64,000 bases of DNA from Ilumatobacteraceae bacterium (GTDB lineage Bacteria; Actinomycetota; Acidimicrobiia; Acidimicrobiales; Ilumatobacteraceae), in assembly GCA_963741755.1 (NCBI GenBank), contig CAVUJG010000021.1:15653-79652 (forward strand), given 5' to 3'. Made by a program: the position numbers and the translations under genes. Shown in pieces: positions 1 to 64,000 of the stretch (position 1 is the first letter of the stretch; each line of letters starts with the position of its first letter). Below the pieces are notes generated by a model. That model made no database searches and was not told where the DNA came from. It was given only the letters and a program-made list of their open reading frames with translations.

Positions 1-277
1 GAAGCACGACCGATCGGCGACGGCATCCGCTCGGCGTGGTTCGTCGAGCCGACCTGATCCCTTCGACGTCACGGTCGATCAACTCCAATCGCCAGCGGCC
101 GCCATCACCGGTGAGGACGCGAAGTTCACCGCGGATCCCGGCTCGCCGGACTGCTTGATCGACGCCATCGACCTCGACGTGCGTGACTCGCTCGACGAGT
201 GGGTAGTTCATTCGTCGAACCGCACAGGTCTCCGCCCAACACCAGTCGTTCACACCACCCGAGAACAGGAGCGAATC

Positions 278-1468
278 ATGAAAGCACTCGTTTGGCACGA
301 CAAGCGCGATGTTCGCGTCGACACCGTTCCCGACCCGACCATCGAGAAGCCGACCGATGTGATCATCGAGGTGACCAGCTCCGGAATCTGCGGCTCGGAC
401 CTCCACCTCTACGACGTGTTGACGATGTTCCTGCACGAAGGTGACATCCTCGGCCACGAACCGATGGGACGCGTCGTCGCGGTCGGCGCCGACATCACCA
501 ACCTCGCCGTCGGCGATCGCGTCGTCGTGCCGTTCAACATCTCGTGCGGCCACTGCTTCATGTGCGACCGCCAGCTGTTTGCCCAGTGCGAGACGACGCA
601 GGTCGTCGAGCAGAACAAAGGCGCGGCGTTGTTCGGCTACACCGAGCTGTACGGCTCGGTCCCGGGAGGTCAGGCCGAACTGCTGCGAGTTCCCCACGCC
701 GACTTCGGTCCGGTCAAAGTCGGCGACGCACCCGACGACCGCTACGTCTACCTGTCCGACGTGCTCCCCACGGCGTGGCAAGCGGTCGATTTCGCCGACA
801 TCCCCGAAGGCGGTTCCGTGCTGGTCGTCGGACTCGGCCCCATCGGCCAGATGGCCGTCAGGATCGCCCGTCATCGCGGCGCCGGCCAGGTCATCGCCGT
901 CGACAGCGTTGCCGAACGCCTCGCCCTCGCCTCACGATGGGGCGCCGACACGATCGACGGCTCGAACCTGTCCGGTGCCGAACTCGTCGAAGCGATCCGC
1001 ATGCGCACGAACGGACGGGGACCTGACTCGGCGATCGACGCAGTTGGCATGGAGGCCCACGGCAGCCCGATCCTCGAGACCGTACAGAAAGCGGCGGGCC
1101 TGCTCCCCGACCGGTTGGCCGCGCCGCTGACCGAACGCTTCGGCGTCGACCGTCTCGCTGCGCTCACCTTGACGCTCGAGGCGGTCCGGCGCGGTGGCAC
1201 GGTGTCGATCATCGGCGTGTACGGCGGCATGAAAGACCCGTTGCCGATGATGACGATGTTCGACAAGGGCCTGACGATCCGGATGGGACAGGCCCACGTC
1301 AAGCGGTGGATCCCCGACATCCTGCCCCTCGTCGAAGACGACGCCGACCCGTTGGGCACGATGGATCTCGCCACGCATCACATCAGCCTCGACGAGGCTC
1401 CGGCCGCGTACGAGACGTTCCAAGCCAAAGCTGACGGGATGATCAAGGCCATCATCAACCCGGCCTGA
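278..1468 (+). CDS. Zn-dependent alcohol/formaldehyde dehydrogenase (MDR family)
   Basis: ATG 278 is preceded by GGAG. The upstream part of track ORF 155..1468 is an extension. Motifs GICGSDLH, GHEPMG and the structural-Zn box CGHCFMCDRQLFAQC are present. Confidence 0.85.
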   Translation: MKALVWHDKRDVRVDTVPDPTIEKPTDVIIEVTSSGICGSDLHLYDVLTMFLHEGDILGHEPMGRVVAVGADITNLAVGDRVVVPFNISCGHCFMCDRQLFAQCETTQVVEQNKGAALFGYTELYGSVPGGQAELLRVPHADFGPVKVGDAPDDRYVYLSDVLPTAWQAVDFADIPEGGSVLVVGLGPIGQMAVRIARHRGAGQVIAVDSVAERLALASRWGADTIDGSNLSGAELVEAIRMRTNGRGPDSAIDAVGMEAHGSPILETVQKAAGLLPDRLAAPLTERFGVDRLAALTLTLEAVRRGGTVSIIGVYGGMKDPLPMMTMFDKGLTIRMGQAHVKRWIPDILPLVEDDADPLGTMDLATHHISLDEAPAAYETFQAKADGMIKAIINPA

Positions 1469-1525
1469 CGGCCTCTTTGCATGCAGTGAGCTGGCTGTCC
1501 AACCATCTCGTGGGTTCCGGTATCG

Positions 1526-2761
1526 ATGACGTTGGCGCATGGATCTCGTCGCGCTGGGTACCGCAGGTGCGTGGCTCAACAGTTGGTCGTGGTCACCGGC
1601 TCCCGCAGTGACGGCGTTCGCTGGTACGGAGAGCAGCTGGCACGGGTACGCGCGGCGACGGGGCGACCGACGCTCGTGTGCTCCGTGCCGAACAGCTCGA
1701 GCGAATGCGACGACGCAATCATCCTGAACGCGCTCAGCCGACAACCAGTGAGCGAGTCAGCGCAGATCCTCTTGCACGTCGCACCCAGACTCTGGCGATC
1801 CGACGCCCCCATTCGTCAGGCCGCACTGAACGCACGGCACCTGGGTAGACCGGTTGTGGCCACGCTGCACGAACTGCCGGAACACACCGATGGCCACGAA
1901 CGCTACGAACGCATCGCCGGGGCGTGCCGCGACATCCGCTCGGTCGTTGACGCGGTCGTGGTTGCAAGTTCCCTCGAGGCGCGCCTTGCCGCTGCCATCG
2001 GCGTGGATGCTCACGTCGTGTTCCGTCCGGTCTTCCCTGGGACACGATCAAATGGCCACATCGAGCACGACGAGCTCAGACTCGCAGTGCTCGGGCGCAT
2101 CCACCCGGGCGATGGTGTGTTGGGTCTCGTCGACAGCCTCGCCGATCGTCGAGGCAAGCTGTCTTCGCGTACGGCGGTTCGCGTCGTCGGAGACTCGGCA
2201 CCGAGCGACGCGTGGCACCTCGACGACATCATCGAAGCAGCTCGCCGAACTCAACTGCCCTTCACCGTGAGTGGAGAAGTCTCGCAACACGCATGGTCCG
2301 AGGAGATCGCAGCAACGACGGTGCCGGTCGTACCACAACGCAGCGTGTCGGCTTCCAGGACGATCTGCGATTGGATTGCCCATGGCCGCCGGCCGTTCGC
2401 TCGCCGCTCGGCCTTCGCCTGCGAGCTCGCAGAACGGGCACCCGGCTACGTCCACTTCGTCGAGGACGACGACTGGATCAGCGTCGTACAACAAGCCGTC
2501 GACGACCCGACTCTGACGTGGTCGGACACGTCGCCAGAGGCACTGTCGGCTTCCAACGCTGTCGACGCACTCGATGCCGTCTTCGACGCGCTGCCTCATC
2601 CCACCTGCGTCGACGGCATGACCGACGACGAGCCGATACGACGCGCAGAAGTCGGCGTGTCGTCCACGGCATCGCACGGCGTGGAAACCTCGCCCGGTCG
2701 ACGTGACACGCTCACCCACCAGCCCGGGCGACGTGAAGCTGATCCTCGTCCGACATGGTGA
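1526..2761 (+). CDS. hypothetical protein (weak glycosyltransferase-like feel, not supported by motifs)
   Basis: The long ORF has coding-like composition and fills the gap between neighbours. I recognise no diagnostic motif. Start is uncertain. Confidence 0.4.
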   Translation: MTLAHGSRRAGYRRCVAQQLVVVTGSRSDGVRWYGEQLARVRAATGRPTLVCSVPNSSSECDDAIILNALSRQPVSESAQILLHVAPRLWRSDAPIRQAALNARHLGRPVVATLHELPEHTDGHERYERIAGACRDIRSVVDAVVVASSLEARLAAAIGVDAHVVFRPVFPGTRSNGHIEHDELRLAVLGRIHPGDGVLGLVDSLADRRGKLSSRTAVRVVGDSAPSDAWHLDDIIEAARRTQLPFTVSGEVSQHAWSEEIAATTVPVVPQRSVSASRTICDWIAHGRRPFARRSAFACELAERAPGYVHFVEDDDWISVVQQAVDDPTLTWSDTSPEALSASNAVDALDAVFDALPHPTCVDGMTDDEPIRRAEVGVSSTASHGVETSPGRRDTLTHQPGRREADPRPTW

Positions 2762-2844
2762 CGCCCACGCCGGACTCAGCGGTCATCGTCGCGACGGCGT
2801 TGGCGTGGTTCGACAGCTGCGAGTTGATGGCTTCGAGGTGGTCG

Positions 2845-3564
2845 TCAGGTTGTCGGGAACCAGTGTCCGGCCCAACGTGGCGGGCGGAAGGGTTGCCAGG
2901 TTTCGGCTTCCTGTGCGAGACGATCGGCGACGACAACGGCGACAGCGGGGTTGTGTCCGAGGCCGAGATGACTGCCACGCACCTCGACGTTCTCGCTGAG
3001 AGCGCCCCCTGGCAACAGCGACGTGCGCCACGCGACGATGGCGTCGCTTCTGCTGTACACCGAGGTGGTCGGGATGCCCGACGGAGGATGACGACGACCG
3101 ACCAGGGGACTCCCGAGCGTGACGACCGAGCGAACCGCACCGGGTCGACGTCGGGCGAGTTCGATGGCGTGAACGCCGCCGAGGCTCCATCCCACCAGGC
3201 TGACCGGACCGTGCTCGTGCTTGGTTGCGAGGAGCTGGTCGAGTCCGTCTGTGACGTGACGACCGAAGCCGCGGTTGGTGCCGAGGCCCCAACCGAAGGC
3301 GAGGTAGCCGAGCCGACCGAGGAACCAGCGAAGTGGCGCGGTCGAGGCGTCGCCGGCGCCCAGTCCGGGGAGTACGAGTACGGCGCGGCCGTCACCCCGG
3401 CGCGACATTGCCAACAGCGGGCCCGCGGTCATCGCGAACGAGATGAACTCTGGTGCCGCCCGCGCTTCGCGGATCGCCACACTCTGCCACCCAGGGCGCT
3501 CCACCATGGACACAACAGTTCCACACGGAGCGCGAGCGAAACTCTGAGGCGGAGCCTGTGACAT
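2845..3564 (-). CDS. alpha/beta hydrolase
   Basis: Internal ATG at 3564 (MSQAPP...) avoids overlap with the divergent PP2C gene. Nucleophile elbow GWSLGG is present and the C-terminus has GSHLGLGHNP. Confidence 0.7.
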   Translation of the reverse strand: MSQAPPQSFARAPCGTVVSMVERPGWQSVAIREARAAPEFISFAMTAGPLLAMSRRGDGRAVLVLPGLGAGDASTAPLRWFLGRLGYLAFGWGLGTNRGFGRHVTDGLDQLLATKHEHGPVSLVGWSLGGVHAIELARRRPGAVRSVVTLGSPLVGRRHPPSGIPTTSVYSRSDAIVAWRTSLLPGGALSENVEVRGSHLGLGHNPAVAVVVADRLAQEAETWQPFRPPRWAGHWFPTT

Positions 3565-3604
3565 CGACTGGCCGGGATGGTTCGAGACGAATAGTGTCAC
3601 CGGT

Positions 3605-6136
3605 GTGCCTGCCCGGGGTCGGATGTCGATGGCGTCTGGGTCAGTGCTCGGTCTTGTGGCTCTGACCGTGATCGCAGCGACGGCTGCTGTGTTCACGGCG
3701 GCGTCAGCTTGGTCGCAGGCCGAGGCTGCCGACCGTTCGGCGGCGCGCGTTGCTGCGGATCGTTTCGAGACGAGTCTGACTGCGGCGACGAGTTCAGTGG
3801 CGGGTGTCGGGGCGTTGGCAGTTGACGGCAGCGTCGATGGCGACGAGTTCGAGGTGTTCGCGACCGAAGCATCTGCAGGCTCGGGAATTTCGGCGTTGGC
3901 GTTCTTCGAGGTGGTCGGGGACGCCGATCGAGCGATGTGGGAGGAATCGACCGGACTCTCGATGAAGGACACTGATGGCAGCGGTGGGTTCGTGCCGGCG
4001 AAACCGCGCGATGTGCACGTGGTGATGCGCTATGCGGCTCCGGTGAACGACACGACTCGTAGCGTGTTGGGGTTCGACCTTCTGAGCGACCCGATGCGGG
4101 CCCAAGGAATCGACGCGGCGAGCGGCGACGACGGAGCTCAACTCGTCGGACCGATCGCCACCGTCACGGGCGCCCGTCCTGGCTTGTTCTTGACGGCAGC
4201 CGTGCGAGACAGCACAGACACGCTGGTGGGGTTCATTGCGTCTGGGATTGCCCTCGATGATGCTGCTCAACGACTGAGCGCACTCACAGGTATTCGTGAT
4301 GTGGGCGTCGTGATCGACGGCACGCCGTTGCTCGAGGCACCACGCGGATCGGCGTCGGAGACGTTCACGTTGGCAGGTCGGACATTCACGGTGACTGCAA
4401 GTGACGGGCAGGCGGCGAACTGGTTGCTTCCTGCGGTGTTGACAGCGATGACACTGCTCTTGGCGGTCGGCGCGGTCCGAGCTGCTCGCCGTGACCGATC
4501 CGAGCGCTCACGGGAACTGCGGGCGACCGAGCGTTCGCAGCTGCTCACCCGGCTCGCCGAAGAGCTCGGGAGCGCAACGAGCACCGACCAGACCACACAG
4601 TTGGCAGTCGACCGCTCCGGCCCGATCGTGGGCGCCCGCCACACGAACGTGGCCATTCGCGATCCCAGCGACCCATCGAAGCTGCGAGTGGTCCACGACG
4701 CCGGGATGAGGGTCGCACTGGCGGACCGATTCGCCGAGCAGAGCATTCGCGACGATCTGCCGTTGGCGCGAGCAGCGACGACCGGATCCAGCGTGTGGAT
4801 CGCGAACCGTGAGGAGTACGCCGCTGCGTACCCCGACGTCATCGACGACGTTGTCGCCGCTGGCATCCATGCAACGTGTTGCGTACCGCTCAGCCTCGGG
4901 GTCGACGCGAGCGTCGGGGTGATCGGCTTTGCGTTCGACCATCCGCTCGAAGCGCACGACCGGGCGGAGATCGAGTCGGCAGCCGCGGTCGTCAGCCAGT
5001 TGACGGGCCGCGCGCTGGACCGCGTCAGAGTCCGCGAGTTGGTCCAGCACCGCGTCGACCTGCTGTCGGACTTTGCCCGCGAACTCACGACCGTCCGAAC
5101 GTCCAGCGGCGTCGCCGCTGTGGTCGCAGACACGGTGCCTCAGTTGCTGGACCTCGAGTCGGCCACCCTCGTCGAGGATGTCGAGGAGTCCACCGACCCT
5201 GAGATCCGCAGCTATCGGCTCCGCGGAGAAGCCGAGGATCACTTGATCGTCCGACCCCACCCAGGCAGGGTGTGGGCGCCGATCGACGAGACACTCGCCC
5301 ACACGGTTGCCGACCTCGTCGGCGGTGCACTCAGCCGAACCCGATTGCACGACCAAGAACGCGCAGTCCTTCGCCGGCTTCAGCACAGCCTGCTCAGCCC
5401 GCCACCCGACATCGACGGTTTCGACATCGCTGTCGGTTACCGATCTGCGCTGACTGCGATCGACATGGGAGGCGACTGGTACTCGATCATCGACACCCCT
5501 GACGCCGTGTACGCCATCATCGGGGACATCGCCGGGCATGGCCCTGGAGCGGTCGCGCTCATGGCCGAGGCCAAGACCATTGTGCGACACCTGCTCGCCA
5601 CCGGCACATCACTGATCGAGGCAGTCGCCCACACCGACCGCACGCTCCAACGACGACACGCCTATGCGTCGATGATCGTCGCCCGCATCGACAAACGAAG
5701 CAACTGCCTCGACTATCTCAACGCCGGCCATCCGCCCGCCCTGTGCTTCACGCGAACGGGGGTCGTCCAGCTCGACGACGTCCACCGGCCCTGGCTCGGC
5801 GTCGCGTCGGAACTTCAGCTGACAACCACCCGCATCTCCTTCGAGGGGGGCCACCTGCTGCTGCTCTACACCGACGGGCTCGCGGAACAACGCAACGAAC
5901 CCCTCGACGACAGCATCCGCAACCATCTCCACGCACTCGACACCGCGCCACCGACCCAGCAGATCGTCGACCGCCTCCTGTTCGAACGCGAACAACGACG
6001 CAACTCTGCGACTCCCGACGATGACATCGCCGTCGTCGCGATCCGCCGAATTCCCCCTCCCCCAACGAGTGTGCCCGACGATTGCGAGGCGGCAGCACCC
6101 GTTCAAACCGATCGCGGCGGCGTTGGGATCGGCTAA
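3605..6136 (+). CDS. membrane sensor: CHASE-like extracytoplasmic domain, GAF, PP2C/SpoIIE Ser phosphatase (RsbU-like)
   Basis: An N-terminal TM is followed by a periplasmic block (FDLLSDPMRAQGIDAA...GPIATVTGARPGLF) and a second TM. The C-terminus has the PP2C core GGDWYSIID...GDIAGHGPGAVALMAE...LLLYTDGL. Confidence 0.85.
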   Translation: MPARGRMSMASGSVLGLVALTVIAATAAVFTAASAWSQAEAADRSAARVAADRFETSLTAATSSVAGVGALAVDGSVDGDEFEVFATEASAGSGISALAFFEVVGDADRAMWEESTGLSMKDTDGSGGFVPAKPRDVHVVMRYAAPVNDTTRSVLGFDLLSDPMRAQGIDAASGDDGAQLVGPIATVTGARPGLFLTAAVRDSTDTLVGFIASGIALDDAAQRLSALTGIRDVGVVIDGTPLLEAPRGSASETFTLAGRTFTVTASDGQAANWLLPAVLTAMTLLLAVGAVRAARRDRSERSRELRATERSQLLTRLAEELGSATSTDQTTQLAVDRSGPIVGARHTNVAIRDPSDPSKLRVVHDAGMRVALADRFAEQSIRDDLPLARAATTGSSVWIANREEYAAAYPDVIDDVVAAGIHATCCVPLSLGVDASVGVIGFAFDHPLEAHDRAEIESAAAVVSQLTGRALDRVRVRELVQHRVDLLSDFARELTTVRTSSGVAAVVADTVPQLLDLESATLVEDVEESTDPEIRSYRLRGEAEDHLIVRPHPGRVWAPIDETLAHTVADLVGGALSRTRLHDQERAVLRRLQHSLLSPPPDIDGFDIAVGYRSALTAIDMGGDWYSIIDTPDAVYAIIGDIAGHGPGAVALMAEAKTIVRHLLATGTSLIEAVAHTDRTLQRRHAYASMIVARIDKRSNCLDYLNAGHPPALCFTRTGVVQLDDVHRPWLGVASELQLTTTRISFEGGHLLLLYTDGLAEQRNEPLDDSIRNHLHALDTAPPTQQIVDRLLFEREQRRNSATPDDDIAVVAIRRIPPPPTSVPDDCEAAAPVQTDRGGVGIG

Positions 6137-6158
6137 GCGATCCGTGGGGCTCGTGTGG

Positions 6159-6560
6159 TCAGGTGATCGCTGGTGCTGCCAGACGGAACCACACCGTCTT
6201 CGAGTCCGAGTTTCGTGTCGAACCCCAGTCGGTCGCGAGCCGGTCCACCAGCCTCAGTCCGAACCCGCCGACCGTGTGCGGTAGCCGGTCGATGACCATG
6301 ACCTGACTGTCGGGCGAAGTGTCAGTGACACCGACTTCGATGTGCGGGCCAGCGGGATCGAACATCAGGGAGAGCCCACACGACCCGGTCGTGTGGAGCA
6401 TCACGTTCGAAATCAACTCCGATGTCATCAGGGCAGTGTCCGCAATGGTTGCCGACGGGGTCACCGAGTGGAGAGCTTCGCTGATCAACTGTCGCGCCTC
6501 ACCGCTCGCTCGGTCGCTTCGTTCGACGTCCCACTGCTTGCGAAAGTGGTGTGTAGCCAA
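6159..6560 (-). CDS. ATP-binding anti-sigma-factor-type Ser kinase (RsbW/HATPase_c_2-like)
   Basis: The conserved part is the last ~130 aa of track ORF 6159..7190: N-box ELISNVMLH and G-box GGFGLRLVDRLA. A TTG at 6560 follows GGGG. The upstream part of the ORF overlaps the ANTAR gene and is Arg-rich shadow. Start is uncertain. Confidence 0.65.
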   Translation of the reverse strand: MATHHFRKQWDVERSDRASGEARQLISEALHSVTPSATIADTALMTSELISNVMLHTTGSCGLSLMFDPAGPHIEVGVTDTSPDSQVMVIDRLPHTVGGFGLRLVDRLATDWGSTRNSDSKTVWFRLAAPAIT

Positions 6561-6706
6561 GACAAACCCCTGTCTCTTCGATTCGTTCCATGCGCGGCCG
6601 GGGTCTGGGGCTCTGTGGGGTCCAGTATGCCCGAAGTCGCGACGGACAAACACACTCGGTGAGACGCAGCGTCGCTGCGATTGGCACGTGACGCATTCGG
6701 TTGGAG

Positions 6707-7450
6707 TCAGATCATGTCTTGGCGAACGTCGATCGTGTTGTCCACGATGCCCTGGCACACCGCCGTGAGACCCAGTTGGCGGCTCCGGGCGTACGCCCGG
6801 ATGATGGCAAACGCCTCGTCGACAGTGGTGCCGGCGCGCTCGGCCACCACACCCTTGGCCTGCTCGATGCGTATGCGGCTGTTCAACGCTGCAGTGAGGT
6901 GCGTATTGATCACCTCGACGTCGGAGATGGTTCGCTGCTGCAGGATCCCGACGGTTGCGATGTCCGACAATGCCCGCACGAGGCGCGCATCGCCGGGCGA
7001 CAAGGCGCCGGGCTCGACACACAGCAAGTTGACCGCACCGATCACTTCGTTGCGCAGTTGCATCGGGACGCTGTGCACCGACCCGAATCCCGCAGCGACG
7101 GCACGAGGCGTGAACTTCGGCCACCGCTCCGCCTGGTCGGACAGCTGTTCGGCGTTGATGGTGATCCCACCACGGAACGCGTCGAGGCATGGACCGTCAT
7201 CGTTCTGCAATTCGAAGAGTTCGAGGAGATACGACCGCTCGGTGGAGGCAGCAACCGCCTGCAGGCGGCCGGGCCGCGCACCGATCATGACGCCGACTTC
7301 GTCCACGTCGGTCAGTTCGACGCACTGCGCGGTCAGATAGTGGAGGAAATCGATCACGTCGTAGTCCTCCACCAGCGTGTCGGACAGGTGGACGAACGCG
7401 TCGATGATCGCGCCCTCGCGATCCACGCTGCGTGCAACGGGGTCAGTCAT
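6707..7450 (-). CDS. GAF-ANTAR RNA-binding antiterminator-type regulator
   Basis: Start ATG is at 7450 (MTDPVARS). The C-terminal ANTAR signature is RIRIEQAKGVVAERAGTTVDEAFAIIRAYARS. An N-terminal GAF-like region is present. Confidence 0.85.
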   Translation of the reverse strand: MTDPVARSVDREGAIIDAFVHLSDTLVEDYDVIDFLHYLTAQCVELTDVDEVGVMIGARPGRLQAVAASTERSYLLELFELQNDDGPCLDAFRGGITINAEQLSDQAERWPKFTPRAVAAGFGSVHSVPMQLRNEVIGAVNLLCVEPGALSPGDARLVRALSDIATVGILQQRTISDVEVINTHLTAALNSRIRIEQAKGVVAERAGTTVDEAFAIIRAYARSRQLGLTAVCQGIVDNTIDVRQDMI

Positions 7451-8159
7451 GCTCGGCCCACGATTGGATACGGAGTTGGCGGTCCAGGACATCACGCGCG
7501 ATGTCAGCGAGCGGGCGCCCTGTCACGAACGCCACGGCACGCATCCGCAGCAGCGCCTCGTCGACGTGGATGTCGAGTTGCGCCGACACCATGCCCGACG
7601 CATTGTGGACGACCGCCGAATGAATCCATGTGTCACTCGGCTCGGCCGCCAGATCGACGCCGTCGATGGTGGAGGCAGCGTCGAAGTGTTCGACGGCCAG
7701 CGCTGCGAGATCTGCGAGCATCATCGAATCCTCGACCTGATCGGGGGTGAGGTCGCCGCGCCGTTGCGAGTAGACGTCCAAGGCTCCGAGCGCCTGACCG
7801 CCCCACATCAGTGGGAAGGCAAATGCGCCCAGCATCCCGTGCTCGACCGCCGCCGGGGAAAATCGTGGCCACCGCTGCTGTGCTCTCGCTGATGACAGAT
7901 CAGGTTCCAGATAGCGATGTCGCGACGACATCGCCTCGACGCAAGGCCCCTCGTCGAGTTCGTTCTGCAAGTTCTCGACCGCAAGGACGGTGGCGTCGGT
8001 GGCAACCAGTGTCTCTCGTGATACTCCGACGATGCGTGTCACACCCGCGCCGTCGATACCGGTGTCAGTGCACACACGACAAATTCGTTCGAGGACCGAC
8101 GTCGAGCCGCTCGAGCGCTGCAGCGACGACATCAACCGGTTCAAACGACGCTCATCCAT
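7443..8159 (-). CDS. GAF-ANTAR RNA-binding regulator (paralogue)
   Basis: Start ATG is at 8159 (MDERRLNRL). The C-terminal ANTAR is SAQLDIHVDEALLRMRAVAFVTGRPLADIARDVL. Its stop overlaps the start of the next ANTAR gene (ATGACTGA). Confidence 0.85.
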   Translation of the reverse strand: MDERRLNRLMSSLQRSSGSTSVLERICRVCTDTGIDGAGVTRIVGVSRETLVATDATVLAVENLQNELDEGPCVEAMSSRHRYLEPDLSSARAQQRWPRFSPAAVEHGMLGAFAFPLMWGGQALGALDVYSQRRGDLTPDQVEDSMMLADLAALAVEHFDAASTIDGVDLAAEPSDTWIHSAVVHNASGMVSAQLDIHVDEALLRMRAVAFVTGRPLADIARDVLDRQLRIQSWAEHD

Positions 8160-8388
8160 TCCGATCCGTTCTTCGTGACGAAGACTCGACGCTAACACGG
8201 CCGGTTCCTGCCACGTCCCTCGAGCACCCGAGCGTTCGGCACGCCGAGTCGACGTCGCCGCCACGGGTGTGTGGACGTCGTGCGACCGGTGGGCGAGCAA
8301 ACGATGACGATCTCAGTGCGCAGAACCGGATGCATCTGTGCGAACGCTCCGCCGTCCCCCGGCACCGGGTCCGCTTCATTTCGTGACG

Positions 8389-8697
8389 CTACGAGGCACT
8401 CGAATCGATGTGAAGGCTGTCGTGAACGCCGGTGATCTCGAACAACCGTTGCACGGCCCTGCTCGGTGTGACCACGATGAGCCGACCACCGCGGGCCTCG
8501 AGCTCGGTATGCGCGCTCAATATCGCGCGCAGCCCGCTGGAGTCCATGAACGTGCACTTCGACAGCACGACACGGACAACACCATGGTCGCTCTGGTCGG
8601 CAAGCGCTCGGGTGAGCACGGGTGCGCTGTGCGCGTCCAGTTCGCCAATCACCGCGACCACACCATCGCCGAGATCTTCCAACTCGATTTCGGACAC
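8389..8697 (-). CDS. STAS-domain anti-sigma-factor antagonist (RsbV/SpoIIAA-like)
   Basis: 102 aa with a GTG start. The phosphorylatable motif FMDSSGL and the C-terminal RLFEITG are typical of the family. Confidence 0.9.
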   Translation of the reverse strand: MSEIELEDLGDGVVAVIGELDAHSAPVLTRALADQSDHGVVRVVLSKCTFMDSSGLRAILSAHTELEARGGRLIVVTPSRAVQRLFEITGVHDSLHIDSSAS

Positions 8698-8885
8698 ACT
8701 GCAGTATCCACGTTGAAGATGATCGTTTCAAGTCCAAACACTCTGCGTCGGCGGTGGACAGGTCGGCTGTGGCACGGGAGCCGGTGCTCACCTGGACCTC
8801 CTCACGTCTCGGGTAGACCTGCGATGCCCCCGAGCGCGAACGTTCAAACACGACACGTTGGGTGGCCGGCCGCGCCACCTCCGGG

Positions 8886-8920
8886 AGATCGAGTTGCGCC
8901 CGGCAGATTGAGTTGCGTCC
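8886..8920 (+). promoter_or_regulatory. tandem direct repeat AGAT(C/T)GAGTTGCG(C/T)CC x2, period 19 nt, just upstream of the hemerythrin start
   Basis: Copy 1 is at 8886-8901 and copy 2 at 8905-8920, with 14 of 16 nt identical. They lie 22 nt before ATG 8942. Function is unknown. Confidence 0.3.
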
Positions 8921-8941
8921 ATCAGGGGTAGATGACTGCCC

Positions 8942-9625
8942 ATGGCAACAACGAAGAACTCCGCCAAGAAGAAGTCGGCAGCGAAATCCACGGCGAAGAA
9001 GACGGCGGCCACGCGGTCCACCGCCCGGAAGACGACGCCATCCTCGACACCGAGCGACGCGATCGCCGTGTTGAAAGCCGACCACGGCCGAGTCGCCGAC
9101 CTGTTCGACAAGTTCGAGGGACTCGGCGACCGAGCCCACAAGACGCGTGAGGCGACGGTGGGAAAGATCATCGAAGAACTGTCCGTCCACGCAGGCATCG
9201 AGGAAGAGGTCTTCTACCCCGCGGTACGTGAACGGTTCGCCGACAAGGGCGACAGCCAAGTACTGGAAGCCCTCGAAGAACACCATGTCGTCAAGCTGCT
9301 CCTTGTCGAACTCGAATCGATGCCGTCCACCAGCGAGCGGTACACGGCGAAGGTCACGGTGCTGAGGGAGATCGTCGATCACCACGTCGACGAAGAGGAG
9401 GACGAGCTCTTCAAGAAGGTTCGACAGGAATTCACACGTTCCGAACTGGTGCAGCTGGGTGCGGACCTCACCGCTGCGCGCGACTCGGCACCCACCCGCC
9501 CCCACCCCGAAGCGCCCGACACGCCTCCCGGCAATGTCGTTGCGAACGTGGTCGTCGCACCGCTCGATGCCGCCACGGAGGTCACCAAGCGGGCCGCAGG
9601 GACAATTCGCGACCTGATCGACTGA
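8942..9625 (+). CDS. hemerythrin (HHE cation-binding) domain protein with Lys/Ala/Thr-rich basic N-terminal tail
   Basis: The first ~40 aa are AKKKSAAKSTAKKTAATRSTARKTT. Hemerythrin-type H/E motifs follow (LKADHGRV, HAGIEEEVFYP, EEHHVVK, IVDHHVDEEEDELF). Confidence 0.85.
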   Translation: MATTKNSAKKKSAAKSTAKKTAATRSTARKTTPSSTPSDAIAVLKADHGRVADLFDKFEGLGDRAHKTREATVGKIIEELSVHAGIEEEVFYPAVRERFADKGDSQVLEALEEHHVVKLLLVELESMPSTSERYTAKVTVLREIVDHHVDEEEDELFKKVRQEFTRSELVQLGADLTAARDSAPTRPHPEAPDTPPGNVVANVVVAPLDAATEVTKRAAGTIRDLID

Positions 9626-9639
9626 GTGCGCGAGCGGGG

Positions 9640-10195
9640 TCAGCCTGACGAGCGCACCATCACACCGACGGCGCGGATCGCCACCGTGAACGCAGCGAGC
9701 GTCACGAACGCCAGGAACGTCAGCAGCGGGCTGCCCGGTGCTTGCCGATCGACCATCACGACGACGATCAGCCACATCGAACATGTCGCCACCAGCGACG
9801 TATCCCCCGCGACGCAGCCAGCGCCACACGAGGACCCGATCGACAACGGCGGAGCTCGGCGTCACCGCCATCAGGGCGATCATCGTGTGGAACACGAACA
9901 ACGACGAGGCCACCGCAACCACCCACGGGTCGGTCGCATCGTCGGTGCCGGCCAGCCACTGCCACACGACCATCGCTTCGACGAACAGTGCGGCGTGGGA
10001 GTCGGGGTGGAACGCAGCTGCCGACGCGAGACCGACGATCAACAGGACCACGAATTGCGAGGCACCCGCGCCGGCGGCGGAGGCTGCGGCGGAGGCACCA
10101 CCTGCGGCCACCACTGCGAGCGTTCCGAACAGCCAGCGCTGCGAGGACACCATGGCGAGCCGGTCGACCCCCTGCTGGAGTTCTCCGGAACTCAT
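9640..10195 (-). CDS. polytopic membrane protein, last gene of the MoxR operon, apparent single-nt frameshift
   Basis: ATG 10195 overlaps the DUF58 stop (ATGA). Hydrophobic helices run in one frame to ~9808, then continue in the frame of track ORF 9640..9846 (WLIVVVMV...FLAFVTLAAFTVAI) after a C5/G5 run at 9804-9808. Confidence 0.45.
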
Positions 10196-11517
10196 CGCTG
10201 CGCCATCCGTGGTCCGGTCGATCGGCGAGCGATGTCGCGGATCACGTGATCGAGACTGCCGGGTCCGCGCCACTCGACCACCGGAATCCCAGCGGCCAGC
10301 ACGAGCCTGACCTCACGGCGCCGTTCGAGCAGGCGGATGCGCCATGCGAGCGCCGTGTATTCGTCGTCGTCCTGGCTCACGTGCGCGGGCAGGGTGTCGA
10401 CGACGATGACCGTCTTGCCCTGGCGACCGAGCGACACTGCGAGGTCGAGGGCGTCGGGCGAGACCAGTGGCGACAACATCACGGTGATCTGTCCGCCGAT
10501 CGCACCGGGCTGCCGCGACGCCGGCGTGCGGTACCCCGTTCTGCCGGGGTCGCCAGGACGAACTCGAGCCAACGTGTCGAGGACCCGACGAAGCTGCGCC
10601 CGCCCGGTTCCCGGTGCCACCATGTGCGCCGTTGCGGTCCCGAACACTCGCAGCGACACTCGCTCTCCTCGTGGCGCATAGTGCTCGGCGATCGCGCCGG
10701 CTGCCCTCACCGAACCATCCAGGCTCGACGCCAAGCCATCGATGCCCTCGCTCACCCCGAAGTCGTCGGAGGCGTCGACCACGAGAGCGATGTGCGTGTC
10801 GAGGTCGGCTCGGGTGGCATTCACCCTCAGCTCGCCCGACCGCGCCGAACGCACCCAGTTGATCCGTCGTATTCGATCGCCGGCGTGGAACGGTCGGATC
10901 CCCGCGAACTCGTTGCCCTCACCGGCGCGGGCAGATCGGTGGATGCCCACGAGGCCATCGCTCGGACGTGCGGACGCGTTCACGTCGAACACACTCGGCA
11001 ACGGCAGCGTGGTCAGTGGGTGCCGCGATGTCCGAGTTTGCCAGCGGAATGCACCCCACGACGTGGCTGCGTGGACTTCGACCGGCTCGATGGAGCGCGT
11101 GCCCCACCGTGTCGAGCGGAGGTCGACGGCCAGACGAACCGTCCCGTCGAGAGCCGTGGCCGTCACTGCGCCGCCTGCGGGACGAGCTTCGACCCATGGC
11201 ACCGGCGGGACGGCGGCAACCGCGAGGTCGACCATGGGCTCACCGGAGATCACTCCGTGCCAGGTCGTGGCGTCCCCCTCGCGAATCGTCGGATGCGCAA
11301 GGTGGTCGTCGAGCGTCGGGGCCGGACCGGGCCGCGTGATCACCGACCACGCGGTCACGGCGACCATCGGTGTCGCGATGACGAGGAGGTCGGGTCGCCG
11401 CCAGATCAGCGCCGCTGCGACCAGAATCACCGCGCCGACGCTGGCGCGCAGATGGGCCATCGTCGGCCGCCATCTGTCGACTCCCGACCACGACCCGGCC
11501 AGCCTCGGGGTGTTCAC
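10192..11517 (-). CDS. DUF58 domain protein (MoxR partner)
   Basis: GTG 11517 overlaps the MoxR stop (GTGA). Motif NEFAGIRPFHAGDRIRRINW is present, with a VWA-like C-terminal half. The upstream part of track ORF 10192..11940 is shadow. Confidence 0.85.
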   Translation of the reverse strand: MNTPRLAGSWSGVDRWRPTMAHLRASVGAVILVAAALIWRRPDLLVIATPMVAVTAWSVITRPGPAPTLDDHLAHPTIREGDATTWHGVISGEPMVDLAVAAVPPVPWVEARPAGGAVTATALDGTVRLAVDLRSTRWGTRSIEPVEVHAATSWGAFRWQTRTSRHPLTTLPLPSVFDVNASARPSDGLVGIHRSARAGEGNEFAGIRPFHAGDRIRRINWVRSARSGELRVNATRADLDTHIALVVDASDDFGVSEGIDGLASSLDGSVRAAGAIAEHYAPRGERVSLRVFGTATAHMVAPGTGRAQLRRVLDTLARVRPGDPGRTGYRTPASRQPGAIGGQITVMLSPLVSPDALDLAVSLGRQGKTVIVVDTLPAHVSQDDDEYTALAWRIRLLERRREVRLVLAAGIPVVEWRGPGSLDHVIRDIARRSTGPRMAQR

Positions 11518-12494
11518 GGGCGATCCGCGGCAGGCTCCAACGCGCCGGGCGTGGCCACGGAGGCCACGACCTCGGCAACGACGGTGCGGCCCGACACCTG
11601 GCTCATCCACAGCTCGGGCTTCACCGTGATGCGGTGAGCCAGCACGGATGGGGCCACGGCCTTGACGTCCTCCGGGGTGACATAGTCGCGACCGTCGATG
11701 ATCGCCCAGGCCCGCGAGGCCAGCAGCAGACCCAGCGCGCCACGCGGTGAGGACCCCATCAACACGTGAGGGTGCGATCGTGTCGCCCGCGCCAACGCCA
11801 CGCAGTAGCGCCCGACGCTCTCGTCGACGGTCACCCGCTCCACTGCCTGCTGCATCGCGAGGAGCACCGACGCGTCCGTGATCTGACACAGTGTCTGGTC
11901 CTCCTGGCGGCGATCCATGCGTCGGTGCAGGACGTCCCACTCGTCGTCGACCGACGGGTAGCCGAACGAGGTCCGCATCATGAAGCGGTCGAGTTGCGCT
12001 TCGGGGAGCGGGTAGGTGCCCTCGTACTCGACCGGGTTGGCGGTGGCCAGCACATGGAACGGCTGCTCGAGCACGAAGGTCTCACCCTCGACGGTGATCT
12101 GGTGTTCTTGCATCGCTTCGAGCAGTGCCGCCTGCGTGCGCGGCGGCGTCCTGTTGATCTCGTCGGCAAGCAACAGTCCGGTGAACAGCGGCCCACGGCG
12201 GAACACGAACTCACCGGCGCGCTGGTCGTACACGAACGATCCCGTGAGGTCCGCCGGCAGCAGATCGGGTGTGAACTGAGCGCGAGCGAAGTCGAGGCCG
12301 AGCGTCTGGGCGAACGATCGTGCCGCCAGCGTCTTGCCCAAGCCCGGGAAGTCCTCCAGCAGTACGTGGCCGCCTGCCAGGATCGCAGCGAGCACCAGCG
12401 TGAGCGTTTCCCGCTTGCCGACCACTGCCACCTCGACCTCGTCGAGCACGTCGCCGGCGAGACGCGAGACGTCGTGGAGTTCGAGTTGTTCCAT
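11514..12494 (-). CDS. moxR: MoxR-family AAA+ ATPase
   Basis: Walker A is FPGLGKT and Walker B is LLADEINR. QAALLEAMQE is also present. GGGAGG lies upstream of ATG 12494. Confidence 0.95.
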   Translation of the reverse strand: MEQLELHDVSRLAGDVLDEVEVAVVGKRETLTLVLAAILAGGHVLLEDFPGLGKTLAARSFAQTLGLDFARAQFTPDLLPADLTGSFVYDQRAGEFVFRRGPLFTGLLLADEINRTPPRTQAALLEAMQEHQITVEGETFVLEQPFHVLATANPVEYEGTYPLPEAQLDRFMMRTSFGYPSVDDEWDVLHRRMDRRQEDQTLCQITDASVLLAMQQAVERVTVDESVGRYCVALARATRSHPHVLMGSSPRGALGLLLASRAWAIIDGRDYVTPEDVKAVAPSVLAHRITVKPELWMSQVSGRTVVAEVVASVATPGALEPAADRP

Positions 12495-12506
12495 GGGACC
12501 TCCCGG

Positions 12507-12992
12507 TCAGAGCCGTTCGATGTGGGTGAGAATGCGGTCGAGCGATCGCGGTTTCAAGAGCACGGATGCAGCGCCTGAGTCGTTGACGAACGCATCGAGC
12601 TCGTCACCGAGCACCACGCGGGCAGCGTCCGGATCGTCGCGACGATCGATCCGGTGCGCCGCCCGGAGCTGATCGTCGATCAGTTCCACGAGACTCACGC
12701 GCAGGCTTTCGAGCGACGCTCCATCGGCTCGCCCGTAGGCCAGGCCGCTGCGCAGCCGCATCACCCGACGATCGGGCCGTGCCTCGGGTTCGACGGGAAG
12801 CGAGACGAACACGCCGTTCGAGCCCTCCGCCTCGCTGGCGAAATCGACGGCGAGCCACACGATCACGCCGACCATTGCGCACAGTGCGGCGACGAGGCCC
12901 ACACGGGGGCCCATGTCAGTCGCCAGCATGAACGCCTCGACGACCACCGTCACACCGGCGATGATGGCGACGGGCCGCCTCCACCCCGTCAC
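12507..12992 (-). CDS. small two-TM membrane protein of the MoxR operon
   Basis: GTG 12992 overlaps the stop of the DUF4129 gene (GTGA). Hydrophobic segments are VAIIAGVTVVVEAF and VGLVAALCAMVGVIVWLAV. The upstream part of the track ORF is Arg-rich shadow. Confidence 0.55.
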   Translation of the reverse strand: MTGWRRPVAIIAGVTVVVEAFMLATDMGPRVGLVAALCAMVGVIVWLAVDFASEAEGSNGVFVSLPVEPEARPDRRVMRLRSGLAYGRADGASLESLRVSLVELIDDQLRAAHRIDRRDDPDAARVVLGDELDAFVNDSGAASVLLKPRSLDRILTHIERL

Positions 12993-13690
12993 GAAACCAC
13001 CCGCGGGCCGACATCGGCGCGGAGGCCGTGGTGGACGACGTCGAGGGCATCGATGGCCGAGCGCCGCGACTCCTCCCCCATCGGGTGCTCGGAGAATCGG
13101 GCCTCCCGGTACAGCGCAGCCAGGGTCGAGATCGCGGCACCGTCGACCTGACAGCTGGCCAACACGCGCTCGGTCAGCTCTGCTGACGTGTCGGCCGGGG
13201 CGCGTTCGACACCGGCGGCGATCACGGCCGCTTCGAGGCGGAGCCAGCACTCGACGATGGCATTGCGCGGCGCGCCCCGATCGAGGGCCGCCCGCTGCTC
13301 CTGGGCGTCGGCCGCGACGGAGGCGGCGACGTCGTCGAGGACATCGAAGTCGGCTCGCCCCGTTCGACGCCACCTCGGCCATCGAATCTGCGGGCGGTGA
13401 CGCCACAGGAACACCGACGCCATCACGGCGAACGCTGCGAGGCAGGCGAAGAACAGAATGCGGGCGATCACTTCGATGAAGCCGGGCAGTTCGAGCGGCG
13501 TTCGACCGCCGGCTTGGGCGACGTCGACCTGGAGCGGGGGGATCGTCGCGATCGGTTCCGCCGGTGCGGGGTCGGTGGCGATCTGGGGCCCCCGTTCAGC
13601 CAGTTGCACCTCGCCGCCACCAGCGACCGCTGCGAGCAGCACAGCCACGATGATGCCGGCCAGAACGGCAGCCGCTGCTCTCCGGTCCAC
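12989..13690 (-). CDS. DUF4129 domain membrane protein
   Basis: It has an N-terminal TM, a second TM, and the C-terminal pattern ECWLRLE...LYREARFS typical of DUF4129. Confidence 0.75.
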   Translation of the reverse strand: MDRRAAAAVLAGIIVAVLLAAVAGGGEVQLAERGPQIATDPAPAEPIATIPPLQVDVAQAGGRTPLELPGFIEVIARILFFACLAAFAVMASVFLWRHRPQIRWPRWRRTGRADFDVLDDVAASVAADAQEQRAALDRGAPRNAIVECWLRLEAAVIAAGVERAPADTSAELTERVLASCQVDGAAISTLAALYREARFSEHPMGEESRRSAIDALDVVHHGLRADVGPRVVS

Positions 13691-13760
13691 CGGTGCAGGC
13701 TACTTCGACCGCGATGAGCGACGGCGAGCGGGTCGACCGACCGGCCGGTCCGGCCACCCT

Positions 13761-13882
13761 CCGATGAGCCAAGCAACCGCATACGGCGGTTTCGCTCATC
13801 GCAGCCGGAGCAACGGGTCCACCGATGAGCCAAGCAACCGCATACGGCGGTTTCGCTCATCGCAGCCGGGGCAACGGGTCGC
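13761..13882. repeat. tandem duplication (2 x 61 bp) of a hairpin-forming unit
   Basis: Units 13761-13821 and 13822-13882 are nearly identical. Each has an 8-bp outer stem CGATGAGC/GCTCATCG and a 6-bp inner stem AACCGC/GCGGTT. They lie between the ADH stop and the MoxR-operon start. Confidence 0.9.
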
Positions 13883-13897
13883 GGTGCCCGGCCGCGT

Positions 13898-14989
13898 TCA
13901 GTCGAACATGATGACGCTGCGAGCGACGTTGCCGGTCTTCATGTCGGCGAACCCGTCGTTGATCTGCTCGAGGGTGATCGTCTTCGACACCATCTCGTCG
14001 AGCTGCAGCCGACCGTCGAGGTACATGTCGACGAAGCGAGGCATGTCGGTACGGAACTGGTTCGAGCCCATGTTCGACCCGGTGAGCTTCTTTTCGTAGA
14101 GCAGCTCCGGCCCGTGGATCTCGATCTTGGTGCCGACCGGGATCATGCCGATGACGGTGGCCTGTCCCCCGTTGCGCAGCATCTCGTATGCCTGCTCGGC
14201 GGTCTGCTTGAGACCGACGGCTTCGAACGAGTGGTGAACACCGCCGCCGGTGAGGTCCTTCACCGCTGCAACCACGTCGTCACTCGACGCGTTGACGACG
14301 TGCGTGGCACCCATCTGCTGGGCGAGTTCGAGCTTCGACTCCGCCATGTCGATCGCGATGATCTTGTTCGCGCCGGCGATCCGTGCGCCCTGCACCGCCG
14401 ACAGCCCGATACCGCCGCACCCGATGACGGCCACGGTCTCACCGGGCGCCACTCGCGCCGTGCGGAAGACCGCGCCCAGACCAGTGGTGACACCACAGCC
14501 GATCAGCGCCGCCTTGTCGAGCGGCATGTCGCGGTCGATCTTCACGAGCGCCTGTTCGTGGATCAGCATCTGCTCGGCGAACGACGACAGATGGAGGTAC
14601 TGGTTGACCGTCTCGCCACCCGCACGGCTCAGCCGTGGCGGCTCGCCGGGCTGGCGGACCAGTTCGGTGCCTTTGTTCTCGCACAGCGACAAGTGCCCGT
14701 CGGTGCATTGCGAACAGTGCCCGCAGAATGCCGACAGGCACGTGATGACATGGTCGCCCGGTTGCACGTAGTGCACCATCGAGCCGACTGCTTCGACCAC
14801 ACCGGCGGACTCATGGCCGAGCACCGCAGGGCAGGGGAACGGGTACTTGCCCTCCATGAAATGGAGGTCGCTGTGGCACAGCCCGGCGGCCACGGTTCGG
14901 ATCAGCACCTCACGGGGGCCGGGCGAACCGATGTCGATGTCCTCGATGTCGAGCTCGCCCGGAATCGAGTTGAGCACTGCAGCTTTCAT
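13898..14989 (-). CDS. Zn-dependent alcohol dehydrogenase (class III / mycothiol-dependent formaldehyde DH-like)
   Basis: ATG 14989 follows GGGGAG. Motifs GLCHSDLHF, GHESAGVVEAVG, CGHCSQCTDGHLSLC and GCGGIG are present. Confidence 0.9.
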   Translation of the reverse strand: MKAAVLNSIPGELDIEDIDIGSPGPREVLIRTVAAGLCHSDLHFMEGKYPFPCPAVLGHESAGVVEAVGSMVHYVQPGDHVITCLSAFCGHCSQCTDGHLSLCENKGTELVRQPGEPPRLSRAGGETVNQYLHLSSFAEQMLIHEQALVKIDRDMPLDKAALIGCGVTTGLGAVFRTARVAPGETVAVIGCGGIGLSAVQGARIAGANKIIAIDMAESKLELAQQMGATHVVNASSDDVVAAVKDLTGGGVHHSFEAVGLKQTAEQAYEMLRNGGQATVIGMIPVGTKIEIHGPELLYEKKLTGSNMGSNQFRTDMPRFVDMYLDGRLQLDEMVSKTITLEQINDGFADMKTGNVARSVIMFD

Positions 14990-15098
14990 GATCGCTCCCC
15001 ATGGGTGGCGTGGATGTGCAGGTGAACGTAGTTGGTAGCGGAGTACAGAGTCGGGTGGAGATCGCGTTCGCGCCTCGCGAGCGGGCAGAATCTCGACC

Positions 15099-16514
15099 GT
15101 GTCCGACGACCTGACCACGGAGAAGCACGAGCACACCATCGGCCCGGAGAGCGTGCCCCGGCCCTGGAGCGCGTCCGATCGTCGAGTGCCACGAACCGTC
15201 GTGCGTCCCCTGCGGCGTTTTGCCGACACGGAGGCCGCCGGCGGCGTTGCGATGCTGGCCATGGCAATCGTGGCGCTCGTGTGGGCGAACTCTCCGTTCG
15301 GGGACTCCTACGTCGAGCTGTGGGAGACCCTCATCTCGCTCCACATCGGCGAACTCATCCACATCGACCTCGACCTCCGCGGTTGGGTCAACGACCTCGC
15401 GATGGCGATCTTCTTCTTCGTGGTCGCGCTCGAGATCAAGCGCGAGCTCGTTCGCGGCGAGCTACGCGATCCGCGCGCTGCTGCCCTCCCGGCGCTCGCC
15501 GCGATCGGCGGGATGATCGTCCCGGCAGCGATCTACGCACTGTTCAACGTGGGCACCGCAGGGGCTGACGGTTGGGGCATTCCGATGGCAACCGACATCG
15601 CATTCGCCGTCGGGGTCCTGTCGCTGGTCGGCAAACGAATCCCATCGTCGCTGGTGGTGTTCCTGCTGACGCTGGCGATCGTCGACGATCTCGGCGCCAT
15701 CGTCGTGATTGCCGTGTTCTACACATCGGGGTTGTCGTTCGGTTGGCTCGCGGTCGGCATCGGCTGCATCCTCGGCGCCGTCGTGTTGAACCGCGCCGAC
15801 GTCCGCGCGTTCGTGCCGTACTTCCTGCTCGCCGCGTTCTGTTGGCTGGCGCTCCACGAGTCGGGCGTGCACGCCACGCTCGCCGGCGTTGCGTTCGGCC
15901 TCATCACACCGAGCCACGCATTCGTTCGAGCGACGCAGTTCGGTCCCCGAGCGCGAGGTCTGGTCTCCCGCGTCGAAGTGGCCCAAGCCGCTGAGATTCG
16001 CGCCGACGACGACAACGACGAAGAGGCGTTGGAGGCCGACGCGCTGAACGAACTCATCACGTTGTCGGCCGAGAGTCAGCCGCCGCTCGACCGCCTCGAG
16101 CACCGACTGCTCCCGTGGACGACGTTCGTGATCGTGCCGATCTTTGCGTTGGCCAATGCCGGGGTGCGGGTCAGCTGGGACGACCTGACCAGCGCGTTCT
16201 CCGAGCCTGTCACGCTCGGGGTGCTGCTGGGCCTGGTGGTCGGCAAACCCGTCGGGATCATGATCTTCTCGTTGCTGGCAGTTCGCCTCGGCATCGGGAA
16301 ACAACCTGCCGGCGCGACGTGGCCGCAGATCTTCGGCGTTGCGATGCTGGGAGGGATCGGGTTCACCGTTGCGCTCTTCGTGACCGAACTCGCCTTCGGC
16401 CCAGGGTTGCTCGCCAACCAGGCCAAGATCGGCATCCTGGCGGCGTCAGCCATCGCCGGAGTTGCGGGCTACCTCTACCTGCGAACGGTCGGGCGAAGCG
16501 TCGACACCGACTGA
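15099..16514 (+). CDS. nhaA: Na+/H+ antiporter NhaA
   Basis: GTG start. Family blocks FFFVVALEIKRE, GWGIPMATDIAF and ALANAGV are present, and the protein is polytopic. Confidence 0.95.
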   Translation: MSDDLTTEKHEHTIGPESVPRPWSASDRRVPRTVVRPLRRFADTEAAGGVAMLAMAIVALVWANSPFGDSYVELWETLISLHIGELIHIDLDLRGWVNDLAMAIFFFVVALEIKRELVRGELRDPRAAALPALAAIGGMIVPAAIYALFNVGTAGADGWGIPMATDIAFAVGVLSLVGKRIPSSLVVFLLTLAIVDDLGAIVVIAVFYTSGLSFGWLAVGIGCILGAVVLNRADVRAFVPYFLLAAFCWLALHESGVHATLAGVAFGLITPSHAFVRATQFGPRARGLVSRVEVAQAAEIRADDDNDEEALEADALNELITLSAESQPPLDRLEHRLLPWTTFVIVPIFALANAGVRVSWDDLTSAFSEPVTLGVLLGLVVGKPVGIMIFSLLAVRLGIGKQPAGATWPQIFGVAMLGGIGFTVALFVTELAFGPGLLANQAKIGILAASAIAGVAGYLYLRTVGRSVDTD

Positions 16515-16568
16515 TTTCGGCCCTTGGGCCCTGGTCCTCGCCTCCGCTGTCGACGATCATGAGGTGAC

Positions 16569-18020
16569 GTGGATGGCACGTCACCGCACGAGCGGCGCCG
16601 GACCGCGCTCGCAGTGTTCGCCGGGGTCAACGCCACAGCCGCATGGGGCGGTGCGCTCGGCCTGATCTCGGGCGCGCTCAGCTTCGGCGACGACCTCGAC
16701 GCCCGGCTGCCATTCGACAGCTTGGTGCTCGCAGGAATGGCACTCGGCCTGTTGGTAGCGGTGCCGCTGACGACACTCACCGTTGCCGCCTGGGTCGGCG
16801 ACCCTCGGACGGACACGCTGTCGACGGCAGTCGGCGCCATGCTGATCGGCTGGATCGGGATCCAGGTGGTCGTGCTCCACGCCTTCTCGTTGTTCCACCC
16901 GATCTACCTGGTCGTCGGTGCGACCTTCGTGTTTCTCGGCGGTCGGCTCGGACCGCGGGCACGCGGGTACCTGCTGATGGCAGCCGGCTCGATCGCCTTC
17001 GCAGCGGGCGTGGGACTGCTCCCCCAGCTGATCGAGAACTCGCCGTCGCCGACGGCAGCCGCGGCCATTGTCCTCACGGCCGGCGGGATCGTCCTCGTCG
17101 TGTTCGGTGGCCGACGGACGCTGCACGACGCGCGGCGGGCCGCCAAGGTCGGCGGCGGGGTGGTGATCGTGTTGGGACTCGCCGTCGTCACGTGGCTGAT
17201 CGCCCCGGCGGTGGCCGCCACCAACGTGCCACCGACTCCGATCACCGCCACGCCACCTGACCACGGACTCGACGCGGAATCCGTTGTGCTGACCACCGCG
17301 GACGACGTCGAGCTCGCTGCCTGGTACGTCGCTGGCGAGAACGGCGGCGCGGTCGTACTGCTCCACGGTGCCGGATCGACGAGGTCCAACGTGCTCGACC
17401 AGGCAGTCGTTCTTGCGAGAAGCGGCTACGGGGTGCTGATGATCGATGCTCGCGGTCACGGCGACAGCGGCGGCGAGGCCATGGACTTCGGCTGGTACGG
17501 CGACCTCGACATCGCGGCGGGCACCGAGTTCCTGGTGACGCGGTCGGACGTCGACCCTCGGCGCATTGCGGTGGTCGGGATGTCGATGGGCGGCGAGGAA
17601 GCCATCGGCGCGACTGCAACGAACCCGGCCATCGCCGCCGTCGTGGCCGAGGGGGCGACGGGCCGAGCGGCGCCCGACAAGGCCTGGCTGTCGGAGGAGT
17701 ACGGCTGGCGCGGCGCCATTCAGGAGCAATTCGAGAAGGCCCAGTTCTGGGTGGTCGACTACCTCACCGAGTCGGCATCACCGGTCTCGCTCCGCGGCGC
17801 CGTCGCCGACAGCGGTGACACACGGTTCCTCCTGATCACCGCCGGCGAGGTTCCTGACGAAGGTTCCGCCGCGGCGTTCATCGCGTCGGGCGCCCCTGAT
17901 CGGGTCGAGACCTGGAACGTCGAAGGCGCTGAACACACGGGCGGTCTCGGCACCGAGCCGACACAGTGGGAGGCGCGGGTGATCGGGTTCCTCGACGAGC
18001 AACTCGGGGTGTCTCCATGA
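16569..18020 (+). CDS. membrane-anchored alpha/beta hydrolase (S9/dienelactone hydrolase-like)
   Basis: About 220 aa of multi-TM N-terminus are followed by VVLLHGAGS, IDARGHGDSGG and the nucleophile GMSMGG. Confidence 0.8.
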   Translation: MDGTSPHERRRTALAVFAGVNATAAWGGALGLISGALSFGDDLDARLPFDSLVLAGMALGLLVAVPLTTLTVAAWVGDPRTDTLSTAVGAMLIGWIGIQVVVLHAFSLFHPIYLVVGATFVFLGGRLGPRARGYLLMAAGSIAFAAGVGLLPQLIENSPSPTAAAAIVLTAGGIVLVVFGGRRTLHDARRAAKVGGGVVIVLGLAVVTWLIAPAVAATNVPPTPITATPPDHGLDAESVVLTTADDVELAAWYVAGENGGAVVLLHGAGSTRSNVLDQAVVLARSGYGVLMIDARGHGDSGGEAMDFGWYGDLDIAAGTEFLVTRSDVDPRRIAVVGMSMGGEEAIGATATNPAIAAVVAEGATGRAAPDKAWLSEEYGWRGAIQEQFEKAQFWVVDYLTESASPVSLRGAVADSGDTRFLLITAGEVPDEGSAAAFIASGAPDRVETWNVEGAEHTGGLGTEPTQWEARVIGFLDEQLGVSP

Positions 18021-18895
18021 GCCGCCGGGTCGTGGCTGGAACGCTCGTCGCAGTTGGAGCCGTCGCCGTTGGTGCCGCCGCGCATCGATGGTTCGCGCGT
18101 GGGCCGTCGAGTTTCCGAGCAGAGTTCGCTCGGTGTTCGGCGCTCCAACTCACCGAGCCGATCGAGCAAGGCCTGGTCACAGAGGACGATCTGCGTTCAC
18201 TTCCGTCACCCGTCGCGTCCTACCTCCGCGCGACCGGAGCAGTCGGGCAACCTCGCATCGCCAACTTCCACGCCACGATCCGTGGGCGGATCCGCAGCGG
18301 GCCAGCTCAGCGGTGGATGCCGTTCACCGGCGAGCAGGTCAACCGCTACGGACCCGAGCCCTCGCGGCTGTTCCACATCGTCGCATCGATGCGAGGCATG
18401 CCGACCGACGTGTACCACGAGTTCGTCGGCGCCGATGCCACCATGCGGGTGAGCGTGTTGTCGATGTTCCCGATCGTGAACGCCCATGGGCCCGAGATGA
18501 ACCGGTCGGAGACCGTGACGATTCTCAACGACATGTGTGTGCTGGCGCCCGCTGCCCTCGTCGACGCCGTGATCGAGTGGGAGGCGATCGACGAGCAGAC
18601 CGTGCGGGCAACGTTCACACGACTCGACGAGACGGTCACCGCCACCTTGGTGTTCGGCGATGACGCACTCCTGATCGACTTCATTTCCGACGACCGTTTC
18701 CGTTCGTCGAGTGATGGAACGACGTTCGAACGCCAACGCTGGTCCACGCCGTTGAGCGAGTACCGATCGATGAACGGCCGGCTGGTCTGCACCCACGGCG
18801 AAGGACGGTGGCACCCCGAGCCCTCCGGAAGCGGCTTCGCCTACCTCGACTTCGAACTCGACGACATCGACGTCAACGCCACCCCGACTCGCTGA
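18017..18895 (+). CDS. conserved hypothetical protein (DUF6544-like)
   Basis: ATG 18017 overlaps the upstream stop (ATGA). The pattern LPSPVASYLRATG...W.PFTGEQ resembles DUF6544 from memory. An N-terminal TM is present. Confidence 0.55.
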   Translation: MSRRVVAGTLVAVGAVAVGAAAHRWFARGPSSFRAEFARCSALQLTEPIEQGLVTEDDLRSLPSPVASYLRATGAVGQPRIANFHATIRGRIRSGPAQRWMPFTGEQVNRYGPEPSRLFHIVASMRGMPTDVYHEFVGADATMRVSVLSMFPIVNAHGPEMNRSETVTILNDMCVLAPAALVDAVIEWEAIDEQTVRATFTRLDETVTATLVFGDDALLIDFISDDRFRSSSDGTTFERQRWSTPLSEYRSMNGRLVCTHGEGRWHPEPSGSGFAYLDFELDDIDVNATPTR

Positions 18896-18913
18896 TCCGA
18901 CCCCGACAACTCT

Positions 18914-20215
18914 GTGACACCCCTGTCTCTATGGTTGTCGGTATGGAGGTCGCAGGGGTGGTCGAGCGGGTCGGGGCGATTGCTTCGGTGCGTGCGAACA
19001 CTGCGCGCGACGGCTGATCTGATCGAGTCCGGTCTGGTCGCGGTGCGTGAGGTGCAGGCCTGGTGCGATGCGCAACACGCCGGGCTGGTCGAAGCGTTGG
19101 CTGGGGTCGATTCGTTTCCGGAACAGCGTGTCGCGAAGGCGTCGAAGAAGTCGTTGAGCAACGCTGCGAAGACGACGGAGCGGTCCGCGACGTTGACGAA
19201 GACCCCGAAGTTGGCGGACGCTCTTGGTGACGGGGCGATCACCGCCGATCACGTCGATGCGGTCACCGCAGCGTCGAAGAAACTCGACGCCGCCAAACGA
19301 CCCGAATTGATGAAACGAGCCAATGCCCTGGCGGAGGTCGCGAAGGCCGGCACCGTCGAGCAGTTCACCCGACGACTGGATCTGGAGACGAAACGGTTGC
19401 AGGAAGACGACGGACTCGATCGGTTGGGTCGGCAGCGACGCAACGTGCGCGCCCGAACCTGGGTGGATTCCGAGGGGATGTGGAACCTGTCGGTCAAGTT
19501 CGACCCGGTCACCGGTGTCAGGATCGCGGCGCGGATCGATGCCATGGTGCAGGCCCTGTTCGGTGAGGCGGTGCCCGACGAGTGTCCGGATGATCCGATC
19601 GAGAAACAGCGCTACCTCGCCGCGCACGCCATCGCCCGACTCCTGCTCGACGAAGCCCTCGGAACCGAACCTGGCGACGACACGGGTGCGACCTCGGCCA
19701 CCAGTGCCGCCGGTGCGGCCGAAGCCGGGACGGCCCGAGTTCGTCGTGGTGATCGACGCCGACGCCACCGGTCAGGTGGGCCCGGTCGGCGAGTTCTCGA
19801 TCCCTGTCGAGATCCCCGCCCGCGTGCTCGCCACGTTGGCCGGCGACGCCGACGTGCACGCCGTGGTGGTTCGCAACGGTGTCGTGCTCCACGCACCCGG
19901 CGAACTGAACTTGGGTCGTACGACCCGGTTGGCGAACCGGGCGCAGCGTCGTGCCTTGCGCGGGCTGTACCGGTGCTGTGCCATCCCGGGCTGTTCGGTC
20001 GCGTACGACCGTTGCAAACTGCATCACGTCATCTGGTGGCGCAACCAGGGCCGCACCGACCTCGACAATCTGCTGCCGGTTTGCAGCATCCATCACGCCA
20101 AGATCCACCACGACGGCTGGACATCGAACTCGGACCCAACCGCCGACTCACCCTCACCCTCCCCGACGGCACCATCCACACCACCGGACCACCCGGCCGA
20201 CGAACCGCCGCCTGA
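18914..20215 (+). pseudogene. DUF222 / HNH endonuclease (13E12-repeat-type gene), disrupted by at least two frameshifts
   Basis: The DUF222 N-half is in the frame of ORF 18914. The HNH core CAIPGC...CKLHHVIWW...NLLPVCSIHHAKIHHDGW is in the frame of ORF 19323. The conserved tail IELGPNRRLTLTLPDGTIHTTGPP is back in the first frame. Confidence 0.8.
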
Positions 20216-20264
20216 CCCACACCGGGCCGGGCACCGAAATCGACGGAGAATCCGCAACCGACGC

Positions 20265-20646
20265 TCAGCGCTGGGCATCCAGTGCTGCGACGTCACGGGC
20301 CGGAGCGGTCAGACGGTAGGACGCGTCGAGCAACTCCGCCGATCTCGGCCCAGTCGGTGGCGTCGTCGAGATCGATCCCGATCCACCCGGACGGCCCCAG
20401 GTAGGCCGGCACGTAGGTTCGGTCGTCCTCGAGGAGCGCTCGACGATCGCTCTCGTCGGGTTGCACCACGATCGAGTGCGAGTGCTGGATCCACTCGCCG
20501 TCGACCTTCAGCGATCCGCCGTAGTAGGCGAAGACCTTCTTGGTGAAGAACGCCGGCCGGCCGTGCGACACCTTCTCGCCGGTGTTCGGCAGTGAGGCCG
20601 CCAAACGCCGAATCTGTTCGAGGAACGGGTCGTCGTCATCGAACAT
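20265..20646 (-). CDS. MmcQ/YjbR-family protein, probable 3' frameshift
   Basis: The protein starts MFDDDDPFLEQIRRLAASLP...HGRPAFF. After ...DWAEIG the family-typical end LLDASYRLTAP is in a different frame (stop 20265-20267). The annotated frame ends at 20293 with unconserved residues. Confidence 0.65.
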
Positions 20647-20811
20647 CGGGGAGTGAGCCACCTCCTGATCGTATGCGCAGCGTTCGAGCGCGCCGGGCGA
20701 GGGTCGTTGCACCGAGCGCTTCTGACGGCGATCATGACGGCATGACGAGCGTCAAACCAACAGTCGAAGATCACACGTGCCTTCGTCCGCTTCCAGAACA
20801 ACCCGTCGTCG

Positions 20812-21227
20812 GTGCGCTACGCCGCGGCCGCGATCATCAGTTCGACCACCGCGATCTCGTCGATCGTCGGCGCCATCGTCATGCGCCTGCTTCGATGGCA
20901 AGCAGTACGAGACGTTCGGCGAGGTCGCTGTGGTTCACGCTCCAGACCGTCACCACCGTCGGCTACGGCGACAACACACCCACGTCCGTCGTCGGTCGGG
21001 TGGTCGCGTCGGTCGTGATGTTGGTGTCGATCGGCCTGATCAGCGTGATCACGGCCGCCGTCACGTCGATGTTCATTCGATCCGTGAGTCGTGACGACCA
21101 GGAGAACGACCGCCGGGTCGTCGCCGAGGCTCTCGCACGAATCGAGGAGAAGCTCGCAGAGGCCCACGAGCGACTCGAGCGCATCGAGCAACGCAACCCA
21201 CAACCGCCGAGCAGCAGCGACCACTGA
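20812..21227 (+). pseudogene. two-TM K+ channel (TVGYGD selectivity filter) split over three frames
   Basis: TM1 (RYAAAAIISSTTAISSIVGAIVMRLL) is in frame 1. DGKQYETFGE is in frame 2. SLWFTLQTVTTVGYGDNTP plus TM2 and a coiled C-terminus are in frame 3. Shifts are at ~20887-20892 and ~20921-20925. Start is uncertain (GTG 20812 or ATG 20742 with a further shift). Confidence 0.75.
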
Positions 21228-21256
21228 ATGCCGCAGCGCCGGGCGTGGCGCCGCGA

Positions 21257-22189
21257 TCAGTCGGCCAGCGCCGGTTCCGAGAGTCGCTCGACCACGACCT
21301 CCGATGCCTCGGGCACGTCGGCGCCAGCGAGCCAGGCGAGCACCATGGCGTTCACCGTCTCGGGTGCCTCTTGTTGCACCCAGTGCGAGACGCCGGGAAG
21401 GAACCGCATCGTGAGGTCACTCACGAACTGATCCGTTCCGTTCGTCGTTTCCTTCGAGAGCGCCACGTCTTCCAGGCCCCAGACCAGCAGCGTTGGCGTC
21501 TCGATCGTCGCGAGATCCTCCGACGCTGAGCGCCGAGCGCCACGAAATGCTGCCCGGTAGTAGTTGATCATCGAGCGCATGGCGCCGGGGCGCAACGCCG
21601 CCTGCCGGTACACGTCGACGACCTCGTCGGGAAATCTCGTGGGATCGACTGCGGACTTGGTGAATGCATCACCGACCGCCTTCGCTCGTCGGGCGCACAG
21701 CAGCTTCTCCGGCAACCAGGGAATCTGGAAGAAGAAGATGTACCAGGACTTGAGCAGCTGGCGAACGCTGCGCAGCTCGCGCTGCATGCACGCCGGGTGC
21801 GGCACGTTCATGATCACCAGGCGCTCCAGCGGGCGAACGCGGCGAATCGCGAACATCCACGCCTGGGCCGCTCCCCAGTCGTGACCGATCAGGGTGACGT
21901 CGGTTCGACCCGAGACGTCGATCAACCCACCGATGTCGGCGAGCAAGCGATCCATCGAGTAGTCCGACACGTTCGGCGGCTTCGACGACTCGCCATAGCC
22001 CCGCAGGTTCGGCGCCCAGACTTCGTAGCCCGCATCGGCGAGCGCCGGGATCTGGTACCGCCACGAGAAGGCCGATTCCGGGAATCCGTGCAGGAGCAGC
22101 GCCAGCCCACGCTCGCCTCCCTCGTTCGTGACCGACACCTGCAGATCGACGTCGTTCACGGAGATGGTTCGGTAGGTCAACGGGTCCAT
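21257..22189 (-). CDS. alpha/beta hydrolase, epoxide-hydrolase-like
   Basis: ATG is at 22189. Motifs HGFPES, the nucleophile region GHDWGA and the C-terminal SHWVQQE are present. Confidence 0.85.
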   Translation of the reverse strand: MDPLTYRTISVNDVDLQVSVTNEGGERGLALLLHGFPESAFSWRYQIPALADAGYEVWAPNLRGYGESSKPPNVSDYSMDRLLADIGGLIDVSGRTDVTLIGHDWGAAQAWMFAIRRVRPLERLVIMNVPHPACMQRELRSVRQLLKSWYIFFFQIPWLPEKLLCARRAKAVGDAFTKSAVDPTRFPDEVVDVYRQAALRPGAMRSMINYYRAAFRGARRSASEDLATIETPTLLVWGLEDVALSKETTNGTDQFVSDLTMRFLPGVSHWVQQEAPETVNAMVLAWLAGADVPEASEVVVERLSEPALAD

Positions 22190-22290
22190 CACCCCATGGT
22201 GCCATCCCGACAGGACGCTGGAATACGCGGGCGAACCATCCGGTTGCATGACGAGTACAGATACCCCCACCAGTATTGGAGCAAGGACTC

Positions 22291-22665
22291 ATGGCCGCCA
22301 TCGAACTGACCATCGACAACTTCGAACAGACGATCAACGACAACGACACCGTGTTCGTCGACTTCTGGGCCGAATGGTGTGGGCCGTGCCGTCAGTTCGG
22401 ACCGGTCTTCGAAGCCGCCGCCGAACAGCACACCGACATCGTGTTCGGAAAGGTCGACGCCGACACGCAACAGGAACTCGCCGGCCACTTCAACGTCCGG
22501 TCGATTCCCACACTGATGGCGATCCGCGACAACGTGGTGCTGTTCTCACAACCAGGAGCGCTCCCCGCCCACGCACTCGACGAACTGATCGGCCAGATCA
22601 AAGAGATCGACATGGACGAAGTCCGCCGGCAGATCGCCGAGCAGCAGGACTCAGCAGCCGACTGA
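22291..22665 (+). CDS. thioredoxin
   Basis: ATG 22291 follows GGAGCAAGGA. The active site is WAEWCGPC. Confidence 0.9.
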   Translation: MAAIELTIDNFEQTINDNDTVFVDFWAEWCGPCRQFGPVFEAAAEQHTDIVFGKVDADTQQELAGHFNVRSIPTLMAIRDNVVLFSQPGALPAHALDELIGQIKEIDMDEVRRQIAEQQDSAAD

Positions 22666-22739
22666 ACCGGAACCGGCCGGCGTCAGCTGGCGAGAGTTGC
22701 CTCACGGTCGGATCCACGCCGCCACGCTACGTTCGGACC

Positions 22740-23192
22740 ATGAGCACATCGGCACCGATCGACACCTGTATCGCCAACTGGCACCGCCACATGCACGGGG
22801 AACTCCCCGGGGGTCTCGATGCCATCCTGCACCAGGACTGCACGTTCCTGTCGCCGATCGTGTTCACACCGCAGCAGGGCCGCGACATCACCAAGCTCTA
22901 TCTGACGGCCGCCGGCAACACGCTCGGCGGCAGCGACGGCGACGTGACCGAGGCGATGAAGGCCGGATCCTCCGATGGCGGATTCCGGTATGTCAAGGAG
23001 GTGCTCCAGGGCCACCACGCCGTGTTGGAGTTCGAGACGACCGTCGAGGGGAAGTACGCCAACGGCGTCGACATCATCACCTGCGACGACGACGGGATGA
23101 TCACCGAGTTCAAGGTGATGATGCGACCGCTGCAGGCGATCAATGCGGTTCACGCGCAGATGAAGGCGATGCTGGAACGGCTCGCCGACTGA
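22740..23192 (+). CDS. NTF2/SnoaL-like fold protein
   Basis: 150 aa from ATG 22740. Size and pattern (WHRHMHG...VLEFETTVEGKYANGVDIITCDDDGMITEFKV) fit SnoaL-like proteins. The upstream part of the track ORF is shadow. Confidence 0.65.
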   Translation: MSTSAPIDTCIANWHRHMHGELPGGLDAILHQDCTFLSPIVFTPQQGRDITKLYLTAAGNTLGGSDGDVTEAMKAGSSDGGFRYVKEVLQGHHAVLEFETTVEGKYANGVDIITCDDDGMITEFKVMMRPLQAINAVHAQMKAMLERLAD

Positions 23193-23212
23193 ACCGAACG
23201 GCGCTTCGACCG

Positions 23213-24478
23213 TCAGTCGGTCGAACGAGCGGTCGGTGTGAAGCTCACCGGCAACCGCTTGATGCCACCGACGAGCGGCAGGCCGACGGTGTCGAGCGGC
23301 ACGGCCGGGCCGGTCACCTCGAGGTCAGGCAGGCGCTTGAAGAGCTCACGGAAGACGACGGCCACTTCACGGCGCGCCAGGTTGGCACCGAGGCAGAAGT
23401 GCGGGCCCGGGCCGCCGAAGCCGACGTGCGGGTTCGGCGAGCGACGGACGTCGAATCGCTCGGGATCGCTGAACACCCGCGGGTCACGGTTGGCGGCGCC
23501 GTAGAACATCACGAACTTGTCGCCCTCGTGGAACTGCTCGCCGGCGAGGCTGACGTCTCCGGTGGCGGTACGACGCATGAACGTGACCGGCGAGGCAACA
23601 CGAACGATCTCTTCGACGGCGCCCTGGGTGACGCCCTCGACATCGGCCTGCCAGAGCGCGCGCTGGTCGGGATTCTTCGACAGCAGGTTCACGCCATGGC
23701 TGATCGCCGTGCGCGTGGTGTCGTTGCCGGCGACCGCGAGCAGCACGAACAGCGACGTGATCTCCGCCGGCGTGAGCAGGTCCTCGGGCAGTTGGTTGTG
23801 GATCAGCTTGGAGGTGAGGTCATCGGTCGGATTCGACCGGCGCTCCTCGATCAACTCGCCCATCAGCGTCGCCAGTGACATACCGGCGTTCAGGAATGCC
23901 TCGATGCCGCCGTCCTCGCCGACGAACTCGGGGTCGCCGCCGCTCAAGATGACGTTGGTGGCGTCGAGCACCGTCTTGAACTCGCTGCGCGGGATGCCCA
24001 TCATGTCGCAGATGATCAGCAGCGGGAACGGCTGCGACAGCACCTCGACCAGGTCGACCTCGCCGCGCTCGCAGAACCCGTCGATCACTTCGGTGCAGAT
24101 CGCCTCGACCGATGTGAACACCTTCTGCAACTCGGTCGGCGTGAAGCTGTAGGCGATGATGCGCCGCTGATGTGCATGGCGCGGATTGTCCATGTTGATG
24201 AAGCCGCCGAAGAATTCGAGCATCTCCATCGGCAGGTCGAACACCGACGTGGCGCCCTTGCCGGAGCAGAACTGGTCGGGGTGCTTGCTGACATGGACGA
24301 CCTCGTCGAAGCGGGGCAGCGCATAGATCGTCTCGGTCGTGTCACCGTCGAGGGTGTTGGGCACCTCGATGGGGAGCACGGCACCGAGTTCGCGGATGTC
24401 GGCGAATTCGGTCATCCGATCCTCCAGCGTCTGGGTCCAGAAACTGGGCTCGATGAGGCGGGATGCGCTGGTGTTCAT
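23213..24478 (-). CDS. cytochrome P450
   Basis: The heme loop is FGGPGPHFCLGANLAR, the I-helix is AGNDTT, and the ExxR motif is EEIVR. Confidence 0.95.
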   Translation of the reverse strand: MNTSASRLIEPSFWTQTLEDRMTEFADIRELGAVLPIEVPNTLDGDTTETIYALPRFDEVVHVSKHPDQFCSGKGATSVFDLPMEMLEFFGGFINMDNPRHAHQRRIIAYSFTPTELQKVFTSVEAICTEVIDGFCERGEVDLVEVLSQPFPLLIICDMMGIPRSEFKTVLDATNVILSGGDPEFVGEDGGIEAFLNAGMSLATLMGELIEERRSNPTDDLTSKLIHNQLPEDLLTPAEITSLFVLLAVAGNDTTRTAISHGVNLLSKNPDQRALWQADVEGVTQGAVEEIVRVASPVTFMRRTATGDVSLAGEQFHEGDKFVMFYGAANRDPRVFSDPERFDVRRSPNPHVGFGGPGPHFCLGANLARREVAVVFRELFKRLPDLEVTGPAVPLDTVGLPLVGGIKRLPVSFTPTARSTD

Positions 24479-24572
24479 GGATCTCCTGAGACGTCCGAGC
24501 GGTGGGGGTGCCGCCGCGTCGTACGCTAGCGATCGAGCCCTCGAGGGAGCCAGTCGCCAGGATCCAGGAGGG

Positions 24573-25094
24573 TCACGCAGACCGAAGCGCTCGAACGAGG
24601 TCGCGCTTGCTCATCGAGCTGCGGCCCTCGATGTCGAGTTCCTGGGCTCGTTCGTAGAGCTCGGCCTTCGTCCAGTTGTCGAGCGAGGCGGGCCGACCAT
24701 CACCGTCGGGCTCCATCGCGCGTGCAGCGTCGTCGAGCAGTGCGGTCGTCGCAGACTGCGCAGCCGCTCCGGTGCGCTTCGTCTGAGCTTGGGCCTGCCC
24801 GATCGTCTCCTTGCTGGTGCGGCGCGCCGTCGCGGACGTGCGCTCGACGGCCGACCGTGCCTGGCCGACGCTCGTCGACCACGCAGAGTTCGCCGTCGAC
24901 GTCAACTGGCCCAGCTGACGGCCGACGTCGGTGGCCACGTCGGCAGCGGTGCTGTTCACTCGATGGGCAACCGCTCGGGTGACCCCGATTGCCCTGGCAG
25001 GAACTGCCGGGAGGTCGGCTTCGAGGCGGTCGAGGCGTTGCGTCAGCTCGTCGAGTCGACGGGTGATCTCAGAATTGATGTCGAGGCTGGTCAT
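24573..25094 (-). CDS. coiled-coil protein with C-terminal Rho-N/SAP-like domain
   Basis: GGGAGG lies before ATG 25094. The C-terminus is WTKAELYERAQELDIEGRSSMSKRDLVRALR. The same module occurs in the small gene at 37.4-37.6 kb. Confidence 0.6.
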   Translation of the reverse strand: MTSLDINSEITRRLDELTQRLDRLEADLPAVPARAIGVTRAVAHRVNSTAADVATDVGRQLGQLTSTANSAWSTSVGQARSAVERTSATARRTSKETIGQAQAQTKRTGAAAQSATTALLDDAARAMEPDGDGRPASLDNWTKAELYERAQELDIEGRSSMSKRDLVRALRSA

Positions 25095-25136
25095 GGTCCG
25101 AGCCTCCCCATTCTTCGCAGTGTCGAAACCAATCGA

Positions 25137-25457
25137 TCACGCCGCGCTGGCTTCGGCTGCATGACGGATCCGATGCTCGACGTCGGCCGACGAACGGCGA
25201 CGCCGTGCGAACCAGACAACGGCAATGATCGTGCCGACGACGATCCCGCCGATCAGCAGCGGACGCAGCGCGATCGAGCGGCTCCCTCCGACGACTCGAT
25301 CGACGACATCGTCCGACCACTCGATGTTGGTTGGCCATTCGAGGTTGGAGGGCAGCCAGGACGGCGTGACGCCCGACGGGAACTCGTTTGCCAGACGCCC
25401 TCCGACGTCTCGAAGTGCATCGATCGCGTCGCTGGCGGTTTCGGTGGCAGTGGACAT
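25137..25457 (-). CDS. small single-TM protein
   Basis: AGGAGG lies before ATG 25457. The C-terminal TM is LLIGGIVVGTIIAVVWF followed by RRRR. Confidence 0.5.
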   Translation of the reverse strand: MSTATETASDAIDALRDVGGRLANEFPSGVTPSWLPSNLEWPTNIEWSDDVVDRVVGGSRSIALRPLLIGGIVVGTIIAVVWFARRRRSSADVEHRIRHAAEASAA

Positions 25458-25535
25458 GGTGACCTCCTGGTCGAGCTGGTCGGGATGCTGTGCCGCAGTG
25501 CTTCCCACGCCGACGAGAACGAAACCCGCCGCAAC

Positions 25536-27011
25536 TCAGGCAACATCGTCGACGGCTCGCATCATCCGGCGAAGCATCGCGGGGAAGATGACGGCGTGGA
25601 AGGGCACGAGCACCCACCAGTACGCCCTGCCGAAGATCCCCTTCGGCACGAACTGGGCCCGCTGCGTGACGACCGTACCCGAGCCGTCTCCGGCGGTCGT
25701 CGTGGTCCATTCGAGCCACGCGTCGCCCGGCACCTTCATCTCGGCGTGCAAGCGGAAGAGGTCGTCCCCGATCGCCTCGACCCGCCAGAAGTCGAGTGCT
25801 TCGCCGACGCCGATGTCGTCGGGGTGTCGGCGGCCACGGCGCAACCCGACGCCGCCGACCGCCTTGTCGACCGCGCCTCGAAGTGCCCACAATGGCCCGA
25901 AGCCGTACCAGCCTCTCGCTCCGCCGACGCCGCGCACGACACGCTGCACGTCCGCGCTCGCCGCGTCGACGGTCAGGGTGCGACAGTCCTCGTAGACCGT
26001 GCCCCCGGCCCATGACGGATCCCACGGTGCCGGTCGGGCAGCGAGCTGACGCGACGAGTACCCCGACCACCGCGTGGGGATGTCGAGATCGTCCACGGCC
26101 GACAGCGCCGCCTCGATCGCGGCGGCGACACCCAGCGGCTCATCCGTAGACAACTGGCCTGCGCTGTCGTCGGTGACCACCACGTCGTTCTTCAAGCTGC
26201 CGATGAGACTGTCGGCGAGCGCCTTGGGCAGGGGCGTGACCAGGTTCACCCAGTGCGCCGACAGACGCGGCGTGAGAAACGGCACCGGCACGATCAGCCG
26301 CCGACGCACACCCGCCACGTCCGCGTAGATGTGCATCAGGTCGCGATACGTGAATTGCTCGCGAGCGCCGATCTCGATGACGTCGTGGTGAGCGGCCGGC
26401 CCCCGTCGGACTGCCGCCACGAGATACGTGAGGAGGTCGACGATCGCAATCGGCTGGACACGGGTCGTGGTCACCCAGCGCGGCGCCAGCATCGCCGGCA
26501 ACACCTCGACGAGACTGCGCAACATCTCGAACGACGCCGACCCGGCACCGAGAATGATCGCCGCACGGAGCTCGGTGACGGGCGTCGCACCCGCGGCGAG
26601 TTCAATGCCCACGTCATGGCGGGACTGGAGGTGCGGAGACAGTTCGTCGGAGTCGTCACCGAGTCCACCGACGTAGACGAGGTGGCGTACGCCGGCGCGT
26701 TCGGCGGCGAGGCGGGCATGGCGCGCGGTCAAGCGTTCCTGCTGCATGAAGTCGTCGCCGACGCCGAGCGAATGGACGAGATACACCACCTGCTCGACGC
26801 CGTCGAAGGCTGCCTCGATCGATGACAGATCGGAGAGGTCGCCACCGACGACCTCGACATCTCCAGCCCACGGTGTCGCGGCCAGACCCTCGGGCGTGCG
26901 GGTGAGGCATCGAACGATGTACCCCGCTTCGATGAGCTGCGGCACGAGACGACCCCCGACGTAACCGGTCGCGCCGAGCACCAGCACCCGCCGAGGCTGA
27001 TCGCGATCCAT
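25536..27011 (-). CDS. NAD(P)H-binding SDR-family protein fused to a DUF2867-like C-terminal domain
   Basis: ATG is at 27011. The Rossmann motif is VLVLGATGYVGGRL. A long conserved C-terminal half is present. Confidence 0.8.
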   Translation of the reverse strand: MDRDQPRRVLVLGATGYVGGRLVPQLIEAGYIVRCLTRTPEGLAATPWAGDVEVVGGDLSDLSSIEAAFDGVEQVVYLVHSLGVGDDFMQQERLTARHARLAAERAGVRHLVYVGGLGDDSDELSPHLQSRHDVGIELAAGATPVTELRAAIILGAGSASFEMLRSLVEVLPAMLAPRWVTTTRVQPIAIVDLLTYLVAAVRRGPAAHHDVIEIGAREQFTYRDLMHIYADVAGVRRRLIVPVPFLTPRLSAHWVNLVTPLPKALADSLIGSLKNDVVVTDDSAGQLSTDEPLGVAAAIEAALSAVDDLDIPTRWSGYSSRQLAARPAPWDPSWAGGTVYEDCRTLTVDAASADVQRVVRGVGGARGWYGFGPLWALRGAVDKAVGGVGLRRGRRHPDDIGVGEALDFWRVEAIGDDLFRLHAEMKVPGDAWLEWTTTTAGDGSGTVVTQRAQFVPKGIFGRAYWWVLVPFHAVIFPAMLRRMMRAVDDVA

Positions 27012-27110
27012 CTGCTCATCCTGCCCGCTCCATCGGCGATGAACCATGTCACGCGTCGCGTTCGTCGGTCACCACGGGCGGTCGAGTTCTGCTGGCGTTG
27101 CGGGCGCCGA

Positions 27111-27138
27111 TGACATAGTGTCAAGGCCCAATCAAGGC
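27111..27138. promoter_or_regulatory. palindrome TGACATAGTGTCA plus direct repeat TCAAGGC(N4)TCAAGGC upstream of the secreted-protein gene
   Basis: The palindrome is at 27111-27123 and the repeats at 27121-27127 and 27132-27138. They lie 18-45 nt before ATG 27156. Confidence 0.25.
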
Positions 27139-27155
27139 GAAGGCGGAGGTCGGGG

Positions 27156-30100
27156 ATGCGGATCCCGAGCAGTACTCTGCGCTCACGTGCGCTCGCACGG
27201 CGTGAGGCGGGGCGTGGCGACACATGGTTGTGGATGACCACAGCGGTGTTGTGTCTCGGCATGGTCCTGCCACTGGCGGCTGCGTCCGAGTCGACACCGG
27301 TCAGCGCTGCCGGTGAGTCGTCCTACTCCTCGATTCCGATGCAGTCGTGGCGACTCAACGGCGTCGGACGATCGATCCTGAAGGTCGGCACCACGATCTA
27401 TGTCGGCGGTTCGTTCACCGAAGCGATCAGCCCCGACGGCACGCAGCGCGTCAGTCGACGCAACCTTGCTGCCTTCGATCGCGCGCACTGGGGCGCTCAT
27501 TTCATCGTTCCGCGCCGACGCCGACAACGCCATCTACAACATCGAGATCAACGCCAACACGCTCTACGTCGGTGGGGTGTTCACGTCGATCGGCGGGGTC
27601 GGCCGGGCCCGACTGGCAGCGATCGACGCCACGAGCGGCGCGGTGCGCTCCGGCTTCTCCGCCGACACCAACGGCAACGTCTACGACCTGTCGCTGGCCG
27701 GCGGGAAGCTCTACGTCGGCGGCTCGTTCACGACCATCGGCGGGCAGCCGCGCACGTGTGCGGCAGCGGTATCGCCCACTTCCGGGGCGGTCGACCCGAA
27801 CTTCCGCCCCAACGTCGACGGCCTGGTGAATGCGATCGCCACGACTCCCGATGGAGCGACAACATTCATCGGTGGATCGTTCGGCATGGTGAACGGACGG
27901 GGCGACACCGATGTCAGCACCCTTGACGCCACGACTGGAGCGACAGTGGGACCCGACATCGCGAGCGCCGTCGGCGACGCCTTGCACCTCCTGGTCTCCG
28001 ACGACGGCTCCTCGCTGATTGCGGGTCATGGCACGAGTGGTAATCGAACCGCCGTCTACGACACCACGTCCGGTCAGCGGTTGTGGCGACAAACCGTCGA
28101 TGGTGACACACAGGGCGCGGCGTTGGTCGGTAACCAGGTGTTCGCCGGGTTCCACGACGGTTCGAAGGGCGAGGGCGCCACCAGAGTCGCCCTCTACGAC
28201 CGATCGACCGGAGCCGAGGACGCAGCATTCCGACCGAGCTTCGATCGTTTCATGGGGGCTTGGGCCGTCGATGGCGACTCCGACGCCCTGGTGATCGCCG
28301 GCAACTTCTCGACGATTTCGGGCGTTCGGGTCGAGGGCTTCGCCATCTTCCCCAGGTCTGCCCCGACCAGCTTCGCGGCGAGCGTCTGGGGCTACGAGCC
28401 CTGGCGCTACCTCGACACCGGCGCCGACCCCGGGGCGGCGTGGCGTCAGAACGGCTTCAACGACTCGGCGTGGAAGAGCGGCATCGGTGAGTTCGGCTAC
28501 GGCGACGGCGACGAACGGACGCGCATCTCCTACGTCGGGTCGGCCTCGAACAAGAACGTCACGTCCTGGTTCCGTCGGGCGTTCGACGCAACGAGTTCAC
28601 CGACCTCGGCGGGCATCTACATGCGCGTCGACGACGGTGCTGTCGTCTACGTCAACGGTGTCGAGGTGGCCAGGGACAACATGCCGTCGGGCGCCGTCGC
28701 GCCGGCGACATTGGCGTTCGTACGCGACGGGTACGGCGAGGACGACGTCAGATACTTCCCCATCGACCCCACGCTGATCACCCCAGGACGCAACACGATC
28801 GGCGTCGAAGTCCACCAGACCGATCCTGCGTCGGATGATCTGACGTTCTTTGCCACCGTGGTCGCATACGGCGCCGAATCGCCAACGCCCCCGACCACGA
28901 CGACGACGACCACCACGACGACCACGACAACGGTTCCGGGCACCACGGCACCGACGACCACCGTTGTCGCGCCGCCATCGGGTCGGATCGATGTCGCATC
29001 GGATGCCGTCTGGTCCTACCTCGACGACGGCAGCGATCAGGCAAACAGCTGGACCTCTGTGGCCTTCAACGACTCGGCATGGAAGACGGGCGTCGGAGAG
29101 TTCGGATACGGCGACGGCGACGAACGCACGGTCGTGAGCTACGGCCCGTCCGCCAACCCGAAGTACACGACCACGTACTTCCGCCACCGGTTCACCGCGT
29201 CCGGCGTCCCCGACGACCTCACGTTGCGACTTCGAGTCGACGACGGCGCTGTTGCCTACCTCAATGGCGTGGAGGTGGCCCGATTCAACCTCCCGAGTGG
29301 TCCCGTGAGCGTCTCGACACGGGCCCCTGCCGCGATCTCCGGACCCGATGAGCGGCTCGACCGCCCGTTCACCGTCGACCCGTCGCTGATCCGAGTCGGC
29401 GCCAACGTGCTGAGCGTCGAGGTCCACCAGAACACGCTGGGCTCGTCCGACCTGTCGTTCCTCGCCAGCCTCTTCGGCAGCGGTTCCGTCGCAGCGACGA
29501 CGGCCGCGACCACCACCTCACCGACGACCATCGTTGCGCCAACCACGACCGCTGGTCCCACCACAGCAGCAACGACCACAGTGGCACCTACCACGGCCGC
29601 GCCAACGACATCGGCGACCACCACGACCACCATCGCCGCTCCGCCACCGCCCCCAGCAGGATTGGCCGCATCGATCGCACCGGACGCCGTCTGGTCGTAC
29701 CTTGATGACGGCAGCGATCAAGGGTCCGCCTGGAACTCCGTCCAATTCGACGACACCACCTGGATGACCGGTGTTGGCGAATTCGGCTACGGCGATGGAG
29801 ATGAACGCACCGTCATCAGCTTCGGCCCGGTGACCAGTCGGAAGTACCCGACGACGTACTTCCGCCATCGATTCACGGCGACGGGAACACCGACCGAGCT
29901 GACGCTCACCCTGCGCATCGACGACGGCGCAATCGTGCACATCAACGGCGTCGAAGCCCACCGCTTCAACATGCCGGACAGCGGCGTGACCCATGAAACT
30001 CGCGCCCTCGACGCGATCTGGGGTGCCGCCGAGCGCGTCGATCGTGTGATCACGCTCGATCCCACGCTGGTTCGTGCGGGTAAGAACGTCATCACCGTCG

Positions 30101-30183
30101 AGGTGCACCAGGACACCTACGGGTCGTCCGTCGCACCGTTGCTCGCCTCGTGCGACCGGGCGCACCTGACCAACTTGCCCTGA
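27156..30183 (+). CDS. large secreted protein: beta-propeller (delta-60/DUF5122-like YVGGxFTxIGG repeats) plus three ~160-aa repeated modules joined by Thr/Pro/Ala linkers; one frameshift near the 5' end
   Basis: The signal-like N-terminus is in ORF 27156..27926 and the rest in ORF 27400..30183. The join ...RRNLAAFDRA / TGALISSFRADADNAIYNI is at ~27481-27490. Modules each contain W.YLD.G...W....F.DS.W..G.GEFGYGDGDERT...YFR..F...VDDGA..Y.NGVE...N.P. Confidence 0.75.
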
Positions 30184-30201
30184 GCGTGCCAGACTCCGTT
30201 C

Positions 30202-30738
30202 ATGGCAACGCTCGTGCTCACCGTGATCGGCGACGACCGCGCAGGGCTTGTCGACGCACTCGCCGGCCCGATTGCCCGTCACGGCGGCAACTGGGACCGC
30301 AGTCACATGGCTCGGCTCGCCGGCAAGTTCGCCGGCATCGTCGTGGTGTCCGTCCCCGACGAGCACACCGACGACCTCACTGCCGAACTCGACACGCTGA
30401 CTGCGCAGGGCGTTCTCGACGTCACCGTGGCCATCGCTGCGAACGATGGACCGCCAGACCACGACGAATTCCTCCAGCTCCACCTGATCGGTCAAGACCG
30501 ACCGGGCATCATCCGCGAGGTCGCGGGCGCCCTCGCGCAACGCAACGTGAGTATCGAAGAGCTCGAGACGTCTGCGTCGTCGGCTCCGATGTCCGGTGAG
30601 CTGCTCTTCGAGGCGACGGCAACATTGCGGATGCCCGCGGCTGCCGACCCCGCAGATCTCCGTGCCGCTCTGGAGGCCATCGCCAACGAGTTGATGGTCG
30701 ACCTCGACGTGACCGAACAACGCAACGCAAGGGGGTGA
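30202..30738 (+). CDS. tandem ACT-domain protein (GcvR-like)
   Basis: There are two ACT-like halves: VLTVIGDDRAGLVDALAGPI and LHLIGQDRPGIIREVAGALA. Confidence 0.75.
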   Translation: MATLVLTVIGDDRAGLVDALAGPIARHGGNWDRSHMARLAGKFAGIVVVSVPDEHTDDLTAELDTLTAQGVLDVTVAIAANDGPPDHDEFLQLHLIGQDRPGIIREVAGALAQRNVSIEELETSASSAPMSGELLFEATATLRMPAAADPADLRAALEAIANELMVDLDVTEQRNARG

Positions 30739-30740
30739 CG

Positions 30741-31802
30741 ATGAGCGAGCCTGACGAGCCCGGAAACGCGCGCGACCGGATCCGGCTGACCCAGTTCAGC
30801 CACGGCGCCGGTTGAGGCTGCAAGCTCGCTCCCGGCGAGCTGGCGCACGTCGTGCGCCATCTGAACTCTGCCCATCCCGATCAGTTGCTCGTCGGTCCGG
30901 AGACCGGCGACGATGCCGCCGTCTGGCGCCTCGACGACGAACGGGCCCTCGTGTCGACCGCCGACTTCATCACGCCGGTCGTCGATGACGCGCGCACGTG
31001 GGGACGCGTTGCCGCAGCGAACAGCGTGTCGGACATCTATGCGATGGGCGGGCGGCCGCTGTTCGCGCTCAATCTCGTCGGATGGAACACCGACAAGCTG
31101 CCGACCTCACTGCTCGGCGAGGTGCTCGCCGGCGGGCAGGACATCGCCGACGAGGCCGGTTTCGTGATTGCCGGCGGACACACGATCGACGACCCCGAAC
31201 CGAAGTACGGCATGGCCGTCACCGGCGAGGCGCACCCCGACCGACTCCTCACCAACGCCGGGTTGCGCTCCGGTCAGGACATCGTGCTCACCAAGGCGCT
31301 CGGCGTCGGCGTCTTGACCACAGCGATCAAGAGCGGTCGGGCAACCTCGGCTCAGTCCGACGCAGTGGTCGCCTCGATGGTTCGACTGAATGACGTTGCG
31401 GCCCGTCTCGCCTTGGCCGCTGGGGTCACCGGCTGTACCGACGTGACCGGCTTCGGGCTGCTCGGCCACCTCGGCCGCATGGCACTCGAGTCCGGCGTCT
31501 CCGTCGACATCGAGTTCACGACAGTGCCGTTCCTGCCGGGCGCCGTCGAACTGGCCGCCGACGGCGTGATGCCCGGCGGCAGCACACGGAACCTGGCCTG
31601 GGCGCTGGAGTTCGTCGACGTCGGAGACCTCGACGAGGTCCGACAGCTCCTGCTCGCCGACGCCCAGACCTCCGGCGGTCTCGTGTTCGGCGTCGATCCC
31701 ACGGAAACCGCAGGCATCCTCGCCGAGCTCGCGGCCACCGGACACCGGGCGGCCCACATCGGTACCGTCCGCTCAGGCGCCCCGGGCATCACCCTTCATT
31801 GA
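30741..31802 (+). CDS. selD: selenide, water dikinase SelD with in-frame TGA (Sec) at codon 25
   Basis: ATG 30741 follows AAGGGGG. Translation gives RLTQFSHGAG-TGA-GCKLAPGEL, the SelD N-terminal loop with TGA (30813-30815) at the Cys/Sec position. The rest (ORF 30852..31802) is typical SelD/AIR-synthase fold. Confidence 0.88.
30823..30858 (+). other. candidate bacterial SECIS hairpins downstream of the selD UGA
   Basis: Hairpin 1 pairs AGCUCGC (30823-30829) with GCGAGCU (30835-30841), loop UCCCG. Hairpin 2 pairs GGCGCAC (30842-30848) with GUGCGCC (30852-30858), loop GUC. Confidence 0.5.
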
Positions 31803-31988
31803 CCACCAGGTCGCTCAGGGGCAGCGCCAGGTGGTGACCGTGTTCTCGAGCTGCTCGGTGTCGGCGTCATGCCAGCAGACCTCATGTTCGACCTGAACGC
31901 GGTGGAATGGTCCACGAAGGATCGGTCATCGACACCAGATGTACGTCGAGCGGTGCAGAGGATTGAGCGACGAGGCAGACTCTCCGCC

Positions 31989-33821
31989 ATGACCGTCGAC
32001 GAGAGCCCCACCGACACCCGACAGCCAGATGGTGATCTCACCGCCGCCGACGTGGCGTGGGACATCGACACGATCCTGCCCGATGGTGCAACGCCGGCAG
32101 ATCTGTTCGATCGCGCCGACGCGCTCGCCGACGACCTGACCTCGCTGCGCGGACGCGTCGGCAGCCTCGATGCGGGCGGGTTGGCCGACGCCATGCACCG
32201 GTTGGCCGAGCTCCAGGACCTGATGTCACGTGCCGGATACCACGCCATGCTGGCGTTCTCGACGGCTACCGACGACCCCGCCCGCGGTGCGGCGATGGCA
32301 GCCGCGCAGGAGCGCTCGACGGCGATCGGCACGAAGCTGATCTTCATCGACCTCGAGTGGGCCGCAGCCGACGACGACCATGTCGCCACGGTGCTGGCCG
32401 ATCCTCGCCTGGACTTCTGTCGTCACCACCTCGACAACCTCCGCCTGAGCCGGCCCTACCTGTTGTCGGAGGCCGAGGAGACAATCGTCGCCGAGAAGAG
32501 CCAGACCGGGTTCGCCGCGTGGACCCGGCTCTTCGACGAACTGACCTCGGCGATCACCGTCGACCTGCCCGACGAGTTCGGCGGTCCCGGTCGACCGCTG
32601 ATGCAGGCCGCCTCGATCCTGCAGCACCCCGACCGGGCCGTGCGCAAGCAGGTCGCCGACGGCATCACCGCCGGCCTCGAGCCCGGCCTGCGTACTCGCG
32701 CCTTTCTGTTCAACACGCTGCTGCTCGACAAGTCGATCGACGACCGACTGCGCGGCTACCCCTCGTGGATCTCGTCACGCAACCTGGCCAACGAGGCCTC
32801 CGACGAGTCGGTGCAGGCCCTGGTCGACGCCGTCGTCGACAACTACTCGATCGCCCAGCGCTGGTACACGCTCAAGGCGCAGGTGCTCGGCCTCGACAAG
32901 CTCGCCGACTACGACCGCATGGCTTCGGTGGCCACCGCCGATCGTGACATCGGCTGGGCCGAGGGCACACAGATCGTCCGCGATGCCTACGCCTCGTTCT
33001 CACCCGAGTTGGCAGGAATCGTCGACCGGTTCATCGACGAGTCCTGGATCGATGCGCCCGTCCGCCCGAGCAAGCGCGGCGGAGCATTCGCCGCGGGCGT
33101 GTCACCGGACCATCACCCGTACGTCCTGCTCAACTGGACCTCGAAGTCACGAGACGTCGCCACGCTGGCGCACGAACTCGGCCACGGCGTGCACTTCTAC
33201 CTGGCCCGCGAGCAGGGCATCTTCCACCAGAGCACCCCCTTGACGCTCGCCGAGACCGCCTCCGTGTTCGGTGAGACGGTCACCAGCAACCGGCTGCTGT
33301 CGATGATCGACGATCCCAACGAGCGCTTCGCGCTGCTGGCGACGTCGCTCGAGGACTCGATTGCGACGGTGTTCCGCCAGATCGCCATGAACCGCTTCGA
33401 GCATTCCGTGCACACCGCTCGTCGCACCGAGGGCGAGCTGAGCGTCGAACGGTTCGGCGATCTGTGGGCCGAGAGCCAACATGCGATGCTCGGCGACTCG
33501 GTCGAGATCACGGACGGGTACCGCAACTGGTGGAGCTACGTTCCGCACTTCATGGGCTCCCCCGGCTACGTGTATGCGTACGCCTACGGCCAATTGCTGG
33601 CGTTGTCGGTGTACGCCCGCTACCAGGAAGAGGGCGACGCGTTCGTGCCTGCCTACCTCGACCTCCTTCGTGCCGGCGGGTCCGACACACCCGAGAACCT
33701 GGCCCGCATCGTCGACTGCGACCTCGCCGATCCGAACTTCTGGCGCAACGGCCTCAAGATCGTCGAAGGTCAGCTCACCGCCGCCGAAGACGCTGCCCGC
33801 GCAGCGGGGCGCCTCGAGTGA
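31989..33821 (+). CDS. pepF: M3-family oligoendopeptidase (PepF-like)
   Basis: ATG is at 31989 (MTVDESP). The zinc motif is HELGHGVH. The upstream part of the track ORF is an extension. Confidence 0.9.
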   Translation: MTVDESPTDTRQPDGDLTAADVAWDIDTILPDGATPADLFDRADALADDLTSLRGRVGSLDAGGLADAMHRLAELQDLMSRAGYHAMLAFSTATDDPARGAAMAAAQERSTAIGTKLIFIDLEWAAADDDHVATVLADPRLDFCRHHLDNLRLSRPYLLSEAEETIVAEKSQTGFAAWTRLFDELTSAITVDLPDEFGGPGRPLMQAASILQHPDRAVRKQVADGITAGLEPGLRTRAFLFNTLLLDKSIDDRLRGYPSWISSRNLANEASDESVQALVDAVVDNYSIAQRWYTLKAQVLGLDKLADYDRMASVATADRDIGWAEGTQIVRDAYASFSPELAGIVDRFIDESWIDAPVRPSKRGGAFAAGVSPDHHPYVLLNWTSKSRDVATLAHELGHGVHFYLAREQGIFHQSTPLTLAETASVFGETVTSNRLLSMIDDPNERFALLATSLEDSIATVFRQIAMNRFEHSVHTARRTEGELSVERFGDLWAESQHAMLGDSVEITDGYRNWWSYVPHFMGSPGYVYAYAYGQLLALSVYARYQEEGDAFVPAYLDLLRAGGSDTPENLARIVDCDLADPNFWRNGLKIVEGQLTAAEDAARAAGRLE

Positions 33822-34552
33822 CGTACTGCCTGGCGATCAAGCTCGAGGAAGGGATCGTGTTCCTCTCCGATACGCGCACGAGCGCCGGTGTCGACAACAT
33901 CAGCATCTACCGCAAGATGCACGTGCTGCAGCCTGCGGCGGACCGGGCGTTCGTGATCCAGTCGGCAGGGAACCTCGCCACCACCCAGGAGGTGCTCGAT
34001 CGAATCAACCGCGACCTCGACGCCGACGACGGCCGCGAGACCCTCGCCACGGTCGATCGCCTCTTCGAGGCCGCCCTCTACCTCGGACGCATCAGCCGCG
34101 AGGTCGTGGCGAGTCACCGCGAGTCCCTCGCGGCGTCGGGCGCAGACGGAACGGCCACATTCATCCTCGGCGGTGAGATCGAGGGCGAAGCGCCCGAGAT
34201 CTTCCTCGTCTACCCGGAGGGCAACTACATCCGGTCCTCGAAGACTCGTCCGTTCCTACAGATCGGCGAAACGAAGTTCGGCAAGTTCTGGCTGGAACTC
34301 GTGACGCTGGTGCAACCCGACCTCGAGGTCGGCATGAAGATTGCGCTCGGCTCGATGCTCAGCACCACGAGGGCCAACCTGTCGGTCGGACCGCCGTTCG
34401 ACCTGGCGATCTACCGGAACGACTCGTTGGCGTTCGACGAGCACCGCATCGAGGCGGACTCTGCCTACCTGGCCGACATCCAGCACCGATTCGTCAAGCA
34501 CCTCATGGGTGCACTCGACGAGCTTCCCGACGTCCCCTGGTCCGACGCCTGA
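33818..34552 (+). CDS. proteasome-type protease (bacterial proteasome homologue, Ntn hydrolase)
   Basis: GTG 33818 overlaps the pepF stop (GTGA). The N-terminus is (M)TYCLAIKLEEGIVFLSDTRTSAG, with Thr immediately after the initiator as expected for an Ntn nucleophile. Confidence 0.8.
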   Translation: MTYCLAIKLEEGIVFLSDTRTSAGVDNISIYRKMHVLQPAADRAFVIQSAGNLATTQEVLDRINRDLDADDGRETLATVDRLFEAALYLGRISREVVASHRESLAASGADGTATFILGGEIEGEAPEIFLVYPEGNYIRSSKTRPFLQIGETKFGKFWLELVTLVQPDLEVGMKIALGSMLSTTRANLSVGPPFDLAIYRNDSLAFDEHRIEADSAYLADIQHRFVKHLMGALDELPDVPWSDA

Positions 34553-34604
34553 TCCGCTCCCGTCACCGCTTGGGGCGTTCGGCCCAACGGTCTACGGTGG
34601 TCGG

Positions 34605-35453
34605 GTGACCGACGAACAGCGGCCCTACGGGTCCGACCAGGCCGATCCTGCCCTCAAACGTGTCCGTACACGGCACTTCCAGCGCGCCAAGGAGCAGGGC
34701 ATCAAGATCACCGGCCTGACGAGCTACGACTTCCTGTCGGCGTCGATCTTCGACGATGCCGGCATCGACTTCCTGCTCGTCGGCGACTCCGCCGGCAACA
34801 CCGTGTTCGGCTACGACACGACGATCCCGGTCACCGTCGACGAACTGATTCCACTGACCGCTGCGGTCGTCCGCGGCGCCAAGCGAGCGCTCGTGATCGC
34901 CGACATGCCGTTCGGTTCCTACGAGAACGGTCCCGACGATGCACTCGCCACGGCGATCCGGTTCATGAAGGAGACGGGCGCTCACGCAGTCAAGCTCGAA
35001 GGCGGGGTACGCAGCGCAAAGCAGATCAAGCGGATCGTGCGCGCCGGGGTTCCCGTGATGGCGCACATCGGCTACACCCCGCAGAGCGAGCACGGCCTGG
35101 GCGGCCACATCATTCAGGGTCGTGGCGAAGGGGCCGAGCAACTGCTGGCCGACGCGCACGCAATCGAGGAGGCCGGAGCGTTCGCCGTCGTGCTGGAGAT
35201 GGTGCCGTCGAGCATCGCCGCGCAGGTGACCAAGGAGCTCTCGATTCCGACGATCTCGGTCGGCGCCGGGCCGGAGTGTGACGGCCAGTTGCTGGTGTGG
35301 AGCGACTGGGCGGGATTCACTCGCGGGCGCATCCCGAAGTTCGTCAAACAGTACGCATCGATCGGCCAGACGTTGCTCGACGCCGCCGTGTCGTTCCGCG
35401 AAGACGTCGAGTCCGGCGTGTACCCGGCACCCGAGCACGAGTACGGCGAGTGA
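34605..35453 (+). CDS. panB: 3-methyl-2-oxobutanoate hydroxymethyltransferase
   Basis: GTG is at 34605. Family blocks LLVGDSAGN, VIADMPFGSY, VKLEGG and IGYTPQS are present. Confidence 0.93.
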   Translation: MTDEQRPYGSDQADPALKRVRTRHFQRAKEQGIKITGLTSYDFLSASIFDDAGIDFLLVGDSAGNTVFGYDTTIPVTVDELIPLTAAVVRGAKRALVIADMPFGSYENGPDDALATAIRFMKETGAHAVKLEGGVRSAKQIKRIVRAGVPVMAHIGYTPQSEHGLGGHIIQGRGEGAEQLLADAHAIEEAGAFAVVLEMVPSSIAAQVTKELSIPTISVGAGPECDGQLLVWSDWAGFTRGRIPKFVKQYASIGQTLLDAAVSFREDVESGVYPAPEHEYGE

Positions 35454-36127
35454 GCAGCCGGCTCCACGTCGTCGCCCGCGGCTCGGGCGCGCCGATCGTG
35501 TTCCTCCACGGCATGGGCACGTCGGCCGCGACCTGGAATCGGTGCATGGAACTGCTCGACGACCGCTTCACCGTCGTCGCGCCAGACCTCCTCGGCCACG
35601 GTGACTCTCCCGTGCTCGACGACCCCTCCGAGTACACCCGCGACCGAACGCTCGTCGATGTCGACGACATCCTGGCCGGCCTCGACGCGCCCCCTGTGCT
35701 CGTCGGGCATTCGCTCGGTGGGTACCTTGCGCTCGCCTACGCAGCGACCCGCCCGGACGCGGTGAGTGGCGTGGTCGTGCTCAACACCGGCCCCGGCTAT
35801 CGCGACGATGCGAAACGCGAGGAGTGGAACGCCCGCTCACGGCGCAACGCTCACCGATTCGGTGTGCCGGAGCAGGTGACGACGATGAACCTCCAGGAGG
35901 ATTCGGTCGTGATGGACCGACTCGCCGACATGACGATACCGGTGCTCGTGCTCGCCGGCGGCGACGACCGTCCGGAGTACACCGGCGCGGGCCGGTATCT
36001 CGAACGCAAGATGCCGCACGCCCGGCTGGTGATCGTCGACGGCGGCGGCCACTCGATGCACGAGGACAGCCACGCGCCCGACGTCGCGCACCTCATCGCC
36101 GAGTTCGCCGACGGCCTCGGGACCTGA
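35450..36127 (+). CDS. alpha/beta hydrolase
   Basis: GTG 35450 overlaps the panB stop (GTGA). Motifs IVFLHGMG, the nucleophile GHSLGG and the C-terminal GGGHSMHED are present. Confidence 0.8.
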   Translation: MSSRLHVVARGSGAPIVFLHGMGTSAATWNRCMELLDDRFTVVAPDLLGHGDSPVLDDPSEYTRDRTLVDVDDILAGLDAPPVLVGHSLGGYLALAYAATRPDAVSGVVVLNTGPGYRDDAKREEWNARSRRNAHRFGVPEQVTTMNLQEDSVVMDRLADMTIPVLVLAGGDDRPEYTGAGRYLERKMPHARLVIVDGGGHSMHEDSHAPDVAHLIAEFADGLGT

Positions 36128-36235
36128 CAGCGCAGGCACCGCCGATCGGTATGGCCGAACGGTTTCGAACCATTCGATTCAGAGGCAGCAACGTCATCGG
36201 GTAGCGCCCGTGTCATGCGCACGGTCCAGCCGAGC

Positions 36236-36625
36236 TCAGCCGACGCTGATGCTGGCCGTCTGACCGCGGCTGAGATGATCGTCGACGTCGCAGATCAGGC
36301 GATAGACGCCCGCCTCGTCGAACGTGACCGTGACGCTGGCACTCGCACCGGGTGCGATCCGTTCGGTCCGCCCGAGTGAGCTCCCGCTCGACGACAGCAC
36401 CTCGAGCGAGTGTTCGAGCTCGCCGATGTTCTCGACGTCGAACTCGATCGTGTCGCCCGACCCGATCAGCCCGGGATCGCCGTTGAACGCGTATTCGACC
36501 GCGGTGATCTCGATCGTGCGCAGTGCCATGGACGAGTCGTCCCCGGCGGTGTCGTCGCTGCCACACGCCACGAACATCGACGACGCGAGAACGACCACAG
36601 CCATCAGCGATCGACGGGAGGACAC
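36236..36625 (-). CDS. cupredoxin-like lipoprotein
   Basis: GTG start. The lipobox is MFVACG. Candidate type-1 Cu ligands are H (ELEHSLEV) and C..H in YRLICDVDDHLSRGQ. Confidence 0.6.
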   Translation of the reverse strand: MSSRRSLMAVVVLASSMFVACGSDDTAGDDSSMALRTIEITAVEYAFNGDPGLIGSGDTIEFDVENIGELEHSLEVLSSSGSSLGRTERIAPGASASVTVTFDEAGVYRLICDVDDHLSRGQTASISVG

Positions 36626-36666
36626 GACAGGAGCGTACTGGCGGCTATCCGGCCTCGAGATCGCTC

Positions 36667-37062
36667 TCAGGCGGTCGTCGGGTTTCCGTAGTGACGGATC
36701 TCCACCACGAGACCGTCGGGATCGTGCACGTACAGCGATGTCCCGTCACCGCGAGCCCCGAATCGTGCGACCGGTCCTTCGACGACTTCGAAGTCACCCG
36801 ACGCCGCCAGCGCCGCCAGGTCGACCGTCTCGACGACGAGGCAGAGGTGATCGAGACGGCCGTCGTCCGTTGGCCCGTGCACGAGGTCGATGATCGTTCC
36901 GCTGTCGACGCGTGCCGACGGGAACGGCGCCTCGCCACGGCGCCACTCGTCGAGCCGAACGGGTTCCAACCCGAGGAGATCGACGTACCACGACAACGTC
37001 GTCTCGACGTCGGCGCATCGCAACACGAGGTGGTCGAAGCCGGTGACCCGCACGCCGCTCAT
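36667..37062 (-). CDS. VOC/glyoxalase-family protein
   Basis: ATG is at 37062 (MSGVRVTGFDHLVLRCADV...). The C-terminus has LYVHDPDGLVVEI. Confidence 0.8.
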   Translation of the reverse strand: MSGVRVTGFDHLVLRCADVETTLSWYVDLLGLEPVRLDEWRRGEAPFPSARVDSGTIIDLVHGPTDDGRLDHLCLVVETVDLAALAASGDFEVVEGPVARFGARGDGTSLYVHDPDGLVVEIRHYGNPTTA

Positions 37063-37357
37063 GCGCCGACGCCCGCCAGGTCCTCGATGCTGCGGCAGCG
37101 AAGTAGTACGAGCCGGTGACGGCTCCGGTGTCGTCGAGCAACTCGGCGCGCATGATGTGAGCGTCGGCCGGGCCGGCGTCACGCGGCAGCGCAACGCTGT
37201 CGGCTTCGTGCGGCCGAACACCTGCTGGCGCGGATGTGGTACTCGAGGTGATGGTGCGTTCGGGTACCGAGGGGAAGATGCCGGCGTGCGCGGTGGCCAT
37301 GGTGTCATCATCGTCGCCACCGGCCGCTCGTGGCAACCTGCTGCGCAGACGTCGGCG

Positions 37358-37611
37358 TCAGTCGTTGCGGAGAGCGCGAAGCTCGCCTTGGTCATCGACG
37401 ACCGTCCGTCGATACCGATCTCCTTCGCCCGGTCGTAGAGGTCGTCCTTGGTCCACTCCTCGTACGGAGGCGACGAACCTCCACGGCGGCCGGCGACGGT
37501 CGCATCCGTGTTGGCGATACGTGCGGCCTTCTGCTTGCTCGCCCCGTCGCGGCGCAGCGCCTCGTAGCGATCCTTGTCCTTCACACTCGGTCCGGGATTG
37601 TCGGCAGGCAT
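37358..37611 (-). CDS. small basic protein with Rho-N/SAP-like C-terminus (DUF7218-like), single-nt frameshift
   Basis: The sequence MPADNPGPSVKDKDRYEALRRDGASKQKAARIAN...EEWTKDDLYDRAKEIGIDGRSSMTK continues as GELRALRND-stop only in the frame of ORF 37358..37657. One G appears to be missing at ~37386-37389. Confidence 0.6.
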
Positions 37612-37710
37612 CGTTGACCTCCTCGCTGTCGGTGTCCGAACGAGCGGTACCCGTCATTTCGAGCCCACAACGGGTTGCCGGACGTCGGCCGGGGGTAGAG
37701 CCGTCGAATC

Positions 37711-38974
37711 ATGATCGACGTCCACATCGGTTGGTTCCTGTTGGCGGGCACGGCGCTGTTGGCGATGACGGTGCTGCCCGGGCTGTTCACCGATCGCCCG
37801 CTCTCGCTGCCGATCGTGTACGTGGCCGGCGGTGCCGTGTTGTTCTGGGGATCCGAGCAGCTCGCGGGGCCGATGCCGCTGACATCGTCGTCGGACTCGC
37901 TGACGATCGAAGTCGTCACCGAGGTGGTGGTGATCATCTCGTTGGCAGGAGTGGGACTGAAACTGGAACGTCGTCCTGGTCTCGCCAGCTGGAGTTCGGT
38001 CTGGCGTTTGCTGGCGATCACGATGCCGCTCACGATCGCGGCGACCATCGCACTCGGGGTGTGGTGGCTCGGGCTCGGGCCTTGCGCCCGCGATCCTGCT
38101 CGGCGCGGTGCTTGCACCCACCGACCCGGTGCTCGCATCCGATGTCCAGGTCGGCGCTCCGAGATCACACGACGAGGACGAAGTGCGTTTCACCCTGACC
38201 GCAGAGGCCGGACTGAACGACGGCTTGGCATTCCCGTTCACCTACCTCGCGCTCGGAGTGGCCAGCGCCGGGTCGGTCGGCGCAGCCTTCGGCCGGTGGG
38301 TGACGCTCGACGTCGCCTACCGAATCGCGGCGGGAGTCGCAGCAGGGTGGCTGCTGGGGCGTGGCCTCGCCTGGTTCGCGCAGCGCAGCGAACGCCAGCG
38401 GCGATCCGACGCCGTTCAGGGTCTGTTCTCGCTGGGCTCGATCCTGCTGGTGTACGGACTCACCGAGGCCATCGAGGGGTACGGCTTCATCGCCGTCTTC
38501 GTCGCTGCGCTCACCCGCACCGACGATGACCATCGCGTGCGAATGCACGCCTTCACCGAGCAGTTCGAGGCGATGATGCTGGCGCTCGTGCTGATCGGCT
38601 TCGGCGCGCTCATCGGCGACGGAATCCTCGCTGGACTGCGCTGGCGTGATGTGGCCGTGGCGGTGGCACTCGTCGCCGTCGTCAGGCCGGTCACCGGGTT
38701 GGTCGGCCTGATCGGTTCGCCGGTGCACCGCTGGGAGCGCGCGGCCATCGCGTTCTTCGGCATCAGAGGCATGGGCAGCGTGTACTACCTCTCGTATGCC
38801 TTCAACAACGGCGACTTCGAGACCGGCGCCATCCAGACCCTCTGGGCGATCACCTCGCTGACGATTCTGATCTCGATCGCCCTCCACGGAGTCACCGCCA
38901 CACCGTTCATGAACCGGCTCGACGAACGCGTGACGATTCCCGCTCGACGCCGACATCGACTCGAAAGGTCCTGA
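37711..38974 (+). CDS. cation:proton antiporter (CPA1, Na+/H+ exchanger family), single-nt frameshift
   Basis: The N-part is in ORF 37711..38529 and the C-part in ORF 38108..38974. The join WWLGLG / LAPAILLGAVLAPTDPV is at ~38077-38082. The motif AEAGLNDG is present. Confidence 0.85.
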
Positions 38975-38975
38975 C

Positions 38976-39095
38976 ATGACGTCCTCACTGCCATCCAACC
39001 CGCCGCCTCCCGACGCGCCGAACCGAAGGATCCACTACGTCGGCCTGACCATCCTGGTCATCATCCTGATCGCCGGACTGGTGGTGATTCTGTGA
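38976..39095 (+). CDS. possible 39-aa single-TM micro-protein
   Basis: The ATG lies 1 nt after the antiporter stop, with AAAGG upstream. Sequence is MTSSLPSNPPPPDAPNRRIHYVGLTILVIILIAGLVVIL. It is below the ORF-track size cut-off. Confidence 0.3.
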   Translation: MTSSLPSNPPPPDAPNRRIHYVGLTILVIILIAGLVVIL

Positions 39096-39113
39096 CGGCG
39101 CAGCGCCTGTGCG

Positions 39114-40775
39114 TCAAGCGATGTCGCGGCGATCGAGCGCTGCGAGGCCGGCCGCGATCAAGGCCACTGCCATCGCCGTGAGGACGATGACCGGTGGCCA
39201 CGACATCGGGGATCCAGGGAGGGCCGGGACATGCTGGAACGGCGAGAGGTTCAGCAACCACTGCGGCAGATCGAGCAGGCTGCCGAACATCGCCGCCACG
39301 AAGGCCCACACCACCAGGGCCCAGGCACCGAGCGACCAGCGCGGCAGCAGGCCGTAGATCAGCAACGTCGCTCCGGCGAGCAACCACATCGCCGGCACCA
39401 TCACGAGGCCGGCCGCTGCCAGCTCGCCGACCCGGGCGGCCTCGCCGAGTACGAGCGCCGTGCCGGCGCCCATCGACACGCCGCACACGAGTGCCACGGC
39501 GACCGTGCCCACCAACGCGACCGCGAGGTGGCTCCACGCCCAACGTCGTCGACCGATCGGCGCTGCGAGAACCGGGTCGACGCGACCCGCCACCTCCTCG
39601 GAACGAAGGCGAAGCACCGACGACACGGTGAACCCGGTGGCGAACAGCGCCATGATGAGCATTGCGGTCGACAAGAAGGCGTCGGTCACCGACGCGACGC
39701 CGAGCTGCGCGAAGAAGTCGGCCATGTCCGGGTTGTCTTCGATGATCTGTTCGGCTTGATCGGCGACCAGCCCGTAGAAGAACGCGAGGGCTCCGAGCCC
39801 GGCCGCCCATCCGACGAGCGAACCACGCTGGAGTCGCACTGCGAGTCCGAGTGCCGTCGACAACTGCGCGGTGGCCTCGGGACGCCCGCTGCGCTGCGCC
39901 ACCAGTCCGCTGCCGTAGTCGCGGCGATCCTGCAGCGCCCGCGCGGCCACGACCAGCGCCACGGTGACCGTGACGGGCAACACCAGCACCCACCAGCGCT
40001 CGTCGGCGTAGGCGCGGATCGCCTGGGCCCAACCGATCGGCGATGCCCACGAGAGCAGACCGTTGCCGACATCGCCGATCGCACGCAACACGAAGGCGAT
40101 GCCGACGGCCAGTCCAGCCGCAGCGAGTGCAGTCCGCGAACCGCTGGCAACCTGTGCGGTGACTGCCGCGACGCCCGCGAACACCATCCCGACGCCGATC
40201 ATCGACGCACCGAACGCGAGCGACCCGGCCGCCGGGAGCCCGAAGGCCAGCAACGACACCACATTGCCCGCGGCAATCGCTGCGTTGACCACCAACGTTC
40301 CGATCATCGCCGAGGCGAGGGAGCCATGGCGACCGACCGGCGCTGCTCGCACCAGCTCGGCCCGCTCGGCTTCTTCCTCGGTGCGGGTGTGTCGGACCAC
40401 CATGAAGACGCTCATCACCGCGGCGGCGATGAACAGCCACAGCGACGTCTCGTTCATCACGACGGCGCCGAGCGTCGGATCGTCGAGGCCGTAGCCGGGC
40501 CCGGCCTGGATGATCAGCGCCGAATTGCCTCGCACCGTGCGGGCGTAGCCCTCCAGATCCTCCTGCGTCGTGTAGAGCGCAACGATGCTCGATGCCGACA
40601 CCGTCATGAGACCGATGAGACCGAACATCCACATTGCGATCCGGAACCGGTCGCGTCGAAGCACCAACCACAACAGCCGGCGGGTGCCGGTGAACGACGA
40701 GCCCGGCGACGGATCGTCATGCGAGGCTCGCACTGCCGTGGCGCCCGACAACGCGTCGACCGCGACACCGGTCAT
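39114..40775 (-). CDS. ABC exporter permease (large ABC-2-type, 12-TM-like)
   Basis: ATG 40775 overlaps the ATPase stop (ATGA). The 553-aa protein is highly hydrophobic. The upstream part of track ORF 39114..41516 is shadow. Confidence 0.85.
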
Positions 40776-41719
40776 GGCGCGGCTCCCTCGTGACGACCGT
40801 TCGCGGCGTCGAGTCCGTCGCCGTAGTGACGCAGGAACAACTCCTCGAGCGTCGGCGGTTGACTCACCAGCGAACGGATGCCGAAGCTCGACAGGTGACG
40901 GATCGTTCCGTCGAGTGCGCCGGCATCGACGTCGAATCGAACCTGACCATCGTCGACGGCCACGTCGTGGACGCCGTCGATCGTGTCGAGTCCGGTGATC
41001 GGGCGATCGGTGGCAACGGCGATGCTCGTACGTGTGAGGTGACGCATCTCGTCGAGCGTGCCGGTCTGCACGGTGCGTCCCTGGCGGATGATCGTGACGC
41101 GATCGCACAGCTTCTCGACCTCGGCGAGGATGTGGCTCGACAGCAGGACGGTGCGACCCTCGGCCGTCGCTTCGAGCACGCACTCCTGGAAGACCGACTC
41201 CATCAGCGGGTCGAGGCCCGAGGTCGGCTCGTCGAGCAGCAGCAGTTCGGCCCGCGACGACAGTCCGGCGATCAGCGCCACCTTCTGACGGTTGCCCTTG
41301 GAGTAGGTGCGGCTCTTCTTCGTCGGGTCGAGGGCGAGTCGCTCGATCAAGTCGTTTCGTTTGGCCAGGTCGACTGCCTGACGCCCCGTGGCGCCCCCGC
41401 CTTCGCGCAGGCGCGCCAGCAGGTCGATCGTCTCGCCTCCGGACAGATTCGGCCAGAGGTTGACGTCGCCGGGAACGTACGCGATGCGGCGATGCAGGTC
41501 GACGGCATCGCGCCACGGATCGCCGTCGAGCAGGCTGACGGTCCCGCTGTCGGCGCGCAGCAGCCCGAGCAGGATGCGGATCGTGACGGTCTTGCCGGCG
41601 CCGTTCGGGCCGAGGAACCCGTGGACCTCACCGGTGCGCACCTCGATGTCGAGCCCGTCGAGGGCCCGGGTGGACCCGAACGTCTTGACGAGCTGTTCGA
41701 TCCGGATCGCTGATGACAT
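40772..41719 (-). CDS. ABC transporter ATP-binding protein
   Basis: Walker A is GPNGAGKT, the signature variant is YSKGNRQK, and Walker B is [12 protein letters not shown]. Confidence 0.95.
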
Positions 41720-41764
41720 GACGTGTCCTTTCGGCCACATCCAGTGTGCCAGTTCCCCTGCGGT

Positions 41765-42829
41765 TCACTCGGCCGCAAGCACGTACGTGGTGCCGACGAC
41801 CGACGGCCCGTACCGACCCGGCGCGAAGCGGTCGGCGAGCGCTGCCTTTGCTCGCCATCCAGTGCAGTGGCCGGGGGCGACGATCCTGGGTTGGATGAGT
41901 GTGTCGAGATCGTCGACCGTCGGGCCGATGCGAGGTTCCATCGGGCCGCCCGCCAGGTGATATCCGCCCAGCACGACGTCGATCGGCGCTCCTGGATAGC
42001 GGGCCTTCGCTCCGAGGCAGGCATTGACGATGCCCGCGTGCGAGCACGCCGACAACACGGTCACGCCACGTCCGCGCACGTCGGCGGCAACGAAACGTTC
42101 GTCCATGATCATCGGGTCGGCGACCACGAGATCGCCACCGTCCGCGCCCGCTCCGAAGCGGAAGGAGTGGTGACCGACGAGGCCGGCTTCGTACGCCGTC
42201 GTGCGCTCGATGGCGCCACTGCCGAGGAAGAACCCGTCGCCGAGGAGGTGGTCGTCCGGATGCTGCTCGACCCGTGCGCCGGCCCCCGCCAACGCGTCGA
42301 GGCTCGGTTCCTCGGGGAGCATCACGAACGTGCCGCCCGGCGACTGGATCCCCCGTTGGTCGGGCCGATCCGGATGGACATCGACGACCGTCGGATCGTC
42401 GATGCCTGCGCCGCGACGGGCGGCCGTGATCGCTTCGATCGCGACGGGAAGACCTCCGCTGTGGTCCCAGTGCCAGTGCGACAGGAAGATCGTGTCGATC
42501 GAGGTGAGGTCGACGCCGAGGCGGTCGGCGTTGTCGACCCAGACGTCGCCGTAGGGGCCGACGTCGAACAGCATCGTGTGGCGCTCGTCGCCGATCCGAC
42601 CCGTCAGGAGAACCGACAGCCCGTGACAGGCCACGCACAGGTGATCGAACACCGTGACGCAGTCGTGGCCGGCGTGTTGGCGCACGGGTGGTCGACGTGC
42701 CAGGTGCGAAGCCACCTCCGGCAACTGCGGCACACCGGCGTCGACGCTCGACAGCGTGTCGGTCTCGTTGTCGACGACGACCGTCAGTCGCAATTCGTCG
42801 AGCGGTCGGGATCTGGCTGCTTCGGTCAT
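41765..42829 (-). CDS. MBL-fold metallo-hydrolase
   Basis: GGAGG lies before ATG 42829. The metal motif is SHWHWDHSGG. Confidence 0.85.
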   Translation of the reverse strand: MTEAARSRPLDELRLTVVVDNETDTLSSVDAGVPQLPEVASHLARRPPVRQHAGHDCVTVFDHLCVACHGLSVLLTGRIGDERHTMLFDVGPYGDVWVDNADRLGVDLTSIDTIFLSHWHWDHSGGLPVAIEAITAARRGAGIDDPTVVDVHPDRPDQRGIQSPGGTFVMLPEEPSLDALAGAGARVEQHPDDHLLGDGFFLGSGAIERTTAYEAGLVGHHSFRFGAGADGGDLVVADPMIMDERFVAADVRGRGVTVLSACSHAGIVNACLGAKARYPGAPIDVVLGGYHLAGGPMEPRIGPTVDDLDTLIQPRIVAPGHCTGWRAKAALADRFAPGRYGPSVVGTTYVLAAE

Positions 42830-42971
42830 CGTCGCCTCCGGTCGTCTCCGGTTGTCGCTCCCAGTTGATCACGCCCGGACGAGCGCCGAGGACTCCGTGT
42901 GATCATCGGCGCAATGCTTGGCGATCTACCTACTGGTCGGTAGGCTGCGTTCCACCGCCACGAGGAGGGTC

Positions 42972-44049
42972 ATGTCCACCGACATCAGCACCAGCGTCGC
43001 TCGCACCAGCAACACCACCGCTCGCAATGCCGACACGATGATCGAGACGCCGACGGGTCTCAAACCGGTCCTCGACGTCATCCCCGAGCACTGCTACCAA
43101 CGCTCGACCGCCCGTGGTCTGTTGCTGTTCGCCCGCGACGTCGTGATCTTCGGACTCACCGTGTGGGGTCTGCTGTCGACGAACAATCCCCTCCTGCTCG
43201 TTCCGCTGTGGCTGCTCGCCGGGATCTCGGTCGCCGGGCTGTTCGTCATCGGCCACGATGCCGCCCACGAGGCGCTGTTCGATTCCAAGCGTCTCAATGC
43301 CGTGGTCGCTCGACTCTCGATGCTGCCGTCGCTGCATGCCGTCGAGGTGTGGGTGTTCGGACACAACCGCGTGCATCACGGCCACACCCTCAAGCAGGGT
43401 CTCGACTTCGTGTGGCACCCGCTGACTGTCGAGCAGTACGAGCAGCTCGGCCGCCTGGCCAAGTGGCGCCACAAGCTCGAGTGGGGTCCGTTCGGCTCGG
43501 GCGCCTACTACCTCCGCGAAGTGTGGTGGAACAAGATGGTGCGGTTCACGCCGCCCACTCGCTGGGCCAAGCAGATGCGCCGTGACCAGGCCATCGTCGC
43601 GCTCTACGCGATCGGCGACGCTGGTGGCACTCGTCGCACTCGACGGTGCCGGCGGGATCTGGCAGTGGGCCAAGGTCGTGGTGATCCCGTTCCTGCTGTT
43701 CTGCCAGACGATCGGATGGGTCGTGCACGTGCACCACATCGCCCCGAGCATCCGCTGGTGGCCGCGCCGCGAGTGGAACCGCTTCCGCGGTCAGGTCGAG
43801 GGCACCACGATCCTGTGGGGGCCACCGGGTTGGGACTTCTTCGTGCACTGGATCATGGTCCACCTCCCCCACCACGTCGACATGCGCATCCCGTGCTATC
43901 GACTCCCCGAGGCCGCCCGAGCGATCTCCGAGGCGTTCCCCGATCAGGTCGACGAACGCAAGATCCGCGTACGCGACTACCTCGCCTCGACCAAGGCCTG
44001 CAAGCTGCACGACTTCGAAACCGGAACCTGGCACCCCTACCCCGCCTGA
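42972..44049 (+). CDS. membrane fatty-acid desaturase, single-nt frameshift
   Basis: GAGGAGGG lies before ATG 42972. His boxes HDAAHE and HNRVHH are in ORF 42918..44081. The third box HLPHHV and the C-terminus are in ORF 43582..44049. The join is at ~43612-43622. Confidence 0.85.
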
Positions 44050-44055
44050 CGTCAC

Positions 44056-44122
44056 GATTACATCGCGGGTCTGACCCCTGATGTAATCGGATTACAACAG
44101 GGGTCAGACCCGCGATGTAATT
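44056..44122. repeat. two inverted copies of a 33-nt palindromic REP-like element (type A)
   Basis: Copy 1 is 44056-44088 (GATTACATCGCGGGTCTGACCCCTGATGTAATC). Copy 2 is 44090-44122, in opposite orientation with 31 of 33 nt matching. The pair lies between convergent genes. Confidence 0.9.
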
Positions 44123-44922
44123 CCGGCGGCGAGGTCGATGCCGCCGAGGACGGTGCCCAGGAACTTCGGGTCGCTCCACGATGCGCACGAGTGGCCCATC
44201 GAGTTGTAGACGCTGCGGCCACCTCCGAACTCGCGCCACCACACGATCGGGTGGTCGGGTCCCATCTCGCCGAGGTACGGCTCGTAGGTCGTCTCGTCGA
44301 CCGTGGCCACCACGTTGACGTGCGGGCGGGGGTTGTCGTGGAAGCCGTACCACTCGTCGACGAGCACGTCACGGTCGCCGATGCCCCGGATTGCCGGGCA
44401 GGACGGATCCTCGACATGCACGGTCGCCGCTTCGCAACTCATCACAGCGAGGTCGTCGCTCCAGCGGTCGGCGTCGGCCGGAGCGTCGGCGACGGGACCG
44501 CCGTACACGACGCCCGGACGTTCAGGAACCGGATCGTCGCTGAAGATGCGCGCCACGGTGTGTCCCTTGAACGACGCGCCGACGAGATCGCGAAACCATG
44601 GCCAATCGGTGTCGACATCGGGTGCCATCGACGAGGCCGCGTGGATTCCGAAAAAGCCGCCGCCGTCCGCCACGTACCGCTCGAGCGCTGCACGCTGCGA
44701 CGGCTCGGGCAACACGTTGCCGCTCGTGTGCACGAAGACCAGTGCGTCGTAGAAGCCGAGATCGTCGGTGAACCGGGCGGGGTCGTCGGTGGCGTCGACG
44801 CCGAAACCATGCTCGTCGCCGAGGCGTTCGATCGCGGCGACAGCGTCGGGAATCGACAGGTGGACGAACCCGACGGCGCGATGGAACACCAGGATGCGCA
44901 CACTCGAGCGTTCGACGTTCAC
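44104..44922 (-). CDS. ThuA-domain protein
   Basis: GTG 44922 overlaps the upstream stop (GTGA). The pattern is RILVFHR..GFVH...ALVFVHTSG...FFGIHAAS...WYGFHDNP...NSMGH. The last 5 codons lie inside REP copy 2. Confidence 0.85.
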   Translation of the reverse strand: MNVERSSVRILVFHRAVGFVHLSIPDAVAAIERLGDEHGFGVDATDDPARFTDDLGFYDALVFVHTSGNVLPEPSQRAALERYVADGGGFFGIHAASSMAPDVDTDWPWFRDLVGASFKGHTVARIFSDDPVPERPGVVYGGPVADAPADADRWSDDLAVMSCEAATVHVEDPSCPAIRGIGDRDVLVDEWYGFHDNPRPHVNVVATVDETTYEPYLGEMGPDHPIVWWREFGGGRSVYNSMGHSCASWSDPKFLGTVLGGIDLAAGITSRV

Positions 44923-46331
44923 CGCAAGCGTTCCTTTGCCTCGCGCTTGGCGCGGGTCAACTCGACGCGTTGCGGATGCTCCTTGTAGAACGGGTCGAGG
45001 GGATAACAGCCGGACACGAGGCCATTGCGGGGCGCCGTGGTGCAATCGCTGAACGTGCGACAGATGAGACCGCGTTCGAGGGGGCGGCCTGCCAACACGT
45101 CGGCGGCCAACTCGGGATATGACAGGATCATCCGACCGAGGCCGACCATCGTGGCCCCGCCACCGGCGACAACGGCTTGGCCCACATGGGCCAGCCAGTC
45201 CTGCACGTACGAATAGCCCGAGCCGATGACGACAAGATCGGGATGCGCGGCCGTGAGTTCGGCCGTGACGGCGAGCTGGCGGGCGACGCCCACCAGTGGA
45301 TCCTCCGGAGGCTGATAGCCGTCCGACGGCGGGAAGTACGCGGGACGTTGGACGTGGGGGTTGTAGTACGGGCTGCCCGCGGTGGTGCTGACCAGCCCGA
45401 TCCCCATCGCCGCGAAGCGGTCGAGCAGTGCATGGGTCTCGGCGAGATCGATGCCGAGCCCGGTCCCGTCGCCGCCGAAGGCGAACCCGTACGACCCCTG
45501 CGTCTCCGGCTCGCCCACACCCCCGTCGCCCGGGACGAAGGGCGCCATGTCGAACGCCGACAGTCGAACCGCGATGGCGAGCCCGGGTGCCCGCTCGCGG
45601 ATGCCTGCGACCACGGCGCGAAGAAACTCGGTGCGACCGGCCAGGTCGCCGCCGTAACGGCCGACACGGCCGTAGCCGGTGAGCAGCTCGTGGAGCAGGT
45701 AGCCGTGGCAGTGCTTGACGTCGACGAAGTCGAACCCGGCTTGGCGAGCGAGCACGGCCGCTGCGATGTAGTCCTCGGCGAGTTCGTCGAGTTCGTCGTC
45801 GCTGAACACCGCGCCGGCGTCGGCACCTGCGCGCCGGTCGAGCCACGGATGCTCGTAGGCAGTCCGCGGCAATGGCGTCCCTTCCGGGCGAGACCATCGA
45901 CCGGAATGCGTCAGTTGCAGCCCCGTGACCTGCGCCGGATCGAGCAGCGTTCTCAGCTCCGCGATCTCGTCGACGGTTCGGTCGTCGAGGATCAGCTGGT
46001 TCGCGTTGGCGCGTCCCTCGGCTCGAACAGCGGTGGCCTCACCCCACACGAGCCCGCACCCGCTGGTGCCGAATCGTTGCCACCGCCGCCGGACGAGGTC
46101 GGTCGGTCGACCGTCGGTGGTGCCGTCCCAACCCTCCATCGGCAGCACGGCGAACCGGTTGGGTGCCGTCGTCGTCCCCGACGTCCCGTCGCTGATCACC
46201 ACCGGATCGGCCAGCACACCGGCAGGATCGACGGTGTCGTCGATCGGGATCTCGACGCCGATCGAAGCGCAGTGCTCACGGAACGCGTCGACCGAGTCGA
46301 GCTTCTTGACCTGCGTCCAACGCACGCTCAT
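44919..46331 (-). CDS. NADH:flavin oxidoreductase (Old Yellow Enzyme family)
   Basis: ATG 46331 overlaps the upstream stop (ATGA). It shows a TIM-barrel OYE pattern including VDVKHCHGYLLHELL and AIAVRLS. Confidence 0.88.
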   Translation of the reverse strand: MSVRWTQVKKLDSVDAFREHCASIGVEIPIDDTVDPAGVLADPVVISDGTSGTTTAPNRFAVLPMEGWDGTTDGRPTDLVRRRWQRFGTSGCGLVWGEATAVRAEGRANANQLILDDRTVDEIAELRTLLDPAQVTGLQLTHSGRWSRPEGTPLPRTAYEHPWLDRRAGADAGAVFSDDELDELAEDYIAAAVLARQAGFDFVDVKHCHGYLLHELLTGYGRVGRYGGDLAGRTEFLRAVVAGIRERAPGLAIAVRLSAFDMAPFVPGDGGVGEPETQGSYGFAFGGDGTGLGIDLAETHALLDRFAAMGIGLVSTTAGSPYYNPHVQRPAYFPPSDGYQPPEDPLVGVARQLAVTAELTAAHPDLVVIGSGYSYVQDWLAHVGQAVVAGGGATMVGLGRMILSYPELAADVLAGRPLERGLICRTFSDCTTAPRNGLVSGCYPLDPFYKEHPQRVELTRAKREAKERLR

Positions 46332-47290
46332 GTTCGATCCTCCGAGGTCCACACGTCGATGCGTTCGACGATGTCGGCGAGCACCGCCCGATCCGACGCC
46401 GGCCGCTGCGGAGCCCCGCTCGGCGTGGTGCTCGACGATGCCCATCCACGCAACTCGAACGCCATCGCCGCGTCGTGGCGGTATCCGGGGACCGGTGCGC
46501 GGAACGTGAAGTGCCCGAGGTACTGCAGCAGGTCGTTGAGTTCGTGGAATCGAGGGTCCTCGTTCGCCCACATCCGGTCGCGGAGCGCGAACGCCTCGGG
46601 AGCGAACGTCGACAGGCCGAGCAGGTAGTCGGACCCGTACATCACCATGTCGATCGCGAGGTCATTGCCGGTGAACACCCGGAACTCGGGACGCACCCTG
46701 TCGCGGACCGCAAGCCGGTCCCATTCGAGCTGGCGACTCAGCGACGAGTGCTTCGCCCCGATGCACGACCCGATGCCCATCATCGCTTCGTACGCCGCAA
46801 GCGAGGGGATCCGGCCGTACGGCACGAACATCGCGCCCAGTTCGAACCCGATGAACCGGTCGACGCGTGCGCCGATTGCCGCCAGCGCGTCGACCCAACC
46901 GTCGTCATCGAGCGAGTTGAGTCCGTACGACGGGAAGATCACCGGCGTACCTCCCCGGGTAGCGATCGCGTCGCACGCCGCGAGGTAGCCAGCGAGGTCG
47001 AAAGCGGCGCCCGGCTGGTCGGCCACGTAGGCGCCGGCCACGAAATCGCTCCCGGCGACGACAGCCGTCAGGTCGAGCACCTCGGTCTTCTGGTCGTCGG
47101 TCAGCAACTGCACGTATCCGGTGTCCATGTTGACCGCCGGCGTGAGACCCACATCGACGGTGCGATCGATGTGCGCCTCGGTGGCGTCCCAGTCGATCGC
47201 GCCGTCGGCGGTGTACGGCAACAGCACCGCCGACATCCCCGTGATGGCTCGACCTGGCCGGATCTGCCCGATCACCTCGGTCTCGTTCAT
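46328..47290 (-). CDS. DUF993 / dihydrodipicolinate-synthase-like TIM-barrel protein
   Basis: AGGAGG lies before ATG 47290. The family call is made from memory of the DUF993 pattern and its usual ThuA/oxidoreductase neighbourhood. Confidence 0.6.
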   Translation of the reverse strand: MNETEVIGQIRPGRAITGMSAVLLPYTADGAIDWDATEAHIDRTVDVGLTPAVNMDTGYVQLLTDDQKTEVLDLTAVVAGSDFVAGAYVADQPGAAFDLAGYLAACDAIATRGGTPVIFPSYGLNSLDDDGWVDALAAIGARVDRFIGFELGAMFVPYGRIPSLAAYEAMMGIGSCIGAKHSSLSRQLEWDRLAVRDRVRPEFRVFTGNDLAIDMVMYGSDYLLGLSTFAPEAFALRDRMWANEDPRFHELNDLLQYLGHFTFRAPVPGYRHDAAMAFELRGWASSSTTPSGAPQRPASDRAVLADIVERIDVWTSEDRT

Positions 47291-47358
47291 GGCGCCTCCT
47301 GTGCGGTGATTCGGTCGAGCAATTCGAGCGCCACCGCCGGAACGCGAGCCCAGCGTCA

Positions 47359-49224
47359 TCAACCTCGAAATTCGGAGTCGATGTCGCGCCTGGCGACATC
47401 CGCTCCGAATTTCGGGGTGTTGGGCGCAGTTTGCGGCGACGCGTACACGAGACAGGCAACGGTGTGGTCGCCGGTCGGCAGCGCAACCGTCAGCGCGGGG
47501 ACGGCGGTGCGGGGGTGAACGAGGCTGGCGTTGACCGCCAGGTTGCGGGCGATCGGGCGCCGCGCCGGCCCGCCCGGTACCAGCAGGTCGACGATCGCCG
47601 AGACACCCATCGCGGTGGCGATCACCGATCGATCCCCGCCCGTGCGGTTCGCGTCACCCATCAGATCGCCGGGCGAGTCGAGCCCGATGGCGAAGCCCGA
47701 CTCGACGCCGACCAGATCCCGGCCGTTGCGGATCCGATGGATCCGTCCGTGACGGGACGCATCGATCGCCCAGCACACCGAGTCGATGCGAACGTCGGGC
47801 CACGGGTGCCACGTGGTCCACGTCATGGCGTCCTCGACGCCCGCGGACTCGATGCCGAGACGGACTCGACGATTGCCCTCGGCGTCGGTGAGCGCCAGCA
47901 TCGAGTCGGTGTGGACCGATCCGAACATGTCGGCGACGTCGCCGCTGAAGCCGAACACCGACGAGTAGGCGAACTTGCGGTACTTGGCAGCGGCCTGTTC
48001 GGGGAAGTCGAGGGCGACGGCAGCGCGGCCGCTCAGGATCACAGCATGGTCGGCGTCGCGGGCGATCACCTGGCCGGCGTCGACGATCGTGATCGGCGCG
48101 GGCAGCGGATCGAGCGGCTCCTCGTCGCTCGTCCAGAACGGATGGTCGGCCGGCGCGGCGAGCGCACCGAAGGCCTTCATGCACCAGTACGGCGAACCGG
48201 CCGAACTGTAGGTCTCCGACAAGCGACGATTGTCGTAGGTGTACCCGATCGACAGCACGCCGTCACGGTCGCTGATCGGCTGGTCGGCCCACCAACGCAG
48301 GTGCCGCATCGACAGGCCGCGCACCGCACCCCACGACAGATCGCTGTCGACATTCGCCCACGCGAGCGCACCCCAGAACGACGACATCGCGAACCGGTAG
48401 GTGAGGCTGCGACCGAAGGGCACGGCCGCGCCGTCGGGCGCGAACCAGTGTTGGATGTCGGCGGCGAACGTGCTCGCCCGCTCGCGGTACGCAGCCGCTC
48501 GCGTGTCATCACCGAGGCCGAGGTCGTTGGCCGCTGCGTACATCAAACCGTAGGTGTGGAACGCGAACGGCACGTAGTAGTCGACGTTTGCGAGCGAGCC
48601 GTCCGCGTACCAGTGGCGACCGACCCGATAGCTGTCGAGCAAGTCGAGCGAGGCCGTGACCTTCGCAGCGTCGAACGGGACCCCGACGCGTTCCAGGCCG
48701 AGGGCGACGAGCACCCGGAAGAACTGCCAGTTGTTCGGATTCGGGTCGTGATCGAAGATCCCGTGCAACCAGGTGACGAGGCGATCGCGCGCTGCCGGCG
48801 ACAGCAGCTCCCAGGTCTGCTCGGGGCAGAACGCAAGGGCGAGTCCGATCGCTGCCTGTTCGACCATCCGCTGGTCGTTGTCGCCCGGGACCGGCCCCCA
48901 GTACTCGGCCGAGTCGGGGTCGGTACCGGCGTCGAGGCCGGCAGCGAAGCGGTCCCAGTGGGCGAAGTCGTAGCCGCCGACGGTGAGTGGCACGATGCCG
49001 TAGAGCGGGCGGGCGAACCCTTCGAGTTCGGCTGTCGACTGTTCGAACACCGACGCGAAACTGCCGAGCCGGACCCTCGCCCCGCCGGGGCTGACGTGTG
49101 GGAGCAGCGGCTCGTACAGATCGACCACCGCTCGGGCAATGTCGTCGCGGGTCGCCAGCGGACCGAGCGCGAGTGGGTTGGCTCGCGGTGTGTCCCACCG
49201 ATCCGTGTCGTTCACGGCCGACAT
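47359..49224 (-). CDS. DUF2264 domain protein
   Basis: ATG is at 49224 (MSAVNDTDRW). Blocks GRHWYADG, YYVPFAFH and SPYWCMKAF are present. The upstream 350 aa of track ORF 47359..50280 is antisense shadow of the dehydrogenase gene. Confidence 0.8.
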   Translation of the reverse strand: MSAVNDTDRWDTPRANPLALGPLATRDDIARAVVDLYEPLLPHVSPGGARVRLGSFASVFEQSTAELEGFARPLYGIVPLTVGGYDFAHWDRFAAGLDAGTDPDSAEYWGPVPGDNDQRMVEQAAIGLALAFCPEQTWELLSPAARDRLVTWLHGIFDHDPNPNNWQFFRVLVALGLERVGVPFDAAKVTASLDLLDSYRVGRHWYADGSLANVDYYVPFAFHTYGLMYAAANDLGLGDDTRAAAYRERASTFAADIQHWFAPDGAAVPFGRSLTYRFAMSSFWGALAWANVDSDLSWGAVRGLSMRHLRWWADQPISDRDGVLSIGYTYDNRRLSETYSSAGSPYWCMKAFGALAAPADHPFWTSDEEPLDPLPAPITIVDAGQVIARDADHAVILSGRAAVALDFPEQAAAKYRKFAYSSVFGFSGDVADMFGSVHTDSMLALTDAEGNRRVRLGIESAGVEDAMTWTTWHPWPDVRIDSVCWAIDASRHGRIHRIRNGRDLVGVESGFAIGLDSPGDLMGDANRTGGDRSVIATAMGVSAIVDLLVPGGPARRPIARNLAVNASLVHPRTAVPALTVALPTGDHTVACLVYASPQTAPNTPKFGADVARRDIDSEFRG

Positions 49225-49245
49225 TGGAGTGCACACTGCCCTCGT

Positions 49246-50271
49246 ATGCAAATGAGCGAACATCGACCGGCGCTGTTGATCGCACACCATCCGTCGCTCG
49301 AGCTCCTCGACCAGGAGGCACTCGACCGGATCAGCGAGGTCGCCGACATCCTCGATCGGCAACCGCTGGGCGACTGGAACGAGCCACGCGCCGACGACCT
49401 GCTGGCGCGGGCCGAGGTGATTCTCGGTCATTGGGGCTGCGCGCCGCTCGATGCGGCGGTGATCGACCGGGCGCCGAACCTCGGTCTGTTCGCCTATGCG
49501 GCCGGCACGGTGAAACAGACGATCAGCCCTGACGTGTTCGGCCGCGACATCCGAGTGACGTCGGGCGCCGACGCCAACGCCGAACCGGTCGCCGAGTTCA
49601 CGTTGGCCACGATCCTCTTCGCGAACAAGGACGTGTTCTGGCAGCGCGACGTCCGCCGCACGCCACGCGATGCGTCGCTGCGCGAGTTCCGTCAACCCCA
49701 CGACATCCCGGTCGGCAACTACGACAAGACCGTCGGCATCGTGGGAGCGTCGTTGATCGGTCGCCGCGTGATCGAGTTGCTCGGCGCGTTCCCCCATCTC
49801 CGCGTGGCGCTGTACGACCCGTTCGTCACCGCGGCCGACGCGGCGACCCTCGGGGTGGCCAAGATGGAGCTCGACGAACTGTGCGCGGGCGTCGACATCC
49901 TGTCGATCCATGCTCCCGACCTGCCGAGCACCCGACACATGATCGGCGCGCCCCAGCTCGCTGCGCTGCGCACGGGAGCGACGGTGATCAACACCGCACG
50001 CGGAGCGCTCCTCGACCACGACGCACTGCTCGCCGAGGTCTCCACCGGACGGCTCTCGGCCGTGCTCGACGTGACCGACCCCGAGCCGCTGCCCGAGGAC
50101 CACCCGCTGTGGGCGTTGCCGAACGTGTTCATCACCCCGCACCTCGCCGGTTCGCTCGGCACCGAGCTGCGCCGCATGATCGATCACGCGGTCGACGAGA
50201 TCGACCGCTGGCGTACCGGCCGCCCCGCCCGCAACGCGATCACCGAGGACATGCTCGACCGCCTCGCGTGA
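49246..50271 (+). CDS. D-isomer-specific 2-hydroxyacid dehydrogenase (NAD-binding)
   Basis: The start is ATG 49246 or 49252. Motifs GIVGASLIGRRV, TARG and TPHLAGS are present. The first 600 aa of track ORF 47431..50271 is antisense shadow of DUF2264. Confidence 0.9.
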   Translation: MQMSEHRPALLIAHHPSLELLDQEALDRISEVADILDRQPLGDWNEPRADDLLARAEVILGHWGCAPLDAAVIDRAPNLGLFAYAAGTVKQTISPDVFGRDIRVTSGADANAEPVAEFTLATILFANKDVFWQRDVRRTPRDASLREFRQPHDIPVGNYDKTVGIVGASLIGRRVIELLGAFPHLRVALYDPFVTAADAATLGVAKMELDELCAGVDILSIHAPDLPSTRHMIGAPQLAALRTGATVINTARGALLDHDALLAEVSTGRLSAVLDVTDPEPLPEDHPLWALPNVFITPHLAGSLGTELRRMIDHAVDEIDRWRTGRPARNAITEDMLDRLA

Positions 50272-50272
50272 C

Positions 50273-50305
50273 ACGTACATCTGGTGTCAGCGACCAGATG
50301 TACGT
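50273..50305. repeat. REP-like palindrome type B, likely bidirectional terminator
   Basis: The sequence ACGTACATCTGG-TGTCAGCGA-CCAGATGTACGT has a perfect 12-bp stem. It lies between convergent stops at 50271 and 50319. Confidence 0.85.
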
Positions 50306-50318
50306 CGGCTCTGACCAG

Positions 50319-51521
50319 TTACCTCGCGATGGCGTAGCGGCGCAGGATACGACGACCGAGCGAGGTCTTGTGGACCTCGTCGGCGCCGTCGTAGATCCGA
50401 GCGGCGCGCTCGTGGCGATACCAGTAGGCGAGCACGGTGTCGTCGGTGACGCCGAGGGCGCCGTGCACCTGGATGGCCGTGTCGACGGCCTTGAGCATCG
50501 TGTTGGCGACCGAGAACTTGATCGCCGCGATCTCGTCGCGTGCAGCCTTTGCACCGTGCTGGTCGATCATCCACGCAGCGTGGAGAGTCTGGAGGCGGGC
50601 GCCGCGGATCTCTGCGTCGAGTTCGGCGGCCCAGTGCTGGATCACCTGGCGGTCGGCCAGCGTGTCGCCGTTCGGGTCGATCACCCGCTCGTTGGCGCGA
50701 GCGCACATGAGGTCGAACGATCGACTGGCGATGCCGAGCCAGCGCATGCAGTGGTGAATTCGGCCCGGGCCGAGACGTTCCTGGGCGATGGTGAATCCAC
50801 CGCCACGCGGACCGAGCAGGTTGCTCATCGGCACCCGGCAACTCTGGTAGATCACCTCGCCGTGGCTGGCATGTCCGCTGCCGGCGTGACCCATCACGCT
50901 GACGTTGCGCACCAGGCCGAAGCCTGGCGTGTCGGTGGGCACCAAGATCATGCTGGTGCGCGCATAGGGCGGCGCATCGGGGTCGGTGACCGCCATCACG
51001 ATCGCGAAGTCGGCGCCGTCGGCCGAACTGGTGAACCACTTCTGGCCGTTGATCACCCACTCGTCACCATCCTCGGCCGCAGTGGTTTCCAGAAGGAGTG
51101 GGTTCGACCCGGCGGTCTCGGGCTCGGTCATCGAGAAGCAGCTGCGGATCTCACCAGCGACCAGCGGACGCAGGTAGCGCTCGCGCTGCTCGTCGGTGGC
51201 ATGCATGTGGAGGATCTCGATGTTGCCGGCATCGGGCGCCTGCGTGCCGAAGACCACATGGCCGAGCGGACTGCGCCCGAGCGCCTCACTGAGCAGCCCA
51301 TGGTCGACCATGCTCAATCCGAGCCCACCGAACTCCACCGGGTGGTTCGGCGCCCACACGCCCATCTGGCGCACCTTGTCCTGTGCGCTACGGACCAGTG
51401 CTTCGAGCGTCGCCGGATCGCCGTGGAGCATCTCGCCCTCGAGCGGGATCACCTCGCGATCCATGAACTCGCGGACCATCTCGAGGATGGTCGTCATCTT
51501 TTCGGAGATTTCGAAATCCAT
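50319..51521 (-). CDS. acyl-CoA dehydrogenase
   Basis: AGGAGG lies before ATG 51521. Typical ACAD blocks are present, including SMTEPETAGSN and the C-terminal IYDGADEV. Confidence 0.9.
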   Translation of the reverse strand: MDFEISEKMTTILEMVREFMDREVIPLEGEMLHGDPATLEALVRSAQDKVRQMGVWAPNHPVEFGGLGLSMVDHGLLSEALGRSPLGHVVFGTQAPDAGNIEILHMHATDEQRERYLRPLVAGEIRSCFSMTEPETAGSNPLLLETTAAEDGDEWVINGQKWFTSSADGADFAIVMAVTDPDAPPYARTSMILVPTDTPGFGLVRNVSVMGHAGSGHASHGEVIYQSCRVPMSNLLGPRGGGFTIAQERLGPGRIHHCMRWLGIASRSFDLMCARANERVIDPNGDTLADRQVIQHWAAELDAEIRGARLQTLHAAWMIDQHGAKAARDEIAAIKFSVANTMLKAVDTAIQVHGALGVTDDTVLAYWYRHERAARIYDGADEVHKTSLGRRILRRYAIAR

Positions 51522-51573
51522 CAGGTTCCTCCTGCGACCACGTTGCCATGAATGCGCCCAGACAGACGAGCCG

Positions 51574-52206
51574 TCAGACGCGACGCGCTCGGCGGCCGGC
51601 CACGATCCCAGCACCGGCGAGGCCGAGCGCGGCGATCACGATGGCTCCGCCGATCCACACATCACCATCCAGCCACCATCGACCGTCAGTTCCGATCGCT
51701 GACGAGCCCGCTGCCGGCGCATCAGGAGTGCCGAAGCTCTCGGGGATCGGCAGACCGCCGAGCGAACGAGTTCCCGAGCAGAGGTTCGACGTGACCTCGC
51801 CGTCCTCCAGGCCCGGCCCCTCACTCCGCCCGAACACCAGGGCCGTGTGACCAACGCTGACCTCGAGTCCGCAGCTCGCACCGTCGCGCGAGGTGACCAC
51901 CGACTGTTGCTCGAATGCCTCGCCCTTGTAGACGGCCGTCACCGCGAACACGAAACGAACCGGATCGTCGGACGACCACGTCATGACGTTGTCCGGGACC
52001 CGGATCTCCTGCAGGGTGCCGACGAATGCCACGTCAGCCTCGGCCAGCGCCTCGTCGTCGGTCAACTGCGCACACGAGCACGCTGCGACCGAGCCAGCAG
52101 CGAGCAGCCACCACGAGAGACCCACCATCGCCAGGCCGGCGAGAGCCCGCCGCAACCAGTCGGCGTACGAACGGTACCCGGTACCGGATGGACGGGGGAG
52201 GGCCAT
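51574..52206 (-). CDS. secreted, C-terminally TM-anchored protein with TIMP N-domain-like (NTR/OB) Cys pattern
   Basis: ATG is at 52206. The signal peptide ends VAA|CSC. The mature sequence is CSCAQL..ADVAFVGT...VYKGE...ASCGLEVSVG..ALVFG...DGEVTSNLCSG. The C-terminus has a TM helix plus RRARRV. Confidence 0.5.
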   Translation of the reverse strand: MALPRPSGTGYRSYADWLRRALAGLAMVGLSWWLLAAGSVAACSCAQLTDDEALAEADVAFVGTLQEIRVPDNVMTWSSDDPVRFVFAVTAVYKGEAFEQQSVVTSRDGASCGLEVSVGHTALVFGRSEGPGLEDGEVTSNLCSGTRSLGGLPIPESFGTPDAPAAGSSAIGTDGRWWLDGDVWIGGAIVIAALGLAGAGIVAGRRARRV

Positions 52207-52259
52207 CGGCAACGGTAGCTCAGCGTTCTCGACAGATTCGGGGCGGGTACCGTCGCGGC

Positions 52260-52655
52260 ATGATCGACGTCGACTCGGCCCGGTACATCTCACTGACCAC
52301 GTTCACGGGCGACGGTCGCCCGAAGCCGACGCCGGTGTGGATCACCGGCAGCGATGGCACCTACCTCTTCTACACGGGCGCTACCGCCTGGAAGACCCGA
52401 CGCCTTCGCAACGACCCCCGAGTCGAGGTGCGAGTCTGCGACATGCGCGGGCGAATCGACGACGATGCCCCCGTCCACACCGGCTCCGCAGATGTGCTCG
52501 ACGACGACGAATCGATCGATCAGGCCAAGCAGGCGGTCGCGTCCAAGTACGGCTGGCAGGCAACGCTCGCTCGCGCTGCGGACTCGGTTCGCGCTCGCAT
52601 CGGCCGGGGAGACACTCCCGTTGCGATCCGCATTCGACTCGATCACGACTCGTAG
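52260..52655 (+). CDS. PPOX-class (F420-dependent-type) small oxidoreductase
   Basis: ATG is at 52260. The pattern is ARYISLTTFTGDGRPKPTPVW...RLRNDPRVEV. Confidence 0.7.
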   Translation: MIDVDSARYISLTTFTGDGRPKPTPVWITGSDGTYLFYTGATAWKTRRLRNDPRVEVRVCDMRGRIDDDAPVHTGSADVLDDDESIDQAKQAVASKYGWQATLARAADSVRARIGRGDTPVAIRIRLDHDS

Positions 52656-52665
52656 AATTGGGACC

Positions 52666-52920
52666 GTGCCCGACGAGCTCCCGCTGCTGCCCGATCAGCC
52701 GAGCCAGGCCGACCAGCTCCGTCGCTTCGGCCCGATCGCCGCCATCGCCATCGTCGCGCTGCTCTTCATCTTCCAGAACACCGAAAGTGCAAACTTCGAC
52801 TTCTTGTGGTTCAACTTCCGCTGGCCGCTGTGGGCCATGCTGCTGGTGTTCATGGCCATCGGGGCCGCCGTTGCATGGGGTGTCGGTCGACGTCGTGCCC
52901 GCCGGGCTCGCAACGACTGA
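52666..52920 (+). CDS. small LapA/DUF1049-like membrane protein
   Basis: GTG is at 52666. It has two TM helices and the FLWFNFRWPLW motif. Confidence 0.55.
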   Translation: MPDELPLLPDQPSQADQLRRFGPIAAIAIVALLFIFQNTESANFDFLWFNFRWPLWAMLLVFMAIGAAVAWGVGRRRARRARND

Positions 52921-52971
52921 ACGCGGCGCTGGATCGACAGCGAGCGGCGCGCGCCGTGTCATGATGCGCCG

Positions 52972-54255
52972 ATGACCAACGACCAGGCGCACGATCGGTA
53001 CCGCGAGGCGGCACAGATCCTCCACGATGTCGCCAAGCCGATGCGGGTGCTCTCAGCACTCGCTTGGCCCGCCGAACTCCGTGAGGAGTTCCTCTCCGGT
53101 GGCGCTGACAAGCTCCCCGAACCCACGTACGCCGGCGTCGACCCGACCTCGGTCCTCGACGGCATCTCGGCCGTGCGGCGTCTCCTCCGTCCCGGCAACG
53201 TGGTCGATGATTGGCTCGATCGCGAAGCCACGGCCATCGAGTCGACGGCGCTGATGCTGTCGACGGTCGGCACTCCTGCGTTCCACGCGTACAGTCGCAA
53301 GCTCTACGGAGTCCCGAGTCAACCGCTTCGCTACGACCCGGCCACCCCGCTCGAACTCGCGCAGAAGGTCCACGACTCGCTGGTCGATCTGCAAGCGGCG
53401 GCCCTGGTGCCGCCCGTCATCCGCAGCCGGACGGGCGAAGAGGTCGCGGCGTTCATCAAAGAGGCCGTCACCGAGCACTTCGGCGACTCGGCTCCCGAGG
53501 TGCTGCTGGTCGACGAGCTGTCCGCCAACGCCGTGGCGTCGACCAGCAGGATCAAGATCCGCCGTGACGCCAAGTTCACGCCGAAGGATTCGGCGCAGCT
53601 CCTGAACCACGAGGCGTTCATCCATGTGGCCACCGGCCTCAACGGGCGAGCGCAGACCGACATCCCGATTCTGGCGATCGGCCACCCCGGCACCACCCGC
53701 ACGCAGGAAGGACTCGCCGTCTACTCCGAGTACGTGTCGGGCACGCTCGGCATGGATCGGCTGCGCCGACTCGCCGACCGGATCGTCGCCACCCAGCTGG
53801 TGATCGACGGTGCCGACTTCATCGAGCTGTACCGGTGGTTCCTCGAGCGCAGCCCGAACCCCGAGCAGGCCTTCGAGTCGACCCGACGGATCTTCCGCGG
53901 TGCACCGATCACCGGCGGCGCCCCGTTCACCAAGGACTGCGCCTACCTGTCGGGCTACCTGTCGGTGGCGACGTTCATCCGGGCGGCGTTCCGGGCGGGT
54001 CGCGCCGACACGCTGGGCCTGCTGTTCTCGGGGAAGCTCGACCTGTTCTCGATCCCGGCGCTCGGCGAACTCCGCAGCCAGGGCCTGGTGAAGCGGGCCC
54101 AGTTCATCCCACCGTGGGCATCGGATCCGGGGTGGGTGCTCGCTCACCTCACGCTGAACACCTTCATGGCCGACATCGACCTGTCAGCGGTGACCGATGC
54201 GATCGCCGATGTGCTCGACCACTGCCCCCGAGTCGAGATCGGGTCGCCGTCTTGA
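52972..54255 (+). CDS. DUF1704 / QEGLA-motif protein (putative carboxypeptidase-like)
   Basis: It contains HEAFIHV and TRTQEGLAVYSE, the name-giving QEGLA motif. Confidence 0.85.
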   Translation: MTNDQAHDRYREAAQILHDVAKPMRVLSALAWPAELREEFLSGGADKLPEPTYAGVDPTSVLDGISAVRRLLRPGNVVDDWLDREATAIESTALMLSTVGTPAFHAYSRKLYGVPSQPLRYDPATPLELAQKVHDSLVDLQAAALVPPVIRSRTGEEVAAFIKEAVTEHFGDSAPEVLLVDELSANAVASTSRIKIRRDAKFTPKDSAQLLNHEAFIHVATGLNGRAQTDIPILAIGHPGTTRTQEGLAVYSEYVSGTLGMDRLRRLADRIVATQLVIDGADFIELYRWFLERSPNPEQAFESTRRIFRGAPITGGAPFTKDCAYLSGYLSVATFIRAAFRAGRADTLGLLFSGKLDLFSIPALGELRSQGLVKRAQFIPPWASDPGWVLAHLTLNTFMADIDLSAVTDAIADVLDHCPRVEIGSPS

Positions 54256-54270
54256 GGTTCCCGTCCGTGA

Positions 54271-54630
54271 TCAGTCGCGGACGGTGTCGCGCAGGTGCTT
54301 GTTGTTGCGTGGTTCCGACTTGGTCTTCATGTCGGTGACCTGACGGATCATCTCGTCGCGCACCTCGTTGAGCGCCCGATCGAGGTCGGTGTTCGACGAC
54401 GTCGCGACGAGCGGGTCGTGTCCGTCGACCTTGAGGTCGAGGGTGACGTGCTGGCTCTTGGTGTCGCGCTCTTTCACGTACAGCTGCATCGACACGGTTC
54501 CGGCGTCGAACGAACGCAGTCGTGCGTCGAGCTTCGACCAGTGGTCGACGAGCTTGTCGAGGTCGGCCTGGTGCAGGTCGCCGTGCACGGTGAGACTGTC
54601 GGCCACGGTGGCCGGATGCTGATTCGTCAT
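54271..54630 (-). CDS. HPF/RaiA-family ribosome-associated protein
   Basis: AAGGAG lies before ATG 54630. The call rests on size and pattern (LDARLRSF...LYVKERD....LDLKV...LDRALNEVRDEM). Confidence 0.6.
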   Translation of the reverse strand: MTNQHPATVADSLTVHGDLHQADLDKLVDHWSKLDARLRSFDAGTVSMQLYVKERDTKSQHVTLDLKVDGHDPLVATSSNTDLDRALNEVRDEMIRQVTDMKTKSEPRNNKHLRDTVRD

Positions 54631-54812
54631 CACTTCTCCTTCGGAGCGGTGGGCAGGTCGCCCGTCCTCTGACTCCATTCAATCCGACTTCGTGCGATCA
54701 CGCCCAAACCGACCTCGTTTGCTTCGACGCCCGTCGCCGCTGCGAGCTTCGATGACAGCGCCGTCTGGATCGATGTATCTGGAGGAGAGACCCCGTTGCG
54801 TCGCCAGATCGT

Positions 54813-54827
54813 ATCAGATAATCTGAT
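54813..54827. promoter_or_regulatory. perfect palindrome ATCAGAT-A-ATCTGAT, candidate operator of the VapBC module
   Basis: It ends 3 nt before the antitoxin ATG 54831 and lies in a locally AT-richer stretch. Confidence 0.55.
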
Positions 54828-54830
54828 CTC

Positions 54831-55073
54831 ATGTCCGAGGTGACCGCAACTGATGCAGCACGACGATTCGCAGACCTGCTGGATTCAGTCGAGCATGACG
54901 GGCAGCGTTACACGATCATCCGACACGGTCGCGCCGTTGCACAGATCGATCCGGTCTCGCGCGGGCGAGGGGCGGACACCAAGAGCTTGTTGCGTCGACA
55001 ACGCCCTGACTCGGACTGGGCGTCTTCGCTCGACGAGGTTCGGGGACTCGTTGAGATCGAAGAACGCCAGTGA
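54831..55073 (+). CDS. type II antitoxin (Phd/YefM-like)
   Basis: The 80-aa protein begins TATDAARRFADLLDSVEHDGQRYTIIRHGRAVA. Its stop overlaps the toxin start by 4 nt. Confidence 0.85.
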   Translation: MSEVTATDAARRFADLLDSVEHDGQRYTIIRHGRAVAQIDPVSRGRGADTKSLLRRQRPDSDWASSLDEVRGLVEIEERQ

Positions 55074-55469
55074 CGCTGCTGCTGCTCGACACGACGTTTC
55101 TCATCGACGCCGAACGCAGCGACGCTGAACTCGACAGTGCGATCGATGACACCGACGATGTTGCGATTGCGGCGATCACCGTCGCCGAATTGCTGGTAGG
55201 TGTTGGCCTCGCTTCGGGTCGGCGCCGAAGCCAGCGGCAGCGCTTTGTCGACGAGATCTGCGACGTGATCCCGATCCTCGCCTACGACCAGAACGTTGCC
55301 TCCGAACACGCTGAACTGCTTGTTGCAGTCAGGAGAGCCGGTCGGCCGAGAGGGGCGCACGACCTCATCATCGCTGCCACTGCGCGCGGCATCGAAACGC
55401 GCCGTCGTGAGTGGTGACCTCTCCGCCTTCACGGATCTCCCCGGCGTGACGATCCGCGATCACCGGTAG
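55070..55469 (+). CDS. vapC: VapC PIN-domain toxin, frameshift near the 3' end
   Basis: It starts LLLDTTFLID (first acidic residue) and has AITVAELL and HDLIIAATAR. The annotated frame stops at 55417. The conserved end SKRAVVSGDLSAFTDLPGV is in another frame and ends at TAG 55467-55469. Confidence 0.8.
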
Positions 55470-55502
55470 CCAGATCGGCCCAATCTCACCTTCCGGTCGA
55501 AC

Positions 55503-56399
55503 TCAGCCGAGGTCGTGGGGGCCAGCGCCGAGATAGCCCTTGCCGGCACGGATCGTCTCACCCCACGGGGCGAGGATGTCGAACAGTTCCTCGATGTCGT
55601 CGCCGAGTGCATCGAGGGCGGGCCGCATCTGTTCGTCCGTCACGACTTCGATCTGCTCGCGAGCGTGTCGCCCCGGCTGGGACAGATGGGTCTCGGCACC
55701 GATCCCGTCGAGGTAGCCGAGGTCGCGCAAATGATGTTCGGATCGATCGAACTCCTCGTCGCTCCAGCCACGGGTGCGGCTGTAGCTACGGGTGGGCATC
55801 CCCCACGAGAGCTCGGTGAGCAGGCCGATGTCGGTGGCGGTCAAGCCCGCCGCGACCCAGGCAGCGTTGTGGCAGTCGCCGCGGTACTCGCGCAGGAAGT
55901 CGCCGAGATGCCAGACCGCCGCGAGGTCCTCGTCGGGCACGGTGAGTGCCGCTACGCCTGCAGCCAGATGGCGACCGTTGATCGGTAACGGCCCGGCGGC
56001 GAGCTGCAACAACTGACGTGCGCGGGCGACGCCATCGGGTTGCTCCCCGATCAACCGGCGCAGCTGCGCCACTGCACCGTCAGCGCGCGCTGCTCGGATC
56101 GTGTCGGCGTCGGTGCGAGTCCAGGCCAACTGCACCATCGGTACGACGACGGCGGCGCTGAACACGCCGAACGCTGCGGCGATCACCTCGCCGGGAACCT
56201 GGCCGAGGAGGCTCCCACGACTCGCGAAGTACGCCGGACCATCCGGCAACGCCACGCCGTTGGCATCTCCCGGGCTGGGGTCGAAGCCGAGCGCGACGTA
56301 GTTCCCATGGCACTCGGGCGAGAAGTACACCTGCCCCACCACCGGTTCGAGCACCGAGCCGAGGCGGCGGGCGAGATGGGACGTCGTCGAGATCTCCAT
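55503..56399 (-). CDS. conserved actinobacterial hypothetical protein (SCO6745-family-like)
   Basis: ATG is at 56399 (MEISTTSHLARRLG). The pattern VYFSPE...YFASRGSLLG is recalled from that family. The upstream part of track ORF 55503..56849 is Arg-rich shadow. Confidence 0.5.
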   Translation of the reverse strand: MEISTTSHLARRLGSVLEPVVGQVYFSPECHGNYVALGFDPSPGDANGVALPDGPAYFASRGSLLGQVPGEVIAAAFGVFSAAVVVPMVQLAWTRTDADTIRAARADGAVAQLRRLIGEQPDGVARARQLLQLAAGPLPINGRHLAAGVAALTVPDEDLAAVWHLGDFLREYRGDCHNAAWVAAGLTATDIGLLTELSWGMPTRSYSRTRGWSDEEFDRSEHHLRDLGYLDGIGAETHLSQPGRHAREQIEVVTDEQMRPALDALGDDIEELFDILAPWGETIRAGKGYLGAGPHDLG

Positions 56400-56446
56400 G
56401 GCCCGCCACCGTACGCGGCAATCCGCCAGCACTACGGTCTGGACGC

Positions 56447-57214
56447 ATGACCGAGCGCACCGTCGTCCTCGTCCACGGCAACCCGGAGACCGCTGCGATC
56501 TGGGGTGCGCTGACTGCGGCGCTTCACGAGCGAGGACGACCAAGTGTGGTTGCGTTGTCGCCGCCGGGCTTCGGCGCGCCGGTCCCCGACGGGTTCGATC
56601 CCACGATGGACAACTACGCCGAGTGGCTGGTCGGCGAACTCGACGCGATCCGAGCGAGTGGAGCGGAGATCGATCTGCTGGGCCACGACTGGGGCGCGGG
56701 CCACGTGTACGGTGCGCTCGCCCGCCGCCCTGACCTGGTGAGGACGTGGGTCGGCGACATCGCCGGCGTCCTGCACACCGACTACGTCTGGCACGACATG
56801 GCGCAGGCGTGGCAGACACCGGAGGTTGGTGAGCAGGTGATCGACGCACTGACTTCGGGCAGCATCGACGATCGCACTGCGGTCTTCACTGGGCTCGGAC
56901 TTCCCGCCGACATGGCCGCCGAGTTGGGCGCAGCCGCCGACGCCACGATGGGTCGATGCATCCTGCGGCTGTACCGGACGGGCGCCCAGCCCATGGTTGG
57001 CGAACTCGGCGATCGCCTCGCAGCGATGGAGCTCCCGCCGGGCCTGATCGTCGATGCCGTCGACGACCCGTACATCCCGACGGACCTGTCGAACGAGGTG
57101 GCCGCCCGACTCGGCACTGAGGTGCTGCGCCTCGACGGCCGTGGCCACTGGTGGATGGTCGACGACGTCGACCCCGTCGCCGACGCCCTAGTCAGCTTCT
57201 GGTCATCGCACTGA
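56447..57214 (+). CDS. alpha/beta hydrolase
   Basis: Motifs VVLVHGNPE, the nucleophile region GHDWGA and the C-terminal GRGHWWM are present. Confidence 0.85.
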   Translation: MTERTVVLVHGNPETAAIWGALTAALHERGRPSVVALSPPGFGAPVPDGFDPTMDNYAEWLVGELDAIRASGAEIDLLGHDWGAGHVYGALARRPDLVRTWVGDIAGVLHTDYVWHDMAQAWQTPEVGEQVIDALTSGSIDDRTAVFTGLGLPADMAAELGAAADATMGRCILRLYRTGAQPMVGELGDRLAAMELPPGLIVDAVDDPYIPTDLSNEVAARLGTEVLRLDGRGHWWMVDDVDPVADALVSFWSSH

Positions 57215-57217
57215 GCG

Positions 57218-58357
57218 TCACTCGACGGGGAGGCCGAGGTTGCGGGCGATCACGAGGCGCTGGATCTCGCTCGTGCCTTCGCCCACTTCGAGGATCTTGG
57301 CGTCGCGGTAGAACCGAACGATCGGCGTCTCCTCCATGAACCCCATGCCGCCGAACACCTGCGTGGCCAGCCGGGCCGCGTCCATCGCCGCCTCGGTCGA
57401 GTAGAGCTTGGCCATGGCGGCCGCCTGGCCGATCGGGCGTTCCTGGTCCTTCAGCCACGCCGCCTTGTAGGTCAGGTTGTGGGCGTTCTCGACCTGTACA
57501 GCGAGGTCGGACAGCTGGAATGCCAGCCCCTGGAACCGGCCGATCGGACCACCGAACGCATGACGCTGTTTCGCGTACTCGACCGACGCCTCGAGACATG
57601 CCCGAGCCGAGCCGAGCGCCAACGCCGAGATCGCGATCCGACCGTCGTCGAGGATCGACAGGAAGTTGCGGAAGCCCTTGCCCGGCGCGCCGAGCAGGTT
57701 CTCGGCCGGTATCCGGCAGTCGACGAACGTGATGCCGTGCGTGTCGCTCGCATGCCAGCCGAGCTTGTCGTACGCCGGCTCGATGATCATCCCCGGAGTC
57801 CCGGCCGGCACGACGAACGCCGAGATGCCGTCATCGGTGCGAGCGGTCGCCGTGACGATCGACGTGATGTCGGTACCGCAGTTCGTGATGAACGCCTTCG
57901 AACCGTTCAGCACCCACTCGTCACCGTCGAGCACGGCACGGGTGCGCGTCGCCCCGGCGTCGGACCCGCCGTCGGGCTCGGTGAGGCCGAACGCGCCGAG
58001 CGCTCGTCCCGCGACGAGGTCGGGCAACCACTGGTCGCGCTGGTCGTCGGTGCCGAACCGGAAGATCGGGTTGGCGCCGAGCCCAACACCGGCCGACAGC
58101 GTGATCCCCATCGACTGGTCGACCCGACCGAGTTCCTCGATGGCGACACACAACGAGGCGAAGTCACCGCCACCGCCTCCCCACCGTTCCGGGAACACGA
58201 TGCCGAACAGGCCGAGATCGCCCATCGCCTGCACCACGTCGACCGGGAAGTGGCAGGTCCGATCCCATTCGGCCGCGTGCGGAGCGATCTGTTGCTCGGC
58301 GAACTCGCGCACGGTCGCCCGCAGCAGTTCATGGTCGTCGCTCAGCTCCCAGCTCAT
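57218..58357 (-). CDS. acyl-CoA dehydrogenase
   Basis: ATG is at 58357 (MSWELSDDH). Blocks LTEPDGGSDAG and ILEVGEGTSEIQR are present. Confidence 0.92.
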   Translation of the reverse strand: MSWELSDDHELLRATVREFAEQQIAPHAAEWDRTCHFPVDVVQAMGDLGLFGIVFPERWGGGGGDFASLCVAIEELGRVDQSMGITLSAGVGLGANPIFRFGTDDQRDQWLPDLVAGRALGAFGLTEPDGGSDAGATRTRAVLDGDEWVLNGSKAFITNCGTDITSIVTATARTDDGISAFVVPAGTPGMIIEPAYDKLGWHASDTHGITFVDCRIPAENLLGAPGKGFRNFLSILDDGRIAISALALGSARACLEASVEYAKQRHAFGGPIGRFQGLAFQLSDLAVQVENAHNLTYKAAWLKDQERPIGQAAAMAKLYSTEAAMDAARLATQVFGGMGFMEETPIVRFYRDAKILEVGEGTSEIQRLVIARNLGLPVE

Positions 58358-58411
58358 CGTCGGCGACGCTAGTGGCACCACGACGGCCGACGCGCTGCCT
58401 AACGTGACGGT

Positions 58412-59582
58412 GTGCGAGCACGACCAGTCGTCCTGATGGTCGGTTCGCTCCTGATCGCCGCCGGATGCGCCGCCGAGTCCGCCGCGAGCTTCGAGTCGAC
58501 GACGACCTCATCGTCCACCACCACGACAACCACCCCGACCACGACCACATCCACCACCACCTCATCGACGAGCACCTCGACGACGACGTCCACGACCACC
58601 ACGACGACCTCGACGACGACCACGACGTCCACGACCACGACGGTCGCGCCGCTCCCGGATCCCGCACTGCGCCGTGCGAATGCAGCCTTCGACGCGCTGG
58701 CCCGCCCGAACGACGCCGCCACGATGACCGTCGTGCGCGACGGTCGCATGGTCCTGAACCGCGCATCGGGGATCACCATCGGTGGCACAGCGGCGACGTC
58801 AGACTCGCCGATGGTGGTCGCCAGCGTCAGCAAGCTCCTGACCGCGTTGATGATCGCCCGACTCGACGAGGCCGGCTCGATTGACGTCGATGCGCCGATG
58901 CCATGGTCCGACATCGGCGTACCGACGCATCCCGGCTGGGCAGACGTGACCGTGCGCGAGCTGTTGGCGCACACGTCGGGGATGCCCGTCGTTCGGCCAG
59001 CGTGGTTCGGCGGCGGAGGCGACTGCGCCGGCTTCCTGCCCACACTGCTCGACGGTCCACCGACGAACACGCGCGGTCGATGGACCTACTCGAACGGCAA
59101 CTACTGCGCGCTCGGCCTCCTGGTGGAGCACATGACCGGACTCCCCCTCGATGCTGCGGCCCGGTCCCTGCTGTTCGACCCGATTGGTTCGACCGGCATC
59201 CACCTCACGACTGACGGCCAACTCCCGACCGACATCGCCTACGGCCTCGGCGTCGAACGGCTGTCACGACTCGGCGGCGCCGGCACGTTCATCGCGTCGA
59301 CCAATGACGTCGCGCTGTGCACTGGCAACCGCCACGCCCGCCGATCTCGCCGTGCTCACCTGGCCGGGCGTCATGATCGATCAGTACGGCTGGGGCCACA
59401 CCGGGACCGTCGACGGCGCGCTCGCCTGCGCGTGGGTGCTCGAGGGCGGCCGAACCGTGGTCGCCGCCACGGTGTCTGGCGGCACTCCGTCGACCGGCGG
59501 CGCCGTGTGCGACCGGATCGTTCCGGCGGTCGCAGACGACCTCGGCGTCGGACAGGGAAAACCGGACCGCTCCCCGCCGTGA
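58412..59582 (+). CDS. serine hydrolase (class C beta-lactamase/PBP4-like family) lipoprotein with poly-Thr/Ser linker, single-nt frameshift
   Basis: The lipobox is LIAAGC, followed by a ~55-aa T/S tract. The SxxK motif is ASVSKLL, and YSNGNY is present. The C-terminal third (YGWGHTGTVDG...) is in ORF 59151..59582. The join is at ~59308-59322. Confidence 0.8.
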
Positions 59583-59590
59583 GGGGAGCT

Positions 59591-59623
59591 GATTACATCA
59601 GGGGTCAGACCCGCGATGTAATC
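59591..59623. repeat. REP-like palindrome type A (third copy)
   Basis: GATTACATCAGGGGTCAGACCCGCGATGTAATC is the exact reverse complement of the copy at 44056-44088. It lies between convergent stops at 59582 and 59625. Confidence 0.9.
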
Positions 59624-59624
59624 G

Positions 59625-60635
59625 TCAGGCGAGGTCCCAGCGTTGGCGCGCGGCGGTGACCGTCGGGAGGCCGACCTCGCCGGTCGACGCGTCCTCGGGG
59701 CGGTAGGACTCGCCGATCAACGCCGACAACGTGGCGCCGGTCGACAACGCCAGCGCATCGAAGTCGTAGCCACCCTCGAGCACGACGACCGTGCGACGCG
59801 CCGGCGCGAGCTGCTGGAGCCGCATCGCGAGGTCGGCATAGTCGGCTGACGTCAACTCGAGCCCCGCCAGAGGATCATTTCGGTGCGCATCGAAGCCGGC
59901 GGAGATGAACAGCCAATCCGGAGCGAAACGCTCGACGACCGGTGCGATCACTTCGTCGACCGCCCGTCGGTAGACATCACCGCGAGTCCCTGCTGGGAAC
60001 GGCAGATTGAGATTCGACATCGGAGCGCCGAGTCCGCCGGTCTCGTCGGCACGCCCACTTCCCGGATACAGCGGGAACTCGTGGGTCGACACGTACAGCA
60101 CGTTCGGGTCGTCGTAGAAGATGTCCTGTGTCCCGTTGCCGTGGTGGACGTCCCAGTCGACGATCGCCACACGCTGGCCGTCGGCCGCGAGCTTCGCCGC
60201 AGCGACAGCGACGTTGTTGACCAGGCAGAACCCCATTGCCCGGTCGGGCACGGCGTGATGGCCGGGCGGCCGGCCGGCGGCGAATGCCACGTCGCACGAT
60301 CCGGCCTCGAGTGCGTCGACGGCGTCGAGCACGGCGCCTGCGGCGCGCAGCGCGGTGCTCCACGAGCCCGGTGCGGCGAACGTGTCGGGATCGAGGTCGC
60401 CGCCACCGCGCTCGCAGAACCGTTCGAGCTGTGCCACATAGCTCGGCGCATGCACGCGCTCGAGTTCGGCGACTGTTGCCAGCCGAGGCTCGTGGAACTC
60501 GACCGCATCGAGCAGGCCGGCCGCCGAGATCCCTGCAAGCGACGCCCCGAGGCGTCCGGGTCGCTCCGGGTGCCAGTCAGGCGTGGTGTGCAGATCGAGT
60601 TCGGCGCTGGCGAAGACGGAGATGGGCGCTGCCAC
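59625..60635 (-). CDS. histone-deacetylase-family (AcuC/Aph-type) Zn deacetylase
   Basis: Motifs PPGHHA, GFCLVNN, DWDVHHGNGTQ and YPGSG are present. Confidence 0.9.
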   Translation of the reverse strand: MAAPISVFASAELDLHTTPDWHPERPGRLGASLAGISAAGLLDAVEFHEPRLATVAELERVHAPSYVAQLERFCERGGGDLDPDTFAAPGSWSTALRAAGAVLDAVDALEAGSCDVAFAAGRPPGHHAVPDRAMGFCLVNNVAVAAAKLAADGQRVAIVDWDVHHGNGTQDIFYDDPNVLYVSTHEFPLYPGSGRADETGGLGAPMSNLNLPFPAGTRGDVYRRAVDEVIAPVVERFAPDWLFISAGFDAHRNDPLAGLELTSADYADLAMRLQQLAPARRTVVVLEGGYDFDALALSTGATLSALIGESYRPEDASTGEVGLPTVTAARQRWDLA

Positions 60636-60719
60636 ATCCCCACCCTAGGCACTCGAACCTCTCACACAACAGACGTCACACGGGTCCACGATTCGCCTCG
60701 GAGATGACATGCTGAGACC

Positions 60720-63272
60720 GTGAGCATGTCGCCGGCCTCCGAATCTCCGTGGGCATCCACCGTCGTGCTCGGAAATGGCGACACCGTCTTCATCCGACCG
60801 CTGACCACCGACGATCGGCCAGCTCTCGCCGAGTTCCATCGCCGCCAGTCCCCCGAGAGCATCTACCGCCGGTTCTTCTCGCCGAAGCCCGAGCTCAGCG
60901 AGAAGGAGCTCCTGCACTTCACCGACATCGACATGGTCGACCGTGCGGCGCTCGCCGTCGAGTCGCACGACGAGTTCATTGCGTGGGGGAGCTACGAACG
61001 TTGGCCTGGCCGCAACGAGGCTGAGGCAGCATTCATGGTCGCCGACACCCACCAGGGCGCCGGCATTGCCACGTTGCTGCTGGAACACCTCGCCGCCATC
61101 GCTCGCTCGAACGGCATCGAACGGTTCACCGCGGAGGTGCTCGGCGACAACCGGGCGATGCTCGCCGTGTTCGCCAAGGCCGGCTGGCCACTCCAGCGAC
61201 GGTTCGACTCCGGGGTCGTCGACCTCGACTGGGAGTTGGCCGACACCGACGAGTTCCTCGACAGCGTCGAGCGCCGTGAGCAGCGCGCCGATTCACGAGC
61301 GGTTGCCAGGATTCTGCTGCCACGTGCGATCGCAGTGATCGGCGCGTCGGAACGACCGGGCTCGGTCGGCGATGCCGTCTGGCGCAACGTTGCGAAAAGC
61401 GTCGAAGTCCCAATCCACGCCGTCAACCCCCGCCACGACGAGATTCACGGCCATCGGTGCTGTCGGACCATCGACGAACTCCCCGATGAGGTCTCCCTCG
61501 CGATCATCGCGGTCCCGGCCGGCGACCTCGACGCCACCATCGACGGCTGCATTGCGAAGCGGATGCGAGGTGCTGTGATCGTGACGTCGGTCGATGGCAC
61601 CGACATCGACGTCCCGGCCCTCGTCACCCGGGCACGGCGCAATGGATTGCGCATCATCGGGCCCTCGAGCATGGGAATCGCCTCCCCGCGTCCGGAGACC
61701 CGCCTCCAGGCCGCACTCGTCGATGTCGCCCTACCTCCGGGAGGCGTGGCGATCTCGATGCAGTCGGGGTCGCTCGGCGGTTCGTTCCTCCGCAAAGCGA
61801 GCGACGTGAGCCTCGGCGTCTCCTGGTTCGTGTCACTCGGCGACAAGAGCGACATCTCCGGCAACGACCTCCTGCAGTTCTGGGAGCAGGACGACAACAC
61901 CACCGTGATCGCGATGTACACCGAGTCGTTCGGCAACCCGCGCAAGTTCGCCCGCATCGCCCGACGCGTCTCGCGGACCAAGCCGATCGTCGCCGTGCGC
62001 ACCGGCGCCGCCGCCACGGGAGAAATGGGCGGCGCGCTCTACCAGCAGGCCGGCCTGATCGAGGTCCCGACGGTTCCTGCCCTCCTGGAAACCGTGCGGG
62101 TCATGGCCACCCAGCCAGTTCTCGAAGGTCCCCGAGTTGCCGTCGTCACCAACTCGCGCAGCCCGGGAACCTTGGCCCGCGCCGCCCTCGAGGTGGCCGG
62201 CCTGGTACCGGTCGACGGACCGGTCACGTTGGATTGGAGCGCACGAGCGGCCGACTATCCCGACGCGATCGCGGCAGCGCTGGCCGACGACGACGTCGAC
62301 GGCATCATGGTCATCTACGCCCCGGCCGTGGTCGAAGACGTCGACACCGCGGGCCGCGACGTCGACGGTGCCGCGGCAGGCGCAACGAAGCCCGTCATCG
62401 CTGTGATGCTCGGCGGGGCGGACGGTCCCGTCTCACCTGGATCCCGTGTCCCGGCGTTCACGTTTCCCGAACAGGCAGCCGCAGTCCTCGGGCGTTCGTT
62501 CGCGTACGCGAAGTGGCGTCGCGACGAAGCCGATGCACCGCCCGAGATCGCCCGTCCGGTGAACCCGGCAGCGGCCCACTCGATCATCACCGACTCGGTC
62601 GCCGGGGCGACCGGCGACGTCCGGATCGACTTGGCCACGAAGCGACGCCTGCTCGCGGCCTACGGCATCGAGATGGCCGTCGCCACCGAGACCAATCCCG
62701 AACGGGCGACTCGCGACGCTCACACCGTCGGCTTCCCGGTCGCCCTCAAGGCGGTTCATCGGCGTCCTGGCCGGTCCGCTCGCGCAGGTGTGGCGCTCGA
62801 TCTCACCGCCGACGACGACATCGCCGAGGCGATCGAGGTCATGCGCGACTCGCTCGGCGACGACGCGAACGATCTCATCGTGCAGGCGATGACGTCGCCA
62901 GGTGTCGACGTCCGCATCCGCTGCGAGCACGACGAACGTCTCGGAGCCATCGTGTCGGTCGGCCTCGGCGGGGCCCAGGCCGACGCGATCGACGACCGCA
63001 CGAGCCGGTTGGCGCCGGTGTCCCCGGCGAGTGCGGCCGCAATGCTCACCGAGACCCGCTTGACCGCCGCACTCGACGGCGCCGGGTTCGACTCCTCGGC
63101 GCTCGTCGACGCCGTGGTCGCCGCCGCTCAGTTGGCGTCGGATCACCCCGAGATCGCCGAACTCGATCTGAACCCGGTGATCGTTTCGGAGGCCGGCGCC
63201 GTTGTCACCGACGCCGTGATCCGGTTGATCGCCCACGTCGTCGACGACGGTCCATTGCGACGACTCGACTGA
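60720..63272 (+). CDS. bifunctional GNAT acetyltransferase / NDP-forming acyl-CoA-synthetase-like protein (Pat-type protein acetyltransferase, GNAT at N-terminus)
   Basis: The start is GTG 60720 or ATG 60726. The GNAT motif is HQGAGIATLLLEHL. CoA-binding (AVIGASERPGSVG), succinyl-CoA-ligase-like and ATP-grasp-like parts follow. Confidence 0.9.
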   Translation: MSMSPASESPWASTVVLGNGDTVFIRPLTTDDRPALAEFHRRQSPESIYRRFFSPKPELSEKELLHFTDIDMVDRAALAVESHDEFIAWGSYERWPGRNEAEAAFMVADTHQGAGIATLLLEHLAAIARSNGIERFTAEVLGDNRAMLAVFAKAGWPLQRRFDSGVVDLDWELADTDEFLDSVERREQRADSRAVARILLPRAIAVIGASERPGSVGDAVWRNVAKSVEVPIHAVNPRHDEIHGHRCCRTIDELPDEVSLAIIAVPAGDLDATIDGCIAKRMRGAVIVTSVDGTDIDVPALVTRARRNGLRIIGPSSMGIASPRPETRLQAALVDVALPPGGVAISMQSGSLGGSFLRKASDVSLGVSWFVSLGDKSDISGNDLLQFWEQDDNTTVIAMYTESFGNPRKFARIARRVSRTKPIVAVRTGAAATGEMGGALYQQAGLIEVPTVPALLETVRVMATQPVLEGPRVAVVTNSRSPGTLARAALEVAGLVPVDGPVTLDWSARAADYPDAIAAALADDDVDGIMVIYAPAVVEDVDTAGRDVDGAAAGATKPVIAVMLGGADGPVSPGSRVPAFTFPEQAAAVLGRSFAYAKWRRDEADAPPEIARPVNPAAAHSIITDSVAGATGDVRIDLATKRRLLAAYGIEMAVATETNPERATRDAHTVGFPVALKAVHRRPGRSARAGVALDLTADDDIAEAIEVMRDSLGDDANDLIVQAMTSPGVDVRIRCEHDERLGAIVSVGLGGAQADAIDDRTSRLAPVSPASAAAMLTETRLTAALDGAGFDSSALVDAVVAAAQLASDHPEIAELDLNPVIVSEAGAVVTDAVIRLIAHVVDDGPLRRLD

Positions 63273-63288
63273 GCGCCACAATGGGCAG

Positions 63289-63879
63289 GTGAGCTTCGGC
63301 ATCATCGTTCCGCTGATCCTCCTGGCGATCATCCTGGTCGCCGTCTTCGCCTGGTACCGCCGATCGATGGCAGGGCTGGGGACCGTCGAGTCGAAGCCGT
63401 TGTCCGGCCTGCGTCTCACCGCCGAGGCCCTCCATCGAGCACCGCCGCCTTGGCGGATCGTCTACGAGATCGGCGGCGCACTCGGCGAGATCGACCATGT
63501 CGTCGTCGGCCCGGCCGGGGTGACCGCCATCACCACCGTCGTGGCCGACCGACCGGACCCCGATGTGCTGCGCGGCGCCCAGAGCGAGGCCGTCCTCGTC
63601 AGCGAAGCAGCAATCGCACGCGGTCCGCTCGACGAGCTGCTGCGCGCCGTCGCCGCCTCGTGCGATCACTGGGCGCGGGTCTACTGGGGAACTCCCGACC
63701 CGAATCGGGCGGGTGCCGAGGGACTGGTGCACGGCAGCGTGCTGGTCGAAGGCCAGCGCATCGACGAATGGTTGTCGTCGTTGGTCGATCACGCGACCGC
63801 GCCGATCGATGCCCAACGCATCGACGCGATCTGGCGCACGATCGTGACCGGCATCGGCCGACCCGACCCGCTGCCTTGA
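63289..63879 (+). CDS. membrane-anchored NERD-like domain protein
   Basis: GTG start with an N-terminal TM. The block EIDHVVVGPAGVTAI resembles the NERD core (DH..IGP.GV..IE.K), but the downstream acidic/Lys residues are not obvious. Confidence 0.45.
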   Translation: MSFGIIVPLILLAIILVAVFAWYRRSMAGLGTVESKPLSGLRLTAEALHRAPPPWRIVYEIGGALGEIDHVVVGPAGVTAITTVVADRPDPDVLRGAQSEAVLVSEAAIARGPLDELLRAVAASCDHWARVYWGTPDPNRAGAEGLVHGSVLVEGQRIDEWLSSLVDHATAPIDAQRIDAIWRTIVTGIGRPDPLP

Positions 63880-63905
63880 GACGCTTGCAGCACTAGCGTG
63901 CGGAC

Positions 63906-64000
63906 ATGGCATCCGCTGACGAATTCACCGGCCCCACCACCGAACTGCTGCAGGCGCTGATCCGCAATGCGTGTGTCAACGACGGGACGCCGGATTCGGG
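63906..64000 (+). CDS. 5' end of an M20-family metallopeptidase-like gene (truncated by window edge)
   Basis: MASADEFTGPTTELLQALIRNACVNDGTPDSG resembles the N-terminus of actinobacterial M20/M25/M40 hydrolases. Only 31 codons are visible. Confidence 0.4.
   Translation, partial: MASADEFTGPTTELLQALIRNACVNDGTPDS

Follow-up and report, generated by a model that had tools for sequence, protein, structure and literature searches.

A selD gene from an Ilumatobacteraceae bacterium with a predicted catalytic selenocysteine codon followed by two conserved hairpins

The selD gene of an Ilumatobacteraceae bacterium very probably encodes a full-length SelD protein whose predicted catalytic residue is selenocysteine (Sec), specified by an in-frame UGA at positions 30813-30815 and inserted with the aid of SelB tethered through the second of two downstream hairpins. 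The gene lies within a window of 64 kb, which here denotes the whole stretch of DNA that was analysed, and all of the features described below are on the forward (+) strand. It is a genuine yet unremarkable instance of a familiar phenomenon, the Sec-type SelD, and it leaves the current understanding of Sec decoding unchanged.

The selD reading frame and its in-frame UGA

The selD coding sequence (30741-31802) extends over 353 codons from an ATG at 30741-30743 to a stop codon at 31800-31802. Read from this ATG, the frame is interrupted solely by the TGA at 30813-30815, which is codon 25, and contains no frameshift elsewhere; its translation is MSEPDEPGNARDRIRLTQFSHGAG*GCKLAPGELAHVV... A Shine-Dalgarno-like AAGGGGG, read from the sequence at 30729-30735, is located 5 nt upstream of the start and overlaps the 3' end of the preceding gene (30202-30738). 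That gene encodes two ACT domains (Pfam ACT_6 and ACT), and its stop codon, the TGA at 30736-30738, sits 2 nt 5' of the selD ATG. The start codon, the AAGGGGG run and the 2-nt distance from the ACT stop are all as given in the preliminary description of this DNA. Because the gap is so short, the two genes may be co-transcribed or translationally coupled. Their adjacency is kept solely in the nearest relatives (loci L001-L004 and L084-L086) and is therefore treated as local synteny, and the ACT-domain gene was rejected as a conserved functional partner of selD.

The family assignment of the protein is unambiguous. With the stop codon replaced, the 353-aa translation scores 384.2 bits against the selD model TIGR00476 (cut-off 125) and 373.9 bits against NF002098 (cut-off 299). 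These NCBIfam alignments begin at residues 12-15, and the one to TIGR00476 begins at residue 15, before the TGA, so that it crosses the stop codon. The Pfam domains are the AIR-synthase-related N- and C-terminal domains AIRS (PF00586, 1.4e-25) and AIRS_C (PF02769, 1.9e-16). A phmmer search against the PDB aligns residues 12-342 with residues 4-333 of Escherichia coli SelD (3U0O), placing codon 25 opposite Cys17 and K28 opposite Lys20, which bears out the earlier claim that the TGA stands exactly at the catalytic Cys17 position. The N-terminal glycine-rich loop, SHGAG-U-GCK, matches SHGAG-C17-GCK20 of 3U0O. By homology the protein is a selenide, water dikinase (selenophosphate synthetase), with the corresponding activity predicted.

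When the gene is aligned to Sec- and Cys-type selD, the same codon is TGA in 66 homologous loci and TGC or TGT in 18. The window and 80 genome loci form a set of 81 sequences, 63 of which have TGA at codon 25 and 18 TGC or TGT, and three further relatives likewise have TGA at the equivalent codon. The TGA-bearing loci come from Acidimicrobiia, other Actinomycetota, Gemmatimonadota and Anaeromyxobacter. Upstream of the TGA, the residues R-10, L-9, T-8, S-5, H-4, G-3, A-2 and G-1 are each retained in 65-66 of the 66 homologs, and codons -10 to -1 draw on 4-6 synonymous codons with a third-base entropy of up to 1.8 bits. Since the amino acids are kept while the third bases vary freely, this pattern indicates that the codons upstream of the TGA are translated and under protein-level purifying selection.

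TGA is the usual stop codon in this DNA, terminating 42 of the 52 ORFs in the window that were chosen by codon-position GC, so a reassigned genetic code was rejected as the cause of the in-frame TGA. No other TGA-split gene was found in the window: same-frame neighbours are separate genes, the DUF2867 domain being complete before its stop and the ACT and PepF genes each having a start of their own.

Two conserved hairpins downstream of the UGA

Two adjacent hairpins follow the UGA. Hairpin 1 (30823-30841; nt 11-29, numbered from the U of the UGA) begins 7 nt after the UGA and folds at -11.5 kcal/mol into 8 bp with a terminal U-G pair and a CCC loop, or, with the U-G pair open, into 7 bp with a UCCCG loop. 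Hairpin 2 (30842-30858; nt 30-46) begins 26 nt after the UGA and consists of 17 nt forming 7 perfect base pairs around an apical GUC loop (30849-30851), at -11.4 kcal/mol. The two 7-bp stems, with their UCCCG and GUC loops, had been proposed at these positions beforehand, and both were reproduced. The fold of the window sequence alone is only moderately unusual (z = -2.41, equalled by 2 of 200 shuffles), and it is the comparative analysis described below that shows the hairpins to be more than chance.

Bacterial SECIS elements are poorly represented in Rfam. A scan of the whole window with Rfam release 15 at gathering thresholds gave no match, at the hairpin element or elsewhere, and the best permissive match over 30700-30950, nhaA-II, was rejected as a chance match (17.5 bits against a threshold of 70.4, E = 1.7). 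The weak nhaA-II alignment hinted at a third hairpin 5' of the UGA, at 30784-30801. This was also dismissed as chance, two of its six pairs holding in only 30-37 of 66 sequences and none showing covariation; unbiased minimum free energy (MFE) folds yield hairpins 1 and 2 only.

Both hairpins are kept in register across the TGA-type genes and are absent from the Cys-type genes, which serve as a negative control. Per-position pairing in hairpin 1 is found in 46-63 of 63 Sec-type versus 4-18 of 18 Cys-type sequences, and in hairpin 2 in 54-63 of 63 versus 4-17 of 18. For nt 4-50 the MFE averages -22.3 kcal/mol among Sec-type genes and -13.5 kcal/mol among Cys-type genes. In register, 93.8% of cells are paired, a share that drops to 29-42% once the 3' partners are displaced by 1-3 columns, and 79 cells are changed on both sides where shuffles give 22 +/- 3.4 (0 of 500 shuffles reach 79). 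Compensatory changes occur in 9 of the 15 pairs, 5 of 8 in hairpin 1 and 4 of 7 in hairpin 2; pair 33-43, for example, is GC in 44 sequences, CG in 7 and UA in 5, and pair 12-28 is GC in 40 and AU in 9. Third-base entropy is close to zero in the stems (Leu+4 is CTC in 56/57, His+11 CAC in 36/36 and Val+13 GTG in 43/43) and 1.6-1.8 bits in the loops, reaching 1.83 bits at the third loop base of hairpin 1, and synonymous third bases covary with the first bases of other codons. These patterns indicate that both helices are under selection as RNA, in UGA-type genes only, and they uphold the initial suggestion that a SECIS-like structure follows the UGA. Within the loop of hairpin 2, G37 and U38 are invariant in the alignment; because a conserved Val codon begins with these two bases, part of this invariance may reflect the protein. 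In 1.47 Mb of sequence the hairpin 2 core motif has 27 occurrences, every one of them in selD; used to look for other selenoprotein genes, it pointed to none outside selD in that sequence.

The two hairpins differ in their fit to the bacterial SECIS (bSECIS) consensus of the bSECISearch model (PMC13188914, Fig. 2A), which comprises an upper stem of 4-16 bp capped by an apical loop of 3-9 nt, a G at one or both of the first two positions of that loop (mostly G[G/U]), a spacing of 16-37 nt from the UGA to the apical loop and an MFE of -7.5 kcal/mol or below. Hairpin 2 agrees with all four, having a 3-nt loop on a 7-bp stem, a loop opening with GU, a spacing of 33 nt and an MFE of -11.4 kcal/mol. 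Among its homologs the loop is GUN, with a G in the first two bases in 65/66, the spacing is 32-36 nt in 66/66 and the MFE is -7.5 kcal/mol or lower in 57/66. Hairpin 2 is thus the predicted bSECIS hairpin, to which we infer that SelB would bind. Hairpin 1 has a loop and stem of suitable size (CCC, 8 bp) and departs from the consensus in two of the four respects. Its loop is CCN, with a G in the first two bases in only 4/66 homologs, and starts less than 16 nt past the UGA in 60/66 (15 nt in 50/66). In the window this distance is 14-15 nt, a little short of the consensus range. The preliminary description had placed both hairpins within the SECIS distance, which therefore holds for hairpin 2 and fails for hairpin 1. 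Because of these two departures, the best interpretation of hairpin 1 is that of a conserved accessory helix off the SelB-binding consensus.

It is possible, though improbable, that the roles are otherwise, with SelB binding hairpin 1 or a composite of both hairpins and hairpin 2 being either an accessory or jointly required. Hairpin 1 equals hairpin 2 in conservation and covariation, is likewise missing from Cys-type genes and, at nt 11-29, lies nearer to the position of the E. coli minimal SECIS (nt 15-31; PMC8659212); some bacterial SECIS elements also deviate from the consensus (PMC9312934, PMC13188914). The lack of a G in the first two loop bases in 62/66 homologs and the short spacing speak against this assignment, as does the variable third loop base of hairpin 1 when set against the invariant GU of hairpin 2. 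In the SelD genes of Clostridiales, which have a similar tandem layout, stem 2 alone fits the bSECIS model as described by Mariotti et al.

Proposed decoding of the UGA and alternative explanations

With hairpin 2 as the SelB-binding element, a complex of SelB, GTP and Sec-tRNA(Sec) would be anchored to the mRNA by the GUN loop at the apex of this hairpin when the ribosome reaches the UGA, and would deliver Sec and so prevent termination by a release factor. Hairpin 1, between the UGA and hairpin 2, should remain folded at the mRNA entrance while the UGA occupies the A site, because it starts 7 nt after the UGA. It may serve as a structural spacer or pause element, holding hairpin 2 at a working distance and slowing the ribosome at the UGA. 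A more specific proposal, which we regard as doubtful, is that hairpin 1 is a bacterial equivalent of the Sec redefinition element (SRE) of eukaryotes and pauses the ribosome or disfavours RF2 at the UGA. An SRE-like hairpin 1 might allow a trickle of Sec-independent read-through, which could restart the SelD loop after selenium starvation, a loop that would be self-dependent because SelD needs Sec and Sec synthesis needs SelD. If true, this would directly support the idea, put forward by Mariotti et al. (PMC4561486), that the SREs of eukaryotes derive from elements of the bacterial SECIS.

Within the 64-kb window the selD gene stands apart from the remainder of the Sec machinery. No selA, selB or tRNA-Sec was found in the window, a scan of 48 window ORFs gave no selA, selB, selU/ybbB, yqeB/C or fdhA, and no tRNA-Sec was seen near Sec-type selD at any locus examined. 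Related assemblies do contain selA-selB loci, and an Ilumatobacteraceae metagenome-assembled contig (L008) carries selD(TGA), selA and selB in a row. SelB is frequent in Ilumatobacter, and among the more than 100 close SelB homologs detected, several bear the name Ilumatobacter or Ilumatobacteraceae at NCBI. Sec machinery is present in the family Ilumatobacteraceae, and we infer that selA, selB and selC are located elsewhere in the source genome. A genome-level link between selD and selB through the shared identifier ERZ25039514 (SelD P0117 and SelB P0226) was withdrawn: ERZ25039603 contains three different SelB contigs, such identifiers span several genomes, and the sharing is therefore sample-level co-occurrence only.

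A window without visible Sec machinery would also suit Sec-independent read-through, in which a near-cognate tRNA inserts, for example, Cys, Trp or Arg at the UGA with the aid of the hairpins, as proposed for hymenopteran SPS1-UGA, and the genome would need no Sec machinery at all. UGA-adjacent stem-loops can indeed promote such read-through in eukaryotic SPS genes (PMC4561486). This explanation is nevertheless very unlikely. Hairpin 2 matches the SelB-dependent bSECIS model, and the family possesses selA and selB, which in L008 come immediately after a TGA-type selD. With any catalytic residue but Sec or Cys, selenophosphate synthesis is expected to be lost (PMC4561486). Furthermore, the selenouridine trait is reported absent from Actinobacteria (as cited in 10.64898/2026.04.03.716425), so that SelD would be left with no known role if there were no Sec pathway.

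Automated gene calls tell a different story from the full reading frame. The ORF list starts SelD at the GTG at 30852-30854, inside the 3' arm of hairpin 2, and the corresponding database protein (P0001, 316 aa) is 100% identical to the full SelD at 90% coverage. The best 120 database proteins are all 300-323 aa long and cover 85-90% of the full SelD, the relatives' gene calls beginning 36 nt past the TGA, so the database copies of the window's SelD and of these 120 relatives are short by 36-37 codons and lack the catalytic loop. This is the outcome foreseen in the preliminary description, that automated annotation truncates selD, and it arises because the in-frame UGA, which gene callers take as a stop, would encode Sec at the catalytic site. 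The main practical value of the present analysis therefore lies in annotation: with truncated selD copies from which the catalytic loop is missing, any inference of selenium use in Acidimicrobiia from protein calls will misread such genes.

That all automated database calls use GTG 30852 or an equivalent start could be taken to mean that the functional product is the 316-aa protein itself, with the upstream 72 nt forming a leader or a small ORF. This is highly improbable, given that a protein begun at this GTG lacks the glycine-rich loop with Sec/Cys17 and Lys20 and that purifying selection at the protein level acts on the upstream codons across four phyla. The GTG is part of the hairpin 2 stem and has no Shine-Dalgarno sequence, whereas ATG 30741 has one. 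Finally, although some related long-read assemblies show apparent frameshifts (in L083, the selA sequence is spread across three frames), an error of sequencing or assembly at the TGA, or a selD pseudogene in the Ilumatobacteraceae source, is scarcely credible when 66 independent assemblies, drawn from different studies and phyla, carry the same TGA, the remaining selD ORF is intact without a frameshift and the codon is followed by a conserved structure specific to TGA-type genes.

Comparison with known systems

Sec is encoded by 19% of prokaryotic SelD genes, always at the position equivalent to Cys17 and with a bSECIS (PMC4561486), and few bacterial selenoproteins are as widespread as SelD (PMC5029168). 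Guimaraes et al. (1996; cited in bioRxiv 10.64898/2026.04.03.716425) were the first to identify the Sec-containing bacterial SelD, of which there are surveys by Mariotti et al. (2015; PMC4561486), Zhang et al. (2006; PMC1794560) and Peng et al. (2016; PMC5029168). The statement in the preliminary description that some bacteria carry Sec at the Cys17 position is, in the light of these surveys, textbook-level knowledge (PMC4561486, PMC5029168, PMC1794560).

In the E. coli fdhF SECIS, the minimal element is a 17-nt upper hairpin at nt 15-31 in which SelB contacts G23 and U24 (PMC8659212). Hairpin 2 resembles it in having 17 nt and a G-U that opens a small apical loop, matching G23/U24. It differs in having no bulged U (U17) and in starting 26 nt rather than 11 nt after the UGA, which places its GU loop 14 nt farther from the UGA than in fdhF. 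The interval between the UGA and hairpin 2 is filled by a separate 19-nt hairpin, whereas in fdhF the lower helix runs on directly into the upper one. In many relatives hairpin 2 reads GCAGGUC(C/U)UGC, which we take to resemble the E. coli fdhF apex. By position and the missing bulged U17, hairpin 2 falls outside the fdhF type, and it is predicted, by analogy, to work like an fdhF-type SECIS without being a member of that type.

The tandem layout is like that of the Clostridiales SelD bSECIS (Mariotti et al. 2015, Supplementary Material S6, Fig. SM6.1A), in which, as described there, stem 2 is downstream of stem 1, unnested and with an apex of 3-4 nt; the likeness is to this description. Clostridiales belong to a different phylum from the source of the window, and the models described in that source include none for Actinomycetota or Gemmatimonadota. 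Its model for Deltaproteobacteria is described as nested, whereas the hairpins of the Anaeromyxobacter loci found here are in tandem. Hairpin 1 is like the eukaryotic SRE of SPS2 and SEPN1 in being a stable stem-loop a few nucleotides past the UGA and apart from the SECIS (PMC4561486), a resemblance that is positional only. The analysis adds, as a small increment, a covariation-supported tandem-hairpin SECIS model for the SelD of Actinomycetota and Gemmatimonadota, which could serve to train bacterial SECIS predictors.

The taxonomically closest case is the Sec-form SelD reported in Actinomarina (bioRxiv 10.64898/2026.04.03.716425), which also belongs to the class Acidimicrobiia, shows a Sec/Cys polymorphism and escapes standard gene callers and Rfam SECIS models. 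Actinomarina is of another order, and its SelD was predicted by deep-Sep without a SECIS structure, whereas the structure here is defined by covariation. The window selD and known bacterial Sec-SelD are alike in enzyme family, in the single UGA position, in the downstream bSECIS within the coding region and in having Cys-type orthologs in related lineages. The present gene shows no difference in kind from them and extends them by one lineage, the Ilumatobacteraceae of the Acidimicrobiales, which are common in soil and freshwater and would join the lineages whose selenophosphate synthetase itself needs selenium.

Reading frame and conservation of selD

The sequence layout claimed in the preliminary description is found exactly so on the forward strand. 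The upstream gene, whose product has two ACT domains, ends with a TGA at 30736-30738. A Shine-Dalgarno-like AAGGGGG run (30729-30735) and an ATG start at 30741 are read from the sequence, and selD then proceeds through an in-frame TGA at 30813-30815 (codon 25, after 24 sense codons) and 328 further sense codons before the stop codon at 31800-31802. In the mechanical ORF list, the selD entry opens only at GTG 30852, the start previously attributed to it, and a product begun there would be without the whole Sec/Cys17-Lys20 loop. With the stop codon replaced, the frame yields 353 residues that score 384 bits against NCBIfam TIGR00476 (cut-off 125) in an alignment beginning at residue 15, 5' of the in-frame stop, and that contain AIRS and AIRS_C domains. 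Alignment of residues 12-342 with E. coli SelD (PDB 3U0O) places codon 25 on the catalytic Cys17, the position proposed for it, and K28 on Lys20. The predicted 353-residue product is clearly SelD.

A scan in which one genome represents each GTDB species provides 80 related loci, with the best matches, at up to 88% identity, in MAGs of Ilumatobacteraceae and other Acidimicrobiales. The proposed comparison with Sec- and Cys-type SelD gives a catalytic codon of TGA in 63 of the 81 sequences (the window and the 80 loci) versus TGC or TGT in 18. Three relatives added later also carry TGA, for a set of 66 TGA-type sequences that spans Acidimicrobiia, other Actinomycetota, Gemmatimonadota and Anaeromyxobacter. 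Across the ten codons 5' of the TGA, the amino acids are kept in 65-66 of 66 sequences and up to six synonymous codons are used; such a pattern is typical of a translated region, and its frame is that of the remaining SelD sequence. A reassigned genetic code as the source of the in-frame TGA is ruled out because TGA is the ordinary stop in the window, where it ends 42 of the 52 ORFs chosen by codon-position GC. The reading of selD as a selenoprotein gene is supported by TGA conservation, the upstream coding constraint and the helices specific to TGA-type genes.

Tandem hairpins and proposed SECIS assignment

Both hairpins of the preliminary description are confirmed on folding. In hairpin 1 (30823-30841), a stem of 8 bp that counts a terminal U-G pair closes a CCC loop, with an energy of -11.5 kcal/mol; hairpin 2 (30842-30858) has 7 perfect bp, a GUC loop and an energy of -11.4 kcal/mol. 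By itself, the fold in the window is only moderately unusual (z = -2.4), so the weight of the argument falls on the relatives. For this, 52 nt from the UGA were aligned for 63 TGA-type sequences, without gaps and in codon register (alignment A1). The two-hairpin structure has 93.8% of cells paired, versus 29-42% after a shift of the 3' partners by 1-3 columns. Both-side changes number 79 cells versus 22 +/- 3.4 in shuffles, a value reached by 0 of 500 shuffles, and compensatory changes occur in 9 of 15 pairs (5/8 in hairpin 1 and 4/7 in hairpin 2). Synonymous sites take part in many of these: codon position 3 of Ala+10, ten codons after the UGA, covaries with position 1 of codon +14 (G-C 44, C-G 7, U-A 5), and position 3 of Lys+3 with position 1 of Leu+9 (AAG/CUG 40, AAA/UUG 9). 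Third-base entropy tracks the structure, being near 0 in the stems (Leu+4 CTC 56/57, Gly+7 GGC 37/39, His+11 CAC 36/36, Val+13 GTG 43/43), 1.6-1.8 bits in both loops and 1.3-1.9 bits in flanking codons.

Both helices are missing from the 18 Cys-type homologs, which thus provide a natural control. Per-position pairing is found in 4-18 of 18 Cys-type versus 46-63 of 63 TGA-type sequences, and the mean MFE of nt 4-50, counted from the U of the UGA, is -13.5 versus -22.3 kcal/mol. Hairpins 1 and 2 are the only helices recovered by unbiased folds of -45 to +60, and all 27 occurrences of the hairpin-2 core motif in the 1.47 Mb searched lie in selD. A 6-bp hairpin 5' of the UGA (30784-30801, GGCUGA...UCAGCC), within conserved RLTQFS codons, is considered a chance feature because relatives do not keep it and it lacks covariation. 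Outside both helices, the synonymous sites of the first two codons 3' of the UGA (30816-30821, nt 4-9) are almost fixed in TGA-type genes, with Gly as GGC in 32/34 and Cys as TGC in 65/65. This could be a UGA 3'-context effect, or merely the GC3 bias of these genomes.

The bacterial SECIS consensus combines an apical loop of 3-9 nt on a stem of 4-16 bp, a G among the first two loop positions that is mostly followed by G or U, a UGA-to-loop distance of 16-37 nt and an MFE of -7.5 kcal/mol or lower (PMC13188914). Hairpin 2 of the window passes all four criteria, and its homologs retain the G in 65/66, a spacing of 32-36 nt in 66/66 and the energy limit in 57/66. Hairpin 1 fails on the loop G and on spacing: its loop is CCN, with G among the first two bases in just 4/66, and begins at most 15 nt after the UGA in 60/66. 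The earlier statement that both hairpins lie within the reported SECIS distance thus holds for hairpin 2 and not for hairpin 1. Provided that the gene is Sec-decoded, the consensus fit makes hairpin 2 quite probably the site of SelB binding. As a caveat, its G37-U38 also open a Val codon; the codon is GUN in all TGA-type genes, whereas the residue varies among V, L, A and I in the Cys-type genes.

Hairpin 1 is functional as well, because it is under the same kind of selection as hairpin 2 and is restricted to TGA-type genes. It begins 7 nt after the UGA and presumably stays folded just outside the ribosomal mRNA entrance while the UGA is in the A site. Hairpin 1 may best be read as a structural spacer or pause element, which would remove 19 nt from the path and bring hairpin 2 close to the ribosome.

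Selenocysteine machinery and neighbouring genes

The 64-kb window contains no tRNA genes of any kind and no Rfam matches, and its 48 scanned ORFs include no selA, selB or other selenium-related genes. In an Ilumatobacteraceae MAG contig (L008), selD(TGA), selA and selB are consecutive on one strand. The SelD of this contig is 75% identical to that of the window, and its SelB has >100 close homologs, several of them labelled Ilumatobacter or Ilumatobacteraceae SelB at NCBI. Related assemblies carry a separate selA-selB locus with selD not nearby, in keeping with the split that the window implies. These observations are indirect, favourable evidence for Sec machinery. The joint presence of a TGA-type selD and selB in assembly ERZ25039514 is set aside as a sample-level link only, since such accessions cover several genomes. 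ERZ25039603 (ENA) has three distinct SelB on contigs L087, L088 and L089 with the same selA-selB-NfeD-ArsA synteny; ENA accessions of this type therefore cover several co-occurring Ilumatobacteraceae genomes, and contigs are not assignable to one genome by accession. selA is intact in L081, L082 and L087-L089. At L083 (8719-9983) it is broken over three reading frames and several neighbouring genes are fragmented too, which likely reflects assembly indel errors, with a decaying selA as the alternative.

tRNA-Sec adjoins selD only in Cys-type loci, directly so in six (6/6 Cys-type): L043 (731-5093), L047 (2851-2946), and L060, L064, L072 and L080 (~9760-9940). The five with enough flank have selA and selB beside them as well, and L047 holds the selB end only, at a contig edge. 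Acidimicrobiia TGA-type selD sits apart from selA-selB, L008 excepted. Sec-pathway gene clustering and the Sec/Cys state of SelD appear anticorrelated in this sample.

Directly after selD, the window has an M3 oligoendopeptidase gene (ATG 31869), with no cassette in 31803-31868. Two loci whose SelD is 87-91% identical to that of the window carry a four-gene cassette between selD and the next conserved gene (L085 4040-6054, L086 3969-5966). Its predicted products are a glyoxalase-fold protein, an ArsR-type HTH regulator, a low-molecular-weight phosphatase (ArsC-like) and a MIP channel, a content suggestive of arsenic resistance. A 927-aa forward-strand ORF (27400-30183) immediately precedes the ACT gene and has a second-position GC that is high for this genome. 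This ORF gives only sub-threshold matches, one in a stretch resembling a PQQ_2 beta-propeller and one in a low-complexity, mucin-like stretch, and its L085 equivalent is a 752-aa gene with no Pfam match. The forward-strand ORF at 8942-9625 has a match to the PA2171 family (NF053874; ribosome-binding persister proteins) at 104.8 bits, short of the curated 190-bit cut-off.

Relation to known selenoprotein genes and SECIS elements

Sec-containing SelD is well established as a phenomenon. No bacterial selenoproteins are more widespread than FdhA and SelD (PMC5029168), and Sec is encoded by 19% of prokaryotic SelD genes, in every case at this position and with the bSECIS inside the coding sequence (PMC4561486). 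Already in 2006, SelD was listed among the selenoproteins of organisms placed at that time in Actinobacteria (PMC1794560). A 2026 preprint describes Sec-form SelD in Actinomarina, also of class Acidimicrobiia, terms it a known polymorphism and reports that gene callers and Rfam SECIS models fail on such genes (bioRxiv 10.64898/2026.04.03.716425). The main use of the finding is annotation correction. A modest addition is the covariation-backed tandem-hairpin SECIS model, common to TGA-type selD of Actinomycetota, Gemmatimonadota and Anaeromyxobacter.

Hairpin 2 resembles the minimal E. coli fdhF element, in which loop bases G23/U24 are the SelB contacts (PMC8659212), in its length of 17 nt, but it begins 26 nt after the UGA (11 in fdhF) and has no bulged U. 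The models set out in Supplementary S6 of Mariotti et al. (PMC4561486) are for Clostridiales, Campylobacter, Deltaproteobacteria and Pasteurellales only. As described there, stem 2 of Clostridiales SelD lies downstream of stem 1 rather than nested, has an apex of 3-4 nt and fits the consensus alone, which provides a precedent for the tandem layout of the window hairpins.
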